Source: Vicinamibacteria bacterium (GTDB taxonomy: Bacteria > Acidobacteriota > Vicinamibacteria > Vicinamibacterales > JAENWD01). From it: a DNA stretch of 64,000 nt. Location: positions 234,826 through 298,825 of the forward strand of contig CAWDZE010000012.1 of the NCBI GenBank assembly GCA_963806705.1. The letters run 5' to 3'. The notes below the pieces were generated by a model. It had not been told where the DNA came from and did no database searches. It saw only the letters and a program-made list of their open reading frames with translations. Of this stretch, positions 1-64,000 are shown piece by piece. A program made the translations under genes and the position numbers. Position 1 is the stretch's first letter. Every line of letters begins with the position of its first letter.

Positions 1-41
1 CACGGCACCAAGAAATCGACGACGGGACAGCGGGAGTGTCA

Positions 42-1403
42 TCAGGAATCTCCAAGCCGGCGCATGAGCCGCCCGGCGGTTGTGACGATGCGCCCTTCGA
101 CCGACGGGTCAAACGGTCCGGGACGGCCGTAGTAGATCATCGCGCCGCCGCCCTCGTAGCCGCCTTCCTGCAGCACCCGTCCCGAAGGGATGTAGCACGA
201 GACGTCGTTGCAGTACGCCGCCACCCACAATTGTGCGGAGCCGTGCTCGCGCCTCAGACGCAGAGCGTAGTCGGTCACGACTTCCCCACCGAGGGCCACA
301 AGGGTCAGCGCTCCAAGGCGCCAGATCTGGATGGGCTCGGCATGCGCGCGTTCGAGCGTGCCGTCGCGATTGAGGCGGTCGAGCATCAGCGTCGCGTGGC
401 GCCGGACGTAAACGTCCTGGGACTGCTGGCGCGCGAGCCATCCGGCCCGGTCGGGGACGTCGCCAAACGGCAACTCGACCAGTTCGAAGCCCGCGGAGAT
501 GTTGCCCTCGAGCGGGCGTGTACGGGCAATCGCAGCGGCGACAGCATCAGCCAGCGCGATCCCGTGCTGCTCGACCAGCGCCAGTGTCCCGCGAGGAGAC
601 GGGTTGACGTCGGCGCCGCAACCAGCCAGGAACATCGCCTGTGCTCCAGGGTAGCGCCGCTCGAGTTCGCCCTGCGCGACGCCGGCGTAGTCGCCGTGGA
701 ACTCGGTCATCGCGGCCTGCAGCGTCGTGTTGTGACACGCGAACCCGAACACGATGGCCAGGCTGCGACTGTCCGGTCCCATCACGCGCAGGACCGGCAC
801 GGCCTGGTCCACCGGGCCGGGCGGCAGGAACTGAGTTCGCCGGTTGGCGCCAAACGTCGCGCGGCCCTCGCCATATGTCACTTCGGCCGGTTCGAGCCGT
901 TCGAGCGCGGCGCCGACCAGCCGGGCAATCGTCGACTCCAGCGACGCGGTATATGCGGCAATCGCGCTGCGTTGAGCGGCGTCGAGGTCGTACGCCACCG
1001 ATAACTGGTCGTCGACCACGGGGCCGCAATGCGTGTGGCTGGCCGCCAGCATCCAGGCCTCGGTCTCGAGGCGGTGTGTGCGCGACAGCGTGGCGCCGAT
1101 GCGCTGGCGCATCGCAGCCGTGACACCGAGCAGGTCGACCGTGACCAGCGCGAAGCGCCGCCCGTCGCGCTCGAGGCCAAGCGCCTTGGCGTGAAGCGGC
1201 ATCGCCGTGCCGGTGGCAGCGTGCGTACGTGCCGCAAAACCCGCCATCCACAGCCCGGGTGCCGGCGTGATGTCGGCCGATGCGACGCCGGCGCGCCAGG
1301 CGGGCTGCGCGCGTACGCCCCGGGCGGAGGTGGCGGCAACCGCGGCGGCACGAGCGAGGAAATCACGTCGGGATAGCACCGTGGTGGATAGTAGCAACTT
1401 CAC
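42..1403 (-). CDS. Tat-exported neutral/alkaline ceramidase-like hydrolase
   Basis: ORF 42..1553(-). Probable GTG start at 1403, just before the twin-arginine motif SRRDFLARAAAV. The body (ADITPAPGLWMAGFA, ASHTHCGP) resembles non-lysosomal ceramidase-like proteins. The first ~50 codons of the track ORF read through a heptamer repeat and are discounted. Confidence 0.55.
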   Translation of the reverse strand: MKLLLSTTVLSRRDFLARAAAVAATSARGVRAQPAWRAGVASADITPAPGLWMAGFAARTHAATGTAMPLHAKALGLERDGRRFALVTVDLLGVTAAMRQRIGATLSRTHRLETEAWMLAASHTHCGPVVDDQLSVAYDLDAAQRSAIAAYTASLESTIARLVGAALERLEPAEVTYGEGRATFGANRRTQFLPPGPVDQAVPVLRVMGPDSRSLAIVFGFACHNTTLQAAMTEFHGDYAGVAQGELERRYPGAQAMFLAGCGADVNPSPRGTLALVEQHGIALADAVAAAIARTRPLEGNISAGFELVELPFGDVPDRAGWLARQQSQDVYVRRHATLMLDRLNRDGTLERAHAEPIQIWRLGALTLVALGGEVVTDYALRLRREHGSAQLWVAAYCNDVSCYIPSGRVLQEGGYEGGGAMIYYGRPGPFDPSVEGRIVTTAGRLMRRLGDS

Positions 1404-1413
1404 CTGGGAGGGT

Positions 1414-1483
1414 GATATACGATTGCAGATTGCAGATTGCAGATTGCAGATTGCAGATTGCAGATTGCGGATATGCGGATTGG
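1414..1483. repeat. Heptamer tandem array: 6 perfect GATTGCA units plus degenerate units
   Basis: Read directly: gatatac (gattgca)x6 gattgcg gatatgcg gattgg. It fills 70 of the 83 bp between divergent starts at 1403(-) and 1487(+). Confidence 0.95.
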
Positions 1484-1486
1484 CCG

Positions 1487-2827
1487 ATGCCCCATCGACG
1501 AGCGTTTCTGAAGGGCCTTGCGGGTACTGCGCTGGCGACGGCCGCCTCGTCAAGACGCGTAGCCGGCGCCAACGATCGCGTGCGCGTCGGCTTCATCGGC
1601 ATCGGATTGATCGGGCGGCGGCACCTCCTGGACTTTCAGGCGCAGGCGGATTGCGAAATCGCGGGGATCTGCGAGGTCTCGGATGAACGGCGGGACGACG
1701 GCGTCACGACCGCGGACAACCGGCCGGCGGCCTTCGAAGACTTCCGCCGGATGCTCGACCGGCCGGACATCGATGCCGTGGTCGTCTCGACGCCAGACCA
1801 CTGGCACGCCCTGATGACGATGATGGCGTGCGCCGCCGGCAAGGACGTCTACGTCGAGAAGCCCCTGACACATGTCCTCCGTGAGGGCGAGTGGATGGTC
1901 GACGCCGCGCGCCGTCATCGGCGCGTGGTCCAGGTTGGGACGCAGCAACGGGCGGGCGCGCACTACCAGCGCGCAAGACAGCTGCTGCGTCAGGGCCACA
2001 TCGGCGAGATCCGCGCGGCGCGCGTCAGCACGGCACGCAACATACTGCCGGGGTTCACCCTTCCGGTCGGCAAGCCCTTGTCGCCCGCGCAGTGGGACAT
2101 GTGGCTTGGCCCGGCGCCGGCGGTGCCCTACGAGCCCACGCGCGGGCTCTATCACTTCCGGTGGTTCTGGGACTATTCCGGGGGTCAGACGACGAACCTG
2201 CTGGCGCACGAGGTGGACATCGTGCAGTGGGTGACCGGCCAGGTGCCGCGGCGCGTCGCGGCGTTTGCGCAACGCCGGTCGCTCACAGGCATCGGCGAAA
2301 CCCCTGACCTCTTCGAGGGCATCTTCGAGTACCCGGAATTCCTGTTGAACTGGTCGAGCCGGGAAGTCGCCGCTGGCGGCCGTGACGGACTCGAGATCTA
2401 CGGCACCAAGGGCACGCTGGCCATCAACCGTCGTGGGTTCGAGATCCTGCCCGATGCGTTGCTGACGCCGGAGTCGCAGATTCCACGATTCACCGGCCCC
2501 GTGGCGGCCCCGGACACGCCGGCACCGCGATGCGAGGCAGTCAAGGATGTCGGGTACGAGCAGGTGCGCGACCAGTTCCGCCCGCACGTCAGGAACTTCC
2601 TCGACTGCGTGAAGTCGCGGCAGGCGCCGCTGGCCGATCTCGACAGCGCGCACCAGACGTCGATCGCCTGCCATCTGGCCAACATCGCCATGCGCACGGG
2701 CCGCGTGATTCAGTGGGATCCGGCCGCCAACGACATCGTAGGCGATGCAGCCGCGTCTGCCCTGCTGACCAAGACGTATCGTGCGCCGTGGGACCAGCAA
2801 CTGCGCGCCGCCATGGGGTCGGCGTGA
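1487..2827 (+). CDS. Tat-exported Gfo/Idh/MocA family oxidoreductase
   Basis: ATG at 1487 precedes the Tat motif HRRAFLKG. Rossmann motif VGFIGIGLIGRRH and the EKP motif (YVEKPL) are present. The stop overlaps the next start (TGATG at 2825-2829). Confidence 0.85.
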   Translation: MPHRRAFLKGLAGTALATAASSRRVAGANDRVRVGFIGIGLIGRRHLLDFQAQADCEIAGICEVSDERRDDGVTTADNRPAAFEDFRRMLDRPDIDAVVVSTPDHWHALMTMMACAAGKDVYVEKPLTHVLREGEWMVDAARRHRRVVQVGTQQRAGAHYQRARQLLRQGHIGEIRAARVSTARNILPGFTLPVGKPLSPAQWDMWLGPAPAVPYEPTRGLYHFRWFWDYSGGQTTNLLAHEVDIVQWVTGQVPRRVAAFAQRRSLTGIGETPDLFEGIFEYPEFLLNWSSREVAAGGRDGLEIYGTKGTLAINRRGFEILPDALLTPESQIPRFTGPVAAPDTPAPRCEAVKDVGYEQVRDQFRPHVRNFLDCVKSRQAPLADLDSAHQTSIACHLANIAMRTGRVIQWDPAANDIVGDAAASALLTKTYRAPWDQQLRAAMGSA

Positions 2828-3894
2828 TGACGACGCCGACACGTCGTGAGTTCCTCTCTGCCATAGCGGCCGGGGCAGCGTTGCCCGTAAGCCGCCAGGC
2901 CAGTGCCTCCAGAACGCATATGTGCCTTGCCTACACGTCGTTTGCCGTCCGCATGCTGCAGGGACGCGACATCCTGAAGAGCACGGCCGCGGCCCTTCCA
3001 GCTGAAGGCCTGCTGGATCTCACCGAGCGGTTCTGGGCCGGAGGCGCCCAGGTCGATCTGTCGCAACTGGAATCGCACGATCCGGCCTATCTCGCGCGCG
3101 TGCGTGCACGAGCCGAGAAGGCCGGGCTGTGGCTCGAGCTGTCGGTGCCATCGAAGTATCTCGAGAGCGCCGATGCCTACGCCCAGATGGCGGGCGTCGC
3201 GCAGGCGCTTGGCGTCGATCGCATTCGTGTCGCGCTGCTCTACGGCCGGCGCTACGAGAGCTTTGCGACGCTGGCCGCCTGGACGGCACACGACGGCAGG
3301 TGGCGGGCTCAGCTTGCGGCGATCAAACCTGTGATCGAGCGGTACCCCGTCCGCGTGGGCATCGAGAACCACAAGGACTTCACGTCGCGCGAGCTGGCCG
3401 AGCTGCTGACCTCGCTCGGCAGCGCGAAGATCGGCGCGTGCGTGGACTTCGGCAACAACATCTCGCTGCTCGAGGATCCGCTCGACACGGTCCGCACGCT
3501 GGCGCCGTTTGCGGTGACCACGCATCTCAAGGACATGGCGGTCCGGCAGTCGCCTGACGGCTTCGAGCTCTCGGAAGTGCCGCTCGGCGAGGGCATCGTG
3601 CCGCTGGCCGAGGCCATCAAGCTCGTGAAGGCCGCGCGTCCCGATGCGCGGCTGGCACTCGAGATGATTACGCGCGATCCGCTGTCGGTCCCGTACCGGA
3701 CCGACAAGTACTGGATCGCCGTCAACCGTCCATCGCCAGAGGCCCTGGCGCGCTTCGAGGGCGACGTGCTTGGCAAGGCATGGAAAGACCCGTTGCCGCA
3801 CATCTCGCAGCTGACCAAACCGCAGCAGGTCGAGGCGGAAGACGAAAACGTGCGCCGAAGCGTCAAGTACGCGAAGGACGTGTTGCACCTGTAG
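2827..3894 (+). CDS. Tat-signal xylose-isomerase-like TIM-barrel protein (sugar phosphate isomerase/epimerase family)
   Basis: ATG at 2827 with [16 protein letters not shown]. Family-like segments include IENH, DFGN and HLKD. Translationally coupled to the upstream oxidoreductase. Confidence 0.8.
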
Positions 3895-3914
3895 GGGCGC
3901 ACCAGGAGTTCCCA

Positions 3915-4685
3915 TTGTCGGTTCTTGATTCCTTTCGTCTCGACGGCCGCCGCGCGCTGATTACCGGCGGCAGCCGTGGGCTCGGCCGGGTCATGGCCCA
4001 GGCGCTGGCCGAGGCCGGAGCGGATGTCGCCATCACCAGTCGATCCGAAGAAACGGCCGCCGCGGCGGCAGCGGAAATCGCCGGCGCCACGGGCCGCACG
4101 GTGCGCGGCTATGCCGCCGACGTGCAGGTCAGCCAGGACATCACGCGGTTGGCCGAGGAGCTCCAGACGACCTTCGGTTCGGTGGACATCCTCGTCAACA
4201 ATGCCGGCATCAACGTCCGCGGCCCCAGCGACCAGCTGGCCGAGGCCGACTGGGACGCCGTCATCGACACCAACCTGAAGGGGCCGTTTCTCTGTGCGCG
4301 TGTGTTCGGCCCGCTGATGGCGGCGCGCGGTTGGGGGCGCGTGATCAACCTCGGATCGATCCTCAGCGTGATCGGACTGCCGGGACGGGCGCCGTATGCC
4401 GCCTCGAAGGCAGGCATCGTCAATCTCACACGCGTGCTGGCGCTCGAGTGGGCGGACCGCGGCGTCACGGTGAACGCCATCTGCCCCGGGCCGTTTGGAA
4501 CCGAGATGAACAAGCCGCTGCTCGAGGATCCCGAGAAGTTCAAGGCCTTCGTCTCGAAGATCCCGATGGGGCGCTGGGGCGACCTGCACGAGATCGCCGG
4601 CGTCGCCGTGTTCCTCGCCTCTGATGCGTCATCGTTTGTCACCGGCAGTTCGGTGTTCGTCGACGGCGGCTGGACGGCGCAATGA
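3915..4685 (+). CDS. SDR family oxidoreductase (gluconate-5-dehydrogenase-like)
   Basis: TTG start at 3915 lies 6 nt after an AGGAG. Motifs: [17 protein letters not shown]. Overlaps the next gene by ATGA. Confidence 0.85.
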
Positions 4686-4996
4686 TCGTCAAGGCGTTCC
4701 GCATGCGGGTGCACCCGGCTCACGTCGCCGAGTACGAGCGGCGCCACAATCCAATCTGGCCCGAGCTCGAGGCGGTGCTCAAGGCGCATGGCGTCCGCCG
4801 CTATTTCATTTTCATCGACGACGCCACGGCCGATCTGTTCGCCTACGCGGAAATCGAGAGCGAAGAGCGGTGGCAGGCCATCGCCCGCACCGAGGTCTGC
4901 CAGCGGTGGTGGCAATCGATGCAAGCCTTGATGCCGTCACACGACGACGGCAGCCCCGAGAGTCGCGGCCTGCGACAGGTGTTCGAGTTGGGCTAA
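4682..4996 (+). CDS. rhaM: L-rhamnose mutarotase
   Basis: 104 aa. Near-collinear with E. coli RhaM as I remember it ([29 protein letters not shown]). Confidence 0.9.
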
Positions 4997-5050
4997 CCGA
5001 AGGGCATCGGCCGCCTGACCCCCACTGCTCTCCTGCTCCTGGGGGTTGCC

Positions 5051-5109
5051 GCGCGCAATTGTCGAGAGGCTCAGCTTCCGTAATCGTCGATCTTCAATCG
5101 TCAATTCAC
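5051..5109. repeat. Heptamer-family element (GCGCGCAATT core plus AATCGTC-type units)
   Basis: gcgcgcaattgtcgag ... aatcgtc gatcttc aatcgtc aattcac. The mltF-like stop (tca at 5101-5103) lies inside it. Confidence 0.8.
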
Positions 5110-6585
5110 AGCGCCCTTGGCCTGCGCCCTCTCTTTCATCTCATCCATCGTCAGCGAGTACGCGACGTAGTACTTGTAGATGTTGCTGACGTAAGTGACC
5201 GTCTCCCGGCCAACCTTCTCGGCCACCACGCGTTCGACGTTGTTGAACCAGATATTGGGGTTCAGGCCGCGCTTTTCGGTCTCCTGTCGCAAACTGCGAA
5301 TCCGCCCTGGACCGGCGTTGTACGCCGCAAAGGCCATCAGGCCCTTGTTCACGCGGTCCATCTCGTTACCCGGGAAGTACGTGTCGATCAGGCTCCGCAT
5401 GTACTTCACGCCGCCCCGGATGTTGGGCTCCAGCTGCTTGATGTCGCCGACCTGCAGCTGCTTTCCGGTGGCGGGCATGATCTGCATCACCCCGATGGCG
5501 CCCACGTGGCTCTTGGCCTTGTGGTCGAGGCGCGATTCCTGATAGCCCTGCGCGATCATCAGCAGAAAATCCATGTCGTACTCGTCGCCGTACTTGCGGA
5601 ACAATTCGACCAGCGCGCGAAACTTCTTGAGTTCCGCTTCCGACGTCGCGTCCTTGACGAACTTGGTGCTCTGCAGGTACCTGCGGAACTGGATGTTGCC
5701 AAACTCCGTGCCGGACCCGAACTTCGCGACGCCCTCGTTGAGTTGCGCCAGCAGCTTCGGACTGTTCTTGCGCACGACCCAGCCCAGGTCTGCGCCCTCG
5801 CGCAACGCAATCTTGTCGTGCACCGTGATTGACGGCAGCACCATCTTCCAGAACTTCGCGGCGAAGTCCAGGACGACCGTAGCTTTGATCAACCCTGCAT
5901 TGACCATCTCGAGGATGTCCTCGTCCTCGAGCGCTGGCGGCAGCGCCTTGATCGTGACCGGCGCCTTCCCGCTCTTCCTCAGCGACACATTGAGCGCCTC
6001 CAGACTCTCCGCGTAGATGCTCGGCACCCGAACACCGACAATCTTGCCCGACAGGTCCTCCTTCGTCGTCACAATCGAAGCGCCCGGGCCGGTGACGAGC
6101 ACTTCCGTCACTCCACGCCAGGTGGGCACCGTGAAGTCGACCAGTTTCCGGCGTTCCGGGGTGATGGTGACCGGCGCGGCGATCATGTCGCCACGGCCCT
6201 CGATGAGCGACTCGTACAGCTGATCGCGCGAGGTCGGGATCATCACCACGTTGATCTTTTCCGACGGACCCGTCTTCAGCTGGGCGTTGATCACGGTCTC
6301 GAGCTTCATGCCCGCCTCGTACGCGAGACCTCGCTGCACCCCCTTGTCGATGAAATAGTGCGTCTTGTTGTACGGCGTGAGCAGCCGGATGAGCCGGCGC
6401 TTGATCATCCCGTCGAGGTCGCCAGTGAAGGGCCGCTCGACGACTACGAGGTCGCTTGTCGGCGCGGCGGGCTTTGCCGGAGCGGGCTTTGCCGGGGCGG
6501 CCTGCGCCGCGGCGAGCCGCGGCAGCGCGAGCCCGAGTGCGGCGACAATGAACAGGGATGCGCAACGGCTGAGCTGGATGGTCAT
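5101..6585 (-). CDS. MltF-like lytic transglycosylase (solute-binding domain plus SLT domain)
   Basis: Start at internal ATG 6585 (MTIQLSRCASLFIVAALGLALP signal peptide). C-terminal SLT motifs: QESRL, GVMQIMP, AYNAGPG. Confidence 0.8.
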   Translation of the reverse strand: MTIQLSRCASLFIVAALGLALPRLAAAQAAPAKPAPAKPAAPTSDLVVVERPFTGDLDGMIKRRLIRLLTPYNKTHYFIDKGVQRGLAYEAGMKLETVINAQLKTGPSEKINVVMIPTSRDQLYESLIEGRGDMIAAPVTITPERRKLVDFTVPTWRGVTEVLVTGPGASIVTTKEDLSGKIVGVRVPSIYAESLEALNVSLRKSGKAPVTIKALPPALEDEDILEMVNAGLIKATVVLDFAAKFWKMVLPSITVHDKIALREGADLGWVVRKNSPKLLAQLNEGVAKFGSGTEFGNIQFRRYLQSTKFVKDATSEAELKKFRALVELFRKYGDEYDMDFLLMIAQGYQESRLDHKAKSHVGAIGVMQIMPATGKQLQVGDIKQLEPNIRGGVKYMRSLIDTYFPGNEMDRVNKGLMAFAAYNAGPGRIRSLRQETEKRGLNPNIWFNNVERVVAEKVGRETVTYVSNIYKYYVAYSLTMDEMKERAQAKGAVN

Positions 6586-6783
6586 AGGCGTTCGTCGGAC
6601 GTCGGATTCCTCGTTTACGCTGGCAAATGACAGCTGGAAGGGCCAGCTCGGCAACAATCTTAACAAGGATTTAACACGGATCGCCATTTCTTCGCATCTG
6701 AGTGCCACACGCGCGTTGGCCGTGCAGCACTCGGCGGTCACCGCGGTGCCTGGAGGGGGACGCCGTCGTCGATCTCAGGCGCC

Positions 6784-7806
6784 CTAGACACGGCTCTCAC
6801 CTACCGACACGAGAATCTTGCCTACCGCTTGCGGCGCGGCGGCCCATCGCCCCAGCATCGCCGGCGCCTCGTCGAGCGATACGCGGTGCGTGACGAGCGC
6901 GCGTGGATCGACCGCTCCCGATTCAAAGAGGGCGACCACGGCCGCCAGCTCGTCGGTCGCGTTGCGCGAGCCGAGGATCGCCACTTCCTTCAGCACGATG
7001 AGCCGCGCTTCGAGCGGCACCTCGCCTTTCAGCCACCCCACGCAGCCGATACGTCCGCACGGCGCCACCAGGTCGAGCGCGAGGCGGTACGTGGAAGGCG
7101 ATCCGACCGCCTCGATCACCACGGAGGGACCGTCGCCGCCGGTGAGGCCGTACACCTGTCCGGCCACGTCACCTCGCCCGTCGACGACCTCGGCGGCGCC
7201 TAGTCGACGGGCCTGCTCGAGCTTGTGCTCGTCAAGGTCCAATCCGATGACTCGCGCCCCTCGTGCCGCCGCGGCGGCAATGGCGCCGGCGCCAACGCCG
7301 CCACAGCCGAGCACGAGCACGGTGTCCGAGGACGTGACCTCCGTACGCCTGACCGCGTGCATGCCGATCGAGAACGGCTCGACCAGCGCGAGCACATCGA
7401 GCGGCAGCGACGACGACGGCACGAGGCGGCCCGCCGGCACCGCGGCGAACTCGGCCAGCGCGCCGTCACGCTGGACGCCAAGCGTCTGGTTGTTCCGGCA
7501 GGCATTGGGGCGGCCCAGCCGGCACGCAGGGCACGCCCCGCAGTTCTTGTAAGGACTCACGGCCGCCGCAACGCCCCGCCACGCACTGTCGACGCCGGGT
7601 CCGAGATCGACGACCCGGCCGGAGATCTCGTGACCGATAACGCGCGGATATTCGACCAGCGGGTTGCTGCCGAGGAAGGCGCTCAGGTCGGTGCCGCACA
7701 GGCCGGCAAAGGCCACCTGCAGCAGCACTTCGCCGGGACCGGCGACCGGATGCGCCCGCTCCACTATCAGCGCCAGCCCTGGACCATCGATTGACAGCGC
7801 CTTCAT
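6784..7806 (-). CDS. Zinc-dependent alcohol/polyol dehydrogenase (MDR family)
   Basis: Motifs GLCGTDL, GHEISG, a CGACPACR structural-zinc loop and LVLGCGGVG. Confidence 0.85.
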   Translation of the reverse strand: MKALSIDGPGLALIVERAHPVAGPGEVLLQVAFAGLCGTDLSAFLGSNPLVEYPRVIGHEISGRVVDLGPGVDSAWRGVAAAVSPYKNCGACPACRLGRPNACRNNQTLGVQRDGALAEFAAVPAGRLVPSSSLPLDVLALVEPFSIGMHAVRRTEVTSSDTVLVLGCGGVGAGAIAAAAARGARVIGLDLDEHKLEQARRLGAAEVVDGRGDVAGQVYGLTGGDGPSVVIEAVGSPSTYRLALDLVAPCGRIGCVGWLKGEVPLEARLIVLKEVAILGSRNATDELAAVVALFESGAVDPRALVTHRVSLDEAPAMLGRWAAAPQAVGKILVSVGESRV

Positions 7807-8006
7807 TCAGGGCGCTCCGCCAGCCGGGCGCGGAGAATCCGTGCGATGTCGTCGAGCGCCTGAACGATGCGATCGGACACCGCCGTGCGTTCCTCGGCGG
7901 TGAGCGCCGTGAGCAGGCTGTGCATTTCGGGAGTCCGGCTGCGGACGCCCAGCGAAATCAGCCGGCCAGACGTGTCGTCGAGATACCGCTCGTGTTCGAT
8001 GACCAT
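7803..8006 (-). CDS. Small hypothetical protein (67 aa), translationally coupled to the dehydrogenase
   Basis: ATG preceded by GAGGG. High GC3 codon pattern. ATGA overlap with the downstream ADH start. No family recognised. Confidence 0.4.
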   Translation of the reverse strand: MVIEHERYLDDTSGRLISLGVRSRTPEMHSLLTALTAEERTAVSDRIVQALDDIARILRARLAERPE

Positions 8007-8065
8007 CGTGACCCTCGATTCTATGCCCGCCGAGCGCGACTTTGTGATATCTCCTGCCCACCCAC

Positions 8066-9208
8066 ATGATCAGGCTTTTCACCGGCTTTCTGCTGGTGGC
8101 GCTCGGCCTCCAGCTTCCTTCGACCCCTGACGTGGCGTTCCGCACGGTCGATGTCCAGCGGGACTGGGGCGTCGTCTACGCCGTCCGGGTCGCCGACGTC
8201 AACGCCGACGGCCGGCTCGACATCGTGGCCATCAACCCGTCGCAGCTCGCGTGGTTCGAAAACCCGGGCTGGCACCGGCACGTCATCGTGGACGGCGCCG
8301 TGCCACGCGACCACGTGACCATTGCCGCCCATGATGTCGACGGCGACGGCCGCGTGGAGATCGCGCTCGGCGCGGGATGGAATCCTCGCAACACCGCCTC
8401 GGGCGGCGAACTGTTTCTCGCGACGCGCAGCGAGGCCAGCGGCACCAGACCCTGGACACTTGCGCCGCTTGGCGCGGAGCCGACGCTGCATCGCATCCGC
8501 TGGGCGACGATTGACGGAGGCGCCCGCCTCATCGTCACGCCGCTCCATGGGCGCGGCACCGCGGCGCCCGCGTGGGACGGCGTCGGCGCGCGCGTGTTCG
8601 CGCTCGCCCCTCCCGTCGCGGACACGAAGGACTGGAGGACCGAAGCAATCGACGACACGCGCCACATCCTCCACAACTTCCTCGTCGTGAACTTTGACGG
8701 GCAATCCGGCGACGAGCTCGTTACGGCCAGCCGCGAAGGATTGACGCTGCTCACGCGCGGACCTGGAGGCGCATGGTCGCGTCGACTGCTCGCCGAAGGC
8801 GCGCCAGGGGAGGTAGCGCTGGGACGCGTCGGAAAGCGCCGCGTGTTCGGGACTGTCGAGCCATGGCACGGCACCGCCGTCGTCAGCTACATGGAAGGGG
8901 CGGACACCTGGACGCGCACGGTCATCGACGAGGCGATCACCGGCGGGCATGCGGTGGCCTGGGCCGACTTCGACGGCGACGGCGACGACGAGCTGGTCGC
9001 GGGCTGGCGGGACGGCGCCTACGGGCTCGCGCGCTACCGTCTCGGCAACGATGGCCGGCTGGCAGCCCGCCACGTGATCGACCGCGGCGTCGCGGTCGAG
9101 GATCTGGTTGTCGCGGACATCAACGCGGACGGCCATCCCGACATCGTCGCGGGCGGCCGGACCACGGGCAACATCCGCCTCTTCATCAACGAGCGGGCGG
9201 GACGGTGA
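8066..9208 (+). CDS. FG-GAP/VCBS repeat protein with signal peptide
   Basis: Repeated DxNxDGxxDIV-type motifs: VADVNADGRLDIV, HDVDGDGRVEIA, FDGDGDDELV, ADINADGHPDIV. Confidence 0.7.
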   Translation: MIRLFTGFLLVALGLQLPSTPDVAFRTVDVQRDWGVVYAVRVADVNADGRLDIVAINPSQLAWFENPGWHRHVIVDGAVPRDHVTIAAHDVDGDGRVEIALGAGWNPRNTASGGELFLATRSEASGTRPWTLAPLGAEPTLHRIRWATIDGGARLIVTPLHGRGTAAPAWDGVGARVFALAPPVADTKDWRTEAIDDTRHILHNFLVVNFDGQSGDELVTASREGLTLLTRGPGGAWSRRLLAEGAPGEVALGRVGKRRVFGTVEPWHGTAVVSYMEGADTWTRTVIDEAITGGHAVAWADFDGDGDDELVAGWRDGAYGLARYRLGNDGRLAARHVIDRGVAVEDLVVADINADGHPDIVAGGRTTGNIRLFINERAGR

Positions 9209-9213
9209 CCGAC

Positions 9214-10284
9214 ATGGTGACGAGAAGGCAGTGGCTGCAAGCGGTTTTAGCAGCGATGGCGATGCACCCCGCTTTTGAAGGCGACGGACACGCGGGCACG
9301 ACATCCACGGCCGAGATCACGAGCGATGGACTGGTCGATCTCCAGGTGAACGGGTTTGCCGGGGTTGACTTCAATGACCCGGCGACCACCGTGGACCAGG
9401 TGTCGGCCGCAGCCGCGGCCATGCGCGCCACCGGCGTGACGTGCTTTCTCGCGACGCTGATTTCCGCGCCGCTCGATCGCTTCAGCGCGTGCGCAAAGAC
9501 ATTGTCGCGGTCGACTGAGCCGGCGGTGGCCGGACTCCACATGGAGGGTCCCTACATCTCGCCCGAAGACGGCGCGCGGGGCGCGCACCGGCGCGAGGAC
9601 ATCTCAGCGCCCACGCTCGACGACTTCAGGCGCCGCCAGGAGGCGGCCGGCGGCCGCATTCGCCTTGTGACGATCGCACCCGAAGTGGCGGGCGCGCTGC
9701 CGTTGATCGAGCAACTCGTCAAAGACGGCCTGCGCGTGGCCATCGGCCACACGGCCGCCTCGCCTCAACAGGTGCGCGAGGCGGTGACGGCCGGCGCGAC
9801 GATGTCGACCCATCTTGGCAACGGGTGCGCGCAGATGCTGCCGCGGCATCCGAATTTTGTGTGGGAGCAACTCGCCGCCGACGAGCTGGTGGCCGGCCTG
9901 ATCGTGGATGGGCACCACCTCCCGGCGGCCACGGTCAAATCCATGGTGCGGGCCAAGACTCCGCTGCGCACGATTCTCGTCACCGATGCCACGACCGCGG
10001 CCGGCCGTCCGCCAGGCGACTACATGCTGGGCAGCCTCCGGGTGCACCTTGACGAGACGGGACGCGTGGCCGTGCCTGGCCAGCCGAACCTGGCGGGGTC
10101 GGCCCTGTCGATGGACCGCGCCATCGGCAACACCGTGCGATTCACCGGCCTTCCGCTGGCCGACGTCCTCGCGATGGCCTCGACGACACCGGCGCGCTAC
10201 CTGGGGGTCAAACCAAGGGGACGGATCCAGGCATCCTGGGATTCGGCGGCATCGCGCTTCACAGTTCTGCGCATCGACGACTAG
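9214..10284 (+). CDS. nagA: N-acetylglucosamine-6-phosphate deacetylase
   Basis: DLQVNGFAGVDFND matches the mononuclear E. coli-type QxNG motif. Also GLHMEGPYIS, IGHTAA and VTDAT. The start could instead be GTG 9205, overlapping the upstream stop. Confidence 0.85.
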   Translation: MVTRRQWLQAVLAAMAMHPAFEGDGHAGTTSTAEITSDGLVDLQVNGFAGVDFNDPATTVDQVSAAAAAMRATGVTCFLATLISAPLDRFSACAKTLSRSTEPAVAGLHMEGPYISPEDGARGAHRREDISAPTLDDFRRRQEAAGGRIRLVTIAPEVAGALPLIEQLVKDGLRVAIGHTAASPQQVREAVTAGATMSTHLGNGCAQMLPRHPNFVWEQLAADELVAGLIVDGHHLPAATVKSMVRAKTPLRTILVTDATTAAGRPPGDYMLGSLRVHLDETGRVAVPGQPNLAGSALSMDRAIGNTVRFTGLPLADVLAMASTTPARYLGVKPRGRIQASWDSAASRFTVLRIDD

Positions 10285-10481
10285 AGCTTGTGAGCCTCGA
10301 GACGGGCATCTCACGCAGTTCTCTGTGGAGGCCCCAACAGGCATGCGATACCTCAAACCGGCAGTCGTTCTTTTCGTCTGGACAGCTCTTTCAGGCACGG
10401 CGCTGGCGCAACAACCACCCGGAAGCGGCCGTACGGCGCTGTGGACCAGCGTCGACGCCGGGTGATGCTAGAGTTCACCGG

Positions 10482-11456
10482 ATGCGGACACGGCGGCTTG
10501 GGCACTCGGACCTGCAGATCACCGTCATCGGGTTTGGCGCGTGGGCGATCGGCGGCGGCGACTGGCTGTTTGGCTGGGGGCCGCAGGACGACGCCGACTC
10601 GGTCGCGGCGATTCGGCGCGCGATCGATCTCGGCATCAACTGGGTCGACACGGCTGCGGTCTACGGGCTCGGACACTCCGAGCAGGTCGTCGCGCGTGCG
10701 CTGGCGGAGATCCCGGCGGGCCGGCGCCCGTACGTCTTCACGAAATCGAGCCTGGTCTGGGACAAGGACCGCCAGGTCTCTCACAGCCTGCGCGCCGATT
10801 CGATCAGGCGCGAAGTCGACGGGAGCCTCCAGCGCCTCGGCGTCGACGTCATCGACCTGTATCAGATCCACTGGCCCCGCTGGGGCAGTTCGCCGGCGGG
10901 GTGGGACCCGGGCCCGATCGAAGAAGGCTGGCAGGCGATGGCCGACCTTCAGAAGGCTGGCAAAGTCCGCTACATCGGGGCGTCCAACTTCACGCGCGAC
11001 GATCTGGCCCGCGCCGATGCGGTCGCGCCGGTCACGAGCCTGCAACCGCCCTACTCGCTGTTGCGGCGCGAGGCCGAGACGGACCTCTTTCCCTGGTGTC
11101 TCGAGCACGGCACCGGCGTGATCGTCTACTCCCCGATGCAGTCCGGGCTGCTCACCGGCACGATGACGCGAGAGCGCCTGGCGGCGCTGCCCGACAGCGA
11201 CTGGCGGCGGAGAGGCAAGTTCTTCCAGGAGCCCTACCTGACGCAGGCGCTCGCGCTGGTGGACCGCCTGAAGGCGGTGGGCGCGCGACACGGGCGCTCA
11301 CCCGGCGAAGTGGCGATTGCGTGGACGCTGCGTCATCCCGCCGTCACCGCCGCGATCGTCGGCGCCCGGCGTGCCGACCAACTCGACGGCATCGTTGGCG
11401 CGGCCGATCTCGAGCTCAGCCACGCGGACGTCGCGTTGCTCGAGCGCAGCAATTGA
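10482..11456 (+). CDS. Aldo/keto reductase
   Basis: Internal ATG at 10482 (MRTRRLGHSDLQITVIGFGAW). Motifs: DTAAVYG, LYQIHWP, IGASNF. Confidence 0.85.
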   Translation: MRTRRLGHSDLQITVIGFGAWAIGGGDWLFGWGPQDDADSVAAIRRAIDLGINWVDTAAVYGLGHSEQVVARALAEIPAGRRPYVFTKSSLVWDKDRQVSHSLRADSIRREVDGSLQRLGVDVIDLYQIHWPRWGSSPAGWDPGPIEEGWQAMADLQKAGKVRYIGASNFTRDDLARADAVAPVTSLQPPYSLLRREAETDLFPWCLEHGTGVIVYSPMQSGLLTGTMTRERLAALPDSDWRRRGKFFQEPYLTQALALVDRLKAVGARHGRSPGEVAIAWTLRHPAVTAAIVGARRADQLDGIVGAADLELSHADVALLERSN

Positions 11457-11471
11457 CGATTGCAGATCGAG
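11451..11471. repeat. Heptamer-family short array (aattgac gattgca gatcgag)
   Basis: Read directly. The AKR stop TGA (11454-11456) lies inside it. Confidence 0.8.
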
Positions 11472-11869
11472 CCGTGTTCGTGACGCTCTGGGAGGCCGCA
11501 GGCGTCCTGGCCGGCGGGCCGGTCGCAGCGCCGGACACCGGTCCTCGCCGCTCTCGACCGCTGGCCGCTTGGGTCGCCCCGCGCGATCGGGCCGGGGCTC
11601 AGGCCTGCGCTGGGTCCCACAGCTGCGGGCCGGTGTCAGGCGACCCAGGTCGGCGCTGCTCCAACGGCCCGGCGGCCAGGCCACCCGTGGCCTGCCAGCG
11701 CGCAGACACATGACACGGCGGTGCTCCTCGAGCCGACCAAGGCTGCGGGTGTCTCGCAAAGCAGCCGTGTTCGTGCACCGTCAGTTCCGGCTGCGGCGCG
11801 AGATACCCGCAGCCGTAGGTGCCCTCTCCAACCGCCTCTCGCCCGCTGGCTGTCATCCCTGCCGCCTGT

Positions 11870-11890
11870 GTTTTGACGATTGACGTTTAA
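11870..11890. repeat. Heptamer-family short array (ttttgac gattgac gtttaag)
   Basis: Read directly. Same orientation as 11451-11471. Confidence 0.75.
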
Positions 11891-11945
11891 GTCGGGGGAA
11901 CGCCGCAAACGTTTGCCGGACTCCACTCGGCAGCCGTGGGATGCG

Positions 11946-12731
11946 TCAGCGCATGAACGCAACGTAGCAATCTTCCCGGTTGTGGACGTCGACGGCGACT
12001 CCAAATACGTCGCCAAGCACCGCAGACGTCAGCACCTCGTCTTTCGGGCCATCCCGGAAGACACGGCCGTCCTTGAGGACGACCACGCGGCCTATCTCCG
12101 GGATGATGTCGGGCAGGTGGTGAGTCACCAGGATGATGTTAGTGCCCTGCCGAGCCAGGCGGCGCAGGCACGCGGTCAGGTCGCGGCATGCGCGCAGGTC
12201 GAGGCTGTTGGTGGGCTCGTCGAGCACCAATGCCTGCGGCTGGTGCGCCAGCGCCCGTGCGATCAGCAGGCGGCGCGACTCTCCTGACGACAGGTGATTG
12301 ACGGTTCTCCCTGCCAGGTGCGCGACTTCCATCACGTCGAGCGCTGCGTCGGCTCGCCCTTCCATGTCGCTGGTCACCTCGTGATGCGGCCAGAGTCCCA
12401 CGCTCCCGAAGAATGCCGACAGCACGAGGTCGCGTCCCGATATCTCCCGCGTGCAGGTCGCCATCAGGTCGTTGGTCACGATGCCCAGGTGCTCGCGCAG
12501 CTCGAAGAGCAACCAGCGGTCGCGGCCCAGCACCCGCAATTCCGCGTCCGGCGCGACGACTGGGAACAGCTCGCGCGTGACCAACTTCAATAGCGTGGAC
12601 TTGCCCGAGCCGTTGGGTCCGACGATGGCCACGTGCTGCCCCGAAGGAATCGAGAGAGAAAACCGATCGAGCACGACCTGCTCGTCACGGTAGACGGTGA
12701 GGTTGCGAAACTCCAGCAGCGGGGGCAACAT
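11946..12731 (-). CDS. ABC transporter ATP-binding protein (orphan, no adjacent permease)
   Basis: Walker A GPNGSGKST, signature LSSGESRR, Walker B LVLDEP. The second ATG (12731) is preferred because the first lies in the heptamer array. Confidence 0.8.
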   Translation of the reverse strand: MLPPLLEFRNLTVYRDEQVVLDRFSLSIPSGQHVAIVGPNGSGKSTLLKLVTRELFPVVAPDAELRVLGRDRWLLFELREHLGIVTNDLMATCTREISGRDLVLSAFFGSVGLWPHHEVTSDMEGRADAALDVMEVAHLAGRTVNHLSSGESRRLLIARALAHQPQALVLDEPTNSLDLRACRDLTACLRRLARQGTNIILVTHHLPDIIPEIGRVVVLKDGRVFRDGPKDEVLTSAVLGDVFGVAVDVHNREDCYVAFMR

Positions 12732-12737
12732 GCCCGT

Positions 12738-12772
12738 AATCGTCAATCGTCAACCTGCAATCGTCAATTGAT
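12738..12772. repeat. Heptamer array (aatcgtc aatcgtc aacctgc aatcgtc aattgat)
   Basis: Read directly. Fills the divergent gap between the ABC ATPase and the Gfo/Idh/MocA gene. Confidence 0.9.
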
Positions 12773-12783
12773 ATAGTTCCCCT

Positions 12784-14109
12784 ATGCCCCTCCATCCTTC
12801 TCGCCGCCAATTCCTGCGCGCCGTGACGAGTGCGGCGGTGGCCGCACCCTACTTCTGGATTCCAGCGCGCGCCCAGACGCGAATGGTCCGACACGCCAGC
12901 TTCGGCGCCGGCGGCATGGCGTCGGCGGACATCAACCAGTTTGCCAAGCACCCGGCGTTCGAGCTGGTGGCCGTCGCCGACGTCGACCTCTGCCGCCTCG
13001 ATCGCGTCCTCGATCGCTTCCCCAAGGCCCGCCTCTACCAGGATTGGCGCGAGTTGTTGAAGAAAGAGGGCGAACGGCTCGATTCGGTCAACGTCTCGAC
13101 ACCCGATCACATGCACGCGCTCCAGGCGATGGAAGCGATGCGGCAGGGCAAGCACGTGTACGTGCAGAAGCCGCTGGCCAACACCCTGCGCGAGACGCGC
13201 ACCCTCACCGAGTACGCTCGAAAAGCGCGGGTCGTCTCGCAAATGGGCATCCAGGTTTCGTCCGAGGAGCCTCAGCGCTACGGTGAGTGGCTCGTGCGCA
13301 GCGGGATCGTCGGCAAGATCCGCGAGGTGCACACCTTCTCGAACAAGAACTGGGGCGACGACAAGCCGCTGCGCGACAGCGCCGACCCGGTGCCGCCAAC
13401 GCTCGACTGGAACCTGTGGCTCGGCGTCGCCGACTCTCGGCCGTTCAAGCGCAACATTTACCACCCAGGAGAGTGGCGTCGACGCATCGGGTTCGGGACC
13501 GGCACGCTCGGTGACATGGGCTGCCACATCTACAGCCCGCCCTATCGCGCGTTGAAACTGACGGCCCCAATCAAAGTGACGTCCCACGGCGGGACGCCGT
13601 CGGCGGAAAGCTGGGCCATCAAGGCCAGGGTGCACCTCGTGTATCCCGGCACCGAGTACACCGCGGGCCCCGAGATCGACGTGTGGTGGTATGACGGCGG
13701 CGAGCTGCCGCCCGACGACCTGCGCTCGCAGGTGGGCACCCGCATGCCTGAACAGGGCAGCCTGATCCTCGGCACCGACGGCCTCCTGGTGCTGCCGCAT
13801 GGCGGCGAGGCGTTTGTCCTGCCGGACTCGAAGATGGCGACGATTCAGAAGCCCGCGCTGACGCCGCGGAATCACTACGCCGAGTTCGTCGACGCCGTGG
13901 TGGCGGGTCAAGCCACCTGCTCGGCCGGCTTCGACTACAGCGGCCCGTTGACCGAATCGGTCCTGATCGGCAATGTCGCCGCCCACTACCCCGGCGAGAC
14001 ACTGACATTTGACGCCGCGCGTCTGGCTTTCCCGGAAAAGCCCGACGCCAGCCGGCACCTCACGCGCAACTATCGCAAGGGCTGGCGAATCAAGGGCGCG
14101 GACGTGTAG
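12784..14109 (+). CDS. Tat-exported Gfo/Idh/MocA family oxidoreductase
   Basis: Tat motif SRRQFLRAVTSAAVAAP, followed by HASFGAGGMA and YVQKPL. Confidence 0.85.
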   Translation: MPLHPSRRQFLRAVTSAAVAAPYFWIPARAQTRMVRHASFGAGGMASADINQFAKHPAFELVAVADVDLCRLDRVLDRFPKARLYQDWRELLKKEGERLDSVNVSTPDHMHALQAMEAMRQGKHVYVQKPLANTLRETRTLTEYARKARVVSQMGIQVSSEEPQRYGEWLVRSGIVGKIREVHTFSNKNWGDDKPLRDSADPVPPTLDWNLWLGVADSRPFKRNIYHPGEWRRRIGFGTGTLGDMGCHIYSPPYRALKLTAPIKVTSHGGTPSAESWAIKARVHLVYPGTEYTAGPEIDVWWYDGGELPPDDLRSQVGTRMPEQGSLILGTDGLLVLPHGGEAFVLPDSKMATIQKPALTPRNHYAEFVDAVVAGQATCSAGFDYSGPLTESVLIGNVAAHYPGETLTFDAARLAFPEKPDASRHLTRNYRKGWRIKGADV

Positions 14110-14128
14110 GGGCGCGCGTGCGCGCCCC
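14109..14128. terminator. GC-rich hairpin between convergent genes (candidate bidirectional terminator)
   Basis: ggggcgcg cgtg cgcgcccc gives an 8-bp stem. There is no clear U-tract. Confidence 0.4.
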
Positions 14129-14154
14129 GCGCGGGTCCCGCCGGTTGGCCATCG

Positions 14155-15415
14155 TCACGCCAGATACGGGATCGTCATCGGACCTTCCGGCAGTACCGCG
14201 ACGGGCGCGTCACCGCCGAGCCTTTGACGTTCGGCGGCCACGGCGCTGGCCAGGTCGCCCACCGGCTCGAGGTGGGCGCGCCGCACATCGTCGTCGGCGA
14301 TCTCGCTCAGCAAGCCTACGCGGGCCTTCAACCGGATGTTGGCCAGGATCTGCGCTTCCCACTGGTCGTACAGCAGGAAGCCCGGAGTGAGAATCGTGTC
14401 GAGCAGCGCCTGCGGCGAGGCATGGTCTATCAATAGCGAGCGGAAATTTCCGTGCGCCGGGAACCCGTCGTTGCACCGCGCGGCGGCCGCGATGTAGCCG
14501 TCGGTGGCCACAACCTGCGCCGCCGCCGACATCCCTTTCACCGCCTGATAGAGATTCTGATCGAGCGGATAGCCGCTGTTGGTCGTCACGACGATGGGAA
14601 ATGCCCGCTTGCAGGGCACCATCGCCGTCTGCCGCGAGTGACTGGCATCCGGCGTCGTGCGCGGTCAGCACGTCGCCGCAGAAGAAGCGCGTAATGGCGC
14701 GGTGCCGGTTCAAGGTGACGTTGATGCAGAAGTCGACCGGCGCCAGGCCGCCGTCGTGCCGGATGCGCTCCTGGGTCGGGTTGCCGTCGATCACGCCCCA
14801 GGTCGACTTCGGGTGCCCGATCATCTGCGCGTCGTGGTACCGCATGATGGCGTGGATATCGGCGACGCCGGGAAACACCGCCTTGTAGCCGCCCGAGAAA
14901 CCGGCCATGAAATGCGGCTCGATGAACCCGAGCACGATGCGGCGATCCGCGTCGATGTAGTCGCGGTTCATGAACACCAGGCGGCCGTCCTGTCCAATGC
15001 CGGCCGGCGCCAGCCTCGACGTGTCCTGCGAGTCGTGGTTCACCACGCGCACCCGCTCGAAGAGCGACGCGCCGATCATGCCGCGCAGTTCGTCGGGCGT
15101 GTTCGCCCGGTGGGAGCCCGTGCCGTTGATGATGACCACATCGTGCAGCGGAACGTGCCGCAGTTCCTCGAGGACCCACGGCAGCAGACGGTCGGTTGGC
15201 AGCGGGCGGGTGATGTCGGGGATCACGATGGCGAGACGCTCGCCCGCCGACACGATCTCGGCGAGCGGCCGCGCACCCAGGGGCCGCCGAACCGCGGCCT
15301 GGAACGCCGCGCGCTCATCGGGCAGGCCCTCGATGAACCGCGGCTCGAGGACGGTGACCGCACCAGGCAGGTCGACGTCGAGCCCGTCGCGGCCGTACTG
15401 CAGGTGGATGCGCAC
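14155..15415 (-). pseudogene. larA: LarA-like nickel-dependent (lactate) racemase, interrupted by one frameshift
   Basis: N-terminal part in ORF 14210..15415 (INGTGSHR, GFIEPHFMAGFSGG). C-terminal part in ORF 14155..14622 (VVTTNSGYPLDQNLYQAVKG). The frames join near a CC run at 14632-14633. Confidence 0.75.
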
Positions 15416-15440
15416 CTGCAGATACTACTCCCACCCGTGT

Positions 15441-16352
15441 TCAAGGCTTCTTGACCGGGACCCTCCGTCCGGGTCGATACAAGTTCATCGAGGCCCCGAC
15501 CGAAAGCGCGTACCCGGTGGCGTCGGCGTCAAGCGGCGACAGGGTTCGCGCGCCGCCGACAAACAGCATCACCTGCGGCGACGCGATCCACACCAGGCTT
15601 CCGCTCAGGTCCGTGCGGCTCGAGCGCAACCCAATCTCGTCGGCGAGCGCGTCGCCGTCGGTTGTCCATGCCTGGCTGAGCGCACCGGTGGCGACGAACC
15701 GATCGGACAGAGTCTGTTCGAGTGCGCCGCTGATGAAAAATGCGCCACGGGTGAACACGCCCGTCGAACCGAACACACGCGTGCGGTCGTGGCGCCATTC
15801 AGCGCTGACGGGCAGAACCATGTTGACGCGCGAGAACCCCGTCTCCGCTGACGCCGAAGGACTGAGAATCTCGATCGTCGGCGTCACGGCAAATCCGACG
15901 ACATCCGCCGCCGCCTCCCGGATGACGAACTTCGCACCGGCGTAGACCGTGCCCAGTTCGCCAGCCGGCGCCAAACCGGTGTACGACGTGCGTGTGTACG
16001 GCACGCTGCCGAACATCTGGACGCGTGGCGCCACGCCACCGACGACGTCGAAGACCGGCGCATCGATGCCGGTGCCAATCGGCGAACTCCATCGCTGGAC
16101 CGAGACGGTCAGCCATCCTTCCCCTGGCTCCATCGACGTCGCGTCGTCGAGCCAGACACCCAGCGAGCGGACGCGCGATGTTGCGCCGGGGGCGCCACCT
16201 CCATCGACTGTTCTTACCTGCGGGGTGCCCGTTGAACCCGGCTGCCCTGGCTTCTTCAACAGGCCCGGGGGCGTTCCATGTGGCCGTTGCGCGAGGACAG
16301 GACTGCTCGCGCTCAGGGCCGCGAGCAGTCCGATGATGACGCGATGAGTCAT
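15441..16352 (-). CDS. Putative outer-membrane beta-barrel protein with signal peptide
   Basis: Internal ATG at 16352 (MTHRVIIGLLAALSASSPVLAQ). Alternating beta-strand-like sequence follows. The family assignment is uncertain. Confidence 0.45.
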   Translation of the reverse strand: MTHRVIIGLLAALSASSPVLAQRPHGTPPGLLKKPGQPGSTGTPQVRTVDGGGAPGATSRVRSLGVWLDDATSMEPGEGWLTVSVQRWSSPIGTGIDAPVFDVVGGVAPRVQMFGSVPYTRTSYTGLAPAGELGTVYAGAKFVIREAAADVVGFAVTPTIEILSPSASAETGFSRVNMVLPVSAEWRHDRTRVFGSTGVFTRGAFFISGALEQTLSDRFVATGALSQAWTTDGDALADEIGLRSSRTDLSGSLVWIASPQVMLFVGGARTLSPLDADATGYALSVGASMNLYRPGRRVPVKKP

Positions 16353-16353
16353 G

Positions 16354-16938
16354 TCAGCGGGGCTCGAGCTCTTGTTCGGCCAACCGCATCGCGCGCGCCG
16401 CCTCGACTTCGCCGTCGAGCGACGGCTTGAGCTGCTGAATCGACTGTCCAAGGCTCAGGCCGCCGTCAACCATCCTTGTCTTGAGAGCGACAAACGAGAT
16501 CCCATGGTTGTTGGCGGCGTTGACCGCCGCGATGAACTGCCCCTGGTTCTTGAAGCCCAGCGCAGCCTGTTGAACGGTCATCCCGGCCGGCAGCACCGCT
16601 TGCAGCCTGGCTGCGAGCTTCGGGTTCTTCGGAACCGCGGTCTTCGTGGTCAGGACCGGCGTTCCAGTCGACGAAGTCCCACCCGTCGTCTTCGGCGCCT
16701 TGGGCGGCTTGGGCGGCTTCGGTTTCACCGAGGCCGCGGACTTTGGTGCGCCTGCCGTCGAGCTCTTCTTCGGGCCCGCGGTCACCGGGCGCGACTTTGG
16801 TGTCGATGTCGTGATTTTCGGGGGTTTCGGGGTCTTCGGGCCCGCCGTCACCGGCTTGCTGCGCGGAGGCGCTGCGGTGGCGGGAATGGCCACCAGCGCC
16901 AGGCCGGCCGTGATCACTGCTGTGAGAGTGCGTCGCAT
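16354..16938 (-). CDS. Secreted Pro/Lys-rich low-complexity protein with a conserved-looking C-terminal domain
   Basis: GGAGG lies 7 nt upstream of ATG 16938. A signal peptide is followed by a PKxP-rich region with a duplicated (R/K)S(K/R)PVTAGPK segment. The stop is 1 nt from the next gene's start. Confidence 0.6.
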   Translation of the reverse strand: MRRTLTAVITAGLALVAIPATAAPPRSKPVTAGPKTPKPPKITTSTPKSRPVTAGPKKSSTAGAPKSAASVKPKPPKPPKAPKTTGGTSSTGTPVLTTKTAVPKNPKLAARLQAVLPAGMTVQQAALGFKNQGQFIAAVNAANNHGISFVALKTRMVDGGLSLGQSIQQLKPSLDGEVEAARAMRLAEQELEPR

Positions 16939-17116
16939 CAATCTGCCTCCAGGGAAACCAGGGGAAGACGCTTCAAGACAGGTGCCACGCGGCCGGATGG
17001 GTGCGTCGACTGAAAGTGCCGTAAACAGAATAGTTACAGATCGGGGCCGCAGGTCGGGTCTGGCGGAGCGATGTCAGATTTGCCAGGGTGTCTGGCAAAA
17101 GTGCGCGGGAGAAGCG

Positions 17117-18536
17117 CTAAAAGTCCGGGGAATCGAGGCGGTGTCGCTGGCGGAGCTGGCGGCAGACGCCGGGGTAGACGCCGGCGGCCCGGGCCCGATC
17201 TGCGGCCTCCGACATGCGGCGTTCGAACTCTCGCGCGGCCATCTTGAAGTCCGCGACGAACCTGGCGCACGCCGGCGAGACCCTGGTGTCGTCGAACCGT
17301 TCCCACAAGGCGTACCACCCGCGGTCGCTGCGGGTGGACGGCGCCCGGCCCCCCAGACAGTCGGCCACAAAATCGGTCCACGAGGCATCCAGCTGATCGG
17401 CCCGCTTGGCGGCCTCGACCAGGACGCGCTCGTACGCCGCTTCGCCTGTCTCTCGCTGACCGTCGGCGCCGTCCGGGCGACCGGGCGCGAAGAGATCAGC
17501 CGGCCGCTGGCCGGCCGCGGACTGCGGCGCGCGCCCGTCGAGCATCGCGCGCACGTGTTCGGCGCCCACGCCGAAGCCCAGCGCCTCGGCCCGCCCCGTC
17601 ATACGCATTGTCGTCACCGCCAGCACACGCCCCGAACGATCCAGGAGGGGCCCGCCGCTGTTGCCCGGGTTGATGGCGGCATCGGTCTGCACGAGGACGA
17701 CGGCTCCGACCTGCCGAAGCGCGCTCACGATACCGCGTGTGACGGTGTTCTGCAGCCCAAGCGGCGATCCAATCGCGATCACCTCGCCTCCGATACGAGC
17801 CTCGCGCGACGACGCGAGTGGCAAAATCGCCTGGCCTGGCCGGGTGTCGTTGGTGCGGATCGCCGCCAGGTCGAGATCGTCGCTGCGCTGCGTTACTCGC
17901 CCGGAGATGGCCTCGCCGCTCGACAGCTTGATCGTCACGTAAGAGTTGCCCTCGACGACATGCGAATTGGTGATGAGCGTGTCGGGCGCGACGAAAAAGC
18001 CGGTGCCCCTGCCGCCTGGCGTCTCGACCAGCGCTACGGCCGGCAGCGACGCGCTGATGACGTCTTCGAGGGCGCCTGGGCGGGAAGCCCCGGCCATCGA
18101 TGCGACCGGCGGCATGCTCACCGGCGAGGGCACCAGCATCGGCGTGTCCTTCCAGAGCGTCGGATCGGTCGGCCACTGGGGCACACGGCTGTCGGACTCG
18201 GCCGGCGTGGCTGGCGTGGCCTCGGTTGGTTGCGAAACGACCGCTGCGGCCGGTGGTGCGAGACCCGCTGGCGCCGGTGATGTGGGGCTGAGCGGAGGGT
18301 CCCGGCCGGCCCATCGCGACAAAGGCGATCCCCGCCGCGACGAGCACGAGCGCGCTTCCGGCAACGGCAGTCGGAAGTCTCGATGGCCCAGGGGCACCCC
18401 CGGCAGCGACCGGTTCGCGCGAGGGATCGGCAACGGGCTCTTCGGTCCCCGTCCAGTCGTGCCCGCAACGGCACACGTCCACCGTCCGGGGCACGCGGCG
18501 ATCGCACGAGGGACAGATCCAGGCAGACGCAGCCAT
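17117..18536 (-). CDS. Zinc-ribbon/TM-anchored trypsin-like (S1C) serine protease, with an apparent frameshift near 18301
   Basis: Protease body in ORF 17117..18433 (TNSHVV, DLDLAAI, GNSGGPL). The N-terminal CPSCDRRVPRTVDVCRCG zinc ribbon and TM helix are in ORF 17496..18536. The frames join at a CCC/GGG run at 18297-18303. Confidence 0.7.
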
Positions 18537-18582
18537 GGCGCTCAGGCCTGTTATCGGCCGATGGGCGCCTGAAACTCAGCCG

Positions 18583-19296
18583 TCAGCCCGGGTTGCCGGG
18601 TGGGGCTGTGAATGACACGTGCCACGGGACCGGCGGCGCGGGCTGCGATACAAGGGCGTCGAGCTGCCGGACAAACGCCGCGCGGGGAATCTCGCGCGCG
18701 CCAAAGCGAGCCAGATGCTCGGTCGCCATCTGGCAGTCGATCATGCCGAACTCCCACCGCCGCAGCTGGGCGACGAGCGTCACAAAAGCAATCTTCGATG
18801 CGTCGGGCACGCGCGTGAACATCGACTCGCCGAAAAAGACGCGCCCTATCGCGACGCCGTACAGTCCGCCTACCAGCAGGCCGTCCTGCCACGCCTCGAC
18901 CGAGTGCGCGTAGCCGGCGCGATGGAGAGCCGTGTACGCCTCGATCATCTCGTCGGTGATCCATGTGCCGCCCTGGTCATCGCGCGGCTCCGCGCAGCCG
19001 GCTATGACATCGGAGAACGCCAGGTCGGCAGTGATTGTGATGTCGCCCCGGCGCATCCGCCGCGCGAGCGAGCGCGGCACGTGCAGTTCCGCTGGCACCA
19101 GCACCATTCGCGGGTCAGGGCTCCACCACAGGACCGGCTCGCCCTCGCTGTACCACGGAAAGCAGCCGCTGCGATACGCCTCAGCAAGCCGGCGCACCGA
19201 GAGGCCGCCGCCGGCGGCGAGCAGCCCGTTGGGGCGGCGCATCGCCCTTTCCACGGGCGGCAGCGGGTCGTCGTCGCTCAACCAGGGAAGGCTCAT
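18583..19296 (-). CDS. aat: Leucyl/phenylalanyl-tRNA--protein transferase
   Basis: Internal ATG at 19296. Motifs: GCFPWYSEGEPVLWWSPDPR, GGLYGVAIGRVFFGESMF. Confidence 0.9.
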   Translation of the reverse strand: MSLPWLSDDDPLPPVERAMRRPNGLLAAGGGLSVRRLAEAYRSGCFPWYSEGEPVLWWSPDPRMVLVPAELHVPRSLARRMRRGDITITADLAFSDVIAGCAEPRDDQGGTWITDEMIEAYTALHRAGYAHSVEAWQDGLLVGGLYGVAIGRVFFGESMFTRVPDASKIAFVTLVAQLRRWEFGMIDCQMATEHLARFGAREIPRAAFVRQLDALVSQPAPPVPWHVSFTAPPGNPG

Positions 19297-19334
19297 CGGG
19301 GCAGAGCCGGACGATCTACGGGGTCCGACCCCAA

Positions 19335-20255
19335 TCACGCATCCGTCGGCCGGAACCCCGCGAGGAAGCGGTCGACGCGTCGCAGCACATCGGTGAGGTA
19401 CGCGCGGTCCCCGCCCTCTATCTCGGTGGTCAGCCACTGGGCATTGGGCGCCTCGACCAGGGCCTTCCTGACTTCCACCCAGTCGATGTCTCCCTCGCCC
19501 AGGTTCTTCCACTCGAAGGTGCCGGCGTTGCGGTCCACCTTGAAGTCCTTGAGATGCAGGCGCGCAATGCGTCGGCCGAGTGTCCGGATCCAGTCCTGAG
19601 GGTAGCCGTAGAACACCACGTTGCCGACGTCGAAGTAGGCCTTCACGTCCGGCGAGTGGAACTCGTCGATGTAGCGGTTGAACTCGATCGGGCTCAAGAG
19701 GAACTTGTTCCACACTTCCTCGATCCCGATCTGCACCCTGAAGCCGCTCGCGATCGGGATCAGCTGATCGCGAATCACCGGCACCGAACGCGACCAGGCC
19801 TCGGCATAGCTCGTCTTGCCGTCAACGACGGCCGGCACCAGCAGCACGATGCCTGCCTTCCAGAGCGAGGCGTTCATCAACGACGTCTTCATGCCGTTGA
19901 CGCTCTTTCGCACCACCTCGGGGTCGGGGCTCGAGAGCGGGTAGCGCCAGTGGTCGGAGTTCATGACCGAGTGGATGACCAGGCCGGTCGCCTGCGATGC
20001 CTTGGCAATCGCCTCGGCCTCGGTCTGGTCGCTGACGGTCTGCATCTCGACGCCGTCGAAGCCCACGGCGCGGGCCAGCGCAAACCGGTCCTGCCACGAC
20101 AGCTCCTTCGGGAGCATCGAGACAAGCACCGCACGCTTGATGTTGACCGGGGCCAACCCCTGCCGCGCCTCGACGTCACGCGCGGCATGGAGCCAGGCGG
20201 CCAGCGGCACGGCGGCGGTGGACTTCAGCACATCGCGACGCGTCAGTGTGGACAT
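19335..20255 (-). CDS. Tat-signal xylose-isomerase-like TIM-barrel protein
   Basis: Internal ATG at 20255 with LTRRDVLKSTAAVPLAA. The pattern IGIEEVWN, FDVGN, HLKDF is typical of the sugar phosphate isomerase/epimerase family. Confidence 0.8.
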   Translation of the reverse strand: MSTLTRRDVLKSTAAVPLAAWLHAARDVEARQGLAPVNIKRAVLVSMLPKELSWQDRFALARAVGFDGVEMQTVSDQTEAEAIAKASQATGLVIHSVMNSDHWRYPLSSPDPEVVRKSVNGMKTSLMNASLWKAGIVLLVPAVVDGKTSYAEAWSRSVPVIRDQLIPIASGFRVQIGIEEVWNKFLLSPIEFNRYIDEFHSPDVKAYFDVGNVVFYGYPQDWIRTLGRRIARLHLKDFKVDRNAGTFEWKNLGEGDIDWVEVRKALVEAPNAQWLTTEIEGGDRAYLTDVLRRVDRFLAGFRPTDA

Positions 20256-20285
20256 GCGGCGGATTCTACTGCGTACAATGCTTCC

Positions 20286-20951
20286 GTGTCCTTCCGTGCC
20301 GTGATCTTCGATTTCGACGGGCTGATCATCGACAGCGAGACGTCCATTTTCGAGATATGGGCCGAGATCTACCGGGATCATGGCGGCGAGTTGACGATGG
20401 ACCAGTGGCGGCACGCGCTGGGCACGCACAACGGCTTCGATCCCTACGCCGAGCTGCTGCGCCAGACCGGCGTTCAGTTGTCGCGCGAAACATGGGTGCC
20501 TCGCGTGCGTGACGAGCACTGGCGCCGGTGCGAGGACGAGCCGCTCCGGCCAGGGGTGCTGGATCGCTTGCAGGAGGCGGATACTGCCGGGCTGCCGGCG
20601 GCAGTGGCCTCGAGCAGCAGCCTCGAATGGGTGGGCCCGTGGCTGACCCGTCACGGCCTGCGCCAGCTGGTGCGCACGGTGTGCACGAGAAACGACGTCG
20701 CGCGCGTCAAACCGGCGCCCGACTTGTTTCTGCTGGCCGCCGAGCGGCTCGGCGTCACCCCTTCTGACTGCGTCGTCTTCGAAGACACCCCCAATGGGCT
20801 CGCCGCCGCGCACGCCGCCGGCATGTGGGCCGTCGCCGTTCCAAGTCCGCTGACGCGGTCTCTGCAGTTCCCTTCGCCTCATGTCACGCTCGAGTCCCTG
20901 GCGGCGCGCACACTGGCCGAGCTGCAACAGGACCTCGCACGGCGAACCTGA
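20286..20951 (+). CDS. HAD-IA family hydrolase (beta-phosphoglucomutase-like)
   Basis: GTG start at 20286. Motifs: FDFDGLIIDSE, VASSS, KPAPDLF, FEDTPNG. Confidence 0.8.
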   Translation: MSFRAVIFDFDGLIIDSETSIFEIWAEIYRDHGGELTMDQWRHALGTHNGFDPYAELLRQTGVQLSRETWVPRVRDEHWRRCEDEPLRPGVLDRLQEADTAGLPAAVASSSSLEWVGPWLTRHGLRQLVRTVCTRNDVARVKPAPDLFLLAAERLGVTPSDCVVFEDTPNGLAAAHAAGMWAVAVPSPLTRSLQFPSPHVTLESLAARTLAELQQDLARRT

Positions 20952-20996
20952 GAACCGTCATTGCTTTTCTTTGAGACGGTCGTTAGTCTTTCGCCC

Positions 20997-21467
20997 ATGT
21001 GGCCTGAACTGAAGTCGGCGATGCGTCCTGTGGTGCAGCTGGCGGTCGTTGCGGTCGCGGTGGCATGGGTGGGCATTTCCGCCCAGCAGCCGGCGGCGCC
21101 CGCCAATCCACTCGAGGATTGGAAGCCGGACATGCTGCACGACCTCGAGGTCCTTCCCAAGGACATCACCCCCGACGCGTTAATCAAGCTGATGAAGGAC
21201 TGGAACGCGTCGCTGAACGTGGACTGCGTGTTCTGCCACAAGGGCCAGGTCGGCAAGCCGTGGTCGACCTACGACTTCACCGATACCAGCAAGAAGCGGC
21301 ACGAAGTGGCGCGCCTGATGGTGAAGTCCACGGTCGGCCTCAACGAAGCCTTCAAGGACCTCGGCGAAGCCGACGAGCCGGTCAAGGTGACCTGTGCGAC
21401 CTGCCATCGCCGGTCGCGGCAGCCAGAGATCACGCCGCCAGACGCGCCGCCGAAGCCGGAGAAGTGA
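20997..21467 (+). CDS. Di-heme c-type cytochrome (photosynthetic-reaction-centre cytochrome c subunit-like family)
   Basis: Signal/TM segment followed by two CxxCH motifs (CVFCH, CATCH). Confidence 0.7.
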   Translation: MWPELKSAMRPVVQLAVVAVAVAWVGISAQQPAAPANPLEDWKPDMLHDLEVLPKDITPDALIKLMKDWNASLNVDCVFCHKGQVGKPWSTYDFTDTSKKRHEVARLMVKSTVGLNEAFKDLGEADEPVKVTCATCHRRSRQPEITPPDAPPKPEK

Positions 21468-21474
21468 ACAACCA

Positions 21475-21516
21475 GTGCCGGTGCCTGGTGCCCGGCACCG
21501 CACGTGGCACCGGCAC
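21475..21516 (+). terminator. Nested GC-rich stem-loop after the cytochrome c gene
   Basis: gtgccggtgcc (21475-85) pairs with ggcaccggcac (21506-16). An inner ggtgcc/ggcacc pair is also present. No U-tract. Confidence 0.4.
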
Positions 21517-21541
21517 CACCCGGCACATCAGTTCCCTCAGC

Positions 21542-21570
21542 TTGACCCTGCTCCTCTGAGGACCTAAACT
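21542..21570 (+). promoter_or_regulatory. Sigma70-like promoter of the suf operon
   Basis: TTGACC (21542-47), a 17-nt spacer, then TAAACT (21565-70). This lies 35 nt upstream of the Rrf2 gene ATG. Confidence 0.45.
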
Positions 21571-21604
21571 AGGACTGTTCCAGTCGTATTTAGCTGGCAG
21601 TCCT
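21571..21604 (+). promoter_or_regulatory. Candidate Rrf2/IscR-type operator
   Basis: AGGACTG (21571-77) and CAGTCCT (21598-604) form an inverted repeat. An inner GACTgttccAGTC resembles the GACT-N5-AGTC core of IscR type-1 sites. It sits between the -10 element and the start codon. Confidence 0.4.
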
Positions 21605-22090
21605 ATGCTCAGGCTCTCCAAAAAGACGGATTACGCCCTGATCTCGTTGACTTACGTGGCCTCGCTGGGGGCCCGGCCGGCCAGCGCGCGGGAGATTGCC
21701 GAGCGACACGACATCCCGGTTGAGCTGCTGGCCAAGGTGCTGCAGCGGCTGGTGCAGCGAGGGGTCCTTCGGTCCCAGCAGGGCATTCACGGCGGTTATC
21801 TGCTGGCGCGGCCGGCCCAAACCGTCACCGTGGCCGAGGTCGTCGAGGCGATTGACGGCCCATTGCAACTGACGGTGTGCGGAACGACGGACGAGCGCTG
21901 CGAGCAGTTTTCGAAGTGCAACGTGCGCGACCCGCTCCACCGGATCCGCGACCGGATCATCGGCGCACTGATGGAGTGCACGGTGGCTGAACTGGCAAAC
22001 GACCGGCACGACGAGCCGGTCGCGATGCCCTTTGCCACCGGCGGCATCGCCATAGCCGGACGGGCGAGACGGGAACCCGTGAACTCGTGA
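21605..22090 (+). CDS. Rrf2 family transcriptional regulator (IscR/SufR-like, Cys-x6-Cys-x5-Cys cluster ligands)
   Basis: N-terminal MLRLSKKTDYALISL wHTH region and CGTTDERCEQFSKC. The last codons and the stop lie inside the octamer array. Confidence 0.85.
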   Translation: MLRLSKKTDYALISLTYVASLGARPASAREIAERHDIPVELLAKVLQRLVQRGVLRSQQGIHGGYLLARPAQTVTVAEVVEAIDGPLQLTVCGTTDERCEQFSKCNVRDPLHRIRDRIIGALMECTVAELANDRHDEPVAMPFATGGIAIAGRARREPVNS

Positions 22091-22148
22091 ACCAGTGAAC
22101 CCGTGAACTCGAACCTGTGAACCCGTGAACCTGTGAACCCGTGAACCG
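22071..22148. repeat. Octamer tandem array (GTGAACCN, ~10 units)
   Basis: gggaaccc gtgaactc gtgaacca gtgaaccc gtgaactc gaacct gtgaaccc gtgaacct gtgaaccc gtgaaccg. Confidence 0.95.
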
Positions 22149-22158
22149 AGATTTGGCG

Positions 22159-22485
22159 ATGGTCGCGATAACGGAAAACGCATCGAAACAGATCGTGAAG
22201 ATGCTAGAGAAGAATGCCCTTCCGGGCGGCGGCCTGCGCGTCGGCCTGAAGGCCGGCGGCTGCTCGGGCTACGAGTACACGTTTGCGTGGGAAGCCACGC
22301 CGCGTGGCGACGACCAGGTGTTTGACGGGCCCAACGGCGCCCGCGTGTTCGTCGACCCGCGCAGCTTTCGCCTGATTGACGGCACGGTGCTCGACTACGA
22401 CACGAATCTCGTGAGCAAGGGTTTCACCTTCAACAACCCCAACGCCAAGAGCACGTGCGGTTGCGGGGTGAGCTTCAGCGTCTAG
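22159..22485 (+). CDS. sufA: A-type Fe-S cluster carrier (HesB/IscA/SufA family)
   Basis: ATG at 22159. Motifs: GGCSGYEY and a C-terminal CGCG. The symbol is assigned from operon context. Confidence 0.8.
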
Positions 22486-22541
22486 AGAGACCCTCGCGCC
22501 ATCGCGCCTTTGCGATTGTCCGAGCGGGTGATCGGAGAACG

Positions 22542-23987
<1,446 letters not shown>

Positions 23988-24024
23988 GGCCGCCGCGCGG
24001 CATCGAAAGAGGACATCGACAGTC

Positions 24025-24774
<750 letters not shown>

Positions 24775-24778
<4 letters not shown>

Positions 24779-26112
24779 GCCAGCTGGCCGAACAGGGCGC
24801 GCCCAGCGCCCGGGTCGAGCGGTACGTCGCGTCTTTCGAGGCGCTGAAGGACCGCCGTCCGGCCGGTCCCGCCTCGCTCGAGCAGGCGCGCCAGGCGGCG
24901 ATCGCCCGGTTCGCCGCGCTTGGCTTTCCGACCACGGCCGACGAGGATTTCCGGTTCACCAACGTCGCCCCGATCGCCACGACGCCGTTTGACCGCGCGC
25001 CGGAGCACACCGCCGTCGCAGGCGCCGACGTGACCGGGCACCTGTATGGCTCGGCAACCTCGGCCGAGCTGGTGTTCGTAAACGGCCGTTTCCAGCTCGC
25101 GCTCTCGTCGGTGGCTGCCGTGCCGGCCGGTGTGACCGTGTCCGGGCCGGCCGAGGCGCTCGACTCTCCGGAGATCCTGGCGTGGTTGACCCGGCTCGCG
25201 CCGAGTGAGTCGTCGGCCTTCACGGCGCTCAACACCGCGTTTTTCGAGGACGCGGCCATCGTTCGCATCGCAAAGGGCGCGGTCATCGAGGCGCCCATCA
25301 ACATCGTCTTCGTCTCGACCGGCGGCGGCACGCCCGCGGTGAGTTACCCGCGAATCCTGGTGGTGGCCGGCGAACAGAGCCAGTCGACGATCATCGAGTC
25401 GCACGTCGGCGTTGGCGACGGCACGTATTTCTCGTGCGCCGTCACCGAGGTGGTGGTGGGCCCTGGCGCCGTCGTCGATCACTATCGTGTCCAGCTCGAG
25501 CGCAGTCACGGCTATCACTACTGCCGCCTGCAAGTGCACGCCGAACGCAAGGCGACCTTCCTCTCACACGCCTTCTCGCTCGGCGGGGCCATCGTACGCA
25601 ACGACCTCGGGGCCGTGCTCGGCGGCGAGGGGATCGACTGCACGCTCAACGGGCTCTACGTGGCCGACGGCGACACGCTGGTCGACAACCACACGACCAT
25701 CGACCACGCGATGCCGCACTGCGGCAGCCACGAGGTCTACAAGGGCATCCTGGGCGGCAAGGCCAGGGGCGTGTTCAACGGCAAGATCATCGTTCGCGAG
25801 GACGCGCAGAAGACCGACGCCAAGCAGACCAACAAGGCGATGCTGCTGTCGGGCGCCGCGCAGATCAACACCAAGCCGCAGCTCGAGATCTTCGCCGACG
25901 ATGTGAAGTGCACGCATGGGGCGACCGTCGGCCAGCTCGACGCCGACGCGCTCTTCTACCTGCAGGCCCGCGGCATCACGCGCGCGGATGCGCGTTCGAT
26001 GCTCATCCGCAGCTTCGCCGGCGACATCGTCGGGCGGGTGAAGTTCGAGCCGCTGCGCACGCGTCTGGAACGCTGGCTTCTGGCGGCGATCCCGGCCGAC
26101 GCCGTGAAGTAG
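24775..26112 (+). CDS. sufD: Fe-S cluster assembly protein SufD
   Basis: ATG at 24775 overlaps the authentic sufC stop (ATGA). The C-terminal beta-helix region matches SufB/D ([29 protein letters not shown]). Confidence 0.9.
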
Positions 26113-26132
26113 GGCGGAACTTCGGTTCCGCC
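26113..26132 (+). other. Intra-operon RNA hairpin with a UUCG tetraloop
   Basis: ggcggaac ttcg gttccgcc forms a perfect 8-bp stem immediately after the sufD stop. Confidence 0.5.
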
Positions 26133-26147
26133 GCTCCGTCGACGACC

Positions 26148-27389
<1,242 letters not shown>

Positions 27390-27390
<1 letters not shown>

Positions 27391-27842
27391 TGTCGGACCT
27401 GAGAGAGCTGTACCAGGAAGTGATCCTCGACCACAACAAGCGGCCGCGGAACTTCCGGACCATCGAGCACCCGACCCGCACCGCCAGGGGCCACAACCCG
27501 TTGTGCGGCGATCGGCTGACGCTGTACCTGACGCTTGACGGCGACCGTATTGCCGACGTCGCGTTTGAAGGTTCCGGCTGTGCGATCTCGAAGGCGTCGG
27601 CGTCGCTGATGACCGAGGCGCTCAAGGGCAAGACCGTTGCGCAGGCCGAGGCGCTCTTCGAGCGCTTCCACGAGGTCGTGACCGCGCCTGGCGATGTGCC
27701 CGTCCGCACCGAGGGTCTGGGAAAGCTGGCGGTGTTTGCCGGCGTGCGCGAGTACCCGGCGCGCGTGAAGTGCGCCAGCCTGGCGTGGCACACGATGAAG
27801 GCGGCCGTCGCCACTCCGGACGCCGTCGTCTCAACTGAATGA
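27390..27842 (+). CDS. sufU: SUF-system sulfur-transfer/scaffold protein SufU
   Basis: Motifs NPLCGD, GSGCAIS, CASLAW. The start overlaps the sufS stop (TAATG). Confidence 0.9.
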
Positions 27843-27843
27843 C

Positions 27844-28242
27844 ATGAAACCACTGCCCGTCATCCAACCCGCCGCGCCTGCGCCCCCGGCGCCGACCGAA
27901 CTCAAGACGGCCGCCTTGATCAACGACGCCGCGAGGTCCGCCGAGCTCGAGCCCAAGGTGCGCGCGGCCATCAAGACCGTCTTTGACCCGGAGATCCCGG
28001 TCAACGTCTACGACCTCGGCCTCATCTACGAGATCATCGTCACCGCCGAATCGGTCGTCGGCGTCCGTATGACGCTGACCGCCCCGGCGTGCCCCGCCGC
28101 ACAGTGGCTGCCCGGACAGGTCGAGCAGAAGGCCAAAGCGGTCGAGGGCGTCACAGACGCCCTCGTGGATGTGGTGTTCGAGCCGCCGTGGACGAAGGAC
28201 CGAATGTCTGATGCGGCGAAGCTGCAGCTGGGATTGTGGTAA
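27844..28242 (+). CDS. sufT: DUF59/MIP18-family Fe-S assembly protein (SufT-like)
   Basis: DPEIPVNVYDLGLIY and TLTAPACP are characteristic motifs. Confidence 0.8.
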   Translation: MKPLPVIQPAAPAPPAPTELKTAALINDAARSAELEPKVRAAIKTVFDPEIPVNVYDLGLIYEIIVTAESVVGVRMTLTAPACPAAQWLPGQVEQKAKAVEGVTDALVDVVFEPPWTKDRMSDAAKLQLGLW

Positions 28243-28299
28243 ACCTCCGTCAACCACTTTCCCCTTCTCTAACACCCCGCCCGGCGCTATCGTGACGGC

Positions 28300-29004
28300 A
28301 TGGCGACGCTGCTACCCGACGCTCGCACTCGCGTCCACACCTTCGACGGCCTCGACGAAGACATCGTCGAATACGCCCTGAAGCACGCCCGCATCGTCAC
28401 CGCGCGACGCGGCGAGATCATCACGCAGCAGGGCGAGCCGGGACGGCGGATCCTGGTGATCCGCGAAGGCTACGTCAAGATGGTGTCCACCTCGCCGGAC
28501 GGCCATGACGTGCTCGTCGGCATTGCCGGGCCGCGCGACGCCATCGGCCACGCCGCGATGACCGACAAGCCGAGCAACTACCTCGTCACGAGCTGCGCCT
28601 TGACGCCGGTGACCGCTGCCGCGTGGGACCGCGACAAGGCGCGGGCGATCGCCGCCGAATTTCCTGAAGTCCACAAGCGGATCGACGCCCAACTGGCGCG
28701 CAACCTCGAACTGGTCCTCAACCGGGTGCACACGGTCAGCGAGGGCAAGGTCGGCCAGCGGCTCGCCCGTGCGCTCCTCGAACTCGCGGAACGCCACGGC
28801 AAGCCCGACTCGATGGGCGTGCTCATCGCCCCGCCGATGACCCGCCAGGACATCGCCGCGATCGTCGGCACAACGCTCTTCACAGCCTCGCGCCTGTTGT
28901 CGGAATGGGAAGATCGGGGGCTGATCGAGTCGTCGCGGGCGCGGGTACACGTGCGCAGCCTCGAAGGACTGCGCCTGCTGGCATCAGAATCAGAAGAAGA
29001 CTAG
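28300..29004 (+). CDS. Crp/Fnr family transcriptional regulator
   Basis: A cNMP-binding-like N-terminal domain and a C-terminal HTH (TRQDIAAIVGTTLFTASRLL). Confidence 0.85.
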   Translation: MATLLPDARTRVHTFDGLDEDIVEYALKHARIVTARRGEIITQQGEPGRRILVIREGYVKMVSTSPDGHDVLVGIAGPRDAIGHAAMTDKPSNYLVTSCALTPVTAAAWDRDKARAIAAEFPEVHKRIDAQLARNLELVLNRVHTVSEGKVGQRLARALLELAERHGKPDSMGVLIAPPMTRQDIAAIVGTTLFTASRLLSEWEDRGLIESSRARVHVRSLEGLRLLASESEED

Positions 29005-32000
29005 CTGGCTGGCGGCGCGGCGACGAGCGCAGCCGCCAACTGGCGTACGCCGCGCAAGTCCACTTTCCCGGTCCCCAGCACCGGAATCGACTCGATGCGC
29101 CGGATGTTGTCTTTCTTCGGCACCCACAGCTTCGGCAGGTCCGAGTTGTTGAGCGCCGCCCAGACCTCATCTTCCGGCACGTCCTTCGTGTAGAAAACGA
29201 CGAGGCGCTCGCCGCGGTTCTCATCCGGCACGGCCGTCACGACGCAGTTGGGGTCGTCGAGCGCGCCGATGACGACTTCCTCGATCTTCAGGTGGGGCAC
29301 CATCTCGCCGGCGATCTTGCTGAACCGCGACAGCCGATCGGTGAGGCGGATGAACCCGTCGTCGTCGACCGAACCAATGTCGCCCGTGACGTACCAGCCA
29401 TCGGCCAGCACCGATGCAGTCGCCGTCGGGTTGCCCAGGTAGCCGAGCATGCGGTTGGGGCCCTTTACCAGCAGCAACCCCGGATCCCCAGGCGTCACCG
29501 GCGTACGTGACTCCGGATCGACCACGCGCACCACGACCCCTGGCAGCGGGTGCCCCACCGAGCCGGCCTTCCTGCCGGTCTGCCTGGCGTCTGCGGCGTC
29601 GGGCACGTTCACCGAGACCACCGGCGCCATCTCCGTGCATCCATAGCCTTCGAGCAGGTCGATGCCGAATCGCTCGCGAAAGGCGCGCGCGATCGGCTCG
29701 CGAAGCCTCTCTGCCCCGACCACGCCGTAGCGCAGCGCGCGAAACTGTCGCGGTTCGCACTTGCGGATGTAGGCCTGATAGAACGTCGGGGTGCCGATGA
29801 TGATCGTCGCTTCGTGCTTGTCGGCGAGCTCACCCACCGATTTGGCGTCCATCGGATTTGGCACCAACAACGTCCCGAATCCCGACACCAGCGGGAACCA
29901 GAGCGCGCCGGTGAAGCCGAACGAATGGAAGAATGGCAGCACGCCGATCATCCGGTCCTTCGGCGTCACCCAGAACACCTGGCACATGCCTTCGAGATTC
30001 GCGATGACGTTGCGGTGCGACAGCATCACGCCTTTGGGCTGGCCCGTGCTTCCGCTCGAGAAGATCACCGTCGCCAGGTCGTCGGGGCCGTGCATTTCAG
30101 GTGCGTAACGCCGAATCAACCAGCGCGACGGCAGCAGGCGGGCTTCGATAAACGTGCGCGCCTTGTCGGTTGCCGTAAAGGTCGGCATGACATCTTCGAA
30201 CAGCACCGTGCCGTCTGGCGCGTCGAGCTTGGCCTTCGCAAGGAACTGCTTCGCCGAGATCACGGTCGTGATGCCGCACTGGGCGATCGCGGCCGCCATC
30301 GCCTCGCGTCCGGCGGTGAAGTTCAGGTTCACCGGGACCTTGCCGGCGATGAGCACGGCCAGGTTGGCCAGCGCCGCCGGGATCGACGCCGGCAGCAGCA
30401 GCCCCACCATCGCCTGCCCCTCGCACTGACGCCGCACCCACCGTGAAAGCAACAAGGCGGCAACCAGCATGCGGCCGTACGACAGCTCGCGGCCCGAGGC
30501 GTCGGCCATCGCCAGCCGGCCCCAATGCCGCTTGGCGGTGCGCATCACGCGCCGATGAAGGACGCTGCGCCGATCGAGCCGGCCTGTCATCGCGTCGCTC
30601 GACAGCTCGGCAATCGCCTGGCGCGCGTCGGCAGCCGTTGTCGTGGACGGCATTGGCGCGCCGAAGCTCACCGAGACCGGATACGGCAGCTGCTCGGGCC
30701 ACTTCCAGAAGAAGCGGCCTTGTTTGAAGCTGAAGACGCTGCCCCACAGCCGGTCGAGGCACACCGGGATCACCGGGACGTCCAACCCGTCGACGATGCG
30801 CTCGAAGCCGCGCTTGAATGGCAGCAGGTTGCCGGTACGGCTGATCGCGCCCTCGGCAAAGATGCAGACGACGTGGCCGCTTTCGAGCTCGGCGCGCGCC
30901 TGCGCGATGGAGGCCAGCACTTCCTGGCGGTTGCCGCCCGCCACCGGGATCGCCCGCATCATCGTCAGCAGCCGATGCGCCACCGGCATGTTGAAGTAGG
31001 GCCGGTAGATCATGAACCGTATGAAGCGCGGCACGCAGGCGCCGACCAGGAAGCCGTCGACGTGCGACAAGTGATTGCACACCAGCAGGGCCGGGCCGCG
31101 CGCCGGCACGTGCTCCAGGCCAGTGGCCTCCACACGGTAGATGGTGTGCGTGAGCAGCAGCAGCGTGAAGCGAAGGGAGAAGTCAGGCAGGAGCCACAGC
31201 ACGTAGCAGCTGGCGACGAGCTGGAACACGCCAAAGACCAGGATGACGCGATCCGGCGCCACGCCGGCGACCTGGTCGAAGTACCACATCGAGCCGCTGG
31301 CCAGCAGGATCGCAACCGTGCTCAGCAGGTTGCTGACGGCAAAGACCGACCCCTTCTCCCCCACCGCGGGCTTCTGCTGAAGCAGCGCGTGGAGCGGCAC
31401 GGTGAAGAGGCCGCCGGCAAATCCCAACACCAGCAGCGCCTCGCAGGCCAGCGGGTAGGACGGCATCGCCCACACCAGCGCCAGGGCGCTGACGCCCATG
31501 CCGAAGGCGCCAAACGGCACCAGGCCCAGTTCGACCTTGTCGCCGGACCACCGGCCCGCGGCGAGGCTGCCGCCTCCGACGCCCACGGCCATGAAGGCGC
31601 TCATCGCCGCAATCGCGCCGTCGCCCAGGCCCATCACCTGACGGCCGGCCACAAGCACGGCCATCTGCAGCAGCGCTCCGATGAACCAGAACCACGCCAC
31701 GCCGAGCGCGGTCATCCACAGCGTGCGCTCGCTGACGAGGCGCTGAACGCCGGCAGTCAGGCCCGCCCACGGGTTCCAGCGCAGAGGCTCGGCACGGCGC
31801 GCCGGCGAAACGCGGGGAATGCCGACGCTCACCGCGGCGCCGACCAGGGCCACGGCGGTCAAGGCGAGGCCGATCGTCGGCAGGCGCTCGTCCCACAGGG
31901 CGTACAGCGCGGTGCCGGCCGCCGACCCGAGAACGATCGCGGCAAACGTGCTCATCTCGAGGAGCCCGTTGGCGCGCGAGAGCGCTCGCTCGGGCACGAT

Positions 32001-32405
32001 CTCGGGGACGATGCCGTACTTGGCCGGGCTGAAGAATGCCGACTGCGTCGCAATCAGGAACAGCAGGACCAGCATCCACTCGAGCCGTCCGTTCATGAAA
32101 GCGACGATCCCGACGGCCATCGCCGCGACCTCGAGCACGGTCGTGACCACCAGGACCGTGCGCTTGCTGTGCGTGTCGGCCAGCTGGCCCGCGTAGCCGG
32201 AGAACAGCAGGAACGGGAGGGCAAAGACGGCCGTCACCCACGGTAGATGGCCGCTGGCGCTGCCGGTGGCGCCGGCCGCGGCCAGCGCGACCATCGAGAT
32301 GACGAGCCGGCAGACGTTGTCGTTGAAGGCGCCCAGGAACTGCGTCCAGAGAAACGCGCGGAAGCCACGTTCGCCGAGCACTTGCGTGTAGGTGCCTGCA
32401 GCCAT
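29001..32405 (-). CDS. Three-domain fusion: LplT-like MFS lysophospholipid transporter, PlsC-type acyltransferase and acyl-ACP synthetase (Aas-like)
   Basis: 1134 aa, intact. About 12 TM helices at the N-terminus. NHLSHVDG acyltransferase motif in the middle. C-terminal AMP-binding motifs (IFSSGSTGQPKGV, YGCTE, TGDIG). Confidence 0.85.
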   Translation of the reverse strand: MAAGTYTQVLGERGFRAFLWTQFLGAFNDNVCRLVISMVALAAAGATGSASGHLPWVTAVFALPFLLFSGYAGQLADTHSKRTVLVVTTVLEVAAMAVGIVAFMNGRLEWMLVLLFLIATQSAFFSPAKYGIVPEIVPERALSRANGLLEMSTFAAIVLGSAAGTALYALWDERLPTIGLALTAVALVGAAVSVGIPRVSPARRAEPLRWNPWAGLTAGVQRLVSERTLWMTALGVAWFWFIGALLQMAVLVAGRQVMGLGDGAIAAMSAFMAVGVGGGSLAAGRWSGDKVELGLVPFGAFGMGVSALALVWAMPSYPLACEALLVLGFAGGLFTVPLHALLQQKPAVGEKGSVFAVSNLLSTVAILLASGSMWYFDQVAGVAPDRVILVFGVFQLVASCYVLWLLPDFSLRFTLLLLTHTIYRVEATGLEHVPARGPALLVCNHLSHVDGFLVGACVPRFIRFMIYRPYFNMPVAHRLLTMMRAIPVAGGNRQEVLASIAQARAELESGHVVCIFAEGAISRTGNLLPFKRGFERIVDGLDVPVIPVCLDRLWGSVFSFKQGRFFWKWPEQLPYPVSVSFGAPMPSTTTAADARQAIAELSSDAMTGRLDRRSVLHRRVMRTAKRHWGRLAMADASGRELSYGRMLVAALLLSRWVRRQCEGQAMVGLLLPASIPAALANLAVLIAGKVPVNLNFTAGREAMAAAIAQCGITTVISAKQFLAKAKLDAPDGTVLFEDVMPTFTATDKARTFIEARLLPSRWLIRRYAPEMHGPDDLATVIFSSGSTGQPKGVMLSHRNVIANLEGMCQVFWVTPKDRMIGVLPFFHSFGFTGALWFPLVSGFGTLLVPNPMDAKSVGELADKHEATIIIGTPTFYQAYIRKCEPRQFRALRYGVVGAERLREPIARAFRERFGIDLLEGYGCTEMAPVVSVNVPDAADARQTGRKAGSVGHPLPGVVVRVVDPESRTPVTPGDPGLLLVKGPNRMLGYLGNPTATASVLADGWYVTGDIGSVDDDGFIRLTDRLSRFSKIAGEMVPHLKIEEVVIGALDDPNCVVTAVPDENRGERLVVFYTKDVPEDEVWAALNNSDLPKLWVPKKDNIRRIESIPVLGTGKVDLRGVRQLAAALVAAPPAS

Positions 32406-32462
32406 AGGTGAGCCGCGCGCATCTTAGCACCCGTGACATCGACTCGCGATAAGCTGGCCGGC

Positions 32463-33836
32463 ATGCGACGACGACGACTCGTTCCGATTGCCGCCCTCCT
32501 GCATTTGGCGTTCGCGTCCGGCGTCAACGGACAGATGGCCGCGCCGCCACAAGCAGCGAAAGACCGACACGTCATCCTGATCAGCCTCGACGGCTTCCCT
32601 GCGATCGCACTCGACAATCCGCGGACGCCCGTGCCGACACTGCACCGGCTGGTGCGCGAGGGCGCGCGCGCCGCGGCCGTGATTCCTGTCAACCCCGTGG
32701 TGACGTGGCCGAACCACACCACCTACATCACCGGCGTGGCGCCTGCCACACACCATGTGATGTTCAACGGCTTGCTCACGCGCGATACAGCCGGACTGCC
32801 CAAGATCGAGCCCTGGCGACCGAAGCGCGAGATGGTGAAGGCCCCGACCGTCTACGACGCTGCGCACGCGGCAGGCCTGACGACCGCACAGGTGAACTGG
32901 GTGGCGATATACGAACCCGAGACCATCACGTGGGCGTTTGCGGAAATGCCGACTCCCGGGGGCGTCATCGAGCAGGAAATGGTCGCCGCCGGGCAGGTCA
33001 CCGCTGACGACATCGCGACGTTCAACACGAACACCGCGGCGGCCTGGCGCGATCAGGTGTGGACCGATGCGGCCGTGCACATCCTCGAGCGCCACAAGCC
33101 GAATCTGCTGCTCTACCACCTCCTCGCACTCGACAGCACCCATCACACGTACGGGGCGGGCACGCTTGCGTCCACCACGGCGATGGCGTTTCTCGACAGC
33201 CAGGTCGCGCGCCTCATGGCTGCGCTCGAGCGCAGCGGCCTCGCAGAGTCGACCACGGTCGTCGTGCTGGCCGACCATGGCTTCAGGACGGCGCAACGGA
33301 CGGTGAATCTCAACGTCGCGCTCCGCAACGCGGGGCTGATCCGCGGCGAGGGCGCCTCACGCCAGGCCGATGCGTGGACGATGCCGTGGGGTGGCGCCGC
33401 GGGGATTTACCTGACCGATCGCGGCTCGGGTGCGGGCCTGCTGCCGAAGATCGAGGCCGCGGTGTCCGGCGTCGAGGGCGTCGATCGCGTCGTCACTGGC
33501 GCCGGGTTCGAATCCCTCGGCCTGCCCGATCCGGCGACGACCGATCAGGCGCCGGACATCGTGGTCGCCGTACGCGACGGCTATGACGTCGGCCGCGCCG
33601 ACACGGGCGCGCTGGTCGTCGACACCGACGCGACACACGTCGGGCACCACGGGGCGCTGAACACGGACCCTTCAATGCGAGCGTTGTTTCTGGCGTGGGG
33701 CCGCGACGTCACGCCGGGTGTCCGCCTTGGCGATGTCCGCGCAGTCGACGTCGCACCGACCATTGCCGAGTGGCTTGGCGTCAAGCTGACGAGTGCGGAT
33801 GGGACTTCGTTGGCCGGCGCACTCGCTGGTCGTTGA
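32463..33836 (+). CDS. Secreted alkaline-phosphatase-superfamily nucleotide pyrophosphatase/phosphodiesterase (ENPP-like)
   Basis: ATG at 32463 (MRRRRLVPIAALL signal peptide). Motifs: ISLDGF, TWPNHTTYITG, ADHGF. Confidence 0.75.
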   Translation: MRRRRLVPIAALLHLAFASGVNGQMAAPPQAAKDRHVILISLDGFPAIALDNPRTPVPTLHRLVREGARAAAVIPVNPVVTWPNHTTYITGVAPATHHVMFNGLLTRDTAGLPKIEPWRPKREMVKAPTVYDAAHAAGLTTAQVNWVAIYEPETITWAFAEMPTPGGVIEQEMVAAGQVTADDIATFNTNTAAAWRDQVWTDAAVHILERHKPNLLLYHLLALDSTHHTYGAGTLASTTAMAFLDSQVARLMAALERSGLAESTTVVVLADHGFRTAQRTVNLNVALRNAGLIRGEGASRQADAWTMPWGGAAGIYLTDRGSGAGLLPKIEAAVSGVEGVDRVVTGAGFESLGLPDPATTDQAPDIVVAVRDGYDVGRADTGALVVDTDATHVGHHGALNTDPSMRALFLAWGRDVTPGVRLGDVRAVDVAPTIAEWLGVKLTSADGTSLAGALAGR

Positions 33837-33869
33837 TCGGGTTCGGTCAGGTTCGGTCGGGTTGGGCGC
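33828..33869. repeat. Decamer-family array, reverse orientation (GGTTSGGTC-type, ~4 units)
   Basis: ggtcgttgatc gggttcggtc aggttcggtc gggttgggcgc. The ENPP-like stop lies inside the first unit. Confidence 0.8.
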
Positions 33870-33939
33870 AGTTGTTTGCTCCAGCGCAATGTTGACGAAG
33901 CTCAACGACATACCGGCCCCGGGTCGGTAGTTTCGGAGC

Positions 33940-34515
33940 ATGGACAATCTGCGAGTCGCCCCACAGGTCACCAACTGTGAAGCCGAGTGGCAGTCGCGCC
34001 TGGTCAGCATGCTGGCCACACATATCAGCGGCGTGTACCACGAACGCCTGCGACACGAGCTGCCAATCCTGACCCGGCAGGTGGCGGCCTTGAGCACCCA
34101 GTTCAGCGACGTCCGTGTGTTCCACCTGCGCGCCCTTGCGGGACTGCTCGGCGAGCTGCGCAACGAGGTCGACCCGCACGCCTGGACCGAGGACGACTTG
34201 CTGTTCCCGGTCCTGGCTGCCAGTGAGAACCCGGCGGTTCCTGCCACGACGCTGACCTCAGACCGGCTGCTGCGCCTGGTGGACACGCTTGCCGCAGAAC
34301 ATGTCCGGATTCGCCACGTGCTGGCTCGAATCACCACCTACATCGCAATTGTGAAGCAGCAGGCCTCCGAAGTGCCGGACTGGGCCGAGCTGATCTTTCG
34401 GGTCGAGAAGCTGCGGAACTACAAGCTCGAGGAGATGGGCCTCGAGGATCGCTGCCTGCTGCCGCGCGCCAGAGCCATCGCACAAGCCAGCAGCCATCCC
34501 GGGTCCAATCGCTAG
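33940..34515 (+). CDS. Hemerythrin-like domain protein (RIC/YtfE-like di-iron family)
   Basis: YHERLRHELPIL and EDDLLFPVL resemble the RIC motifs HHxxLRxELPxL and EExxLFP. A second H-containing helix is HVRIRHVLARI. Confidence 0.55.
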   Translation: MDNLRVAPQVTNCEAEWQSRLVSMLATHISGVYHERLRHELPILTRQVAALSTQFSDVRVFHLRALAGLLGELRNEVDPHAWTEDDLLFPVLAASENPAVPATTLTSDRLLRLVDTLAAEHVRIRHVLARITTYIAIVKQQASEVPDWAELIFRVEKLRNYKLEEMGLEDRCLLPRARAIAQASSHPGSNR

Positions 34516-35307
34516 GGCGCCAGAAGCGCGACCACCCGCACCGGCCCTCCCGATCCGCCCGCGATCTTCATGGGCAGGGCGATGACCGTGGCGCCAGTGG
34601 GCGGCAGTTGGTCGAGCGCCGTGAGGTTTTCGAGGTTGGCCACGTTGGCCGCCGCGCCGACGCGATGTGCTGGAAAGTCGGTCGACGGCCCGTAGTCGAT
34701 CGACGCGGTGTCGATGCCAAGCACCGCCGCCTGGCGCTGCTCCACCAGGAAGCGCGCCGCGTCCTCGCCGTACCCGGGAAATTTCAGCTTCGACGCGTCG
34801 CCCGGCGTGTCGTCCCCCAGATACCGCTTTCGGTCGGGCCAGTAGCGGCTCCATCCGGTGCGGGCCAGCACGATGGTGCCCGGCGCGATGCGCCCGTGCG
34901 CCGCCTCGAAGGCCTCGATATCGGCTCGCGTCACCCGGTATGCGGCGTCGGCGGCCGCCTGCCTTGTGACATCGATCACAACGGCCGGCGCGATGAGCTG
35001 CCGCAGCGGCAGGTCGGCGGTGTTGACGCCGGTTTTCGAGAAGTGGACCGGCGCGTCCAGATGCGTGCCGCCGTGTTCCGGGGTGCAGAGCTTGTAGGAC
35101 GAATAGAAGTACCCGCCCGGCGTCATGCCCGACGCAAGCGTCGTCAACTCGAATGCCGAGGGCGAGGTCGGCCAGGTACAGCGTGCCGGCATCAAAGGGA
35201 TGCGTCAGGTCGATGATGCGCGCCGTCTTCAGGTCGAGCGGCGCTTGCGCCCACACCGGACCAGAGCCGAACATCGCTACGACAAATGTCACAACCGCGC
35301 GTGTCAT
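34512..35307 (-). CDS. Cyclase-family protein (kynurenine formamidase-like) with signal peptide, with an apparent 1-nt insertion at 35175-35176
   Basis: HGGTHLDAPVHF motif in ORF 34512..35195. The signal peptide and IIDLTHPFDAGTLY are in ORF 34258..35439. The frames join at tac(c)tgg. GGTGGAGG lies upstream of ATG 35307. Confidence 0.75.
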
Positions 35308-35316
35308 GCCGGCCTC

Positions 35317-35398
35317 CACCATCAACCTGACCCAACCCGACCCAACCTGACCCAACCAGACCCAACCTGACCCAACCTGACCCAACCTGACCCAATCT
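35317..35398. repeat. Decamer tandem array (GACCCAACCN, 7 units plus a degenerate lead-in)
   Basis: gacccaaccc gacccaacct gacccaacca (gacccaacct)x3 gacccaatct. Fills the gap between 35307 and 35402. Confidence 0.95.
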
Positions 35399-35401
35399 GT
35401 T

Positions 35402-36406
35402 CTAGGGCATCGCGCGTATCGCCTCCCACACGGCGTCATCCACCGGGATGCCGAGTCGCGTGTTTTCCGCGCGCGTTCGCAACACCTGCTCGCCGGGATA
35501 GCGCGCGGCGCCGCCGCCTGCGGCCGGCACGGCGGTGTGCAGGTCGTCGATCACCGCCGAGACCACACGCGACAGCGCGTCGGCGCCGCCGGCGCGGCTC
35601 ACGTCGAAGGCGAGAAACACCTGCGAGAGCCCGAATTCGTCGGGTTGACGACCGATCTGATGGGCGGTCTGGCCGCCGGACAGGACGGCGCCGAGCACGT
35701 CGAAGACCAGCGACATCCCCGCGCCCTTCCAATAGCCGGCCGGCAGCGGACGCATCGTCCTGAGAATCGCGCCAGGGTCGGTCGTCAGGTGGCCCGCCTC
35801 GTCGTACCCTCCGGGGATCGGGAGTTGCTCGCCGCGCAGCTGCAGCGTCTCCATCTTCCCGTAGGAAAACTGCGACATCGCGACGTCGAGCACGACCGGC
35901 TGGTCGCCGCGCGGGATCGCGATGATGACCGGCGTGTTGCCAAGCTTCGAGGTGAGCGTGCCCCAGGGAGGCATGTTGGGCGTGGTGTTGGTCCATCCTA
36001 TGAACGCCACGCCGGCCTCGGCCGCCTGCCAGCCGTAGGTGCCCCCGCGCATCCAGTGGTTGGTATTCCGCAGGGCAACCAGCCCCAGACCATGTTCCTT
36101 CGCCAGCGCAACGGCGCGACTGGTGGCCGTGGTCGCATTCAGATTTCCGGGCCCGAGCTGCCCGTCCCACTGCTCCCACGGACCGAAGCGGGCCGCACAG
36201 ACTGGTTCTGCGTTGGGCTTCACGATGCCGGCCTTGATCTGACGGACGAACCGCGGAAACCGGTTGAGCCCATGCGAGGCCACGCCGTCACGGTGCGTCT
36301 CGGCAAACAGAGTCGCCGACCGCCGCGCGCGCGGGCCCGAAAATGCCAACCCTTCAAGCACCCGCGTGAGCTCGACGACTACGTCTTCAAATGAAATGCG
36401 AATCAT
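35402..36406 (-). CDS. Ldh_2 family dehydrogenase (3-dehydro-L-gulonate 2-dehydrogenase / malate-L-lactate dehydrogenase type 2-like)
   Basis: Internal ATG at 36406. Motifs: HGLNRFP, LRNTNHWMRGGTYGW, GYDEAGHLTTDP. Confidence 0.8.
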   Translation of the reverse strand: MIRISFEDVVVELTRVLEGLAFSGPRARRSATLFAETHRDGVASHGLNRFPRFVRQIKAGIVKPNAEPVCAARFGPWEQWDGQLGPGNLNATTATSRAVALAKEHGLGLVALRNTNHWMRGGTYGWQAAEAGVAFIGWTNTTPNMPPWGTLTSKLGNTPVIIAIPRGDQPVVLDVAMSQFSYGKMETLQLRGEQLPIPGGYDEAGHLTTDPGAILRTMRPLPAGYWKGAGMSLVFDVLGAVLSGGQTAHQIGRQPDEFGLSQVFLAFDVSRAGGADALSRVVSAVIDDLHTAVPAAGGGAARYPGEQVLRTRAENTRLGIPVDDAVWEAIRAMP

Positions 36407-36490
36407 GGGAATTGCAGATTGCGATTGACGGATTACGAAATTCGCGCGCAATTCTTAATCGTCAATCGTCAATCTGCAATCGTCAATTTC
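36407..36490. repeat. Inverted pair of heptamer arrays (long imperfect palindrome)
   Basis: ggaattgca gattgcg attgacg gattacg aaattcgcgcgcaattctt aatcgtc aatcgtc aatctgc aatcgtc aatttcc. The lipid-kinase stop (36469-71) lies in the right arm. Confidence 0.9.
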
Positions 36491-37428
36491 CACGAGACGA
36501 CCCGGAGCGCGTGAGGCAGCAGCAGCGCTTCGATGGTCGTCGCCTCACCCAGGTCCTCGCCATCGCCGACGATTGCGGTGCCGTCGAGCCATTCGATCTC
36601 CGCCGACACGGCCTGGTGAATCGTGAGCAGGTCCTGCGGCACGGAGCGCCCGCTGCGTAACTTCGGCAACTGCATCGCGACGGAGAGGCGTGCGCGATTT
36701 TCAACCAGCACGATCTCGAAGCGGCCATCGTCGGGCGTAACCGCGAGAGGCAGGCGAAGGCCTGCGCCCAGCGCGGGGCGACAGGCCAGGAAGATGCCGT
36801 AAAACCGCCCTTCAACCTGCTGCCAGGCGGCATCGGCCGTCGGGCGCCAGCGCACCGTCGCGTGGCGAGCCAGTCGCGGCTCGAGCAGCAGCCGCGCCCC
36901 GGCAGCGCCGAGATAGGCGAGCGATCCGAAGGCCCGGACGATGGGGCGGGTGACATGGCCGCGTCGGGCCAGGCGGCCGACGTGGAGTGCGCTCGAGGAC
37001 ACCACGCCAAGCCCGGCGACCGTGAGCACCCGAACGCCGTTGACCGCCAGCACGTCGACGCGGCGCGATCGGCCCGCGGCGATCGCGGAGAGCGCAGGCT
37101 CCAGTGTCGGCGCCAACCCCAGGCTTCGGCAGAAGTCATTGCCAGTCCCGCTCGGCAGCGGCGCCAGTGTGATGGGCGCATCGGCAATCGCGTTGGCGGC
37201 ATGGTGGAGCGTGCCGTCGCCGCCGCCGACGGCCACCATTGCCGTGCCGGCGTGCACCTCTTCGTCCAGCATCCGTCTCAGCTCGACGAGCGAGGCCGGG
37301 TAGCGGAACTCAACCAGATAGCGGGTGGCGAGCGCGTCGGCAATTGCCTTCTCATGCCGGACGACACGCCCGCCGCCCGCGAACCGGCTCATGAGGATCG
37401 GCAGCCGCGTACGCACGCGTGACGGCAT
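36469..37428 (-). CDS. Diacylglycerol kinase catalytic-domain lipid kinase (YegS/BmrU-like)
   Basis: Motifs VAVGGGDGTLHH and PLPSGTGNDF. Confidence 0.8.
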   Translation of the reverse strand: MPSRVRTRLPILMSRFAGGGRVVRHEKAIADALATRYLVEFRYPASLVELRRMLDEEVHAGTAMVAVGGGDGTLHHAANAIADAPITLAPLPSGTGNDFCRSLGLAPTLEPALSAIAAGRSRRVDVLAVNGVRVLTVAGLGVVSSSALHVGRLARRGHVTRPIVRAFGSLAYLGAAGARLLLEPRLARHATVRWRPTADAAWQQVEGRFYGIFLACRPALGAGLRLPLAVTPDDGRFEIVLVENRARLSVAMQLPKLRSGRSVPQDLLTIHQAVSAEIEWLDGTAIVGDGEDLGEATTIEALLLPHALRVVSWKLTIAD

Positions 37429-37494
37429 GAAGGATGAAGACTAGCAGAGGTTCTTCTATACTGGCGATCGTGCGCCCTGAGAATTGAGAAGCCG

Positions 37495-38286
37495 ATGAAA
37501 CCACCAACCGTTTTTCTAGGCGAGATGACGAACCCCGAGGTCGAGGCGTTCGTGAAGACCAACCGCATGGTGATCGTGCCCACCGGCGCGGTCGAGCAGC
37601 ACGGCCCGCACGGCCCCCTGCTGACCGATGTGCTGATCCCCAACGAGGTCGCCAGGCGCGCCGCACCGGCGCTCGGCGCCGCCGTCGCCCCACCGATCAA
37701 CTACGCGTTGTCGTATCCGCACAAGGGCTTTACCGGTGTCGTTTACCTGCGGATGGAGACGTTCCGCGCGCTGGTCGAGGACATCGCCGTTGGTCTGGCG
37801 ACAATGGGGTTCAAGCGGATCGTGTTCCTGAACGGGCACTACGACAACACGTACGCGCTCGCGTATGCGTGTGCCGGGGCCGCCGATCGCCTGCCAGCCG
37901 ACGCGCGGGCGTTTCCCATCAACTACTGGGACGGCATGCCGCCGGAGGTCATGACCGAATACGCCAGCCTGGAAAAAGGGATGCACGCCAACTCCGCCGA
38001 GACCTCGGCGGTGCTGCGCATCAATCCCAATCTGGTGGACATGGACAAGGCCAACGCCGAGTTTCCGCCCTTTCCGCCTTTCAAGGCTAACGCAGGCGCC
38101 GTCCACACCGCCTTCTTCTTCAGCAACCCTGGGTCGGTCTACTGGGCGACCAAGTCGGGCACGTGGGGTGATGCCAGGCAGTCGACGGCCGAGATCGGCG
38201 AGCGATATCTGGAGGCCAGCGTCGCCTCGACGATCGCGGTGCTGGAGAACATCGAGAAGATGTTCGAGGCCATGCCGCCGCGGTAG
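37495..38286 (+). CDS. Creatininase (creatinine amidohydrolase) family protein
   Basis: Family motifs PTGAVEQHGPHGPL and NGHYDN. Confidence 0.8.
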   Translation: MKPPTVFLGEMTNPEVEAFVKTNRMVIVPTGAVEQHGPHGPLLTDVLIPNEVARRAAPALGAAVAPPINYALSYPHKGFTGVVYLRMETFRALVEDIAVGLATMGFKRIVFLNGHYDNTYALAYACAGAADRLPADARAFPINYWDGMPPEVMTEYASLEKGMHANSAETSAVLRINPNLVDMDKANAEFPPFPPFKANAGAVHTAFFFSNPGSVYWATKSGTWGDARQSTAEIGERYLEASVASTIAVLENIEKMFEAMPPR

Positions 38287-38292
38287 GTGCGA

Positions 38293-39078
38293 CTACGGCA
38301 TGCGCTTGAGCCGCTCTTCCAGCTTCTCCCTGTAGCTCTGCCCGACGCGGAGCGCGGTGCCGTCTTTCAGGACCGCTTCGAGCTCGCCCGCGGCAAGGCG
38401 CAGCTCCCGAAGGCGATAGACGTTGATCGCGTGGCAGCGGTGAATGCGGACGAAGCGGTCGCCCATCCGCGCCTCGAGCCCTTTCATGGTCTCGCGCAAC
38501 ACGTGCGAGCCGGTATCCAGATACAGCCGCGCGTAGTTGCCTTCGGCCTCCACCCAGTTGATGTCGTCGGGGCTGACGAAGGCGACACGGCCTTCGGCCT
38601 TGATCATCATGCGCGGTGACGGCGCGTCGACCGAATCAGCGAGCCGCGGCGACGCGGTCCGCATCAACTGCAGGAGCCGTTCAGAAAACTCTTCCGCCCG
38701 CTGGCGCTGCAGCTGTCGCCGTGCGTGGCTGAGCGCGCTGCGAAACCGGTCGTTGCTGAACGGCTTCAGGAGGTAGTCCACCGCGTGGATCTCGAACGCG
38801 CGCAGCGCGTGCTCGTCGTACGCCGTGACGAAGATCACGACCGGCATCCGGTCCACGCCAACCGCCTCGACCACCTCGAAGCCGTCGAGCTCGGGCATCT
38901 GCAGATCGAGGAAGACCAGGTCCGGCTCGATGCGCCGCAATGCCTCTACCGCGGCGCGGCCGTCCGCGCACTCCCCGACCAGCTCGATGTCGCGCTCTTC
39001 GCCCAGCAGCGCGACCAGCCGTTGGCGGGCCAGGGGCTGGTCGTCGACGACGAGCGTGCGAATCGGCGCGGGGGTCAT
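38293..39078 (-). CDS. LytR/AlgR (LytTR) family response regulator
   Basis: Internal ATG at 39078. A receiver domain (VVDDQP, FLDLQMPELDG, LLKP) is followed by a LytTR DNA-binding domain. Confidence 0.9.
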   Translation of the reverse strand: MTPAPIRTLVVDDQPLARQRLVALLGEERDIELVGECADGRAAVEALRRIEPDLVFLDLQMPELDGFEVVEAVGVDRMPVVIFVTAYDEHALRAFEIHAVDYLLKPFSNDRFRSALSHARRQLQRQRAEEFSERLLQLMRTASPRLADSVDAPSPRMMIKAEGRVAFVSPDDINWVEAEGNYARLYLDTGSHVLRETMKGLEARMGDRFVRIHRCHAINVYRLRELRLAAGELEAVLKDGTALRVGQSYREKLEERLKRMP

Positions 39079-40221
39079 GCCGGAGCCGCCTCGATCAACT
39101 GGACCGTCGGCTCGGCCACGCCGGCGACATAGGGGATTCGCAGCGTGACCGAAAGGCCGCTGGGGGCCGGCGTGTGGAACGACAGCTCGTGGCGGGCCCC
39201 GTAGAGGCGTTCGAGCCTCGCGCGCGTGTTCGCCAGGCCAACGCCCTCGTTGAGCGTCAGCAGGTGCGCGCTCGACACGCCGCGGCCGTTGTCGGAGACG
39301 ACCAGCACGAGGTAATCGCCGTCGCGCCGGCCGCTCACGCGCAAGCATCCCTGGGCGCGGCGCGGCGCAAGCCCGTGACGAATCGCGTTTTCAACCAGCG
39401 GCTGGAGCACGAGATACGGCACGAGGCAGTCCTGCACGCCAAGCGGCACGTCCATCTCGATCTGCAGCCGATCGCCGAAGTGCACCTTCTCGATGGCCAG
39501 GTACTTGTCCAGGTACGTGAGCTCTTCGGCCAGCGGCACCTCCTGCGTCGAAGTGTTCTTCAGCGTCACTCGAAGCAGCTCGCTCAGCCGCTCGATCATC
39601 TGCTCGGCCGCCGCGGGGTTCTGACGAACCAGCGTGAAGATCGCGTGGAGCGTGTTGAACAGGAAGTGCGGCTGGAGCTGGCGCTGAAGGGCCTGCAGCT
39701 GCGCCTCGGCGAGTCGCGCCTCGAGCTGGCTCGCGCGAACGGCCCGGTCCTGTGCCTGCCTGTGAAAGTACACTGCGTGGCTGACGCCGACGATGCACAG
39801 GTAGATGACGTAGTTCCAGTCGAGATCCTGCAGCATCGACACAACGAGGAGGCGATACCGACTCGGCAATCTCGACGCCAAACCACGGCGCGGCCGCCAC
39901 CCGCGCCCCGACAGCCAGCAGCGTCTGAGTCCAGACCACCAGCACGCCGCCGCCGAGATGGGCCAGGACCGCACGTCGGCGCTGGTTCGCCGTGAAGCGA
40001 TAGCGCTCGGCCATGCCGAGCGCGACCGGGCTCATCACGCCCCAGGCCAGCCAGAACGCGACGGTGGAGTACAGATACCAGCCGTAGGTCGACGATGGCC
40101 CCGGGCGAAGAGGCGGACCCAGGAACAGGCGCGCGCCGAACCAGGAAAAGGTCGCCGTGGCCAGGCCCACCGCCGCCGAGGTCAGCAGGAGCGGCGGCGA
40201 CGGGCGGAACCACTCACGCAT
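39075..40221 (-). CDS. LytS/YehU-type sensor histidine kinase, with an apparent 1-nt insertion at 39858-39859
   Basis: The His_kinase/HATPase part is in ORF 39075..39974 (QLQPHFLFNTLH, LVENAIRHG, DNGRG). The TM sensor part is in ORF 39391..40221. The frames join at gag tcg(g)tat. The stop overlaps the regulator start (ATGA). Confidence 0.8.
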
Positions 40222-40296
40222 GCGCCACTATCCGGCCCGCTCCTCCCTCAGGTCAAGATGAAGACGCGGCGGTTGGTCCCGGGAATCCACGTTTCA

Positions 40297-41598
40297 TCAC
40301 TGCGATAGCGGGGCGCTCTCCTGTCCGGCCAGCGGCGGCACGGCCGGGATATTCACCGGGCCAAGCGCGTAGGTCTCCGGGCCCAGCCGCATCGTGGACG
40401 CCATCAGCTCGTCGTAGAGGACGGCCTTCCCCGTGTAAGCCGATTCGCGGCCCATGATGGCGACCAGCGTCGCGATGGCGGTGTCTTTCGCGGTGTTGAT
40501 CGGAGTCCCCGACCTGATTGCGCGAACGAAGTCGGCGTGCTCCTGCACCAGCGAGTCCGGTCCTTCGCCCTCGAACTTCCACACGACCTTGCCATCGCGG
40601 TCGAAGATGGCGCCCTGATCCAGGCTGGCGGTGCCCCTGGTGCCGACCAGCGTCTCGTCGCGCAGGTTGGCGCATCCGCTCACCTGCCGGATGGTGCTGT
40701 GCATGTGCACGCCGTCGTCGAAGGTGTAGTCCACGCTGAAGAAGTCGTACTGGTCCCCCGTCTGCCGCCGGACGCGCCCGCCCATCCCGACCGCCTTGAC
40801 TGGCGCCTTTCCAAGCACCCACAGCATCCCGTCGAGATGATGGATGTGCTGTTCGACGATGTGGTCGCCGGAAAGCCAGTTCCAGTTGACCCAGTCGCGG
40901 ATCATCCACTCCATGTCGGACCAGCCGTCCTGCCGCGTGCGATACCATAGCGCGCCCTGATTGCGGAAAGCGCGCGCCGACAGCACGTCGCCGATGGCGC
41001 CATCGAGCACTCGATTGCGCACCTCGATGCGCGAGGCTTCGCGGCGCAGCTGCGTGCCGGTCATCACCGAGAGGCCCCTGGCGGAGGCCTGCTCGGCCGT
41101 TGCCAGCACCGCTCGTACGCCACTGGGATCCACCGCGATCGGCTTTTCGAGGAAGCTGTGCTTGCCGGCGGCCACGGCGGCGGCAAAGTGCGCCGGACGG
41201 AAATGCGGCGGCGTGCAGTGCAGCACCACGTCCACGCCGGAGTCGATCAGCTTCACGTGGGCGTCAAACCCGGTGAAGCATCGGCTCTCCGGCACATCGA
41301 TGCCTTTTTCCTTCTTCAACTGCTCTCGAGCCGCCGCGACGCGGTCGGGAAAGACATCGGCCAGCGCGGTGATTTCCAGGCCGGAGGCGGCGTCGAGGTG
41401 GTTGATCATCGCGCCGCGACCGCGGCCGCCGCAGCCGATGAGTCCTGTCTTCAGCCGACGGCCGTCTGGCGCGCGCGGCGGTCCCAGCGTCTCGCGCGAC
41501 GGCGCCTGAGGCCGGGCCGCGTTGGCCGATGCCACCAGCCCGGCCGAGACGGCGGCGACCGAGCCGAGAAAGTCACGACGATTCACCGAAGCGCTCAT
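40297..41598 (-). CDS. Tat-exported Gfo/Idh/MocA family oxidoreductase
   Basis: ATG at 41598 after GGAGGGTGAGG. Tat motif NRRDFLGSVAAVSAGL, then GLIGCGGRG and FLEKPI. Confidence 0.85.
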   Translation of the reverse strand: MSASVNRRDFLGSVAAVSAGLVASANAARPQAPSRETLGPPRAPDGRRLKTGLIGCGGRGRGAMINHLDAASGLEITALADVFPDRVAAAREQLKKEKGIDVPESRCFTGFDAHVKLIDSGVDVVLHCTPPHFRPAHFAAAVAAGKHSFLEKPIAVDPSGVRAVLATAEQASARGLSVMTGTQLRREASRIEVRNRVLDGAIGDVLSARAFRNQGALWYRTRQDGWSDMEWMIRDWVNWNWLSGDHIVEQHIHHLDGMLWVLGKAPVKAVGMGGRVRRQTGDQYDFFSVDYTFDDGVHMHSTIRQVSGCANLRDETLVGTRGTASLDQGAIFDRDGKVVWKFEGEGPDSLVQEHADFVRAIRSGTPINTAKDTAIATLVAIMGRESAYTGKAVLYDELMASTMRLGPETYALGPVNIPAVPPLAGQESAPLSQ

Positions 41599-41602
41599 GG
41601 CC

Positions 41603-42460
41603 TCACCCTCCACCCGCGGATATTGCCACAGCCGCCAGGGCAATGCCCACGGCTACCGTGACGTTGAGCGAATCAGCCTCGCGCGCGATCGGGATCCGGA
41701 TGCGCTCGGACGCCCGGGCCAGGCTGAGATCCGTGAGTCCGGGCCCTTCGGCGCCGGAGAGCAGCGCCAGCCGGTCCGGCACGCCACGCGATACGGCGAC
41801 GTCAAGCGGCATCGCACTCGAGGCGGGGGTCAGCGCCCACACCGTCACCCCGTCCTCCACGAGCGCGCGCAGCACGTCGGGCCACGGCGTCGCCTCGGCA
41901 TGCGGCACCGCCAGCGCGGCGCCGCAGGACACGCGGATGGCTTTGCGGTACAACGGGTCGCCGGTGCCGGGGCCAACCAGCACGGCGTCGACGCCAAACG
42001 CGCGCGCCGTTCGAAAGAGGCCGCCGACGTTGTCGGGGTTGCCCACGCCTTCGAGGACCAGCAGCCGGCGGGCGCCGCGCACCACGTCGCGCCACGCGTG
42101 CGGCAAGCCGCGCTCGCCCACGGCCAGGCAGCCGCGGTGCATGTTGAACCCGGTCAGACCTTCCATCCACGCTGCGGGGACGACCATCACGTCGAGCGCC
42201 GGATCGCAGGCGCCCAGCACATCGTCGAGCGCTGCGTGCGCCGTCTCGGAGACCAGCACCGCGCGGGTGCGATAGCGCGACTCGGTCAGCAGACGTCGGA
42301 CGACAAGGCGGCCCTCGGCGAGAAACAGCCCGTCGCGCCGGCGCAGCTCCGCATCGCCGACGTCGCGAAACGGCGCAAGACAAGGGTCGTCGAGCGAGAC
42401 GGGGCGACGCACCGGCACGACGCGATCATAGCGTCCCGGGAAGGAGGTTCGCGGGTTCAC
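41603..42460 (-). CDS. TrmH/SpoU family RNA 2'-O-methyltransferase
   Basis: Motifs LEGVGNPDNVGGLFRTA, LLSGAEGPGL, IPIAREADSLNV. The annotated GTG start lies inside the octamer array, so the true start is uncertain. Confidence 0.8.
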   Translation of the reverse strand: MNPRTSFPGRYDRVVPVRRPVSLDDPCLAPFRDVGDAELRRRDGLFLAEGRLVVRRLLTESRYRTRAVLVSETAHAALDDVLGACDPALDVMVVPAAWMEGLTGFNMHRGCLAVGERGLPHAWRDVVRGARRLLVLEGVGNPDNVGGLFRTARAFGVDAVLVGPGTGDPLYRKAIRVSCGAALAVPHAEATPWPDVLRALVEDGVTVWALTPASSAMPLDVAVSRGVPDRLALLSGAEGPGLTDLSLARASERIRIPIAREADSLNVTVAVGIALAAVAISAGGG

Positions 42461-42523
42461 CGGTTCACGAGTTCACAGGTTACGGGTGCACGGGTTCCGA
42501 GGTTCGAAGGTTCACGGGTTCGG
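42445..42523. repeat. Octamer tandem array, reverse orientation (NGGTTCAC, ~10 units)
   Basis: aggttcgc gggttcac cggttcac gagttcac aggttac gggtgcac gggttccg aggttcga aggttcac gggttcgg. Confidence 0.95.
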
Positions 42524-42644
42524 CATGCATCGTCGGGCTGATCACACACACGGTGCACCGGCCGGCGCGCCAGGTGTGCAATCGCGGCGTAGCCGCGCTC
42601 ACGTTCGCTCGAAGGGGCGGAGTTCGGGCCTGATGTACCAGGTT

Positions 42645-42664
42645 GCCCGAACTAAAGTTCGGGC
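42645..42664 (-). terminator. Hairpin spanning the stop codon of the heme-binding dehydrogenase gene
   Basis: gcccgaac taaa gttcgggc forms an 8-bp stem. No U-tract. Confidence 0.4.
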
Positions 42665-45600
42665 CTACGTGCTTCCTTCAGCGTCGTAAGGAATCCGAGC
42701 AGGTCGGCGATCTCTTGCGGCGTCATCGCTTTGAGCAGCCCCTCGGGCATCGTTGACACGGCCGTCGCCTTCCTCGACGTGATGTCGGCTGGCGCGAGCT
42801 TGACGTCCTGGTTCTGATCAACGCGCACCGTGACGCGCTCGGGCGTGTTCTCGACCAGCAGGCCTGTGATGGTGCCACTCGTTGCCGTCCCTATTGCCCA
42901 CGACTCGTAGCCGAACGCAATCGCCGCGCTGGGCATCGCAATCGCGTCGAGCAGCGCCTGGCGATCGAGTTTCGTGCCGATCGCCGACAGGTCGGGACCC
43001 ATCGTCGGCGGCCCTCCCAGCGAATGGCAGGCGAGGCAGAGGCCGTCGAACACTTTTCGGCCTGCCGTTGCGTCCACGCGAAAGTTCTGCTCGATCTCAC
43101 GGATGGTCGGGACGGCCAGGTTATTCCTGGCCGTGAGAGGCGGAAAGACCACGGCGGCGCGTTCGCGCGCGGCGGCAAGGGCTGCTCTGTCCGAATCGGT
43201 AGCGAATCTTCCCCTCACTGGCCCGTGCACGAGGCTGGTCGCAAGACTCTTCAACTCGGGCGGGAACGCGCCACGCTGCTGAAGCGCCGTCATGATCGCC
43301 AGCCCTTGCGGCGTCCGCGCCAGAATCCGAAGCGCCTCGGCGCGTGCGCCGTTGCCGGCGTCGCTCAGGAGAATTGTCTCGGCGCGCGCCTCGAGATCGG
43401 GAATCTTCAGCAGGCTCAACGCGTGCACAGCCGAGCGCTGGACAGCGGGCGGCCCGCCCTTCCACAGGCGTTCGAGTTCCGGGAGCAAGGCCGGGTCTTG
43501 CGCGATGGCCGCTGCGTCAAGCGCCGCGGCGCGGACCTCCTCGCTGGCGGCCGGCGATTGTGCCAGCGCCATCAACTCGGGCGTGAACTGCAGATCGCCC
43601 AGTGCGCTCACCAACTGCAAGGCCGCGGCCTGCCATCCCGGCGTCGCCAGGGCCTTCTTCACCACAACAGGAAGCTGCGCGCTCGCGCGCGCATCCGTCC
43701 ACTGGCTGAACAACTGTCGGCGCAGGTGCTCGAACGCTCTGGTGCCAATCGCGACCGGCGTCGACTCCGTCGTGATGATGGACTCCACGGCCCGCGCGGC
43801 ATCGGGCGACGCCATTGCGGCCAGCGCGTCCAGCGCCTCGATGCGCTGGCGATCGCCGAGCCCGGTGTCCGAGAGAATGGCGGCGAGATACGGCAGCGAG
43901 GCCGGCGCACGAAGCTCCCAGAGCAACTCGGCCCAGCTCGTGCTCCACGCCGTATTCGTCTCGCGGAGCTTATGGAACAGAGCGTCTTCGCGGCCTCGGG
44001 CGGCGATGCCGATGGCCTCGAGATACCAGCGGTCCTTCCCGTCGTACTGCTGCGCCAGCTCGACCAGGGCATTGAGCAGCGGCGCCGAAGGCGACGTCTG
44101 CGCGCCAACGGCGTAGGCCGGTGTCATGCGGGTCGGATCCTGGAGCATGACGGCAATCTCGCGCCGGACCTGAGGCGAGGCATCGCGAAGCATGGGCCGG
44201 GCGACCGCAAGGATGTCGGCGCCGTGACGATCTGCAGGACACGCAAGGCCAGGATCCGAAAGCGCGGGTCGGCGTCGAGTAGCGCGGCCTCAACCGTGCT
44301 CCGACCGGCCGGCCCGAGCCGGCCCAGCAGCCAGAGAGCCCGCGCCCGCAGAAGCGGGCCCTGACTCGACATCGCCTGAAGCAGTCCAATCGCCGCCTGT
44401 CCACGGCGCACGAGTTCGGCGTGCGCCAGGTAGAACACCGACTGCGCGGGGGACGCAAAGGCGGCCGTCAGCCCTGCGTCCGTTTGCAGATCGAGCGTTG
44501 GGACGGAAGGCTTGTGCTTCGACGGCGCCAGGCGGTAGATGCGTCCGCGTGCGCCCTGGGGATCGCCGGTCCCGTGCCCGCCCACGGCGGGGTCGTACCA
44601 ATCCGCGATGTAGACCGAGCCGTCCGGAGCGACGGCGACATCCGACGGGCGGAACCACGTGTCCTGCCCTCCCTCGACCATCTCGTCGATGCGCGACGAG
44701 AAACCAGCGCCGTCGGCGACAAGCGGATAGTGGGCCAACAGGCGTCGGCCAGCCTCCGCATGCAGCAGATGGCCGCGGTACCGCTCCGGCAGCAGCGTTC
44801 CCTCGTAGACGACCAGCCCGCAGGGCGATCCCGGCCCGAGGCGAAGGATGTTGGGCATCACTCCGGGCAGTTCGGCGTGAAAATGCGTGCCGCCGTCTTC
44901 TCCCCACGAGCGTCCACGTGGGCCACGGAATCCGTAGTTGCCGCCGCGGATCACGTAGTTGGCCCGCGTCCACGCGTTGCCGTCGTCGTCGTTGTCGGTC
45001 TGCCAGATGTCGCCGAAGGCATCGACTGCCAGCTCGTACGGGTTTCGGAAGTTCTGCGCGAGCACCTGAAGTCCGGTGCCATCAGGATTCACGGCCATCG
45101 CGACGCCTTCAAAGTAGTCGCTTGCGCCCCACTCCCGCGACCCGCGTGCCGTTCCGGACCGGAAGCGGCGACCGCACCCGTGTGCCCGCTCGATCGGTGA
45201 CGTCGAAGCCTTCGTTGCCCGCGTTGAAGTAATAGCGGCCATCGGGGCCGAACACCACCGCGTGCAGACCGTGGTCGTGGTCGACGCCGCCCCACCCGCT
45301 CAGAAGCACTTCCCTGGCGACGATTCGGTCGCGGGCGTCCTTGGTGTAGACGATGAGGTTCGGCGACTGCGAGACGATGACGCGATCGCCCAGCACGGCG
45401 ATGCCGAGAGGAGCCCGAATCTCCGGGCTCTGGTCGAACACCGTGTGTTTGTCCGCAGTGCCGTCGCCATTGGTGTCCTCGAGAATGACGATGCGGTCCC
45501 CTTCGGGGCGGACGTCCGGCTGTCCGCGAAGCTGCCGACGATAGTTCACGGCCTCGAGCACCCAGACACGCCCGCGCTCGTCGATGGCGATGTTGGTCGG

Positions 45601-45792
45601 ATTGGCCAGGCTCGGCTCGGCGGCCCAGAGCGTCACGTCGAGGCCGGGCGCGGCACGGAGCTGCCGCACGGACTCCCCCGCGGGTTGCTGACCCAGCATC
45701 GCGGCGTGAGGCGCCCCCGCGAACACAGCCAGGACAACGACAAGACCAAGGCGGATAGCGCCAGCAACGGGCGTCAGGCGAGAGGTTGCCAT
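42652..45792 (-). CDS. PVC-type heme-binding (CxxCH) membrane-bound dehydrogenase-like protein with HEAT repeats, with two apparent frameshifts
   Basis: Three collinear ORF pieces. 45109..46329 from ATG 45792 holds the signal peptide and beta-propeller-like region. 44124..45242 contains DGSVYIADWYD. 42652..44193 holds the HEAT repeats and CLACH cytochrome c domain. The junctions are near 45140-45190 and ~44230. Confidence 0.75.
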
Positions 45793-45879
45793 TGGCGGTG
45801 AAGTATTACACCCAAATCGATCGGTTTGCCTCCACGACGCCGCGGATGTATGCTGACCTCGGTAACCGAGGAGAGCGCA

Positions 45880-46215
45880 GTGAGCAAACCGCCAGACCTC
45901 GTTCAGGGCACGTTGGACCTCCTGTTGTTGAAGATTCTTGCACTCGGGCCCCTTCATGGAGTCGCCATCGGGCAGCGGCTGATGCAGGTGTCCCGCGAGG
46001 TGCTGCAGGTCAGCGACGGCTCGCTCTATCCGGCGCTTCACAAGCTGGAGCAGGAGGGCTGGATCAGCGCCGAGTGGAAGGTAAGCGAGAACAACCGCCG
46101 CGCCAAGTACTACTCCTTGACCCGATTCGGCCGGCGAGCCCTCGACCGTGAAACACGGGAGTGGAATCGCCTGTCGACCGCCATCGCTCAGGTGCTGAAG
46201 CTGGAGGAGGCATAA
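45880..46215 (+). CDS. PadR family transcriptional regulator
   Basis: GTG at 45880 lies 5 nt after AGGAG and gives MSKPPDLVQGTLDLLLLKIL, a typical PadR N-terminus. ATG 45850 is an alternative start. Confidence 0.85.
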   Translation: MSKPPDLVQGTLDLLLLKILALGPLHGVAIGQRLMQVSREVLQVSDGSLYPALHKLEQEGWISAEWKVSENNRRAKYYSLTRFGRRALDRETREWNRLSTAIAQVLKLEEA

Positions 46216-46218
46216 GCC

Positions 46219-48880
46219 GTGCGACCGGCACACTGGTCTCACACCCTGCCGTTGCGGGTTCGCTCGCTGTTCCGTCGGCGCCGGGTGGCTCAGGAGCTCG
46301 ACGAGGAACTGGAGTTCCACGTCGAACACAGGGCGGAAGTGCTCGTGCGGGATGGCCTGTCACCGACGCAGGCGCGCGAGGCGGCGCTGCGGGAGCTCGG
46401 CTCGCTGACCCGAGTGAGGGAAGACTGCCAGGACACCTGGCGTGTCCGCTGGATCGAGACATCACTGCAGGATGTGGGCTTCGGCGCCAGGCTCCTGCGC
46501 AAGAACCCGGCTTTCACCGCGGTTGCGGCGATCACTTTGGCGCTCGGCATCGGCGCGAACACGGCGATGTTCAGCCTGGTGAACGGCATCCTCCTGCGGC
46601 CCCTTCCCTACCCGGAGCCCGATCGGCTTGTCCGCATCACGGGGTCGTATCCGCAGGGCGGTCTGGTCGCGCTTCGGCAACAGGCCACGGCGGCGGACGT
46701 GGCCAGCTATGCCGAGGGCCACGACTTCAACATGACCGGCCGCGGCGACCCGGTGCGCCTGACCGGGACTCGCGTTTCAGCCGAGCTCTTCTCTGTCCTC
46801 GGCGTCCGCGCAGCCGTGGGCCGGACGTTTGTCGCGGGCGAGGATCGTCCCGGGCGCGACGGAATCGTGGTCCTGAGCCACCAGGTCTGGACCGAGCGAT
46901 TCGGCAGCGACCGGGGCATCATCGGCCGATTCGATCACGCTCGACGGCGTTGGCGTCGAGGTCGTCGGCGTCATGCCGAATGGATTTGCGTTTCCGTCCT
47001 CGCGCACGGAAATCTGGGTCCCCCTCCATGTCGACCCTGGACGCACCGAGACGTACTGGGCCGGCGACTACATGCCGGTGGTCGCGCGGCTGCGGCCGGG
47101 CAGGACGACCGAGGCGGCCGGCGCAGAGGCTCGACTGCTGCAGTCACGGCTGCCTGCGCTCTTTCCCTGGCCGATGCCGGCTGACTGGAACAAGGACGTG
47201 AGCGCGGTCTCGCTGCAGTCGGCGATGGTCGGCGACGTCCGGACGAGACTCCTGCTGCTACTGGGAGCCGTCGCGCTGGTGCTTGGCATCGCGTGCGCCA
47301 ACGTCGCCAACCTCCTGTTGTCGCGGGGCGCGGCCCGCGAAACCGAAATGGCGGTTCGCGTCGCGATTGGCGCCGGGCGGCGCCGGATCATCCGCCAGCT
47401 GCTCACGGAGAGCGTCCTGCTGGCGATGGCTGGAGCCCTGCTGGGAGTAGCCCTGGCGGCTGCGGGCCTTCGCGTCCTGAAGTCCGTCTTGCCTGCGGAC
47501 ACGCCTCGGCTGGCCGAGGTCTCGCTCGACTGGCGCGTGCTGGGTTTTGCCGCGTCGCTTGCCGTCGCCGCGGCCATCGCGTTCGGACTGGCCCCCGCCT
47601 TTCACGCCGCGCGGCTCACGCTGACCGACTCGCTCAAGTCGGGAGCACGAGGAGGATCGGCGTCGGGCGCGCAACGAGTGCGCCGCGCGCTCGTCGTGGG
47701 CGAGGTCGCCCTTGCCGCCATGCTGGTCGTGGCGTCAGGCATTCTCATCCGCAGTTTCTGGCGCCTGTCGCACGTGGATCCTGGCTTTCGGTCAGGCGGC
47801 TTACTGACGATGCGCGTCAGCCCCGACGATGCGTTTTGCGCGAATGCGGACCGGTGCGTCAGCGTGCACCGGGCGCTGCTGGACCAGGTCCGCGCTCTTC
47901 CAGGCCTGTCAGATGCGGCCTTGATCAACACCTTGCCGCTCGACGGCAGAGTCGCCAAGCGTGCGGTTGGCGTGCAGGATTTCGTCCCAGCCAGGCGCGA
48001 GGCTGCTGAGCCGATGTTCTGGCTCAACGTCGTGTCGGCCGACTACTTTCGCGTGATGGGCATCGAGGTACTGCGCGGCCGGTCCTTCACCGACGCGGAT
48101 GCGACCGGCCAGGCGCGGGTGGCCATCGTCTCGGCGGCGACCGCGCGGCGCTTCTGGCCCGACGAAGATGCCCTGGGCAAACGCGTCAAGCTGTCGGGCC
48201 AGCAGGACTGGCATTTGGTGGTAGGTGTCGTCGCGGACGTGCGCGCCTACGATCTGCAGCGGGACGTGCCCCAGTGGCTCCACGGCACGCTGTACCTGCC
48301 CGACGGTCCCGGCGCGATCCTCGAGAATGGACGGGTGCCGGCGGCGATGACGCTGGTTGTCGCCACGGACCTGGACGCGGGATCCGCCGGCAGCATGGTT
48401 CGATCGATTGCGGCACGCGTGAACCAGGACACATCGGTGAGCGAGGTCAGGCCTCTGGCGGCGATCGTGTCGCAATCGGTGTCGGCGCCACGATCGACCA
48501 CGGCGCTGTTTGTCGTGTTCGCGGGGCTCGCCGTTGCGCTCGGGATGACCGGCATCTACGGCGTCCTGTCGTTCCTGGTCTCGCAGCGGTCGCGCGAGAT
48601 CGGCATCCGGCTCGCGCTCGGCGCCCAGCAGCGCGACGTCGTTCGCCTGGTCGTCGGCGAAGGCGCGCTCTACTCGCTGGTCGGCATCACAATCGGCCTC
48701 GTCGGCGCCGCGATCGTCACGCGCCTGATGTCGAGCGAGTTGTACGGCGTGAGCCCAACCGATCCGCTGGTATTCGGCGCCATGGCATGTCTGCTGTTCG
48801 CCGTCACGCTGCTTGCCTGCTACGTGCCAGCGCGCCGCGCGATGCGCGTGGACCCGTTGATTGCGCTGCGCGCAGAGTGA
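46219..48880 (+). CDS. ADOP-family duplicated MacB-like ABC permease, with an apparent 1-nt insertion at 46930-46931
   Basis: The N-terminal part is in ORF 46219..47184 and the remainder in ORF 46973..48880. The frames join at ...DRGIIGR|SITLDGVGVEVVGVMPNGF at a TT run. Two FtsX-like 4-TM modules are present. Confidence 0.85.
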
Positions 48881-48910
48881 ACCTGGCCTTCGCCAAGGCT
48901 ACGGCGGGCA

Positions 48911-48978
48911 GGCTGCACCGGGTCACCAGGCACTCGGCACCGCACGCGGTTCACCAGGTCACCAGGCACCCAGGCACT
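48911..48978. repeat. Degenerate octamer array (CAGGTCAC / CGGTTCAC / CAGGCACY units)
   Basis: ggctgcac cgggtcac caggcact cggcaccg cacg cggttcac caggtcac caggcacc caggcact. An AT-rich aattctc cgaatta caattgt tract follows. Confidence 0.8.
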
Positions 48979-49008
48979 CGAAATTCTCCGAATTACAATT
49001 GTTGTTAG

Positions 49009-50694
49009 ATGCGCGTTGCCCTCGCCCAGTTGAACTTCACCGTCGGGGCGTTCGACCGGAACTATCGCAAGATCGCCGATGCCGCCAGCAAGGCCAGCAG
49101 CGCCGGCGCCGATCTGCTGCTGCTGTCGGAACTGGCCACGACGGGCTACCCGCCGCGCGACCTGCTCACCCTCTCCGGTTTTGTCGACGCCAACCTGGCC
49201 ATGCGCGATCGCGTCGCCGCGCTGTCAACCGATCAGCTCGGCATCGTCGTCGGCTGCGCCGAGCCCAACGAGGCCGCCGGCGGCAAGCCGCTCTTCAACA
49301 CCGCCGTGCTGTGCCACCGGGGACAGGTCGTCGGCCGGCATCGCAAGACCCTGCTGCCGTCGTACGACGTCTTCGACGAGGACCGGTATTTCGAAGCCGG
49401 CACGACTATCGTCCCGCTGACGTTCAAGGGCGTGCGGCTGGGCGTCACGGTGTGCGAGGAAGCCTGGAACGACCCCGAGTTCTGGCCGCGGCGGTTGTAT
49501 CCGAGCGACCCGGTGGCCGACATGGCCGCACAGGGCGTCGACCTGTTCATCAACATCTCGTCGAGCCCGTTCGCGATGGGCAAGGCCGCGATTCGTCGCG
49601 ACATGATCCGCCAGCATGCCGCGAGGCATCGGGTGCCGTTCCTGTACCTGAACCAGGTGGGCGGCAACGACGAGCTGATCTTCGACGGACACTCGCTGGG
49701 TTTCGACGCCGACGGCGCCATGATCCTTCGTGCCGACGACTTCGATGAGGCGTTTGTCGTCGTGGACGTGCTGAACACTCCCGCGGCGCTGGAGCCCCGC
49801 CTCCACAACAGTAGTGAGATTCCCGGTGAGATCGCCAGGGTCAGCGAATCGCGCGAAGAGGAGGCGTGGCATGCGCTGCGGCTCGGCCTGCGCGACTACG
49901 TGTGCAAGTGCGGGTTCAGATCAGTCGTGCTCGGCCTGTCCGGTGGCATCGACTCGGCGCTCACGGCCGCCCTGGCTGCCGACGCACTGGGCCCTTCACA
50001 CGTCACCGGCATCGCCATGCCCACGCGCTACTCGTCCGATCACTCGCTGCGGGATGCCGAAGCCGTCGCCAGGAACCTGGGCATCGGCTATCACGTCGTC
50101 GCCATCGACGAGATCTTCCAGAGCTATCTCGACGCGCTGGCGCCGGTGCTACCCGGTCCCCAGGGCGTCGCCGAAGAAAACATCCAGGCACGCGTGCGCG
50201 GCGCCGCCCTGATGGCGTACTCGAACAAGCATGGAAGCTTGTTGCTCTCCACGGGGAACAAGTCCGAGCTGGCCGTCGGTTACTGCACCCTTTACGGCGA
50301 CATGTGCGGAGGGCTGGCCGTCATCAACGACGTGCCCAAGACCCTGGTGTACGACCTGGCGCGCTACGTGAACCGCCGGGCCGAGGTCATCCCCGTCTCG
50401 AGCATCACCAAGCCGCCCAGCGCCGAGTTGCGGCCGAATCAGACCGACCAGGACACGCTGCCCCCCTACGAGGTGATCGACGCGATCGTGGAAGGCTACG
50501 TCGAGCGGGGACTCGACGGCGCGGCGCTGGTCTCGCAGGGGCTCGCCCCGGACATCGTCGCTGACGTGATTGGCCGCATCGACCGCAACGAATACAAGCG
50601 GCGTCAAGCGGCGCCGGGCCTGCGCATCACGTCCAAGGCGTTCGGCGTCGGCCGGCGTTTTCCAATCGCGGCGGCTTACGACCAGCGGGCCTGA
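49009..50694 (+). CDS. nadE: Glutamine-dependent NAD+ synthetase
   Basis: 561 aa. N-terminal CN-hydrolase domain (SELATTGYPP, VCEEAWN) and C-terminal synthetase domain (GLSGGIDS, STGNKSELAVGYCTLYGD). Confidence 0.95.
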   Translation: MRVALAQLNFTVGAFDRNYRKIADAASKASSAGADLLLLSELATTGYPPRDLLTLSGFVDANLAMRDRVAALSTDQLGIVVGCAEPNEAAGGKPLFNTAVLCHRGQVVGRHRKTLLPSYDVFDEDRYFEAGTTIVPLTFKGVRLGVTVCEEAWNDPEFWPRRLYPSDPVADMAAQGVDLFINISSSPFAMGKAAIRRDMIRQHAARHRVPFLYLNQVGGNDELIFDGHSLGFDADGAMILRADDFDEAFVVVDVLNTPAALEPRLHNSSEIPGEIARVSESREEEAWHALRLGLRDYVCKCGFRSVVLGLSGGIDSALTAALAADALGPSHVTGIAMPTRYSSDHSLRDAEAVARNLGIGYHVVAIDEIFQSYLDALAPVLPGPQGVAEENIQARVRGAALMAYSNKHGSLLLSTGNKSELAVGYCTLYGDMCGGLAVINDVPKTLVYDLARYVNRRAEVIPVSSITKPPSAELRPNQTDQDTLPPYEVIDAIVEGYVERGLDGAALVSQGLAPDIVADVIGRIDRNEYKRRQAAPGLRITSKAFGVGRRFPIAAAYDQRA

Positions 50695-50702
50695 ATCCGC
50701 GT

Positions 50703-50738
50703 AATCTCTTAATCGTCAATCTCCAATCGTCAATTGAT
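50703..50738. repeat. Heptamer array (aatctct t aatcgtc aatctcc aatcgtc aattgat)
   Basis: Read directly. The gluQ TTG start (50734) lies inside it. Confidence 0.9.
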
Positions 50739-51630
50739 CACGCGCTTTGCGCCCTCGCCCACTGGCCACCTGCACCTCGGCCACCTCCTGAATGCCATCT
50801 ATGTCTGGCGCCTCGCGCGGCGCTCGGCGGGCACGGTGCGGCTGCGAATCGAGGACCACGACCGCGAGCGCTCACGCCCGGAGTTCGAACGAAGCATCCT
50901 CGACGATCTCGAGTGGCTCGGCTTCGTGCCCGACATGCCCGCCTTCGCGGCGTTCCGCGCCGGGCCCTGCGACGGTCGCCAGAGCGACCATCCGCAGCGA
51001 TATGAAGAGGCGCTCGCGCGGCTCGAGCGCGACGGGCGCGTTTACGGCTGCGCCTGCTCGAGGGCGGACATCCTGCGGAGGATGGGGGGCTCGGCGCCTT
51101 CGGCGCCGAGGGGGGCGCCCCGCGGGGAGGCGCTCGCTGGCGCTCGCGAGGGGGAGAGGCCGATCGAAGAACTGCGCTACGACGGGTTCTGCAGGACTCG
51201 AAACATCAGGCCCGGTCCTGGCGTGGGCACACGCGTTCGACTCGATCCGGGCGTCGAGAGGTTCGAGGACGAGATGCTCGGGCCGCAGCAGCAGGATCCG
51301 CTCGAGCAGTGCGGCGATGTCCTGGTGCGCGATCGGCTCGGCTATTGGACGTATCAATTCGCCGTCACCGTCGACGACCTCTTGGAGGGCATCACCGACG
51401 TCATCCGCGGGCGCGATCTCCTGGCGTCAACCGGTCGCCAGATACAACTCGCGCGCCTGCTCGGCAGATCCACACCGCCGAGGTTTCTCCATCATCCGTT
51501 GATCCTCGGCGCCGACGGCGAGAAGCTCAGCAAGTCCAGGCGTGACACCAGCCTGCGCGAGTTGCGCGCTGCGGGGCTCGGTGCGCCCGAGGTCATTGCT
51601 CGTGCCGAGGGCGCGCTGCGCGGTTCCTAA
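50734..51630 (+). CDS. gluQ: tRNA glutamyl-Q(34) synthetase
   Basis: TRFAPSPTGHLHLGH (HIGH motif). A truncated GluRS-like catalytic domain without an anticodon-binding domain. KLSKS motif (EKLSKSRRD). Confidence 0.85.
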   Translation: MITRFAPSPTGHLHLGHLLNAIYVWRLARRSAGTVRLRIEDHDRERSRPEFERSILDDLEWLGFVPDMPAFAAFRAGPCDGRQSDHPQRYEEALARLERDGRVYGCACSRADILRRMGGSAPSAPRGAPRGEALAGAREGERPIEELRYDGFCRTRNIRPGPGVGTRVRLDPGVERFEDEMLGPQQQDPLEQCGDVLVRDRLGYWTYQFAVTVDDLLEGITDVIRGRDLLASTGRQIQLARLLGRSTPPRFLHHPLILGADGEKLSKSRRDTSLRELRAAGLGAPEVIARAEGALRGS

Positions 51631-51664
51631 TGCTGCAATCTGCAATCTGCAATCTGCAATTGTA
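51629..51664. repeat. Heptamer array (aatgctgc (aatctgc)x3 aattgta)
   Basis: Read directly. It starts within the gluQ stop codon (TAA, 51628-51630) and ends 10 nt before the phoD ATG. Confidence 0.95.
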
Positions 51665-51674
51665 AGATTTCCCC

Positions 51675-53213
51675 ATGAACCGCCGAGCGTTCCTTCGCAC
51701 GACCTCCTCATTACTGGCGCCTGCGGTCATGAGCCGCATACTGCAGGATGCCAACGCGCCCGCGATGCCCGGCGGCGTGCAGGTTGGCGACGTCACCGAC
51801 ACGCGCGCCATGATATGGAGCGCCACGGATCGTCCGGCGCGCATGCTCGTGGAGGTGTCGCGAGACGAGCGCTTCTCGTCACCGCGGCTGATCGAAGGGC
51901 CGGCCGCTCTTGAAGACACGCGCTTCACGGCAAAGATCGACCTCGGCGGGCTGACGCCCGGAGAGCCGGTCTTCTATCGCGTCTGGTTCGACGACCTGGA
52001 GCGTCCGGGCCTGCTGAGCGCACGGACCGTTGGTCAGTTCCGGGCCGCGCCCTCGGCCGCGCGTCCCCTCACCATGTGCTGGTCCGGCGATGTGGTCGGG
52101 CAGGGCTGGGGCATCGACGAGTCGCGCGGAGGCATGCGCCTGTACGAGACGATGGCGCGGCATTCGCCGGATCTGTTCATCCACTCCGGCGACCAGATCT
52201 ACGCTGACGGACCATTGCGGCCGGAGGTCACGCTCGACGACGGCACGGTGTGGCGAAACGTCGTGACCGACGCCAAGCAGAAAGTGGCCGAGACGCTGGA
52301 CGAGTTCCGTGGGAACTATGCGTACAACCTTCTCGACCGCCACGCGCGCGCCTTCAACAGCCAGGTGCCGATGATCGTGCAGTGGGACGATCACGAAGTG
52401 ATGAACAACTGGAGTCCCGGCACCGACCTGGCGGCTCGAGCTCCGTACGTGGAGCGCAGCATCGCGATGCTCGCGGCGCGAGCCAGGCGCGCGATGTTCG
52501 AGTACCTGCCGATCAGGTCGCATCCCGATGAGGCCGAGCGCGTCTATCGCGCCTACCAGTACGGGCCGCTTGCCGAGATCATCGTCCTGGACCAGCGGAG
52601 CTACCGCGCCGCCAACAACGGCAACCGGCAGGCGTCGGAGGGGCCCGAAACGCGGATGTTGGGTCCGGCACAAGCCGCGTGGTTCAAGCAGCGGTTGCTG
52701 GCGTCGCGGGCGACTTGGAAGGTCATCGCCAGCGACATGCCGCTTGGCCTGGTCATCGGCAACGGGCCGCGTGACGGGGTGCCGACGTTTGAAGCGTGGG
52801 CAAACGGTCCGGGTGCGCCGCTGGGGCGCGAACTGGAGTTGGCGGACATCCTCACCTTCGTCCGCAACCAGGGGATCCGCAACCTCGTCTGGGTGACCGC
52901 CGACGTGCACTACGCGGCCGCTCACTTCTACGACCCCGCCGTGGCCGAGTTCAAGGACTTCCTGCCCTTCTGGGAGTTCGTCGCCGGTCCGCTTCACGCA
53001 GGCACGTTCGCGCCCAACAGGCCTGACCCGACCTTTGGCTGCACCCAGGTCTTCAACAGTGTCCCGGCGGACCTCAAACCAAACCGTCCGCCGAGCGATG
53101 GCCTCCAATTCTTCGGGACGCTGACCATCGATCCCGCCACTCGCCGGCTGACGTCCGCGCTGTGGAATCGCGCCAACGAAAAGCTCTGGAGTGTCGTCCT
53201 CGACGCCGAATAA
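51675..53213 (+). CDS. phoD: Tat-exported alkaline phosphatase D family protein
   Basis: Tat motif NRRAFLRTTSSLLAP. PhoD-like metallophosphatase motifs: SGDQIYADG, WDDHEV, DVHYAA. Confidence 0.9.
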   Translation: MNRRAFLRTTSSLLAPAVMSRILQDANAPAMPGGVQVGDVTDTRAMIWSATDRPARMLVEVSRDERFSSPRLIEGPAALEDTRFTAKIDLGGLTPGEPVFYRVWFDDLERPGLLSARTVGQFRAAPSAARPLTMCWSGDVVGQGWGIDESRGGMRLYETMARHSPDLFIHSGDQIYADGPLRPEVTLDDGTVWRNVVTDAKQKVAETLDEFRGNYAYNLLDRHARAFNSQVPMIVQWDDHEVMNNWSPGTDLAARAPYVERSIAMLAARARRAMFEYLPIRSHPDEAERVYRAYQYGPLAEIIVLDQRSYRAANNGNRQASEGPETRMLGPAQAAWFKQRLLASRATWKVIASDMPLGLVIGNGPRDGVPTFEAWANGPGAPLGRELELADILTFVRNQGIRNLVWVTADVHYAAAHFYDPAVAEFKDFLPFWEFVAGPLHAGTFAPNRPDPTFGCTQVFNSVPADLKPNRPPSDGLQFFGTLTIDPATRRLTSALWNRANEKLWSVVLDAE

Positions 53214-53365
53214 GTGGTGAGATCCACTTTGATACAGTCGTCGTCATGCCGATGACGAATGCACATCATTGCGCGATCAGTTGACCTTCACCAGGGTCGG
53301 CCCTATCATCCTTCCACCCCATCCGTGCTTCGGTTTCCCGGGCACAGCCATGGTCAGGAGTGTTC

Positions 53366-54358
53366 ATGCGCAAGTCCGTGTTCGGCTTCATCGTTGGTGC
53401 GCTCGTAGTCATCGGCAGCCTCGCGCTGCAGCCGTCTTTGCGTCTACAGGCCGCAGGCGAACAGAAACAGGACAAGCCGTTTGTCTTCCACGGTAAGAGC
53501 TGGAAGAGCCAGGAGGCGTTCATCGATGCCGGTCTGCGCTGCGCGACCAGACAGCACGACGAGTACGAGCGCGCCCGCATTGACAACGAGGTCGGTCGCA
53601 TTCTGGCGGCCCGAGGCAATCAGAAGGGCAGGCCTGGCGGCGGCGGCGGTGGTGGTGGTAGCACCGAAAACGTCACAATCCCTGTCTACTTCCACATCAT
53701 CATGAGCACGACCGGCGAGGGCGGTGTCGCTCAGGGTGACTTGCAGCAGCAAATCAACGTGCTGAACGACGCCTACTCTGGAGTGGCTCCCGGCGGCAGC
53801 GGCGCGGATACGCGATTCACCTTCGTGCTCGCGGGCCAGACCACGACGGTCAACGACGCGTGGTTCACGATGGGCTACGGCAGCACCGCGGAGACCCAGG
53901 CCAAGAATGCCTTGCGACAAGGCGGGAAGAACGCATTGAACGTTTATACGGCGGATCTTGGAGGGGGGCTGCTGGGATGGGCGACCTTCCCCTCGAGCTA
54001 CGCGTCGGACCCGAAGGATGACGGCGTAGTCGTGCTGTACTCGTCGCTACCAGGAGGCGACGCAGTGCCCTACCACCTGGGCGACACAGCCACTCATGAA
54101 GTGGGTCACTGGCTCGGCCTCTACCACACCTTTCAGGGTGGATGTTCCAAGACCGGCGACCAGGTTGCGGACACGCCCGCGGAGCGATCGTCGGCATTCG
54201 GATGTCCCGTGAACCGCGACACGTGCGCGACTGCCGGGCTCGACCCTATCCGGAATTTCATGGACTACACCGACGACGTGTGCATGTTTCAGTTCACGGC
54301 TAATCAGGCCACGCGTATGTCTGATCAGTGGAACGCCTATCGTTTCATCGCACCCTAG
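53366..54358 (+). CDS. Secreted zinc metalloprotease, M43 (pappalysin/ulilysin-like) family
   Basis: ATG at 53366 lies 5 nt after GGAG. A signal peptide is present. [13 protein letters not shown] is an HExxHxxGxxH zincin motif. A Gly8 linker is present. Confidence 0.8.
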
Positions 54359-55497
54359 TGTCCGGACCAGTCCACTAGCGCCTTTCCGTTCGTGCACACC
54401 CACGCCGTGGCGCGCTGGCCTTTCGCCAGCGTGCCCGGCGTCACTTCGATGCGCGCCCACGCCTCGGGTGTGAACTTCTCCCTGCCGATCAAGTAGAACG
54501 CTGACGCGTCCTTCGCGCCCGGATGCGCGATGGTCACCGTCTCGGTGGTCTGCTCGTCTGTCGCGATGACGATCGTCGTCTTGCCGGTCGCGACGGTGTA
54601 TTTCGTGACTCGCCCCGTGTACGACGTCAGCTCGTCTGGCGCGCACGGCGCTTCGGCGGGCGGACGGAGACGACCGCGAGGCTGCATCGGCGCAGCCAGC
54701 ACCTCCGAAGACACGCTGATGGCGCCAAGAGCGCCGTCCTGCCGTCCGGCGTTTACCAGCATCTCGGCGCCCAGGCCCGCGAGCAGGCCGACGGCCAGCG
54801 CCCACATCGCTGCGATCGGCGTCACCTGCACCAGCGGCGCGCGCAGCAGTTCACGCAACACATAGACCAGCGCTCCGGCCGACACCGACAGCACCAGCAG
54901 CTCAAGGCCTGGCCCCACCCACGTGGTGCCGACGACGGTGCCAAAGATGCTCGGGCCGGCGGCGCACGCGCCGAGCAGCACCAGCCGACTGGCGGGCATG
55001 GGCTCACCCGCCACCGGCGCGGCCACTGCCGCGCCATAGAGCAGGTTGTGGAGCGCGAGACCCAGCGCCAGCCAGACGCCAGGGCCCATGAGCGAGGTCG
55101 CGATGGACTGGCCCACCGCAAGGCCCTCGGCAAACGTGCGCAGGCCGATGCCGACGGCCAGCATGATCGCGACGTCGAGGGCCTGGGGTTGATCGGCGCC
55201 TGGATGGCCGCGGCGCGACTCGATCCAGGCCAGACCCACCAGGCCCAGGAGCAATCCGGCCAGCAGCAGCAGGCCGCTCGAGGCAGTCGCGGCGACGTCG
55301 TCGGTGACCGCCACGAGTTCGACCGTGCCAAGGGCTTGATAGCCCACGTCGATCAGGACGAAGAGGACGAGCCCTGCGGCACCCATCGTGAGCAGCCCGC
55401 GCGCCCGCGGGCCGGGCTGCGCACGCCGGACCAGGGCCAGACCCGTACACGTGCACGCGGCCGCCAGCAGTCCAATCCAGAACGACGAGACGACCAT
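54355..55497 (-). CDS. ZIP-like divalent-metal transporter fused to a ~115-aa C-terminal soluble domain of unknown family
   Basis: Multi-TM region with ZIP-like FAEGLAVG and LHNLLYG segments. ATG 55497 is preferred as the start. The C-terminal tail ([26 protein letters not shown]...) is not recognised. Confidence 0.55.
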
Positions 55498-55970
55498 GGG
55501 CTCGAACGCTATGGTGCGTGCGCACAAGTGTCAAGAACGCGCACACAGGTTGTCGTGTGCAACCTGACGAAACTGGTCCGACATCGGTCAGTAAATGGTC
55601 GAGCTGGTTGACGCATTTTTTTGGACGACCACGTCCTGCCGCCACGGCAGATTGGTACCCGATCGGCGTCGATCTGGCCCAAGCGTCTTACTTTTCCGTC
55701 ACGGCCATCGATCCATTGCGCCCAAGTGCGATACGACTAATTGGAATCGTCTGAATCATGTGGCGAACTGCCGGAAACCGTATGTGAACTCGGACGAAAT
55801 CCATTGACTTCTGCCCCAAACGGGGCGTATCTACTCAGCGTTCCTTCCGTTCACCCCTCCGCCACACCGAAGTTCGTCCCCGGTTACGGCGTGGTGGGAG
55901 GTTGGGCCGCACGCCCGTGGCCCTTGTTGTGAGCTACCCGGTGGCCGAGTGCCCCGGATGGAGGTGGGTG

Positions 55971-58900
55971 GTGAGCTTGCGAAGGGCTTGGACACGACTC
56001 TCCGCGCTTCTTGCTGTTCTCTTCCTGTCTTTTTCTCACGCCAACCTTAGTGATGGCCCAGGTCGCCGGGACAGCCGCGCTGACCGGTGCGGTTACCGAT
56101 CCTTCGGGTGCCATCGTCGTCGGCGCTGACGTGACCGTGACCAACCTGGCGACCGGTGCCAAGCGTTCGGCCACGACCGATTCAACCGGGAAGTATCTGA
56201 TTTCGCAGGTGCAGCCAGGTGACTATCGCGTGGACGTCACAGCGACCGGCTTCAAGACCGCAGCCCGGCCACGGGTCGAATTGCCCATCGGTATCACCAG
56301 CACCATGGATGTCCTGCTGGAATTGGGAGAGCTCGCCGAAGTGGTCGAAGTGCAGGCCTTCACCGCTGGCGTGAACACGAACGACGCCAGCATGGGCGCG
56401 CCACTCACCGGCGCAGAGATCCGCGCACTGCCTTCGCTCGACCTCAACCCCGCCGGTCTGCTCAGCCTGCAGGCTGGTGTCGCGTTTGTCCCCAGCGCGG
56501 CGGATACGCCAGGTGGCTACGGAGGTGTGTCGGATTTTGACGGTCGCAGCGGCGCTGTCAATGGCGCGCGCAGCGATCAGACCAACATCACCCTGGATGG
56601 CGTGGACTGCAACGACCCGATCAGCGGTTATGCCTTCACTTGCGTGCTCCGCGCTACGCAGGGCTCACTTGCCGAGTTCCGCACGACTACCACGAACTAT
56701 GGCGCCGAGGCGGGCGGGCGGTCGGGGGCGGCGCAGGTGCAGCTGATCACCATTTCCGGCGAGAACTCTCTCCACGGCAGCGGTTACTATGCCCACCGCA
56801 ACGAGAGGCTGAACGCCAACGATTTTTTCCTCAACAAGAGTGGCGTCGACGAGCCCCCGTTCCGCCGGCATATTTATGGCGGCGCGCTCGGCGGGCCGAT
56901 CATGAAGAACCGGCTGTTCTTCTTCGGCAACGTGGAGCGCATGGAGGAAAGCCTGTTCAAATCGGCCGTCCGCAGCGTTCCGAGTTTGTCGTTCCGGGAT
57001 GGAGTGATGATTTACCGACTGCGACGATCAGGATGGATTTGCGCCGTGCCCGACCTCGCCGACCAGCGTGACCGGGGTCAGCGGAACCGCCTACACGGTT
57101 CCCGCGGGCAGCTACGGTCTCAGCCCGGCACAGATTGCGGCTATCGATCCCCTCGGAGTTGGGCCAAACGCGGCGCTGCTTCAGGTACCTGGAAGCAGTA
57201 TCCGACGGATATCAATGACTCCAGCGTCGGCGACGGCGTCAACGTTGTCGGCCACCGCTTCGCCGCTCCCATCGACAACCTTTTCAATACCTATATCGGC
57301 AAACTCAACTTCAACGCGGGCAGCAATCACGCCTTGTTCGTGCGTGGCACGCTGCAGGACGACACGGTTGCCCAGGAACCGGCGTTCCTCGGCGGCGATC
57401 CAATACGGACCACGGAGACGGGCAACCGCGGAATGGCGGCCGGCCACACCTGGGTAGTGAACTCGAGCCTGGTCAACAACTTCCGCTATGGATACACGCG
57501 CATCAAGTTGGACAATGTGGGCGTCAGAAACGCGGAATACTCCAATGTCCGCTTCATTGATGAACTCAATGGGTTCGACCAGACGGCCTCGAGCCTGATC
57601 CGGAGCACGCCAACCAACCACTTCCGGGACGACCTCACCTGGACGCGCGGCGCACACACCTTTTCGATGGGGGGCGAAGCGCGCTTTGTTCGCAACGACC
57701 GGTCGAGCGATGCGCTCGCATTTCACGGCTTCACAGTAAATCCTTCGTGGTTGGCGGATGGAGGCCGCAGCATCGAACCGGGGCAAGAGAACTGCGACCG
57801 TCCCGGTTGCTTTGCCGTCCCCGCGAGTGCCGGCGTCAACTTCCGCGACCGGCTCACTCTGATGCTCGGCCCCATCTACGCAGGTGGATGCCTCTTACAA
57901 CTTCAACGCACAAGGCGAGACCCTGGCTTCGGGCGCGACCGTGCCGCGACGCTTTGCCGCCAACGAATACGAGGCTTACTTCCAGGATCAGTGGCGCATT
58001 CACCCGTCCCTGACCCTGAATCTCGGGCTGCGGTACACGAATGCCACTCCGCCGTGGGAGACAAACGGCAACCAGGTCATTCCTGTTCCCGTGAATTCCA
58101 GTCTCAACGGGAGCTTCGGGGCGTGGTTCCAGTGCCGGGATCAGATGATGCGGGCGGGGCGTCCGACGGCCGACTGCGGCTTGATCGAAATGCAACTCGG
58201 TGGAGCGGCCAACGACGGCCGGCCGTACTACGACCGCGACAACAACAACTTCTCGCCGCGCATCGCTGCCGCCTGGGCGCCGGGCGACGGCAAGTTGGCG
58301 ATTCGCGGAGGGTATTCCCTGGTGTACGACCGGATGGGCATGGCGCTGGTGAATTCCTTCGACGAGGTGGGAGCTTTTGGCCTGTCCACGAGCATCTCCA
58401 GCCCACTTGGCGGATGCGACATCGGCGCAACCGACGCCGCCGAGCCCTGCGTCCGGTGGAGCGGCCCTTCCGATACGGCTGGCGCGGCAAATAACGTCTT
58501 GAGCAACGGGGACGCGCAGTTGGCGCCCTCGCCTGGCGCGACCTTCCCCTCCGTGCCGCCGTTGGGCCTCGGCAGCGTGGTCTCGAACGGCTTGGACGAC
58601 ACAATCCGAAACTCGCGTGCTCACACGTTCGACTTCTCGATTTCTCGTGAGTTTGCGGGCGGAATCACCGTGGAGGCGGGTTACGTGGGCCGGCGCGGCC
58701 GAGGTCTGCCGCTTCTCCGCGACTTTGCCACGGCCGCCGACGTCTGCGATCCCAAATCGGGCGTTTGCGGATTCGCAGCGGCTCGCGAGCTCGTCAGGCT
58801 CTCGGATGCGGGCCAGCCGCTGGAAACGCTGGGGCCCATCGCATACTGGGAAAATATGTTTCCTGATTTCGGTCCCGACGGACCCAATGGCGGATGCCTT

Positions 58901-59967
58901 CGGTACGGGCAGTTGGGCGCGCGGCTGCGGCTACTCCGCCACTCAGGTCGTGTACGACTACATGATCGGCTATCACGGCACGGCGGACACGGGTTCCGGC
59001 TTCGGCACCTCCACCGTCTGGCAGGACGTTGACTTCTATCAGTACCCGGGGTTCTCGAGTCTCGGCCAATACACGTTCTTCCCGGCGCAGTATGTGGCCT
59101 TGAACACGTGGAGCACGATCGGCCGCTCCGAATACCATGCGATGCAGTTGACCGTGCGAAAGCGCATGAGCAAAGGATTGGCCTATACCATCAACTACAC
59201 CCTCTCGAAGTCGGAGGACCACTCCTCTACACCGGAGCGCCAGGACCCGACCGGAGGGTTCTTCACCGGTGGCTATACGGGGACCGCTATAAACGCGTGG
59301 GAGCCCGACCTGGAGTACTCGGTACTCTGATTTCGATATGCGCCACCAGTTGAACGCGTACGTCACCTGGCAGCTTCCTTTCGGGCGGGGTCAGCGCTGG
59401 GGTTCGGGGGCGAACGGTTTCGTCAATTCGCTCATCGGCGGTTGGCAGGTCTCCAGCGTGGTGCGCTTCAACAGCGGGCTGCCGGCCAATGCGATCAACG
59501 GTCGAACCTGGCCGACCAACTGGAACCTGCAGGGCAATGCGACCTGCGCTCCGGCCAGAGAGGGACTCAACTTCGGCCTGGAGAACGGGCCGTGCCCGGC
59601 CACCCACACCACAAACGGTGCCACCAACGAAGGCGCGAGCGAAGCCAATCCAAACATCTTTGCCGATCCGGACGAGGCTATAAAGGGCTTCCGGTTTTCG
59701 GCGATGGGAGAACGCGGTCAGCGCAATGTCCTGCGTGGCGATAGTTATGCGTCGGTGGATATGGCCTTCACCAAGGCTTTCGACATGTTCTACTCCGAGG
59801 CTCACAAATTGGCGTTCCGTCTGGAGATCTTCAATCTGACCAACACGCCATACTTCGACACCGGCTCGTTGAATATGAGCCTCGAGGACCCCGCCACGTT
59901 TGGCACGTACAGCGCGATGCTGGGCGGGCCACGGCGCATGCAGGTCTCTCTGCGGTACGACTTCTAA
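55971..59967 (+). pseudogene. TonB-dependent receptor with an N-terminal CarboxypepD_reg domain, interrupted by ~6 single-nt indels
   Basis: Collinear pieces lie in ORFs 55902.., 56011..58494, 57068..57457, 57884..59032, 58617..59330 and 59338..59967. The signal peptide is restored if the T5 run at 56030-34 is T4. SDFDMRHQ and the terminal ...SLRYDF are typical. GGAGG lies 6 nt before GTG 55971. Confidence 0.8.
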
Positions 59968-59987
59968 CGACAGACTCGGTCACAGTC

Positions 59988-60026
59988 AGGGCGCGGCTTC
60001 CTTCGGGGGCCGCGCCCTTTTCTCTG
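59988..60026 (+). terminator. Rho-independent terminator of the TonB-dependent receptor gene
   Basis: agggcgcggc (59988-97) pairs with gccgcgccct (60009-18). A T-rich tract, ttttctct, follows. Confidence 0.7.
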
Positions 60027-60034
60027 GCACGACC

Positions 60035-60164
60035 AGGTTTGGACGGGTTGGGTCCAGGTGGGGTCTGGTTGATGTCGGTTGGCCAGGTTGTAAGGCGGCA
60101 ACCCGATCAACCAGCATCAACCCGACCCAACGTGACCCAACCCGACCCAACCTGACCCAACCAG
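60035..60164. repeat. Inverted pair of decamer arrays (GGTTGGGTC-type arm, then GACCCAACC-type arm)
   Basis: aggtttggac gggttgggtc caggtggggtc tggttgatgtc ggttggcc aggttg / taaggcgg / caacccgat caaccagcat caacccgac ccaacgtgac ccaacccgac ccaacctgac ccaaccagc. Confidence 0.9.
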
Positions 60165-60179
60165 CTTCCCTCTTCTACA

Positions 60180-60689
60180 ATGTGTGCCGTGTCCCCGAGC
60201 GCGGTCCGTATCGTCGGTCTCGTCCTGTCGCTGGTCTACGCAGCGGCGATCGTGCGCGTCTACGTCCGCCAGCCGGCGACGTTGCCCGAGGTCGCCGGCA
60301 GCCTGACATCGACGGTTGGCGCGTACCGCATCGACCAGGACCGTTTCGACGCCGGCCTGGCCTTTTTCCGGCGCGACCAGTTCGTCGAGGCGCGCGACGC
60401 CTTTGCGCAGGCGGACCCCGCGCGTCAGGACGCCTCGGTCCAGTTCTACCTGGCGTACGCCTATCTGCGACAGGGCTGGGGCCGCGTCTATGCCGACGAC
60501 GCGCTCTACAAGGCCGGACAGGCCACCCTCGTCCACGCGCGCAGCCTGGTCCCCAGCGGCAGCATCGTCGTCCAGGACCCGAACCTCCGGCTGCATACGA
60601 GCGAGGAACTGGCGGCCGAGTTCGAGCGCGGCCTCACGCGGGAGCTTTCGGACCTGAACCCGGTCCGGGTCTTCCGGGAGCGGCCATGA
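60180..60689 (+). CDS. Hypothetical membrane-anchored protein (single N-terminal TM helix, TPR-like helical region)
   Basis: 169-aa ORF with good GC3 bias. ATGA overlap with the next ORF. No family recognised. Confidence 0.5.
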   Translation: MCAVSPSAVRIVGLVLSLVYAAAIVRVYVRQPATLPEVAGSLTSTVGAYRIDQDRFDAGLAFFRRDQFVEARDAFAQADPARQDASVQFYLAYAYLRQGWGRVYADDALYKAGQATLVHARSLVPSGSIVVQDPNLRLHTSEELAAEFERGLTRELSDLNPVRVFRERP

Positions 60690-61582
60690 GCCAGACGCTG
60701 TTGCCACTGCCGGTCGACCCGCCCACGCCTGTCGCCCGCGAGGCGATCACCCTCCCGCTGCTGTTCCTCACTGTCAGCGCGCTCGGTGGCGTTCGCGTCG
60801 CGCAGGGCGGCTCGCTGGCGCTGGTGCCGCCGTCGCTGATGTCGCTGATCCTGGCGACGGTGCTGTTGGGTGCGCTTGTACGATCGCGCGCCCTGGTGCC
60901 GGGCCGTCTCGTGAACGACCGGCGCAAGCCGCTCGAGAACAGCTCCGGCGTCGTCGTGCTGGTCTCGCTGCTGGCCGCCAGCGCCCAGGTCTTCTCGCTC
61001 GTCACGCCGGCCACGGGGCTGCTGGCGTTCGTGTTCACGACGTTCTTCATCCTGTTGCTGTGGAACACGCTGGCGGTCCAGCCGGACCGCCGGCAGCTGC
61101 TGCGCAGCCTGCTGGTCGTGTTTGGCGGGGCGTTCGTGTTGAAGTTCGTGGTGCTGGCGGCGCTCTACGAACCGCAGGGCGGCCTGCTGCGCCGGGTGAT
61201 GCTCACGCTGCTCGAGGGCGTCTCGCTGGGCACGCTCGGCTTTGTGCCGGACGGCGCGGCGACGGGGTATCTGGCGTTTGTGACGCTGGGGTTGTACTTC
61301 GTGGCGCTGGTGCTGTTGCCGGGACGACGAACGAGGCGCGCTTGCACCCCGCGTGCGTGCAGCCGGACGGTGGCACACATCGCCAACCATCGGCGGAACT
61401 CGGCGGGGCGCGCAAGCGCGCCCTACATGCGCCCTTTGCCTTCGACGATCTTCACAAACGACTTCGCGGGCACGTTCTTGATCGTCTCCCTGCCGCCGCC
61501 CGGCCATTCGACCTCGATCGACGTGGCCTCGGTGTCTCTGCCGAGACCAAATGTCACCGCAAGATCGCTCTGCGAGCAGTAG
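60686..61582 (+). CDS. Hypothetical polytopic membrane protein (about 6 TM helices); 3' end uncertain
   Basis: ATG at 60686 within ORF 59900..61582. The hydrophobic helices end near LVLLPG (~61320). The remaining reading overlaps the convergent CRTAC1-like gene by ~160 nt and is probably not authentic. Confidence 0.45.
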   Translation: MSQTLLPLPVDPPTPVAREAITLPLLFLTVSALGGVRVAQGGSLALVPPSLMSLILATVLLGALVRSRALVPGRLVNDRRKPLENSSGVVVLVSLLAASAQVFSLVTPATGLLAFVFTTFFILLLWNTLAVQPDRRQLLRSLLVVFGGAFVLKFVVLAALYEPQGGLLRRVMLTLLEGVSLGTLGFVPDGAATGYLAFVTLGLYFVALVLLPGRRTRRACTPRACSRTVAHIANHRRNSAGRASAPYMRPLPSTIFTNDFAGTFLIVSLPPPGHSTSIDVASVSLPRPNVTARSLCEQ

Positions 61583-63093
61583 CTCGACCCGCTCCGGACC
61601 AGTTGCCACTGTGTGCCCTGTGCGCTGGTGACGCGCACGACGGCGCCGATGCCGCTGCGATTCGCCTTCGTACCGGACACCCGGACCGAAACCCAGTTGT
61701 TGCGGTTGCCTCCGTCGTTGCGCAGCAGCCGGGCCGGACTGTGGTTGTTGACCAGCAGCACGTCCAGATCGCCATCACGATCGTAGTCGCCGTACGCTGC
61801 GCCGCGCCCTGCCTGCGGCACCGCGAAATCAGCCCCGGCCGTCGGCGATGCATGCTCGAAGCGGCCTTTCCCCGTGTTGCGGAACAGCAGCGGCGGCTGC
61901 TTGAACTGGACCTTCGGCTGCACGGCCGTGACGCTTTCCTCGATGTGGCCGTTGGTGGCCAGCAAGTCGATCCAGCCGTCGAGGTCGTAGTCGAAGAAGA
62001 AGGCGCCAAACCCCAGCGTCGCCATGCTGACGCGCCCCACGGGGCTAGCCGGCGCGACGTCGCCAAACAGGCCACCGCCTTCGTTCCGGTACAGCGCGAG
62101 CATCTGGTTTTGAAAATTGGACACGAGCAGGTGCGGACGGCCCGATCGGTCGTAGTCGGCGGCATCCACTCCCATGGCTCCCCGAGCCACGCCGTCGTCA
62201 GAGAACGCCACGCCGGCGGCCACGGCGGTATCCGTGAACGTGCCGTTGCGGTTGTTGTGGAAGAGCTGATTGGGTTGCGTGTCGTTGGCGACAAACAGGT
62301 CCACCCACCCGTCGCCGTCGTAGTCGAGCAAGCCAACGCCCAGCGCCTTGGCGCCCGGGTTGGCGACGCCCGCCTTCTGGCTGACGTCCGCAAAGCGTCC
62401 CGCCCCCAGGTTGTGGAACAACTTCGAGGCCACGCCGGGATAGACCTCGGGCGTGCAGTACGACTTGTTCTTGCCGTCGAGCGCGCACCGCTTGTCGGTA
62501 GCCTCGGACCACTTCACGTAATTGGCGACGAACAGGTCCAACCGGCCGTCGCGGTCGTAGTCCACGAAGGCCGCACTGGTGCCGAAGCTGGCATTGACGA
62601 TTCCCGCGGCCCTGGTCACGTTGGTGAACTTGAAGGCGCCGTCGTTGCGATACAGGCGATCGCCCTCGAGCGCCGTGACGTAGAGGTCCTCGTCGCCGTC
62701 GTTGTCGACATCGCCCGCCGCCACACCCATCCCGTAGGCCGGCTGATCGAGTCCGCTGCCCTTGACGACGTCGGTGAAGGTGCCGTTGCGATTGTTGCGG
62801 TACAGGCCGTGCACCGATCCCGTGCCGGCCTTCGGCGCCCAGTCGCGCCCGTTGACCATGACGAGGTCGAGCCAACCGTCGCCGTCGAGGTCCACAAACG
62901 CGCCGCCGGCGCCCATGGTTTCGGGCAAGTACTTCTTGCCGGCGCGCCCGCTGTTGTGGACGAACGAGATTCCGGCGCCGGCGGTGACGTCCTTGAATGT
63001 CACCGCGCCGCCCTGCCCCATCAGGGGCGCACCCGCTATCACAGAGAGGCCACTGGCCAGACCTGCCACTACGATCCGTGTCCGCATCAACAA
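61423..63093 (-). CDS. CRTAC1-family protein (FG-GAP/VCBS repeats plus an ASPIC/UnbV C-terminal domain)
   Basis: A signal peptide is followed by repeated FxDxDxDGxxDL motifs. The C-terminal segment reads NNWVSVRVSGTKANRSGIGAVV...SYCSQSD. Confidence 0.85.
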   Translation of the reverse strand: MLMRTRIVVAGLASGLSVIAGAPLMGQGGAVTFKDVTAGAGISFVHNSGRAGKKYLPETMGAGGAFVDLDGDGWLDLVMVNGRDWAPKAGTGSVHGLYRNNRNGTFTDVVKGSGLDQPAYGMGVAAGDVDNDGDEDLYVTALEGDRLYRNDGAFKFTNVTRAAGIVNASFGTSAAFVDYDRDGRLDLFVANYVKWSEATDKRCALDGKNKSYCTPEVYPGVASKLFHNLGAGRFADVSQKAGVANPGAKALGVGLLDYDGDGWVDLFVANDTQPNQLFHNNRNGTFTDTAVAAGVAFSDDGVARGAMGVDAADYDRSGRPHLLVSNFQNQMLALYRNEGGGLFGDVAPASPVGRVSMATLGFGAFFFDYDLDGWIDLLATNGHIEESVTAVQPKVQFKQPPLLFRNTGKGRFEHASPTAGADFAVPQAGRGAAYGDYDRDGDLDVLLVNNHSPARLLRNDGGNRNNWVSVRVSGTKANRSGIGAVVRVTSAQGTQWQLVRSGSSYCSQSDLAVTFGLGRDTEATSIEVEWPGGGRETIKNVPAKSFVKIVEGKGRM

Positions 63094-63138
63094 GATTGTA
63101 GAACGCCGAGGGTGAGGTTCTTACAGGAGGACGGCTCG

Positions 63139-63399
63139 CTACTCGGCCTTCGGCCTCGCGGCAAGGATCGCTTTGACGAGTTCTTCGGGGACCGGTGGCA
63201 GGGGCTCGCTGTCGCGCACTTCGAAGGCCTTCTTGCAGATGGTCGTCGTCGTCTTGTAGCTCTCGAGGTACCGCAGGCAGTTGGCGCACGCCGCGAGATG
63301 ACGCTCGAAGGTGACTCGCACGTCAGGCGGCAGGCCATCGTCGAGGTAGTCCATCAGGAACTCGACGCACTCGCGACAGGTCAGGCGTGGCTCGGTCAT
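63139..63399 (-). CDS. Anti-sigma factor, zf-HC2 (putative zinc-finger) family
   Basis: CRECVEFLMDYLDDGL...HLAACANCLRYL is an H-x3-C-x2-C pattern. 4-nt overlap with the upstream sigma factor gene. Confidence 0.8.
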   Translation of the reverse strand: MTEPRLTCRECVEFLMDYLDDGLPPDVRVTFERHLAACANCLRYLESYKTTTTICKKAFEVRDSEPLPPVPEELVKAILAARPKAE

Positions 63400-63983
63400 C
63401 GGGTTTCTCGTCGCATGTGCGGATCGAGCAGCGTGCGCAGCGCCAGCCGCGCCCGGTGCAGCCGTATCTTCACGGCGTTGGGCGTGACGCCGAGCGCGCG
63501 GGCGGTTTCCTCAGTGCTCATCTCTTCGATATCGCGCAACACCAGGACTTCACGGTAGGTGTCCGGCAGCGACAGGATCGCGTCGCGGACCAATTGCCGT
63601 GTCTCTTCCCGCTCGGCCAGATTGTCGGCTGCCTCGTCCCACGTGCTGAACTTGTCGACGTGATGCCCGTTCTCGCGAAACGACGGCAGCAGCGGCTCGA
63701 GCGACTCCTCGGGCTTGCGACGCCGGGTCCGCAACTTCATCAGCGCGGCGTTGACGACGATGCGGTGCAGCCACGTCGACAGCTTCGCGTGGCCCTCGAA
63801 CTTGTCGATCGCGCGAAACGCGTTGAGGAACCCCTCCTGCACCACGTCGCGCGCGTCTTCGTCGCTCCCTAACATGCGCCGCGCCACGGCCAGTAACCGG
63901 GGCGTGTACGCGCGCACCAGGCTCTCGAAGGCCTCGGGCCGATGATCGCGCAGGCCTTGCAGCAAGGCCTGTTCGTCCAGCAC
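63396..63983 (-). CDS. ECF (group IV) RNA polymerase sigma factor
   Basis: Region 2 (DVVQEGFLNAFRAIDKF, STWLHRIVVNAAL) and region 4 (VLVLRDIEEMSTEETARALGVTPNAVKIRLHRAR). Confidence 0.9.
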   Translation of the reverse strand: MLDEQALLQGLRDHRPEAFESLVRAYTPRLLAVARRMLGSDEDARDVVQEGFLNAFRAIDKFEGHAKLSTWLHRIVVNAALMKLRTRRRKPEESLEPLLPSFRENGHHVDKFSTWDEAADNLAEREETRQLVRDAILSLPDTYREVLVLRDIEEMSTEETARALGVTPNAVKIRLHRARLALRTLLDPHMRRETR

Positions 63984-64000
63984 CGCCGCCGACGGTTCCG

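Follow-up and report, generated by a model that had tools for sequence, protein, structure and literature searches.

GATTG-core heptamer arrays at the gene boundaries of an acidobacterium: very probable members of the STRR type of bacterial intergenic repeats

Within a 64,000-nucleotide stretch of DNA from a Vicinamibacterales-like acidobacterium (hereafter the window), we analyzed a divergent gap in which a tandem array of heptanucleotides (positions 1421-1483) is flanked by genes encoding a ceramidase-like enzyme and a Tat-signal Gfo/Idh/MocA oxidoreductase. Read directly from the window, the array consists of six GATTGCA units followed by GATTGCG, GATATGCG and GATTGG (TRF: 8.7 copies, 94% match). 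The perfect (GATTGCA)6 array that had been described from the letters alone (the sequence-only reading) is indeed present within 1421-1469, together with GATTGCG and a degenerate tail. The features of this locus are as follows:

1386-1420, no strand assigned: promoter-like block, GGATAGTAGCAACTTC..GGTGATATAC, kept in all orthologues
1421-1469, plus strand: core array of six perfect GATTGCA units plus GATTGCG, in phase (sequence, TRF and strict scan)
1470-1483, plus strand: degenerate tail, GATATGCG GATTGG, ending 3 nt short of the Gfo/Idh/MocA ATG at 1487

The ceramidase gene had been read as starting at 1403. Its start is probably the GTG at 1379; in two relatives (L123 and L125), the equivalent GTG has an in-frame stop directly ahead of it and a Tat motif behind it. 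The divergent gap would therefore measure ~107 bp rather than 83 bp. The head of the 1421-1469 array (the 5' end of its GATTG strand) adjoins the conserved block, which shows TTGCTACTAT on its minus strand, 8 nt ahead of the ceramidase GTG at 1379, and TGATATAC on its plus strand, 7-8 nt ahead of the Gfo ATG of array-free relatives. The tail harbors an out-of-frame upstream ATG at 1473. A scan for sigma-70-type promoters predicted none in the divergent gap, and a scan for intrinsic terminators across 1250-1650 returned no terminator-like site.

The sequence-only reading had proposed slipped-strand switching of promoter spacing at this array, along with a comparison of orthologous loci. Unit number does differ among relatives: at the orthologous sites, in genomes sharing 80-91% protein identity, it is 0, 0, 0, 2, 5 and ~9 between identical flanks, a variation that fits slipped-strand dynamics. 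The spacing switch itself found no support, since the array lies downstream of the conserved promoter-like block, not between -35 and -10, and no sigma-70-type promoter is predicted. The alignment of orthologues also shows that the array grew in place from local sequence. Judged from these comparisons, the 1421-1483 array is very probably a recent slipped-strand expansion beside a conserved divergent promoter-like block. A metagenome scan for copy-number variation within populations, anchored on the flank and the first unit, recovered only three copies of an unrelated locus.

The array is one of several in the window. A strict scan (at least three in-phase units with a GATTG core) identified five GATTGNN arrays, at 1421-1469, 12735-12769, 36447-36488, 50708-50735 and 51634-51661, compared with none in 30 first-order Markov simulations of the window; all five have a period of 7 by TRF and were also checked by eye. 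Weaker loci, with two to three units or out of phase, are present at 5081-5109, 11451-11471, 11870-11890, 36407-36440 and 48981-49004. A non-random, multi-locus heptamer family had been claimed before, and these results bear it out, with 8-9 intergenic loci between Pfam-supported genes in the 64 kb of the window. The family unit in this genome is GATTG(C/A)N, in which the GATTG core is constant and the last two positions vary. The neighboring genes are ordinary metabolic or housekeeping genes rather than contingency loci. Besides the 1421 locus, the family includes:

5081-5109, minus strand: GATTGNN units on the sense strand, right behind the SLT/SBP stop TGA (5101-5103)
11451-11471, plus strand: AATTGAC, GATTGCA, GATCGAG, with the aldo/keto reductase stop TGA (11454-11456) in the first unit
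11870-11890, plus strand: weak two-unit member (TTTTGAC, GATTGAC) in a stretch without a supported gene
12735-12772, minus strand: five-unit array, reading (CAATCGT)n CAATTG, ATATAGTTCCCCT, ATG on the sense (plus) strand of the Gfo-like gene at 12784
36407-36440, plus strand: left arm of an inverted pair, C-rich on the sense (minus) strand, ending in CAATTCCC right before the Ldh_2 ATG at 36406
36447-36488, minus strand: right arm of the inverted pair, G-rich on the sense (minus) strand, starting with AATTGAC, which contains the DAGK/YegS stop TGA
48981-49004, plus strand: degenerate member (..GAATTACAATTG..) ahead of NadE, whose ATG is at 49009
50703-50738, plus strand: (CAATCNN)n filling the NadE-GluQRS spacer; the TTG start of GluQRS (50734) is the TTG of the terminal CAATTG
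51629-51664, plus strand: (CAATCTG)3 CAATTG, between the stop of GluQRS and the ATG of PhoD (51675); the conserved TAAGATTTCCCC comes next

The placement of arrays at gene boundaries, also part of the earlier description, holds in detail, with stops in or beside first units and starts 0-11 nt from arrays; the reported CAATTG or CAATT array ends are real as well. Two TGA stops, 11454-11456 and 36469-36471, fall within a first unit AATTGAC, and the SLT/SBP stop immediately precedes a first unit of the same sequence (TGAATTGAC) in an array that lies between a convergent gene pair. The starts at 0-11 nt are those at 50734, 51675, 12784 and 36406, where GGAG/GAGG is absent. Single arrays in the window are direct repeats without dyad symmetry, and only 36407-36488 pairs; its two arms are predicted to fold together (-38.4 kcal/mol), placing the stop and the start at the base of the hairpin. 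An Rfam search of the whole window and of 11400-12000 gave no match, and a tRNA search found none.

In contrast to the young 1421 array, the arrays around GluQRS and PhoD are long-lived: four genomes that share 73-86% protein identity have them at both the NadE/GluQRS and the GluQRS/PhoD junction. Three relatives (L120, L121 and L122) carry an array at the position equivalent to 50703-50738 and another, of 2-5 units, at the position equivalent to 51629-51664. Among the four genomes the CAATC core of the junction arrays is kept, while unit number and variants differ; the TACAAT at the NadE locus (48981-49004) is likewise kept in four genomes.

We then considered ~2 Mb of loci from many phyla plus viral contigs, which were chosen for containing GATTG arrays and whose ORF boundaries came from a crude ORF/GC3 caller. 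Genome contigs contributed at least 119 GATTGNN loci and viral contigs at least 120, where the chance expectation for cross-phylum matches is ~1 (estimated from 4^20 and a 596-Gb collection). Among arrays of at least three copies, period 7 prevails (383, vs. 26 for period 6 and 38 for period 8; 431 vs. 56 and 71 in a replicate). Arrays most often have 4-4.9 units (116 of 327), and their numbers drop steeply from 5 units upward; this mode was replicated (140 vs. 31). Units vary greatly in sequence from genome to genome, and separate loci within one genome can bear different heptamers; of the non-ascertained period-7 arrays, half show no relation to GATTG. The scan also recovered (GATTGGG)n, the reverse complement of CCCCAAT, in cyanobacteria (L072, L092 and L099).

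Position and strand follow a rule in this sample. Within 40 nt of an array there are 75 ORF boundaries at the head (43 starts and 32 stops) vs. 18 at the tail (126 arrays), the 43 start-associated arrays lying 2-38 nt from the start codon in different phyla. The sense strand has more C than G before starts (85:29) and more G than C after stops (74:12; among heptamers that do not resemble GATTG, 22:0). Replication in viral contigs was weaker (59 against 34; 87:61; 89:49). A start or stop codon is often part of the first unit, which in an analysis of in-phase flanking units (126 arrays) is often AATTG instead of GATTG; a gradual decay of arrays away from their gene-proximal end was unsupported by the same analysis. 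Starts behind arrays lack GGAG/GAGG and fold at -6 to -8 kcal/mol, compared with roughly -13 to -30 for most other starts of the same genomes, a little under half of which have a Shine-Dalgarno motif. Inverted pairs of the same unit account for 108 of 365 arrays (~30%), with the G-rich arm first in 49 vs. 3 (31:6 in a replicate); ~70% of arrays have no partner arm. Where both flanks were resolved, these pairs lie mostly between co-directional genes, and a T-rich tail accompanies only 9 of 48. Mature arrays typically comprise 4-5 units, are polar, and have the 5' end of the GATTG strand flush with an ORF boundary, so that the mRNA would read (CAAUCNN)n before starts and (GAUUGNN)n after stops. 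The arrays of the window obey this rule, with the exception of the one at 1421, whose polarity is the disfavored one for the Gfo gene.

Cyanobacteria were the first bacteria in which intergenic heptamer repeats were noticed, in 1990. The STRR naming reportedly goes back to Mazel et al. in that year, and the Nostoc-type GGGGA(C/T)T corresponds to the cyanobacterial STRR1 unit CCCCA(A/G)T. It is very probable that the 1421 array is a member of these widespread bacterial intergenic heptanucleotide tandem repeats of STRR type, and it is a real feature but no new kind of element. The sequence-only reading had taken it for an undescribed one; at the level of the class it matches STRR, the GGGAATC repeats of Xanthomonas and the GGGGA(C/T)T repeats of Nostoc/Anabaena (Rehm et al., 2015; PMC4692102), and the TAACTGA repeats (MacGregor, 2015; PMC4679880), having position, strand rule, unit count and inverted pairing in common. 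The Xanthomonas and Nostoc repeats are likewise intergenic tandem 7-nt units with about four preferred, located 0-50 bp from ORF ends, their G-rich strand being the antisense one ahead of starts and the sense one behind stops; they are frequently paired in inverted orientation (Xanthomonas), kept between the same genes with variation in length and sequence, and transcribed according to RNA-seq (PMC4692102). In Xanthomonas most of them separate co-directional genes, and divergent pairs have fewer than expected (PMC4692102). The present family differs in that GATTGCA, GATTGAC and GATTGCG lack any run of two or more G, and in its acidobacterial host.

The TAACTGA repeats, found in marine Beggiatoaceae, some Cyanobacteria and Bacteroidetes, are similar in occurring as 2-6 direct copies in one orientation, a few nucleotides before starts without a Shine-Dalgarno motif, where they cover the expected ribosome-binding site; the neighboring genes belong to no particular functional class, and a translational role was proposed (PMC4679880). 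Their unit sequence is another one, and stop-codon association and inverted pairs are rare there (one indirect repeat). Four or five tandem heptamers in multiple copies are also known from Geobacter metallireducens (GGACCGG; MTYCTGA), where they are annotated as putative regulatory RNA or binding sites, with other units and some copies inside genes (PMC2700814). Enterobacterial REP/BIME elements resemble our arrays in being intergenic, often intercistronic, present in many copies per genome, near stops and capable of hairpins when paired. They are ~35-bp imperfect palindromes spread by RAYT with one consensus per genome, not tandem 7-mers, whereas heptamer arms show an internal period and arrays are able to form in place. 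The contingency SSRs of Neisseria and Haemophilus share perfect tandem units, slippage-variable number and an intergenic position near promoters, but these are mostly of 1-5 nt and lie in promoter spacers or coding sequence of surface or virulence genes. Our array is outside a -35/-10 spacer, its neighbors are metabolic, and most family members are imperfect arrays of 4-5 units. A literature search on the bare 7-mer matched only primers, and one on STRR, TAACTGA and GGGAATC from 2016 onwards found no follow-up work.

The best explanation of these data, to which we give about an even chance, is a STRR-type heptamer family whose 1421 copy is young and whose arrays act on mRNA. That the arrays are transcribed and have their role on the mRNA is in itself a tentative proposal, somewhat short of even chances. 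Most family members lie between co-directional genes and flush with starts or stops, which points to RNA and not to promoter DNA. Before a start, the G-poor strand would give a leader without upstream starts, without a Shine-Dalgarno motif and with weak structure, which could serve as a ribosome landing or standby site; unstructured CA-repeat tails have been shown to raise translation strongly via ribosome standby (PMC5934652). Paired arms would form a long hairpin tolerant of shifts in pairing register, with the upstream stop and the downstream start at its base, comparable to a REP-like intercistronic element that could stabilize, process or couple both cistrons. The 1421-1483 copy may be no more than a young, tolerated expansion by which the Gfo leader has become longer.

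It should be noted that several observations run against such a role. By fold prediction, (GAUUGCA)n RNA self-pairs via UGCA (-19.8 kcal/mol for the 62-nt array) and is therefore not structure-free. The G-rich arrays beside stop codons are unexplained by a leader, and an unstructured leader requires neither a 7-nt period nor a conserved GATTG core. The hairpin, for its part, would not apply to the majority of arrays that have no partner arm. In addition, the genes at 12784, 51675 and 49009 look leaderless, having a -10-like box 5-8 nt before the ATG, so that the arrays there would be promoter-upstream DNA and not leader.

A less probable but serious alternative is that the arrays are functionless microsatellites, created and resized by slippage with an intrinsic 7-nt preference, while selection only purges harmful placements, such as those that put start codons or Shine-Dalgarno-like G-rich runs before genes or disrupt ORFs. 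The 1421 locus suits this explanation well, having arisen and expanded within a narrow clade (0, 2, 5 and ~9 units) and carrying six perfect units indicative of recent slippage. The diversity of unit sequences also agrees with it. Heptamer repeats were reported in 2007 to be over-represented across bacteria, and their excess has been ascribed to polymerase slippage (both as cited in PMC4692102). Avoidance of UUG, AUG and GUG in leaders would by itself favor the G-poor strand before starts. Such a constraint is absent at stops, however, where G-rich arrays nevertheless prevail (32 against 8; 22:0 for unrelated units). Slippage alone is expected to give a length distribution that decays, not one that peaks at 4-5 units and drops steeply above 5, and it does not account for the same-unit inverted pairs with their 49:3 polarity, nor for the survival of arrays with their CAATC core at orthologous junctions of the four genomes.

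It is improbable that the arrays act as DNA-level elements, that is, as phased protein-binding sites or an upstream promoter element whose unit number switches promoter activity. In favor of this alternative, the units keep their GATTG core but not their last two positions, polarity is set relative to the ORF boundary regardless of gene direction (a DNA-level symmetry), the arrays at 12738, 51629 and 48981 end directly at the -10-like boxes of apparently leaderless genes, and the GATTGAC variant includes, on the opposite strand, a near-consensus -35 (TTGACG). The sense strand of the arrays, in turn, lacks a TTGACA-like hexamer, and the divergent gap has no predicted sigma-70-type promoter. A -10 box could not be accommodated in many phyla, where only 2-7 nt separate the end of the array from the start codon or the array runs directly into a Shine-Dalgarno motif. 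The preference of the surveyed pairs for co-directional genes, shared by the transcribed Xanthomonas repeats (PMC4692102), and the ordinary metabolic neighbors also argue against it.

Cold-shock proteins are, as far as is known, nearly universal in bacteria, which would fit the cross-phylum spread of heptamer arrays. We nonetheless hold it very unlikely that each 7-nt unit docks one cold-shock-domain protein or S1 domain, with 4-5 units loading a short protein filament on mRNA or non-template DNA. The period-7 peak is independent of sequence, B. subtilis CspB accommodates exactly a heptanucleotide (PMC1904285), and Csp or S1 was proposed by MacGregor for the TAACTGA repeats (PMC4679880). On the other hand, a binder of low specificity needs no exact repeats, and CspB binds Y-box-like ATTGG/CCAAT weakly, its preferred site being GTCTTTG/T (PMC1904285).

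A G-quadruplex or i-motif, as proposed for Xanthomonas and Nostoc, or a mobile REP/RAYT- or MITE-type element can be practically dismissed: position, strand rule, unit number and pairing do match the G-rich repeats (PMC4692102) and inverted pairs do resemble REP hairpins, but GATTGCA and GATTGAC have no G-runs and obey the same rules, which excludes a quadruplex for the GATTGNN family, while the arrays show no visible terminal inverted repeats or target-site duplications, the 1421 array grew in place, and different loci of one genome can carry different heptamers. Two further candidates were rejected. Backup stops in all three frames do not account for the arrays next to stop codons, as GATTGAC gives TGA and GATTGCA gives none, and among 25 unrelated units found beside stops just 12 include one. 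Rho loading (rut-like) was set aside as a general explanation because cyanobacteria, which to our knowledge lack Rho, carry such repeats.

Returning to arrays that act on mRNA, a broader reading, which we consider speculative and rather unlikely, is that heptamer arrays are a cross-phylum punctuation of gene boundaries: ~32-nt modules (4-5 units of 7 nt), G-rich after stops and C-rich before starts, that a conserved machine stepping by 7 nt (binders of the cold-shock-domain or S1 type, or the ribosome) would read, or that would pair in cis or in trans, and that would set translation initiation, coupling and mRNA stability independently of Shine-Dalgarno pairing. If pairing were involved, it would take the form of hairpins in cis, or of contacts in trans between transcripts with opposite-polarity arrays of the same genome-specific unit. 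A family without G-runs obeys the rules of position, strand, length and pairing, so these rules are separable from the quadruplex idea; if the punctuation reading is true, the GATTGNN family makes the published G4 explanation incidental. The rules point instead to a general trait in the organization of bacterial mRNAs at stops and starts, especially in genes without a Shine-Dalgarno motif. In practice the arrays matter in modest but real ways: they affect gene-start calling, are hot spots of between-strain length variation, and offer a simple natural system for models of ribosome standby and intercistronic hairpins in poorly studied phyla.

A strict scan of the window, set to accept only runs of three or more GATTG-core units in phase, identified five heptamer arrays (1421-1469, 12735-12769, 36447-36488, 50708-50735, and 51634-51661), and first-order Markov simulations of this sequence of about 67% G+C (n = 30) produced none. 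Shorter or out-of-phase loci are also present (5081-5109, 11451-11471, 11870-11890, 36407-36440, and 48981-49004), in support of the multi-locus family claimed by the sequence-only reading. Pfam analysis of the flanking genes identified a ceramidase-like protein, two Tat-signal Gfo/Idh/MocA oxidoreductases, a rhamnose mutarotase, an SLT/SBP protein, an aldo/keto reductase, an ABC ATPase, Ldh_2, and DAGK/YegS, to which synteny added NadE, GluQRS, and PhoD; no tRNA or Rfam match was found in the window.

Most loci in the window obey one placement rule: the sense strand reads (CAATCNN)n 5' of starts (at 12784, 36406, 50734, and 51675) and (GATTGNN)n 3' of stops. Put another way, the head of the GATTG strand (its 5' end), often AATTG or CAATTG, always points toward the gene. 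A TGA stop lies inside the first unit, AATTGAC, at 11454-11456 and 36469-36471, and directly precedes it at 5101-5103 (TGAATTGAC); the GluQRS start is the TTG of a terminal CAATTG, in agreement with the database gene call (298 aa). At 36407-36488, an inverted pair has the sense-strand order stop, G-rich arm, 20-nt spacer, C-rich arm, and ATG, and its predicted fold (-38.4 kcal/mol) places the stop and start at the base.

Other repeats were noticed in the window. The 8-mers (GAACCCGT)n and GGTCACCA-like make up a second tandem family, which likewise occupies spacers between co-directional genes:

22073-22147, plus strand, 8-mer family
42446-42521, minus strand, 8-mer family
48915-48977, plus strand, 8-mer family

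A 10-mer family (35323-35399 and 60118-60162) obeys the strand rule of the heptamers, with a G-rich sense strand, (GGTCAGGTTG)n, directly 3' of the Ldh_2 stop and a C-rich sense strand, (CAACCCGACC)n, directly 5' of the ATG at 60180. Between the stops of the aldo/keto reductase and the ABC ATPase, about 490 bp (11457-11945) carry no supported ORF and no Rfam match above noise, and contain two copies of GCCGTGTTCGTG (about 11472 and 11763). On metagenome contigs L127-L129, the 20-mer GGAGGGTGATATACGATTGC is seen again at an unrelated locus preserved in three samples, where it adjoins GGGGATTAT repeats; this recurrence may reflect chance or a shared promoter-like motif.

Read directly, the array at 1421-1483 consists of six GATTGCA units followed by GATTGCG, GATATGCG, and GATTGG, and ends 3 nt 5' of the ATG at 1487 (TRF: 7-nt unit, 8.7 copies, 94% match). 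Its polarity relative to the Gfo gene is the disfavored one. All relatives compared at this locus share the block GGATA(G/C)TA(G/C)CAACTTC..GGTGATATA(C/G), directly after which the array starts.

Units after the conserved block in the window and in orthologous loci of related genomes
L125, Gfo identity 82%: none; GTTCGCGC, then ATG
L126, Gfo identity 80%: none; GTTCGCGC, then ATG
L124, Gfo identity 91%: none
L123, Gfo identity 91%: 2
L130, Gfo identity 91%: 5
Window: about 9

This series (0, 0, 0, 2, 5, and about 9 units) indicates, by sequence comparison, that the array at 1421 is a young expansion of variable copy number, and bears out the unit-number variation proposed earlier; the units after the block record slippage-type birth and resizing. 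The array is probably just a tolerated recent expansion that makes the Gfo leader longer and gives it an upstream ATG in another frame, at 1473, which starts a 12-codon upstream ORF overlapping the Gfo start. The Gfo frame is open upstream through the array (ORF 1280-2827, region 1280-1486), and P0171, a 710-aa database homolog (77% query coverage), may result from a gene call that is fused or extended.

Orthologue comparison moved the probable ceramidase start to the GTG at 1379, as L123 and L125, as read, have an in-frame stop just 5' of the equivalent GTG and a Tat motif (SRRDFL) downstream; the divergent gap is therefore 107 bp and not the 83 bp of the sequence-only reading. In the array-less genomes, the -10-like boxes TTGCTACTAT and TGATATAC of the conserved block and the respective start codons are 7-8 nt apart, an arrangement suggestive of divergent promoters that are nearly leaderless. 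In the gap, a consensus scan detected neither a sigma-70-type promoter nor a terminator, and the switch of promoter spacing proposed for this array was not upheld.

By its GluQRS and Gfo homologues, the window belongs with Vicinamibacterales-like Acidobacteriota. The gene order FtsX, NadE, GluQRS, PhoD is kept in three relatives (L120-L122; GluQRS identity 73-86%), as are CAATC-type arrays at the NadE-GluQRS and GluQRS-PhoD junctions, where unit number and unit variants differ among genomes. The NadE-GluQRS arrays run into the GluQRS start (CAAT-TTG or CAATT(C)-GTG), and a conserved GCAAT(T)(G)TAAGATT(T)CCCC-ATG lies 5' of PhoD. Unlike the array at 1421, arrays at other junctions have persisted for long. 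In one relative only, L122 (4651-4688), the CAATC-type array of the NadE-GluQRS spacer has beside it an array of another heptamer, (AAATGCA)n. Compared with the 8-mers of the window, the orthologous spacer 5' of NadE carries another repeat in L120 (4150-4270), (GAAGCACCC)n, and in L121, the repeat position being kept and the repeat sequence not.

A scan for three GATTGNN units followed by GATTG, in one genome per bacterial and archaeal species, recovered at least 119 loci, against about one match expected by chance according to our own estimate (4^20 possible 20-mers, 596 Gb, two strands). The matches listed include Acidobacteriota, Planctomycetota, Chloroflexota, Cyanobacteria, Xanthomonadales, Verrucomicrobiota, Gemmatimonadota, Desulfobacterota, Bacteroidota, and others. 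As an independent replication, a scan of IMG/VR viral contigs recovered at least 120 loci; each set comprises about 1 Mb. ORF boundaries were assigned with a crude ORF/GC3 caller, and the presence of GATTG arrays was the criterion for choosing loci, so effect sizes are approximate.

Survey counts among the matches listed (approximate effect sizes)
Arrays of at least 3 copies, period 7 / 6 / 8: genome loci 383 / 26 / 38; viral 431 / 56 / 71
Non-ascertained period-7 arrays, 4-4.9 / 5-5.9 copies: genome 116 / 26 of 327; viral 140 / 31
ORF boundary within 40 nt, head / tail: genome 75 / 18 of 126 arrays; viral 59 / 34
Sense strand before starts, C>G / G>C: genome 85 / 29; viral 87 / 61
Sense strand after stops, G>C / C>G: genome 74 / 12; viral 89 / 49
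Inverted same-unit pairs, G-rich / C-rich arm first: genome 49 / 3; viral 31 / 6

Among the matches listed, half of the genome-locus arrays not selected by the search are unrelated to GATTG, and of the non-GATTG heptamers 3' of stops, 22 have a sense strand with G>C and none has one with C>G. The 75 head-side boundaries in genome loci comprise 43 starts and 32 stops. Inverted pairs hold 108 of the 365 arrays listed, with inter-arm gaps mostly of 5-60 nt; when both flanks are resolved, the genes on either side of a pair are mostly co-directional, and only 9 of 48 pairs have a T-rich tail. GATTGNN arrays are common in the viral or proviral contigs (L131-L250, which may be true phage genomes or host fragments), and the contigs listed also show the period-7 excess, the 4-copy mode, and G-first inverted pairs.

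Rehm et al. described GGGAATC in Xanthomonas and GGGGA(C/T)T in Anabaena, 89-93% of them intergenic (PMC4692102). Like the GATTGNN family, these repeats lie 0-50 bp from ORF ends under the same strand rule, prefer four units, occur in inverted pairs, and are conserved in position and variable in length among relatives; they are transcribed, and were assigned no function, G-quadruplexes being favored (PMC4692102). MacGregor described TAACTGA repeats a few nt 5' of start codons without a Shine-Dalgarno motif and proposed S1, Csp, or CsrA as their binders (PMC4679880), and the Geobacter metallireducens genome paper reported elements of four or five tandem heptanucleotides (PMC2700814). Among the matches listed, our genome scan recovered (GATTGGG)n, the reverse complement of the cyanobacterial unit CCCCAAT, in cyanobacteria. 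Since its features have already been reported for other heptamers, the GATTGNN family, earlier taken as undescribed, belongs to a known, unexplained class of heptamer repeats and is not a new kind. In contrast to the G-rich Rehm repeats, the GATTGCA and GATTGAC units have no G-run, yet obey all the same rules; the G-quadruplex therefore cannot be the general explanation of heptamer repeats.

The surveys show the polarity, modal length, and pairing of the arrays. Array-preceded start regions lack GGAG/GAGG, and a Shine-Dalgarno motif occurs at a little under half of the other starts in the same genomes; the array-preceded regions are also the least structured (-6 to -8 kcal/mol, versus roughly -13 to -30 for most other starts). 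The arrays are proposed to be transcribed, like the Xanthomonas repeats; their G-poor strand would provide a leader free of start codons and structure that aids Shine-Dalgarno-independent initiation, much as CA-repeat tails in E. coli aid initiation via ribosome standby (PMC5934652), and paired arms would form an intercistronic hairpin, a role likened to that of REP elements. Against an unstructured leader, (GAUUGCA)n is predicted to self-pair through UGCA (-19.8 kcal/mol), and the leader model does not explain the G-rich arrays against stop codons, the 7-nt period, or the conserved core. Also counting against it, several genes that follow an array seem to have no leader, their -10-like box standing 5-8 nt 5' of the ATG, so that the array would fall in promoter-upstream DNA.

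In the window (1386-1420, 12769-12786, 48996-49011, and 51660-51677) and in L120-L126, several genes seem to have little or no leader, a conserved -10-like box lying 5-10 nt 5' of the start:

Gfo orthologues: TGATATAC
Gene at 12784: TGATATAGT, then TCCCCT and ATG
PhoD, four genomes: TAAGAT, then T(T)CCCC and ATG
NadE, four genomes: TACAAT
Ceramidase: TTGCTACTAT, then 8 nt and GTG

A short C-tract directly 5' of ATG recurs beside arrays in several phyla.

Slippage without function, making and resizing the arrays, fits in part: it accounts for the young 1421 locus and the diversity of units, but leaves unexplained the 4-5-unit mode, the association with stops, and the 49:3 polarity of inverted pairs among the matches listed. 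That the arrays are a double-stranded DNA binding array or promoter element would agree with a polarity that is symmetric at the DNA level and with the adjoining -10-like boxes, but across many phyla arrays lie flush with start codons and Shine-Dalgarno motifs. The idea that the arrays load a cold-shock-domain or S1 protein fits poorly, as CspB does bind a heptanucleotide but binds ATTGG/CCAAT weakly (PMC1904285). The locus at 1421 is itself an ordinary young repeat, and the regularities seen across phyla are the more striking.

Follow-up and report, generated by a model that had tools for sequence, protein, structure and literature searches.

Analysis of a 64,000-nucleotide stretch of DNA from a soil acidobacterium (Vicinamibacteria bacterium), referred to as the window, revealed a three-gene operon that is conserved in Acidobacteriota and probably represents a recently described type of sugar oxidation pathway in an uncharacterised variant, rather than a rhamnose system. 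It specifies an oxidoreductase of the Gfo/Idh/MocA family (Gfo) and a xylose-isomerase-like TIM-barrel protein (TIM), both carrying twin-arginine (Tat) signals, and an SDR. By the interpretation slightly favoured here, the exported pair would perform periplasmic oxidation of a sugar and processing of the keto-sugar, followed by uptake and NADPH-dependent reduction of a product that is probably an acidic keto-sugar.

In the window, the three genes are part of a cluster of four genes at positions 1487-4996, all located on the + strand, and the family assignment of each was supported by Pfam and NCBIfam. The gene for Gfo, an NAD-type sugar dehydrogenase of 446 aa (1487..2827; PF01408, PF19051, and PF22725), ends with a TGA codon (2825-2827) sharing one base with the ATG at 2827 of the gene for the metal-dependent TIM protein of 355 aa (2827..3894; PF01261). 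The gene for the SDR, a classical member of the family with 256 aa (3915..4685; PF13561 and PF00106), follows 20 nt after the TIM stop codon and starts with TTG, AGGAG being located 6 nt upstream. Its stop codon is overlapped by the ATG of the fourth gene (4682..4996), which encodes an L-rhamnose mutarotase, RhaM, of 104 aa (TIGR02625). The arrangement given in the initial annotation, a four-gene cluster with TGATG and ATGA overlaps, was therefore confirmed by the sequence and its translations. Scanning for promoters and terminators and folding of the sequence beyond RhaM gave no useful information.

Eighty orthologous loci, mostly from Acidobacteriota, were compared, and their neighbourhoods were rebuilt by ORF calling, tblastn, and Pfam spot checks. 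Single-linkage clustering of ORFs did not keep Gfo, TIM, and SDR apart, owing to the long read-through ORFs of high-GC DNA, and was used only for finding other recurrent neighbours. TIM is immediately preceded by Gfo in 51 of 72 loci and immediately followed by an SDR, with 63-90% identity, in 51 of 70. The full trio was detected in 34 of 63 loci from several acidobacterial classes. Gap estimates from tblastn matches are mostly small, some of them corresponding to slight overlaps. Beyond the SDR, a convergent gene usually follows in the orthologous loci, indicating that the operon ends there. It is this three-gene operon, Gfo(Tat)-TIM(Tat)-SDR, that is conserved as a unit, and a search of the literature for the trio in Acidobacteria retrieved nothing. 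Five genomes with TIM-SDR lack an adjacent Gfo, and four of them hold only Gfo paralogues of 42-46% identity elsewhere, which speaks against the pathway proposed above. The same applies to the finding that neither a DUF1080 partner nor a glycoside hydrolase nor a conserved transporter accompanies the trio in the orthologous loci. A TonB-receptor gene is adjacent in 15 of 80 loci. With around 30 such genes in 6 Mb, this exceeds the expected background by a factor of about two at the most and provides no evidence for a large substrate. A search for fusions yielded no TIM-SDR protein and four Gfo-TIM proteins, each a singleton with a length of about 800 aa. The latter were rejected as indel artefacts, because at least one, and probably all of them, originate from frameshift-bearing long-read metagenome bins.

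The Tat signal of Gfo, HRRAFLK, lies in a putative signal peptide encoded by 1487..1570; the N-terminus reads MPHRRAFLKGLAGTALATAASSRRVAGA, followed by NDRVRVGFIG, with cleavage predicted after AGA. That of TIM, TRREFLS, is part of a putative signal peptide encoded by 2827..2907, for which cleavage after ASA is predicted. An RR-x-hydrophobic motif is shared by 53 of 55 Gfo and 70 of 74 TIM orthologues, and the canonical form RRxF[LIVMF] by 46 of 55 and 62 of 74, respectively; among 57 SDR orthologues, the canonical motif was found in none. In TIM, R6 and R7 are invariant among the aligned orthologues, and TatC is encoded in the genome. Judged by this conservation, the Tat motifs of Gfo and TIM are not due to chance, and the twin-arginine signals noted earlier for both proteins stand. 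In the SDR and RhaM no signal peptide was detected, and these proteins should therefore be cytoplasmic, so the four genes do not constitute the single periplasmic module that had been suggested. Co-export of the SDR as a Tat hitch-hiker was also considered and set aside, as nothing was in its favour.

RhaM had been taken as indicative of an L-rhamnose-type substrate. The cluster would then carry out an extracytoplasmic oxidation of L-rhamnose, of a different deoxy-sugar, or of a rhamnoside, with SDR and RhaM handling rhamnose. RhaM is indeed a bona fide L-rhamnose mutarotase, scoring 134.5 bits against a cut-off of 99.6 for TIGR02625 and aligning full-length over residues 1-103 with YiiL of E. 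coli (1x8d; E 1.7e-37). In the window, its translation is coupled to that of the SDR, and the published 3-keto route tolerates various anomers and sugar types. However, RhaM follows the SDR in only three of 48 loci, all from the nearest relatives, and is missing from the other 45 operons although Gfo, TIM, and SDR are 59-78% identical there. While YiiL/RhaM in E. coli is found with rhamnose isomerase, kinase, and aldolase genes, RhaM in the window is found among genes for exported enzymes. As stated in the initial annotation, no rhamnose kinase or isomerase genes are adjacent: Pfam and NCBIfam searches of positions 1-11500 detected no RhaA/B/D, RhaEW, or LRA1-4 genes, and there is no adjacent rhamnosidase gene either. 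A TIGR02632 match above cut-off was obtained nowhere in the genome. The SDR, with cofactor motifs of the NADP type, has no rhamnose or fucose dehydrogenase by name among its top 60 structure matches. Moreover, a second RhaM-like gene resides on another contig (C1) together with an FGGY kinase gene, LutB/C-like genes, an SDR gene, and regulators; this is likely a separate rhamnose/fucose (deoxy-sugar) locus and a better candidate for such a role. Rhamnose as the substrate is thus improbable in our estimation. As far as can be judged from sequence comparisons, RhaM is a recent, local, and lineage-specific addition and no guide to the substrate, which calls for caution when a substrate is deduced from a single neighbouring gene. 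From the extracytoplasmic oxidation of rhamnose or its glycosides proposed originally, the exported and coupled Gfo-TIM pair was retained and the rhamnose or deoxy-sugar assignment was lost. The neighbourhoods of orthologues, whose analysis had been recommended, likewise uphold the linkage of Gfo, TIM, and SDR and not that of RhaM.

Gfo consists of the Tat signal, a Gfo/Idh/MocA Rossmann domain, and a C2-type C-terminal domain, as do enzymes of the BT2158/AL3 type. The best NCBIfam model, BT_2158_fam glycoside 3-dehydrogenase (NF058561), was matched at profile positions 28-251 only, and with 131.4 bits the score remained far below the equivalog cut-off of 750. The family profile of Gfo gave 134 bits to AL3 (8tdf/8tdh) versus 95 for the next structure, and AL3 was also the best full-length match of the AF2 model (TMq 0.67-0.68). 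Alignment to 8tdf revealed that, among the residues of the AL3 sugar pocket, Arg192 and His252 correspond to R184 and H241, which are both invariant in the Gfo family, whereas Asp248 is replaced by an invariant asparagine, N237, and Trp195 by leucine. The resulting Asn-x3-His pattern is also found in the glucuronide 3-dehydrogenase P2B11. From these comparisons, Gfo is nearest to the glucoside 3-dehydrogenase of Alistipes and Bacteroides (AL3/BT2158) but is not an equivalog, and both the score below cut-off and the loss of Trp195 weaken the favoured interpretation. AL3 is a glucoside 3-dehydrogenase with tightly bound NAD (bioRxiv 10.1101/2024.03.25.586180). Glucose-fructose oxidoreductase of Zymomonas and aldose-aldose oxidoreductase of Caulobacter are also periplasmic, Tat-exported Gfo/Idh/MocA proteins, in which a tightly bound cofactor has to be regenerated with a second substrate (as cited in PMC8121099). 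They act on C1 of free aldoses, are not known to have a TIM-barrel or SDR partner, and are much weaker matches than AL3 (47-66 bits).

In TIM, the residues E180, H182, D207, H233, and E279 are invariant among the orthologues, and together with PF01261 and the AF2 model (pLDDT 84) they indicate a xylose-isomerase-like fold with a divalent-metal site and a catalytic glutamate. This E/H-D-H-E site resembles the published Co/Mn site of the AL1/BT1 lyases (bioRxiv 10.1101/2024.03.25.586180). Many superfamily members matched the model equally (Z 20-23). It is equally near to epimerases, IolE, AsbF, and AtHYD of Agrobacterium tumefaciens, the latter (8ro4, Z 20.6) scoring no better than the others. 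Foldseek and VIA-align placed TIM in the superfamily but in no subfamily, the ESM Atlas returned generic 'sugar phosphate isomerase' clusters only, and NCBIfam gave no match. Sequence matches to AL1/BT1, AtOGE, or AtHYD were not obtained, a further point against the favoured interpretation. At E<=1e-30, 353 clusters (50% identity) belong to the subfamily. According to these data, TIM represents a separate, unstudied subfamily that keeps the metal site of the superfamily.

About one quarter of the listed TIM homologues are labelled '3-oxoisoapionate decarboxylase' (OiaC) in JGI records, and OiaC belongs to the same Pfam superfamily. If TIM were this enzyme, the operon would specify a D-apionate-type pathway for branched sugar acids. 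The JGI names are automatic, however, TIM lacks an NCBIfam match, and none of ApnO, LerK, EryH, and EryI was seen at the operon. ApnO, the partner of OiaC and a relative of ketol-acid reductoisomerase, forms a cluster with LerK, EryH, and EryI, and no part of that pathway is assigned to the periplasm in the apionate paper (PMC13753588), whereas Gfo and TIM are exported. We give this assignment hardly any credence.

The SDR contains the catalytic tetrad N120-S148-Y161-K165. Its cofactor motifs, a basic residue in TGGxxGLG and S42-R43 after beta-2, are of the NADP type, and reduction should therefore be the favoured direction. The closest structures are labelled gluconate 5-dehydrogenase or KduD; the top 'gluconate 5-dehydrogenase' structures are presumably structural-genomics entries bearing names given by their depositors. 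Scores stayed below the specific cut-offs of PRK08213 (244 versus 279) and KduD TIGR01832 (228 versus 339), and only two loose NCBIfam subfamily models were passed. The SDR is probably a cytoplasmic reductase of keto-sugars or keto-acid-sugars.

Lineage variants of the operon gave hints to the substrate. In four Bryobacterales genomes, genes for the SDR, a Tat small subunit (Gluconate_2-dh3), a GMC flavoprotein, an MFS transporter, and TIM are found, and an Acidobacteriaceae genome contains the order SDR-MFS-Gfo-TIM, its SDR, MFS, and TIM being 74%, 64%, and 61% identical to the Bryobacterales counterparts. Gfo and the GMC flavoprotein thus replace each other in otherwise similar cassettes, which identifies the exported dehydrogenase as a swappable part. 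The MFS protein in related loci is of the anion:cation-symporter type (TIGR00893, 309 bits), and related loci also contain GntP with an L-arabinonate dehydratase equivalog, or an MR_MLE sugar-acid dehydratase. The organic-anion transporters and aldonate dehydratases in these loci of other lineages hint at an acidic sugar, and the invariant asparagine at the position of AL3 Asp248, as in P2B11, at an acidic product; the hints come from a minority of loci.

These observations could also be accommodated by a route without cleavage of glycosides, modelled on the gluconate/2-ketogluconate route of Pseudomonas with its gad and kgu genes (KguT, KguE, KguD). A free aldose or aldonate would be converted to a keto-aldonate in the periplasm, TIM would act as an epimerase or isomerase, and the product would be taken up by an anion transporter and reduced by the SDR, resembling a ketogluconate reductase. 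The structural relatives of the SDR, the transporters and dehydratases of the related loci, the Gluconate_2-dh3 subunit accompanying the GMC flavoprotein, and the lack of a glycoside-specific partner such as DUF1080 would fit. On the other hand, the nearest characterised relatives of Gfo oxidise C3 of glycosides, and pyranose oxidase, not gluconate dehydrogenase, is the best NCBIfam match of the Bryobacterales GMC protein. PA2260 (1yx1), which we take to be Pseudomonas KguE, is not recognised by the TIM family profile, and KguE is cytoplasmic while TIM is exported. The aldonate route is accordingly rated as unlikely, if less so than a rhamnose system.

In the favoured pathway of periplasmic oxidation and keto-sugar processing, Gfo would reach the periplasm via Tat, folded and with its nicotinamide cofactor, and would there oxidise a sugar, or the sugar moiety of a glycoside, at a secondary hydroxyl. 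The metal-dependent TIM would then act on the keto-sugar, abstracting the proton next to the carbonyl, with beta-elimination of a substituent and/or hydration, possibly isomerisation, as the outcome. The product would be imported and reduced by the cytoplasmic SDR. A difficulty of this scheme is that Gfo, exported with bound cofactor, needs a periplasmic oxidant, and that no means of regenerating the cofactor is provided once the keto product has entered the cytoplasm.

In Bacteroides thetaiotaomicron (BT2156-BT2160) and Alistipes (AL1-AL4), glycosides are processed step by step through oxidation, elimination, hydration, and reduction (Liu et al. 2021, PMC8121099; Nasseri et al., bioRxiv 10.1101/2024.03.25.586180). 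As in these systems, a PF19051-type Gfo with a Tat signal is encoded beside a metal-dependent, sugar-phosphate-isomerase-like TIM barrel, and a partner supplying the cofactor is not encoded nearby. They differ from the acidobacterial operon in the subfamily of the TIM barrel and in possessing a DUF1080 lyase/hydratase and a SusR-type regulator, both absent here, and a second Gfo, which is absent from most of the loci compared; a conserved cytoplasmic NADP-type SDR is present instead. The GlycDH operon of A. tumefaciens encodes an FAD glycoside 3-dehydrogenase, a TAT small subunit, the beta-eliminase AtOGE, the hydratase AtHYD, and a Gfo reductase (Kumpf et al. 2023, PMC10628242). The Bryobacterales cassette, with an exported flavoprotein dehydrogenase, a TIM barrel, and a cytoplasmic reductase, resembles it, whereas the window has Gfo in place of the flavoprotein, one TIM barrel instead of two, and an SDR instead of the Gfo reductase. 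The earlier suggestion that members of the TIM-barrel family act on 3-keto sugars is in agreement with the nearest characterised relatives of Gfo and TIM, which belong to oxidation-elimination pathways (PMC8121099; PMC10628242; bioRxiv 10.1101/2024.03.25.586180).

Acidobacteriota rank with the most abundant bacteria of soils, and counts of glycosidases are the main basis on which their use of carbohydrates has been deduced. If the trio is a working oxidise-then-process route, the non-Koshland pathway would be extended from gut Bacteroidota and Agrobacterium to soil Acidobacteriota, the exported dehydrogenase would be exchangeable between two unrelated enzyme families inside one cassette, and a compact three-protein set with a small TIM-barrel subfamily would be open to direct expression and screening. 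A more far-reaching proposal, to which we hold only tentatively, is that the trio forms a separate and so far undescribed route by which Acidobacteriota handle acidic sugars or glycosides of these, in which Gfo is swappable with a GMC flavoprotein plus Tat small subunit, the TIM subfamily constitutes a novel class of keto-sugar lyases or isomerases, and the highly conserved SDR serves as a cytoplasmic reductase dedicated to keto-uronates or keto-aldonates. Soil bacteria could then break down polymers without classical glycosidases.

The absence of an adjacent transporter gene, as initially described, holds for the operon itself; a TonB-dependent receptor is encoded in a divergent operon just outside the window. 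The first gene of this operon, located within the window (42..1403, - strand; start at GTG 1403 inferred), specifies a ceramidase-like protein with the Tat signal SRRDFLA and a PF04734 N-terminal domain (63.7 bits), and the operon continues beyond the window with genes for a Tat-signal DegT aminotransferase and the TonB-dependent receptor. The ceramidase-like neighbour is syntenic in the nearest relatives, L003-L007, only.

The four-gene cluster is right in every detail as the initial annotation described it: sequence and translations confirm the genes, their TGATG and ATGA overlaps, and the Tat signals on the first two products. In the window, which has a G+C content of about 68%, translation and family scans define, all on the plus strand, genes for a Gfo/Idh/MocA oxidoreductase (Gfo, 1487-2827), an AP_endonuc_2 (xylose-isomerase-like) TIM barrel (2827-3894), a classical SDR (3915-4685), and an L-rhamnose mutarotase (RhaM, 4682-4996). 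The Gfo stop and the TIM barrel start have one base in common, the SDR gene starts with TTG 20 nt past the TIM barrel stop and 6 nt downstream of AGGAG, and its own stop is overlapped by the RhaM ATG. Read from the sequence, the N-terminus of Gfo (MPHRRAFLKG...VAGA) and that of the TIM barrel (ending in ...ASA) are textbook twin-arginine signals, while SDR and RhaM begin directly with the folded domain. A gene for TatC is present in the genome.

By its homologues and related loci, the window is assigned to an uncultured member of the Vicinamibacteria (Acidobacteriota). When 185,579 species genomes were scanned by motif, relatives of the TIM barrel turned out to be encoded at 183 places, of which the best 80 were compared. 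Vicinamibacteria, Blastocatellia, Bryobacterales, and other Acidobacteriota account for most of these loci, and a planctomycete and a myxobacterial bin contribute one each. Linkage was determined by tblastn with the window proteins and counted only where flanking DNA sufficed. Immediately upstream of the TIM barrel gene, 51 of 72 loci have a Gfo orthologue; immediately downstream, 51 of 70 have an SDR orthologue (63-90% identity). The full set was detected in 34 of 63. Analysis of orthologous neighbourhoods, as proposed in the initial annotation, thus showed the linkage of these three genes to be conserved and that of RhaM to be restricted to three of 48 loci (L003-L005), all from nearest relatives. 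Estimated from the ends of tblastn matches, gaps within the trio are mostly short, with some small overlaps. Since the gene beyond SDR lies on the opposite strand in most loci, the operon ends there. The RR motif is kept in 53 of 55 Gfo and 70 of 74 TIM barrel orthologues, and at least some of the exceptions (L003, L034) look frameshifted, with neighbouring genes likewise spread over more than one frame; a canonical twin-arginine motif is absent from all SDR orthologues. Judged from linkage counts and RR-motif distribution, the conserved unit consists of a predicted exported Gfo, a predicted exported TIM barrel, and a putatively cytoplasmic SDR. Among five genomes with TIM barrel and SDR genes lacking an adjacent Gfo, one has a 59% identical orthologue elsewhere and four only paralogues of 42-46%. 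A DUF1080 protein, a glycosidase, or a conserved transporter was not found alongside the trio in the loci compared.

The relationships of Gfo point to glycoside 3-dehydrogenases. With a profile built from 13 orthologues, AL3 of Alistipes (8tdf/8tdh) is matched at 134 bits and the next structure at 95 bits, and the AlphaFold model of Gfo (pLDDT 75) has its best full-length match in AL3 (TMq 0.67-0.68; others 0.63 at most). Arg192 and His252 of AL3 align with the invariant R184 and H241, Asp248 is replaced by an invariant Asn in the orthologues, and Trp195 is lost; an Asn-x3-His pair as in the Gfo family occurs in the glucuronide 3-dehydrogenase P2B11. In AL3 and BT2158 of Bacteroides thetaiotaomicron, NAD is tightly bound and recycled on the 3-keto-sugar product (PMC8121099; bioRxiv 10.1101/2024.03.25.586180), and BT2158 bears a Tat signal like Zymomonas GFOR (PMC8121099). 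The top NCBIfam model for Gfo is BT_2158_fam (glycoside 3-dehydrogenase), with 131 bits versus a cut-off of 750, by which assignment as an equivalog is ruled out. About 30 Gfo/Idh/MocA paralogues are detected in the genome by tblastn.

The TIM barrel shows almost no sequence match to solved structures (best single-sequence E 8e-4); in profile searches the best structure is an uncharacterised Planctomyces protein (E 2e-8). Modelled with AlphaFold (pLDDT 84), it adopts the usual barrel of the superfamily and scores equally (Z 20-23) against Art22, ketose 3-epimerases, IolE, AsbF, and the A. tumefaciens 2-hydroxy-3-keto-glucal hydratase AtHYD, so that the fold points to no specific reaction. With 353 clusters at E<=1e-30 in a set of 1.84 billion representatives, the subfamily is discrete. 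Its invariant residues E180, H182, D207, H233, and E279 match the published metal site and catalytic Glu of the 3-keto-glucoside lyases AL1 and BT1 (bioRxiv 10.1101/2024.03.25.586180). Chemistry of this type needs a carbonyl beside the abstracted proton, which would account for the pairing of such an enzyme with an exported dehydrogenase. On another contig of the genome (C24:4000-18000; 6161-7237 of this stretch, minus strand), a paralogue with 28-30% identity and the Tat signal ITRRDFIS is encoded without an adjacent Gfo; close to it (10461-11312, minus strand) is the gene for another short exported protein bearing a Tat motif, maybe also a TIM barrel.

The SDR shows the N-S-Y-K tetrad; its glycine motif contains a basic residue and Ser-Arg follows beta-2, a combination that denotes the NADP(H) type in the established classical-SDR classification. 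Among its structural relatives, those labelled gluconate 5-dehydrogenase rank first, ahead of KduD and FabG; the top 60 structure matches include none named rhamnose or fucose dehydrogenase, and scores are below the cut-offs of specific NCBIfam families. The simplest reading is a cytoplasmic NADPH-dependent keto-reductase.

Variant layouts were informative. Four Bryobacterales genomes contain, in this order, SDR, a Gluconate_2-dh3 small subunit with a Tat motif, a GMC flavoprotein, an MFS transporter, and the Tat-TIM barrel (for example L077:2741-8032), while an Acidobacteriaceae genome has SDR, MFS, Tat-Gfo, and Tat-TIM barrel. Between these layouts SDR, MFS, and TIM barrel are 74%, 64%, and 61% identical; therefore, two unrelated exported dehydrogenases share one cassette slot, which supports the view that the TIM barrel receives an oxidised sugar from Gfo. 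The flavoprotein layout has its match in an A. tumefaciens operon for GlycDH, its TAT partner, beta-eliminase AtOGE, AtHYD, and a reductase, which carries out glycoside oxidation, elimination, hydration, and reduction (PMC10628242). The five-gene operon of Bryobacterales is an acidobacterial counterpart of it and a good experimental entry point. By its TIGR00893 score (309 bits), the cassette MFS belongs to the anion:cation symporter type, and in a minority of loci accessory genes recur after SDR: a GntP permease and an L-arabinonate dehydratase equivalog in Blastocatellales, an MR_MLE sugar-acid dehydratase and a GMC gene in another Blastocatellia bin, and another MFS in a Pyrinomonadaceae bin. 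These genes hint at an acidic sugar as the imported product. About equally compatible with the transporters and SDR is the main alternative, a pathway for free aldonates resembling the ketogluconate system of Pseudomonas. Re-oxidation of the cofactor of exported Gfo would pose a difficulty, should the keto product leave the periplasm. New in this case are a cytoplasmic SDR as conserved partner, the replacement of Gfo by a GMC flavoprotein inside one cassette, and hints of an acidic-sugar substrate.

The initial interpretation, an exported Gfo/TIM barrel pair for oxidation of a rhamnose-type substrate, is supported in its first part, by the overlapping genes, the Tat signals, and the kinship to AL3; its second part was not supported, and the conserved module is not defined by rhamnose. 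With a TIGR02625 score above the cut-off and a full-length alignment to E. coli YiiL, RhaM is a genuine L-rhamnose mutarotase; it is limited to the closest relatives and is a recent addition to the operon. Rhamnose may be relevant to the operon version of this lineage. A second, more divergent RhaM-like gene, matching only the first 61 profile positions, is located in another stretch of the genome (C1:36000-50000; 5618-6085, minus strand) among LutB/C-like genes, an FGGY kinase, SorC-type and GntR-type regulators, and an SDR 47% identical to that of the window. This region (about 1975-9842) is probably the deoxy-sugar catabolic locus of the genome. One GH78-like gene is found elsewhere in the genome, and no RhaD-ADH fusion scored over the cut-off there.

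Divergent from Gfo, an operon on the minus strand specifies a ceramidase-like protein (window 42-1403; Tat signal SRRDFLA) and, just outside the window on the upstream part of the contig (L094), a DegT/DnrJ/EryC1 aminotransferase (L094:11522-12868; PF01041, 322 bits; Tat signal MTLPLSRRRFLG) and a TonB-dependent receptor (L094:7393-11232). Synteny is confined to nearest relatives, and L004, L006, and L007 retain the Tat motif in their aminotransferase orthologues. For a PLP sugar aminotransferase to be exported and adjoin an exported sugar dehydrogenase is unusual; periplasmic Tat-dependent transaminases were found in the literature only for pyoverdine maturation (PMC6206403, PMC9305348). Together with NagA (about 9300-10284), this operon may serve the handling of acylated amino sugars in this lineage. 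In other genomes, TonB receptors occur near the trio at a frequency that does not clearly exceed background. Many TonB-receptor genes are split across frames on several contigs of the window's assembly, as are several genes in related long-read metagenome bins (L003, L005, L008, L010, L011); because of such indel errors, apparent fusions or truncations are to be read with care. The 83-bp gap between the ceramidase-like gene and Gfo is filled by a perfect array of the heptamer GATTGCA (window 1414-1483), which stops 3 nt short of the Gfo ATG.
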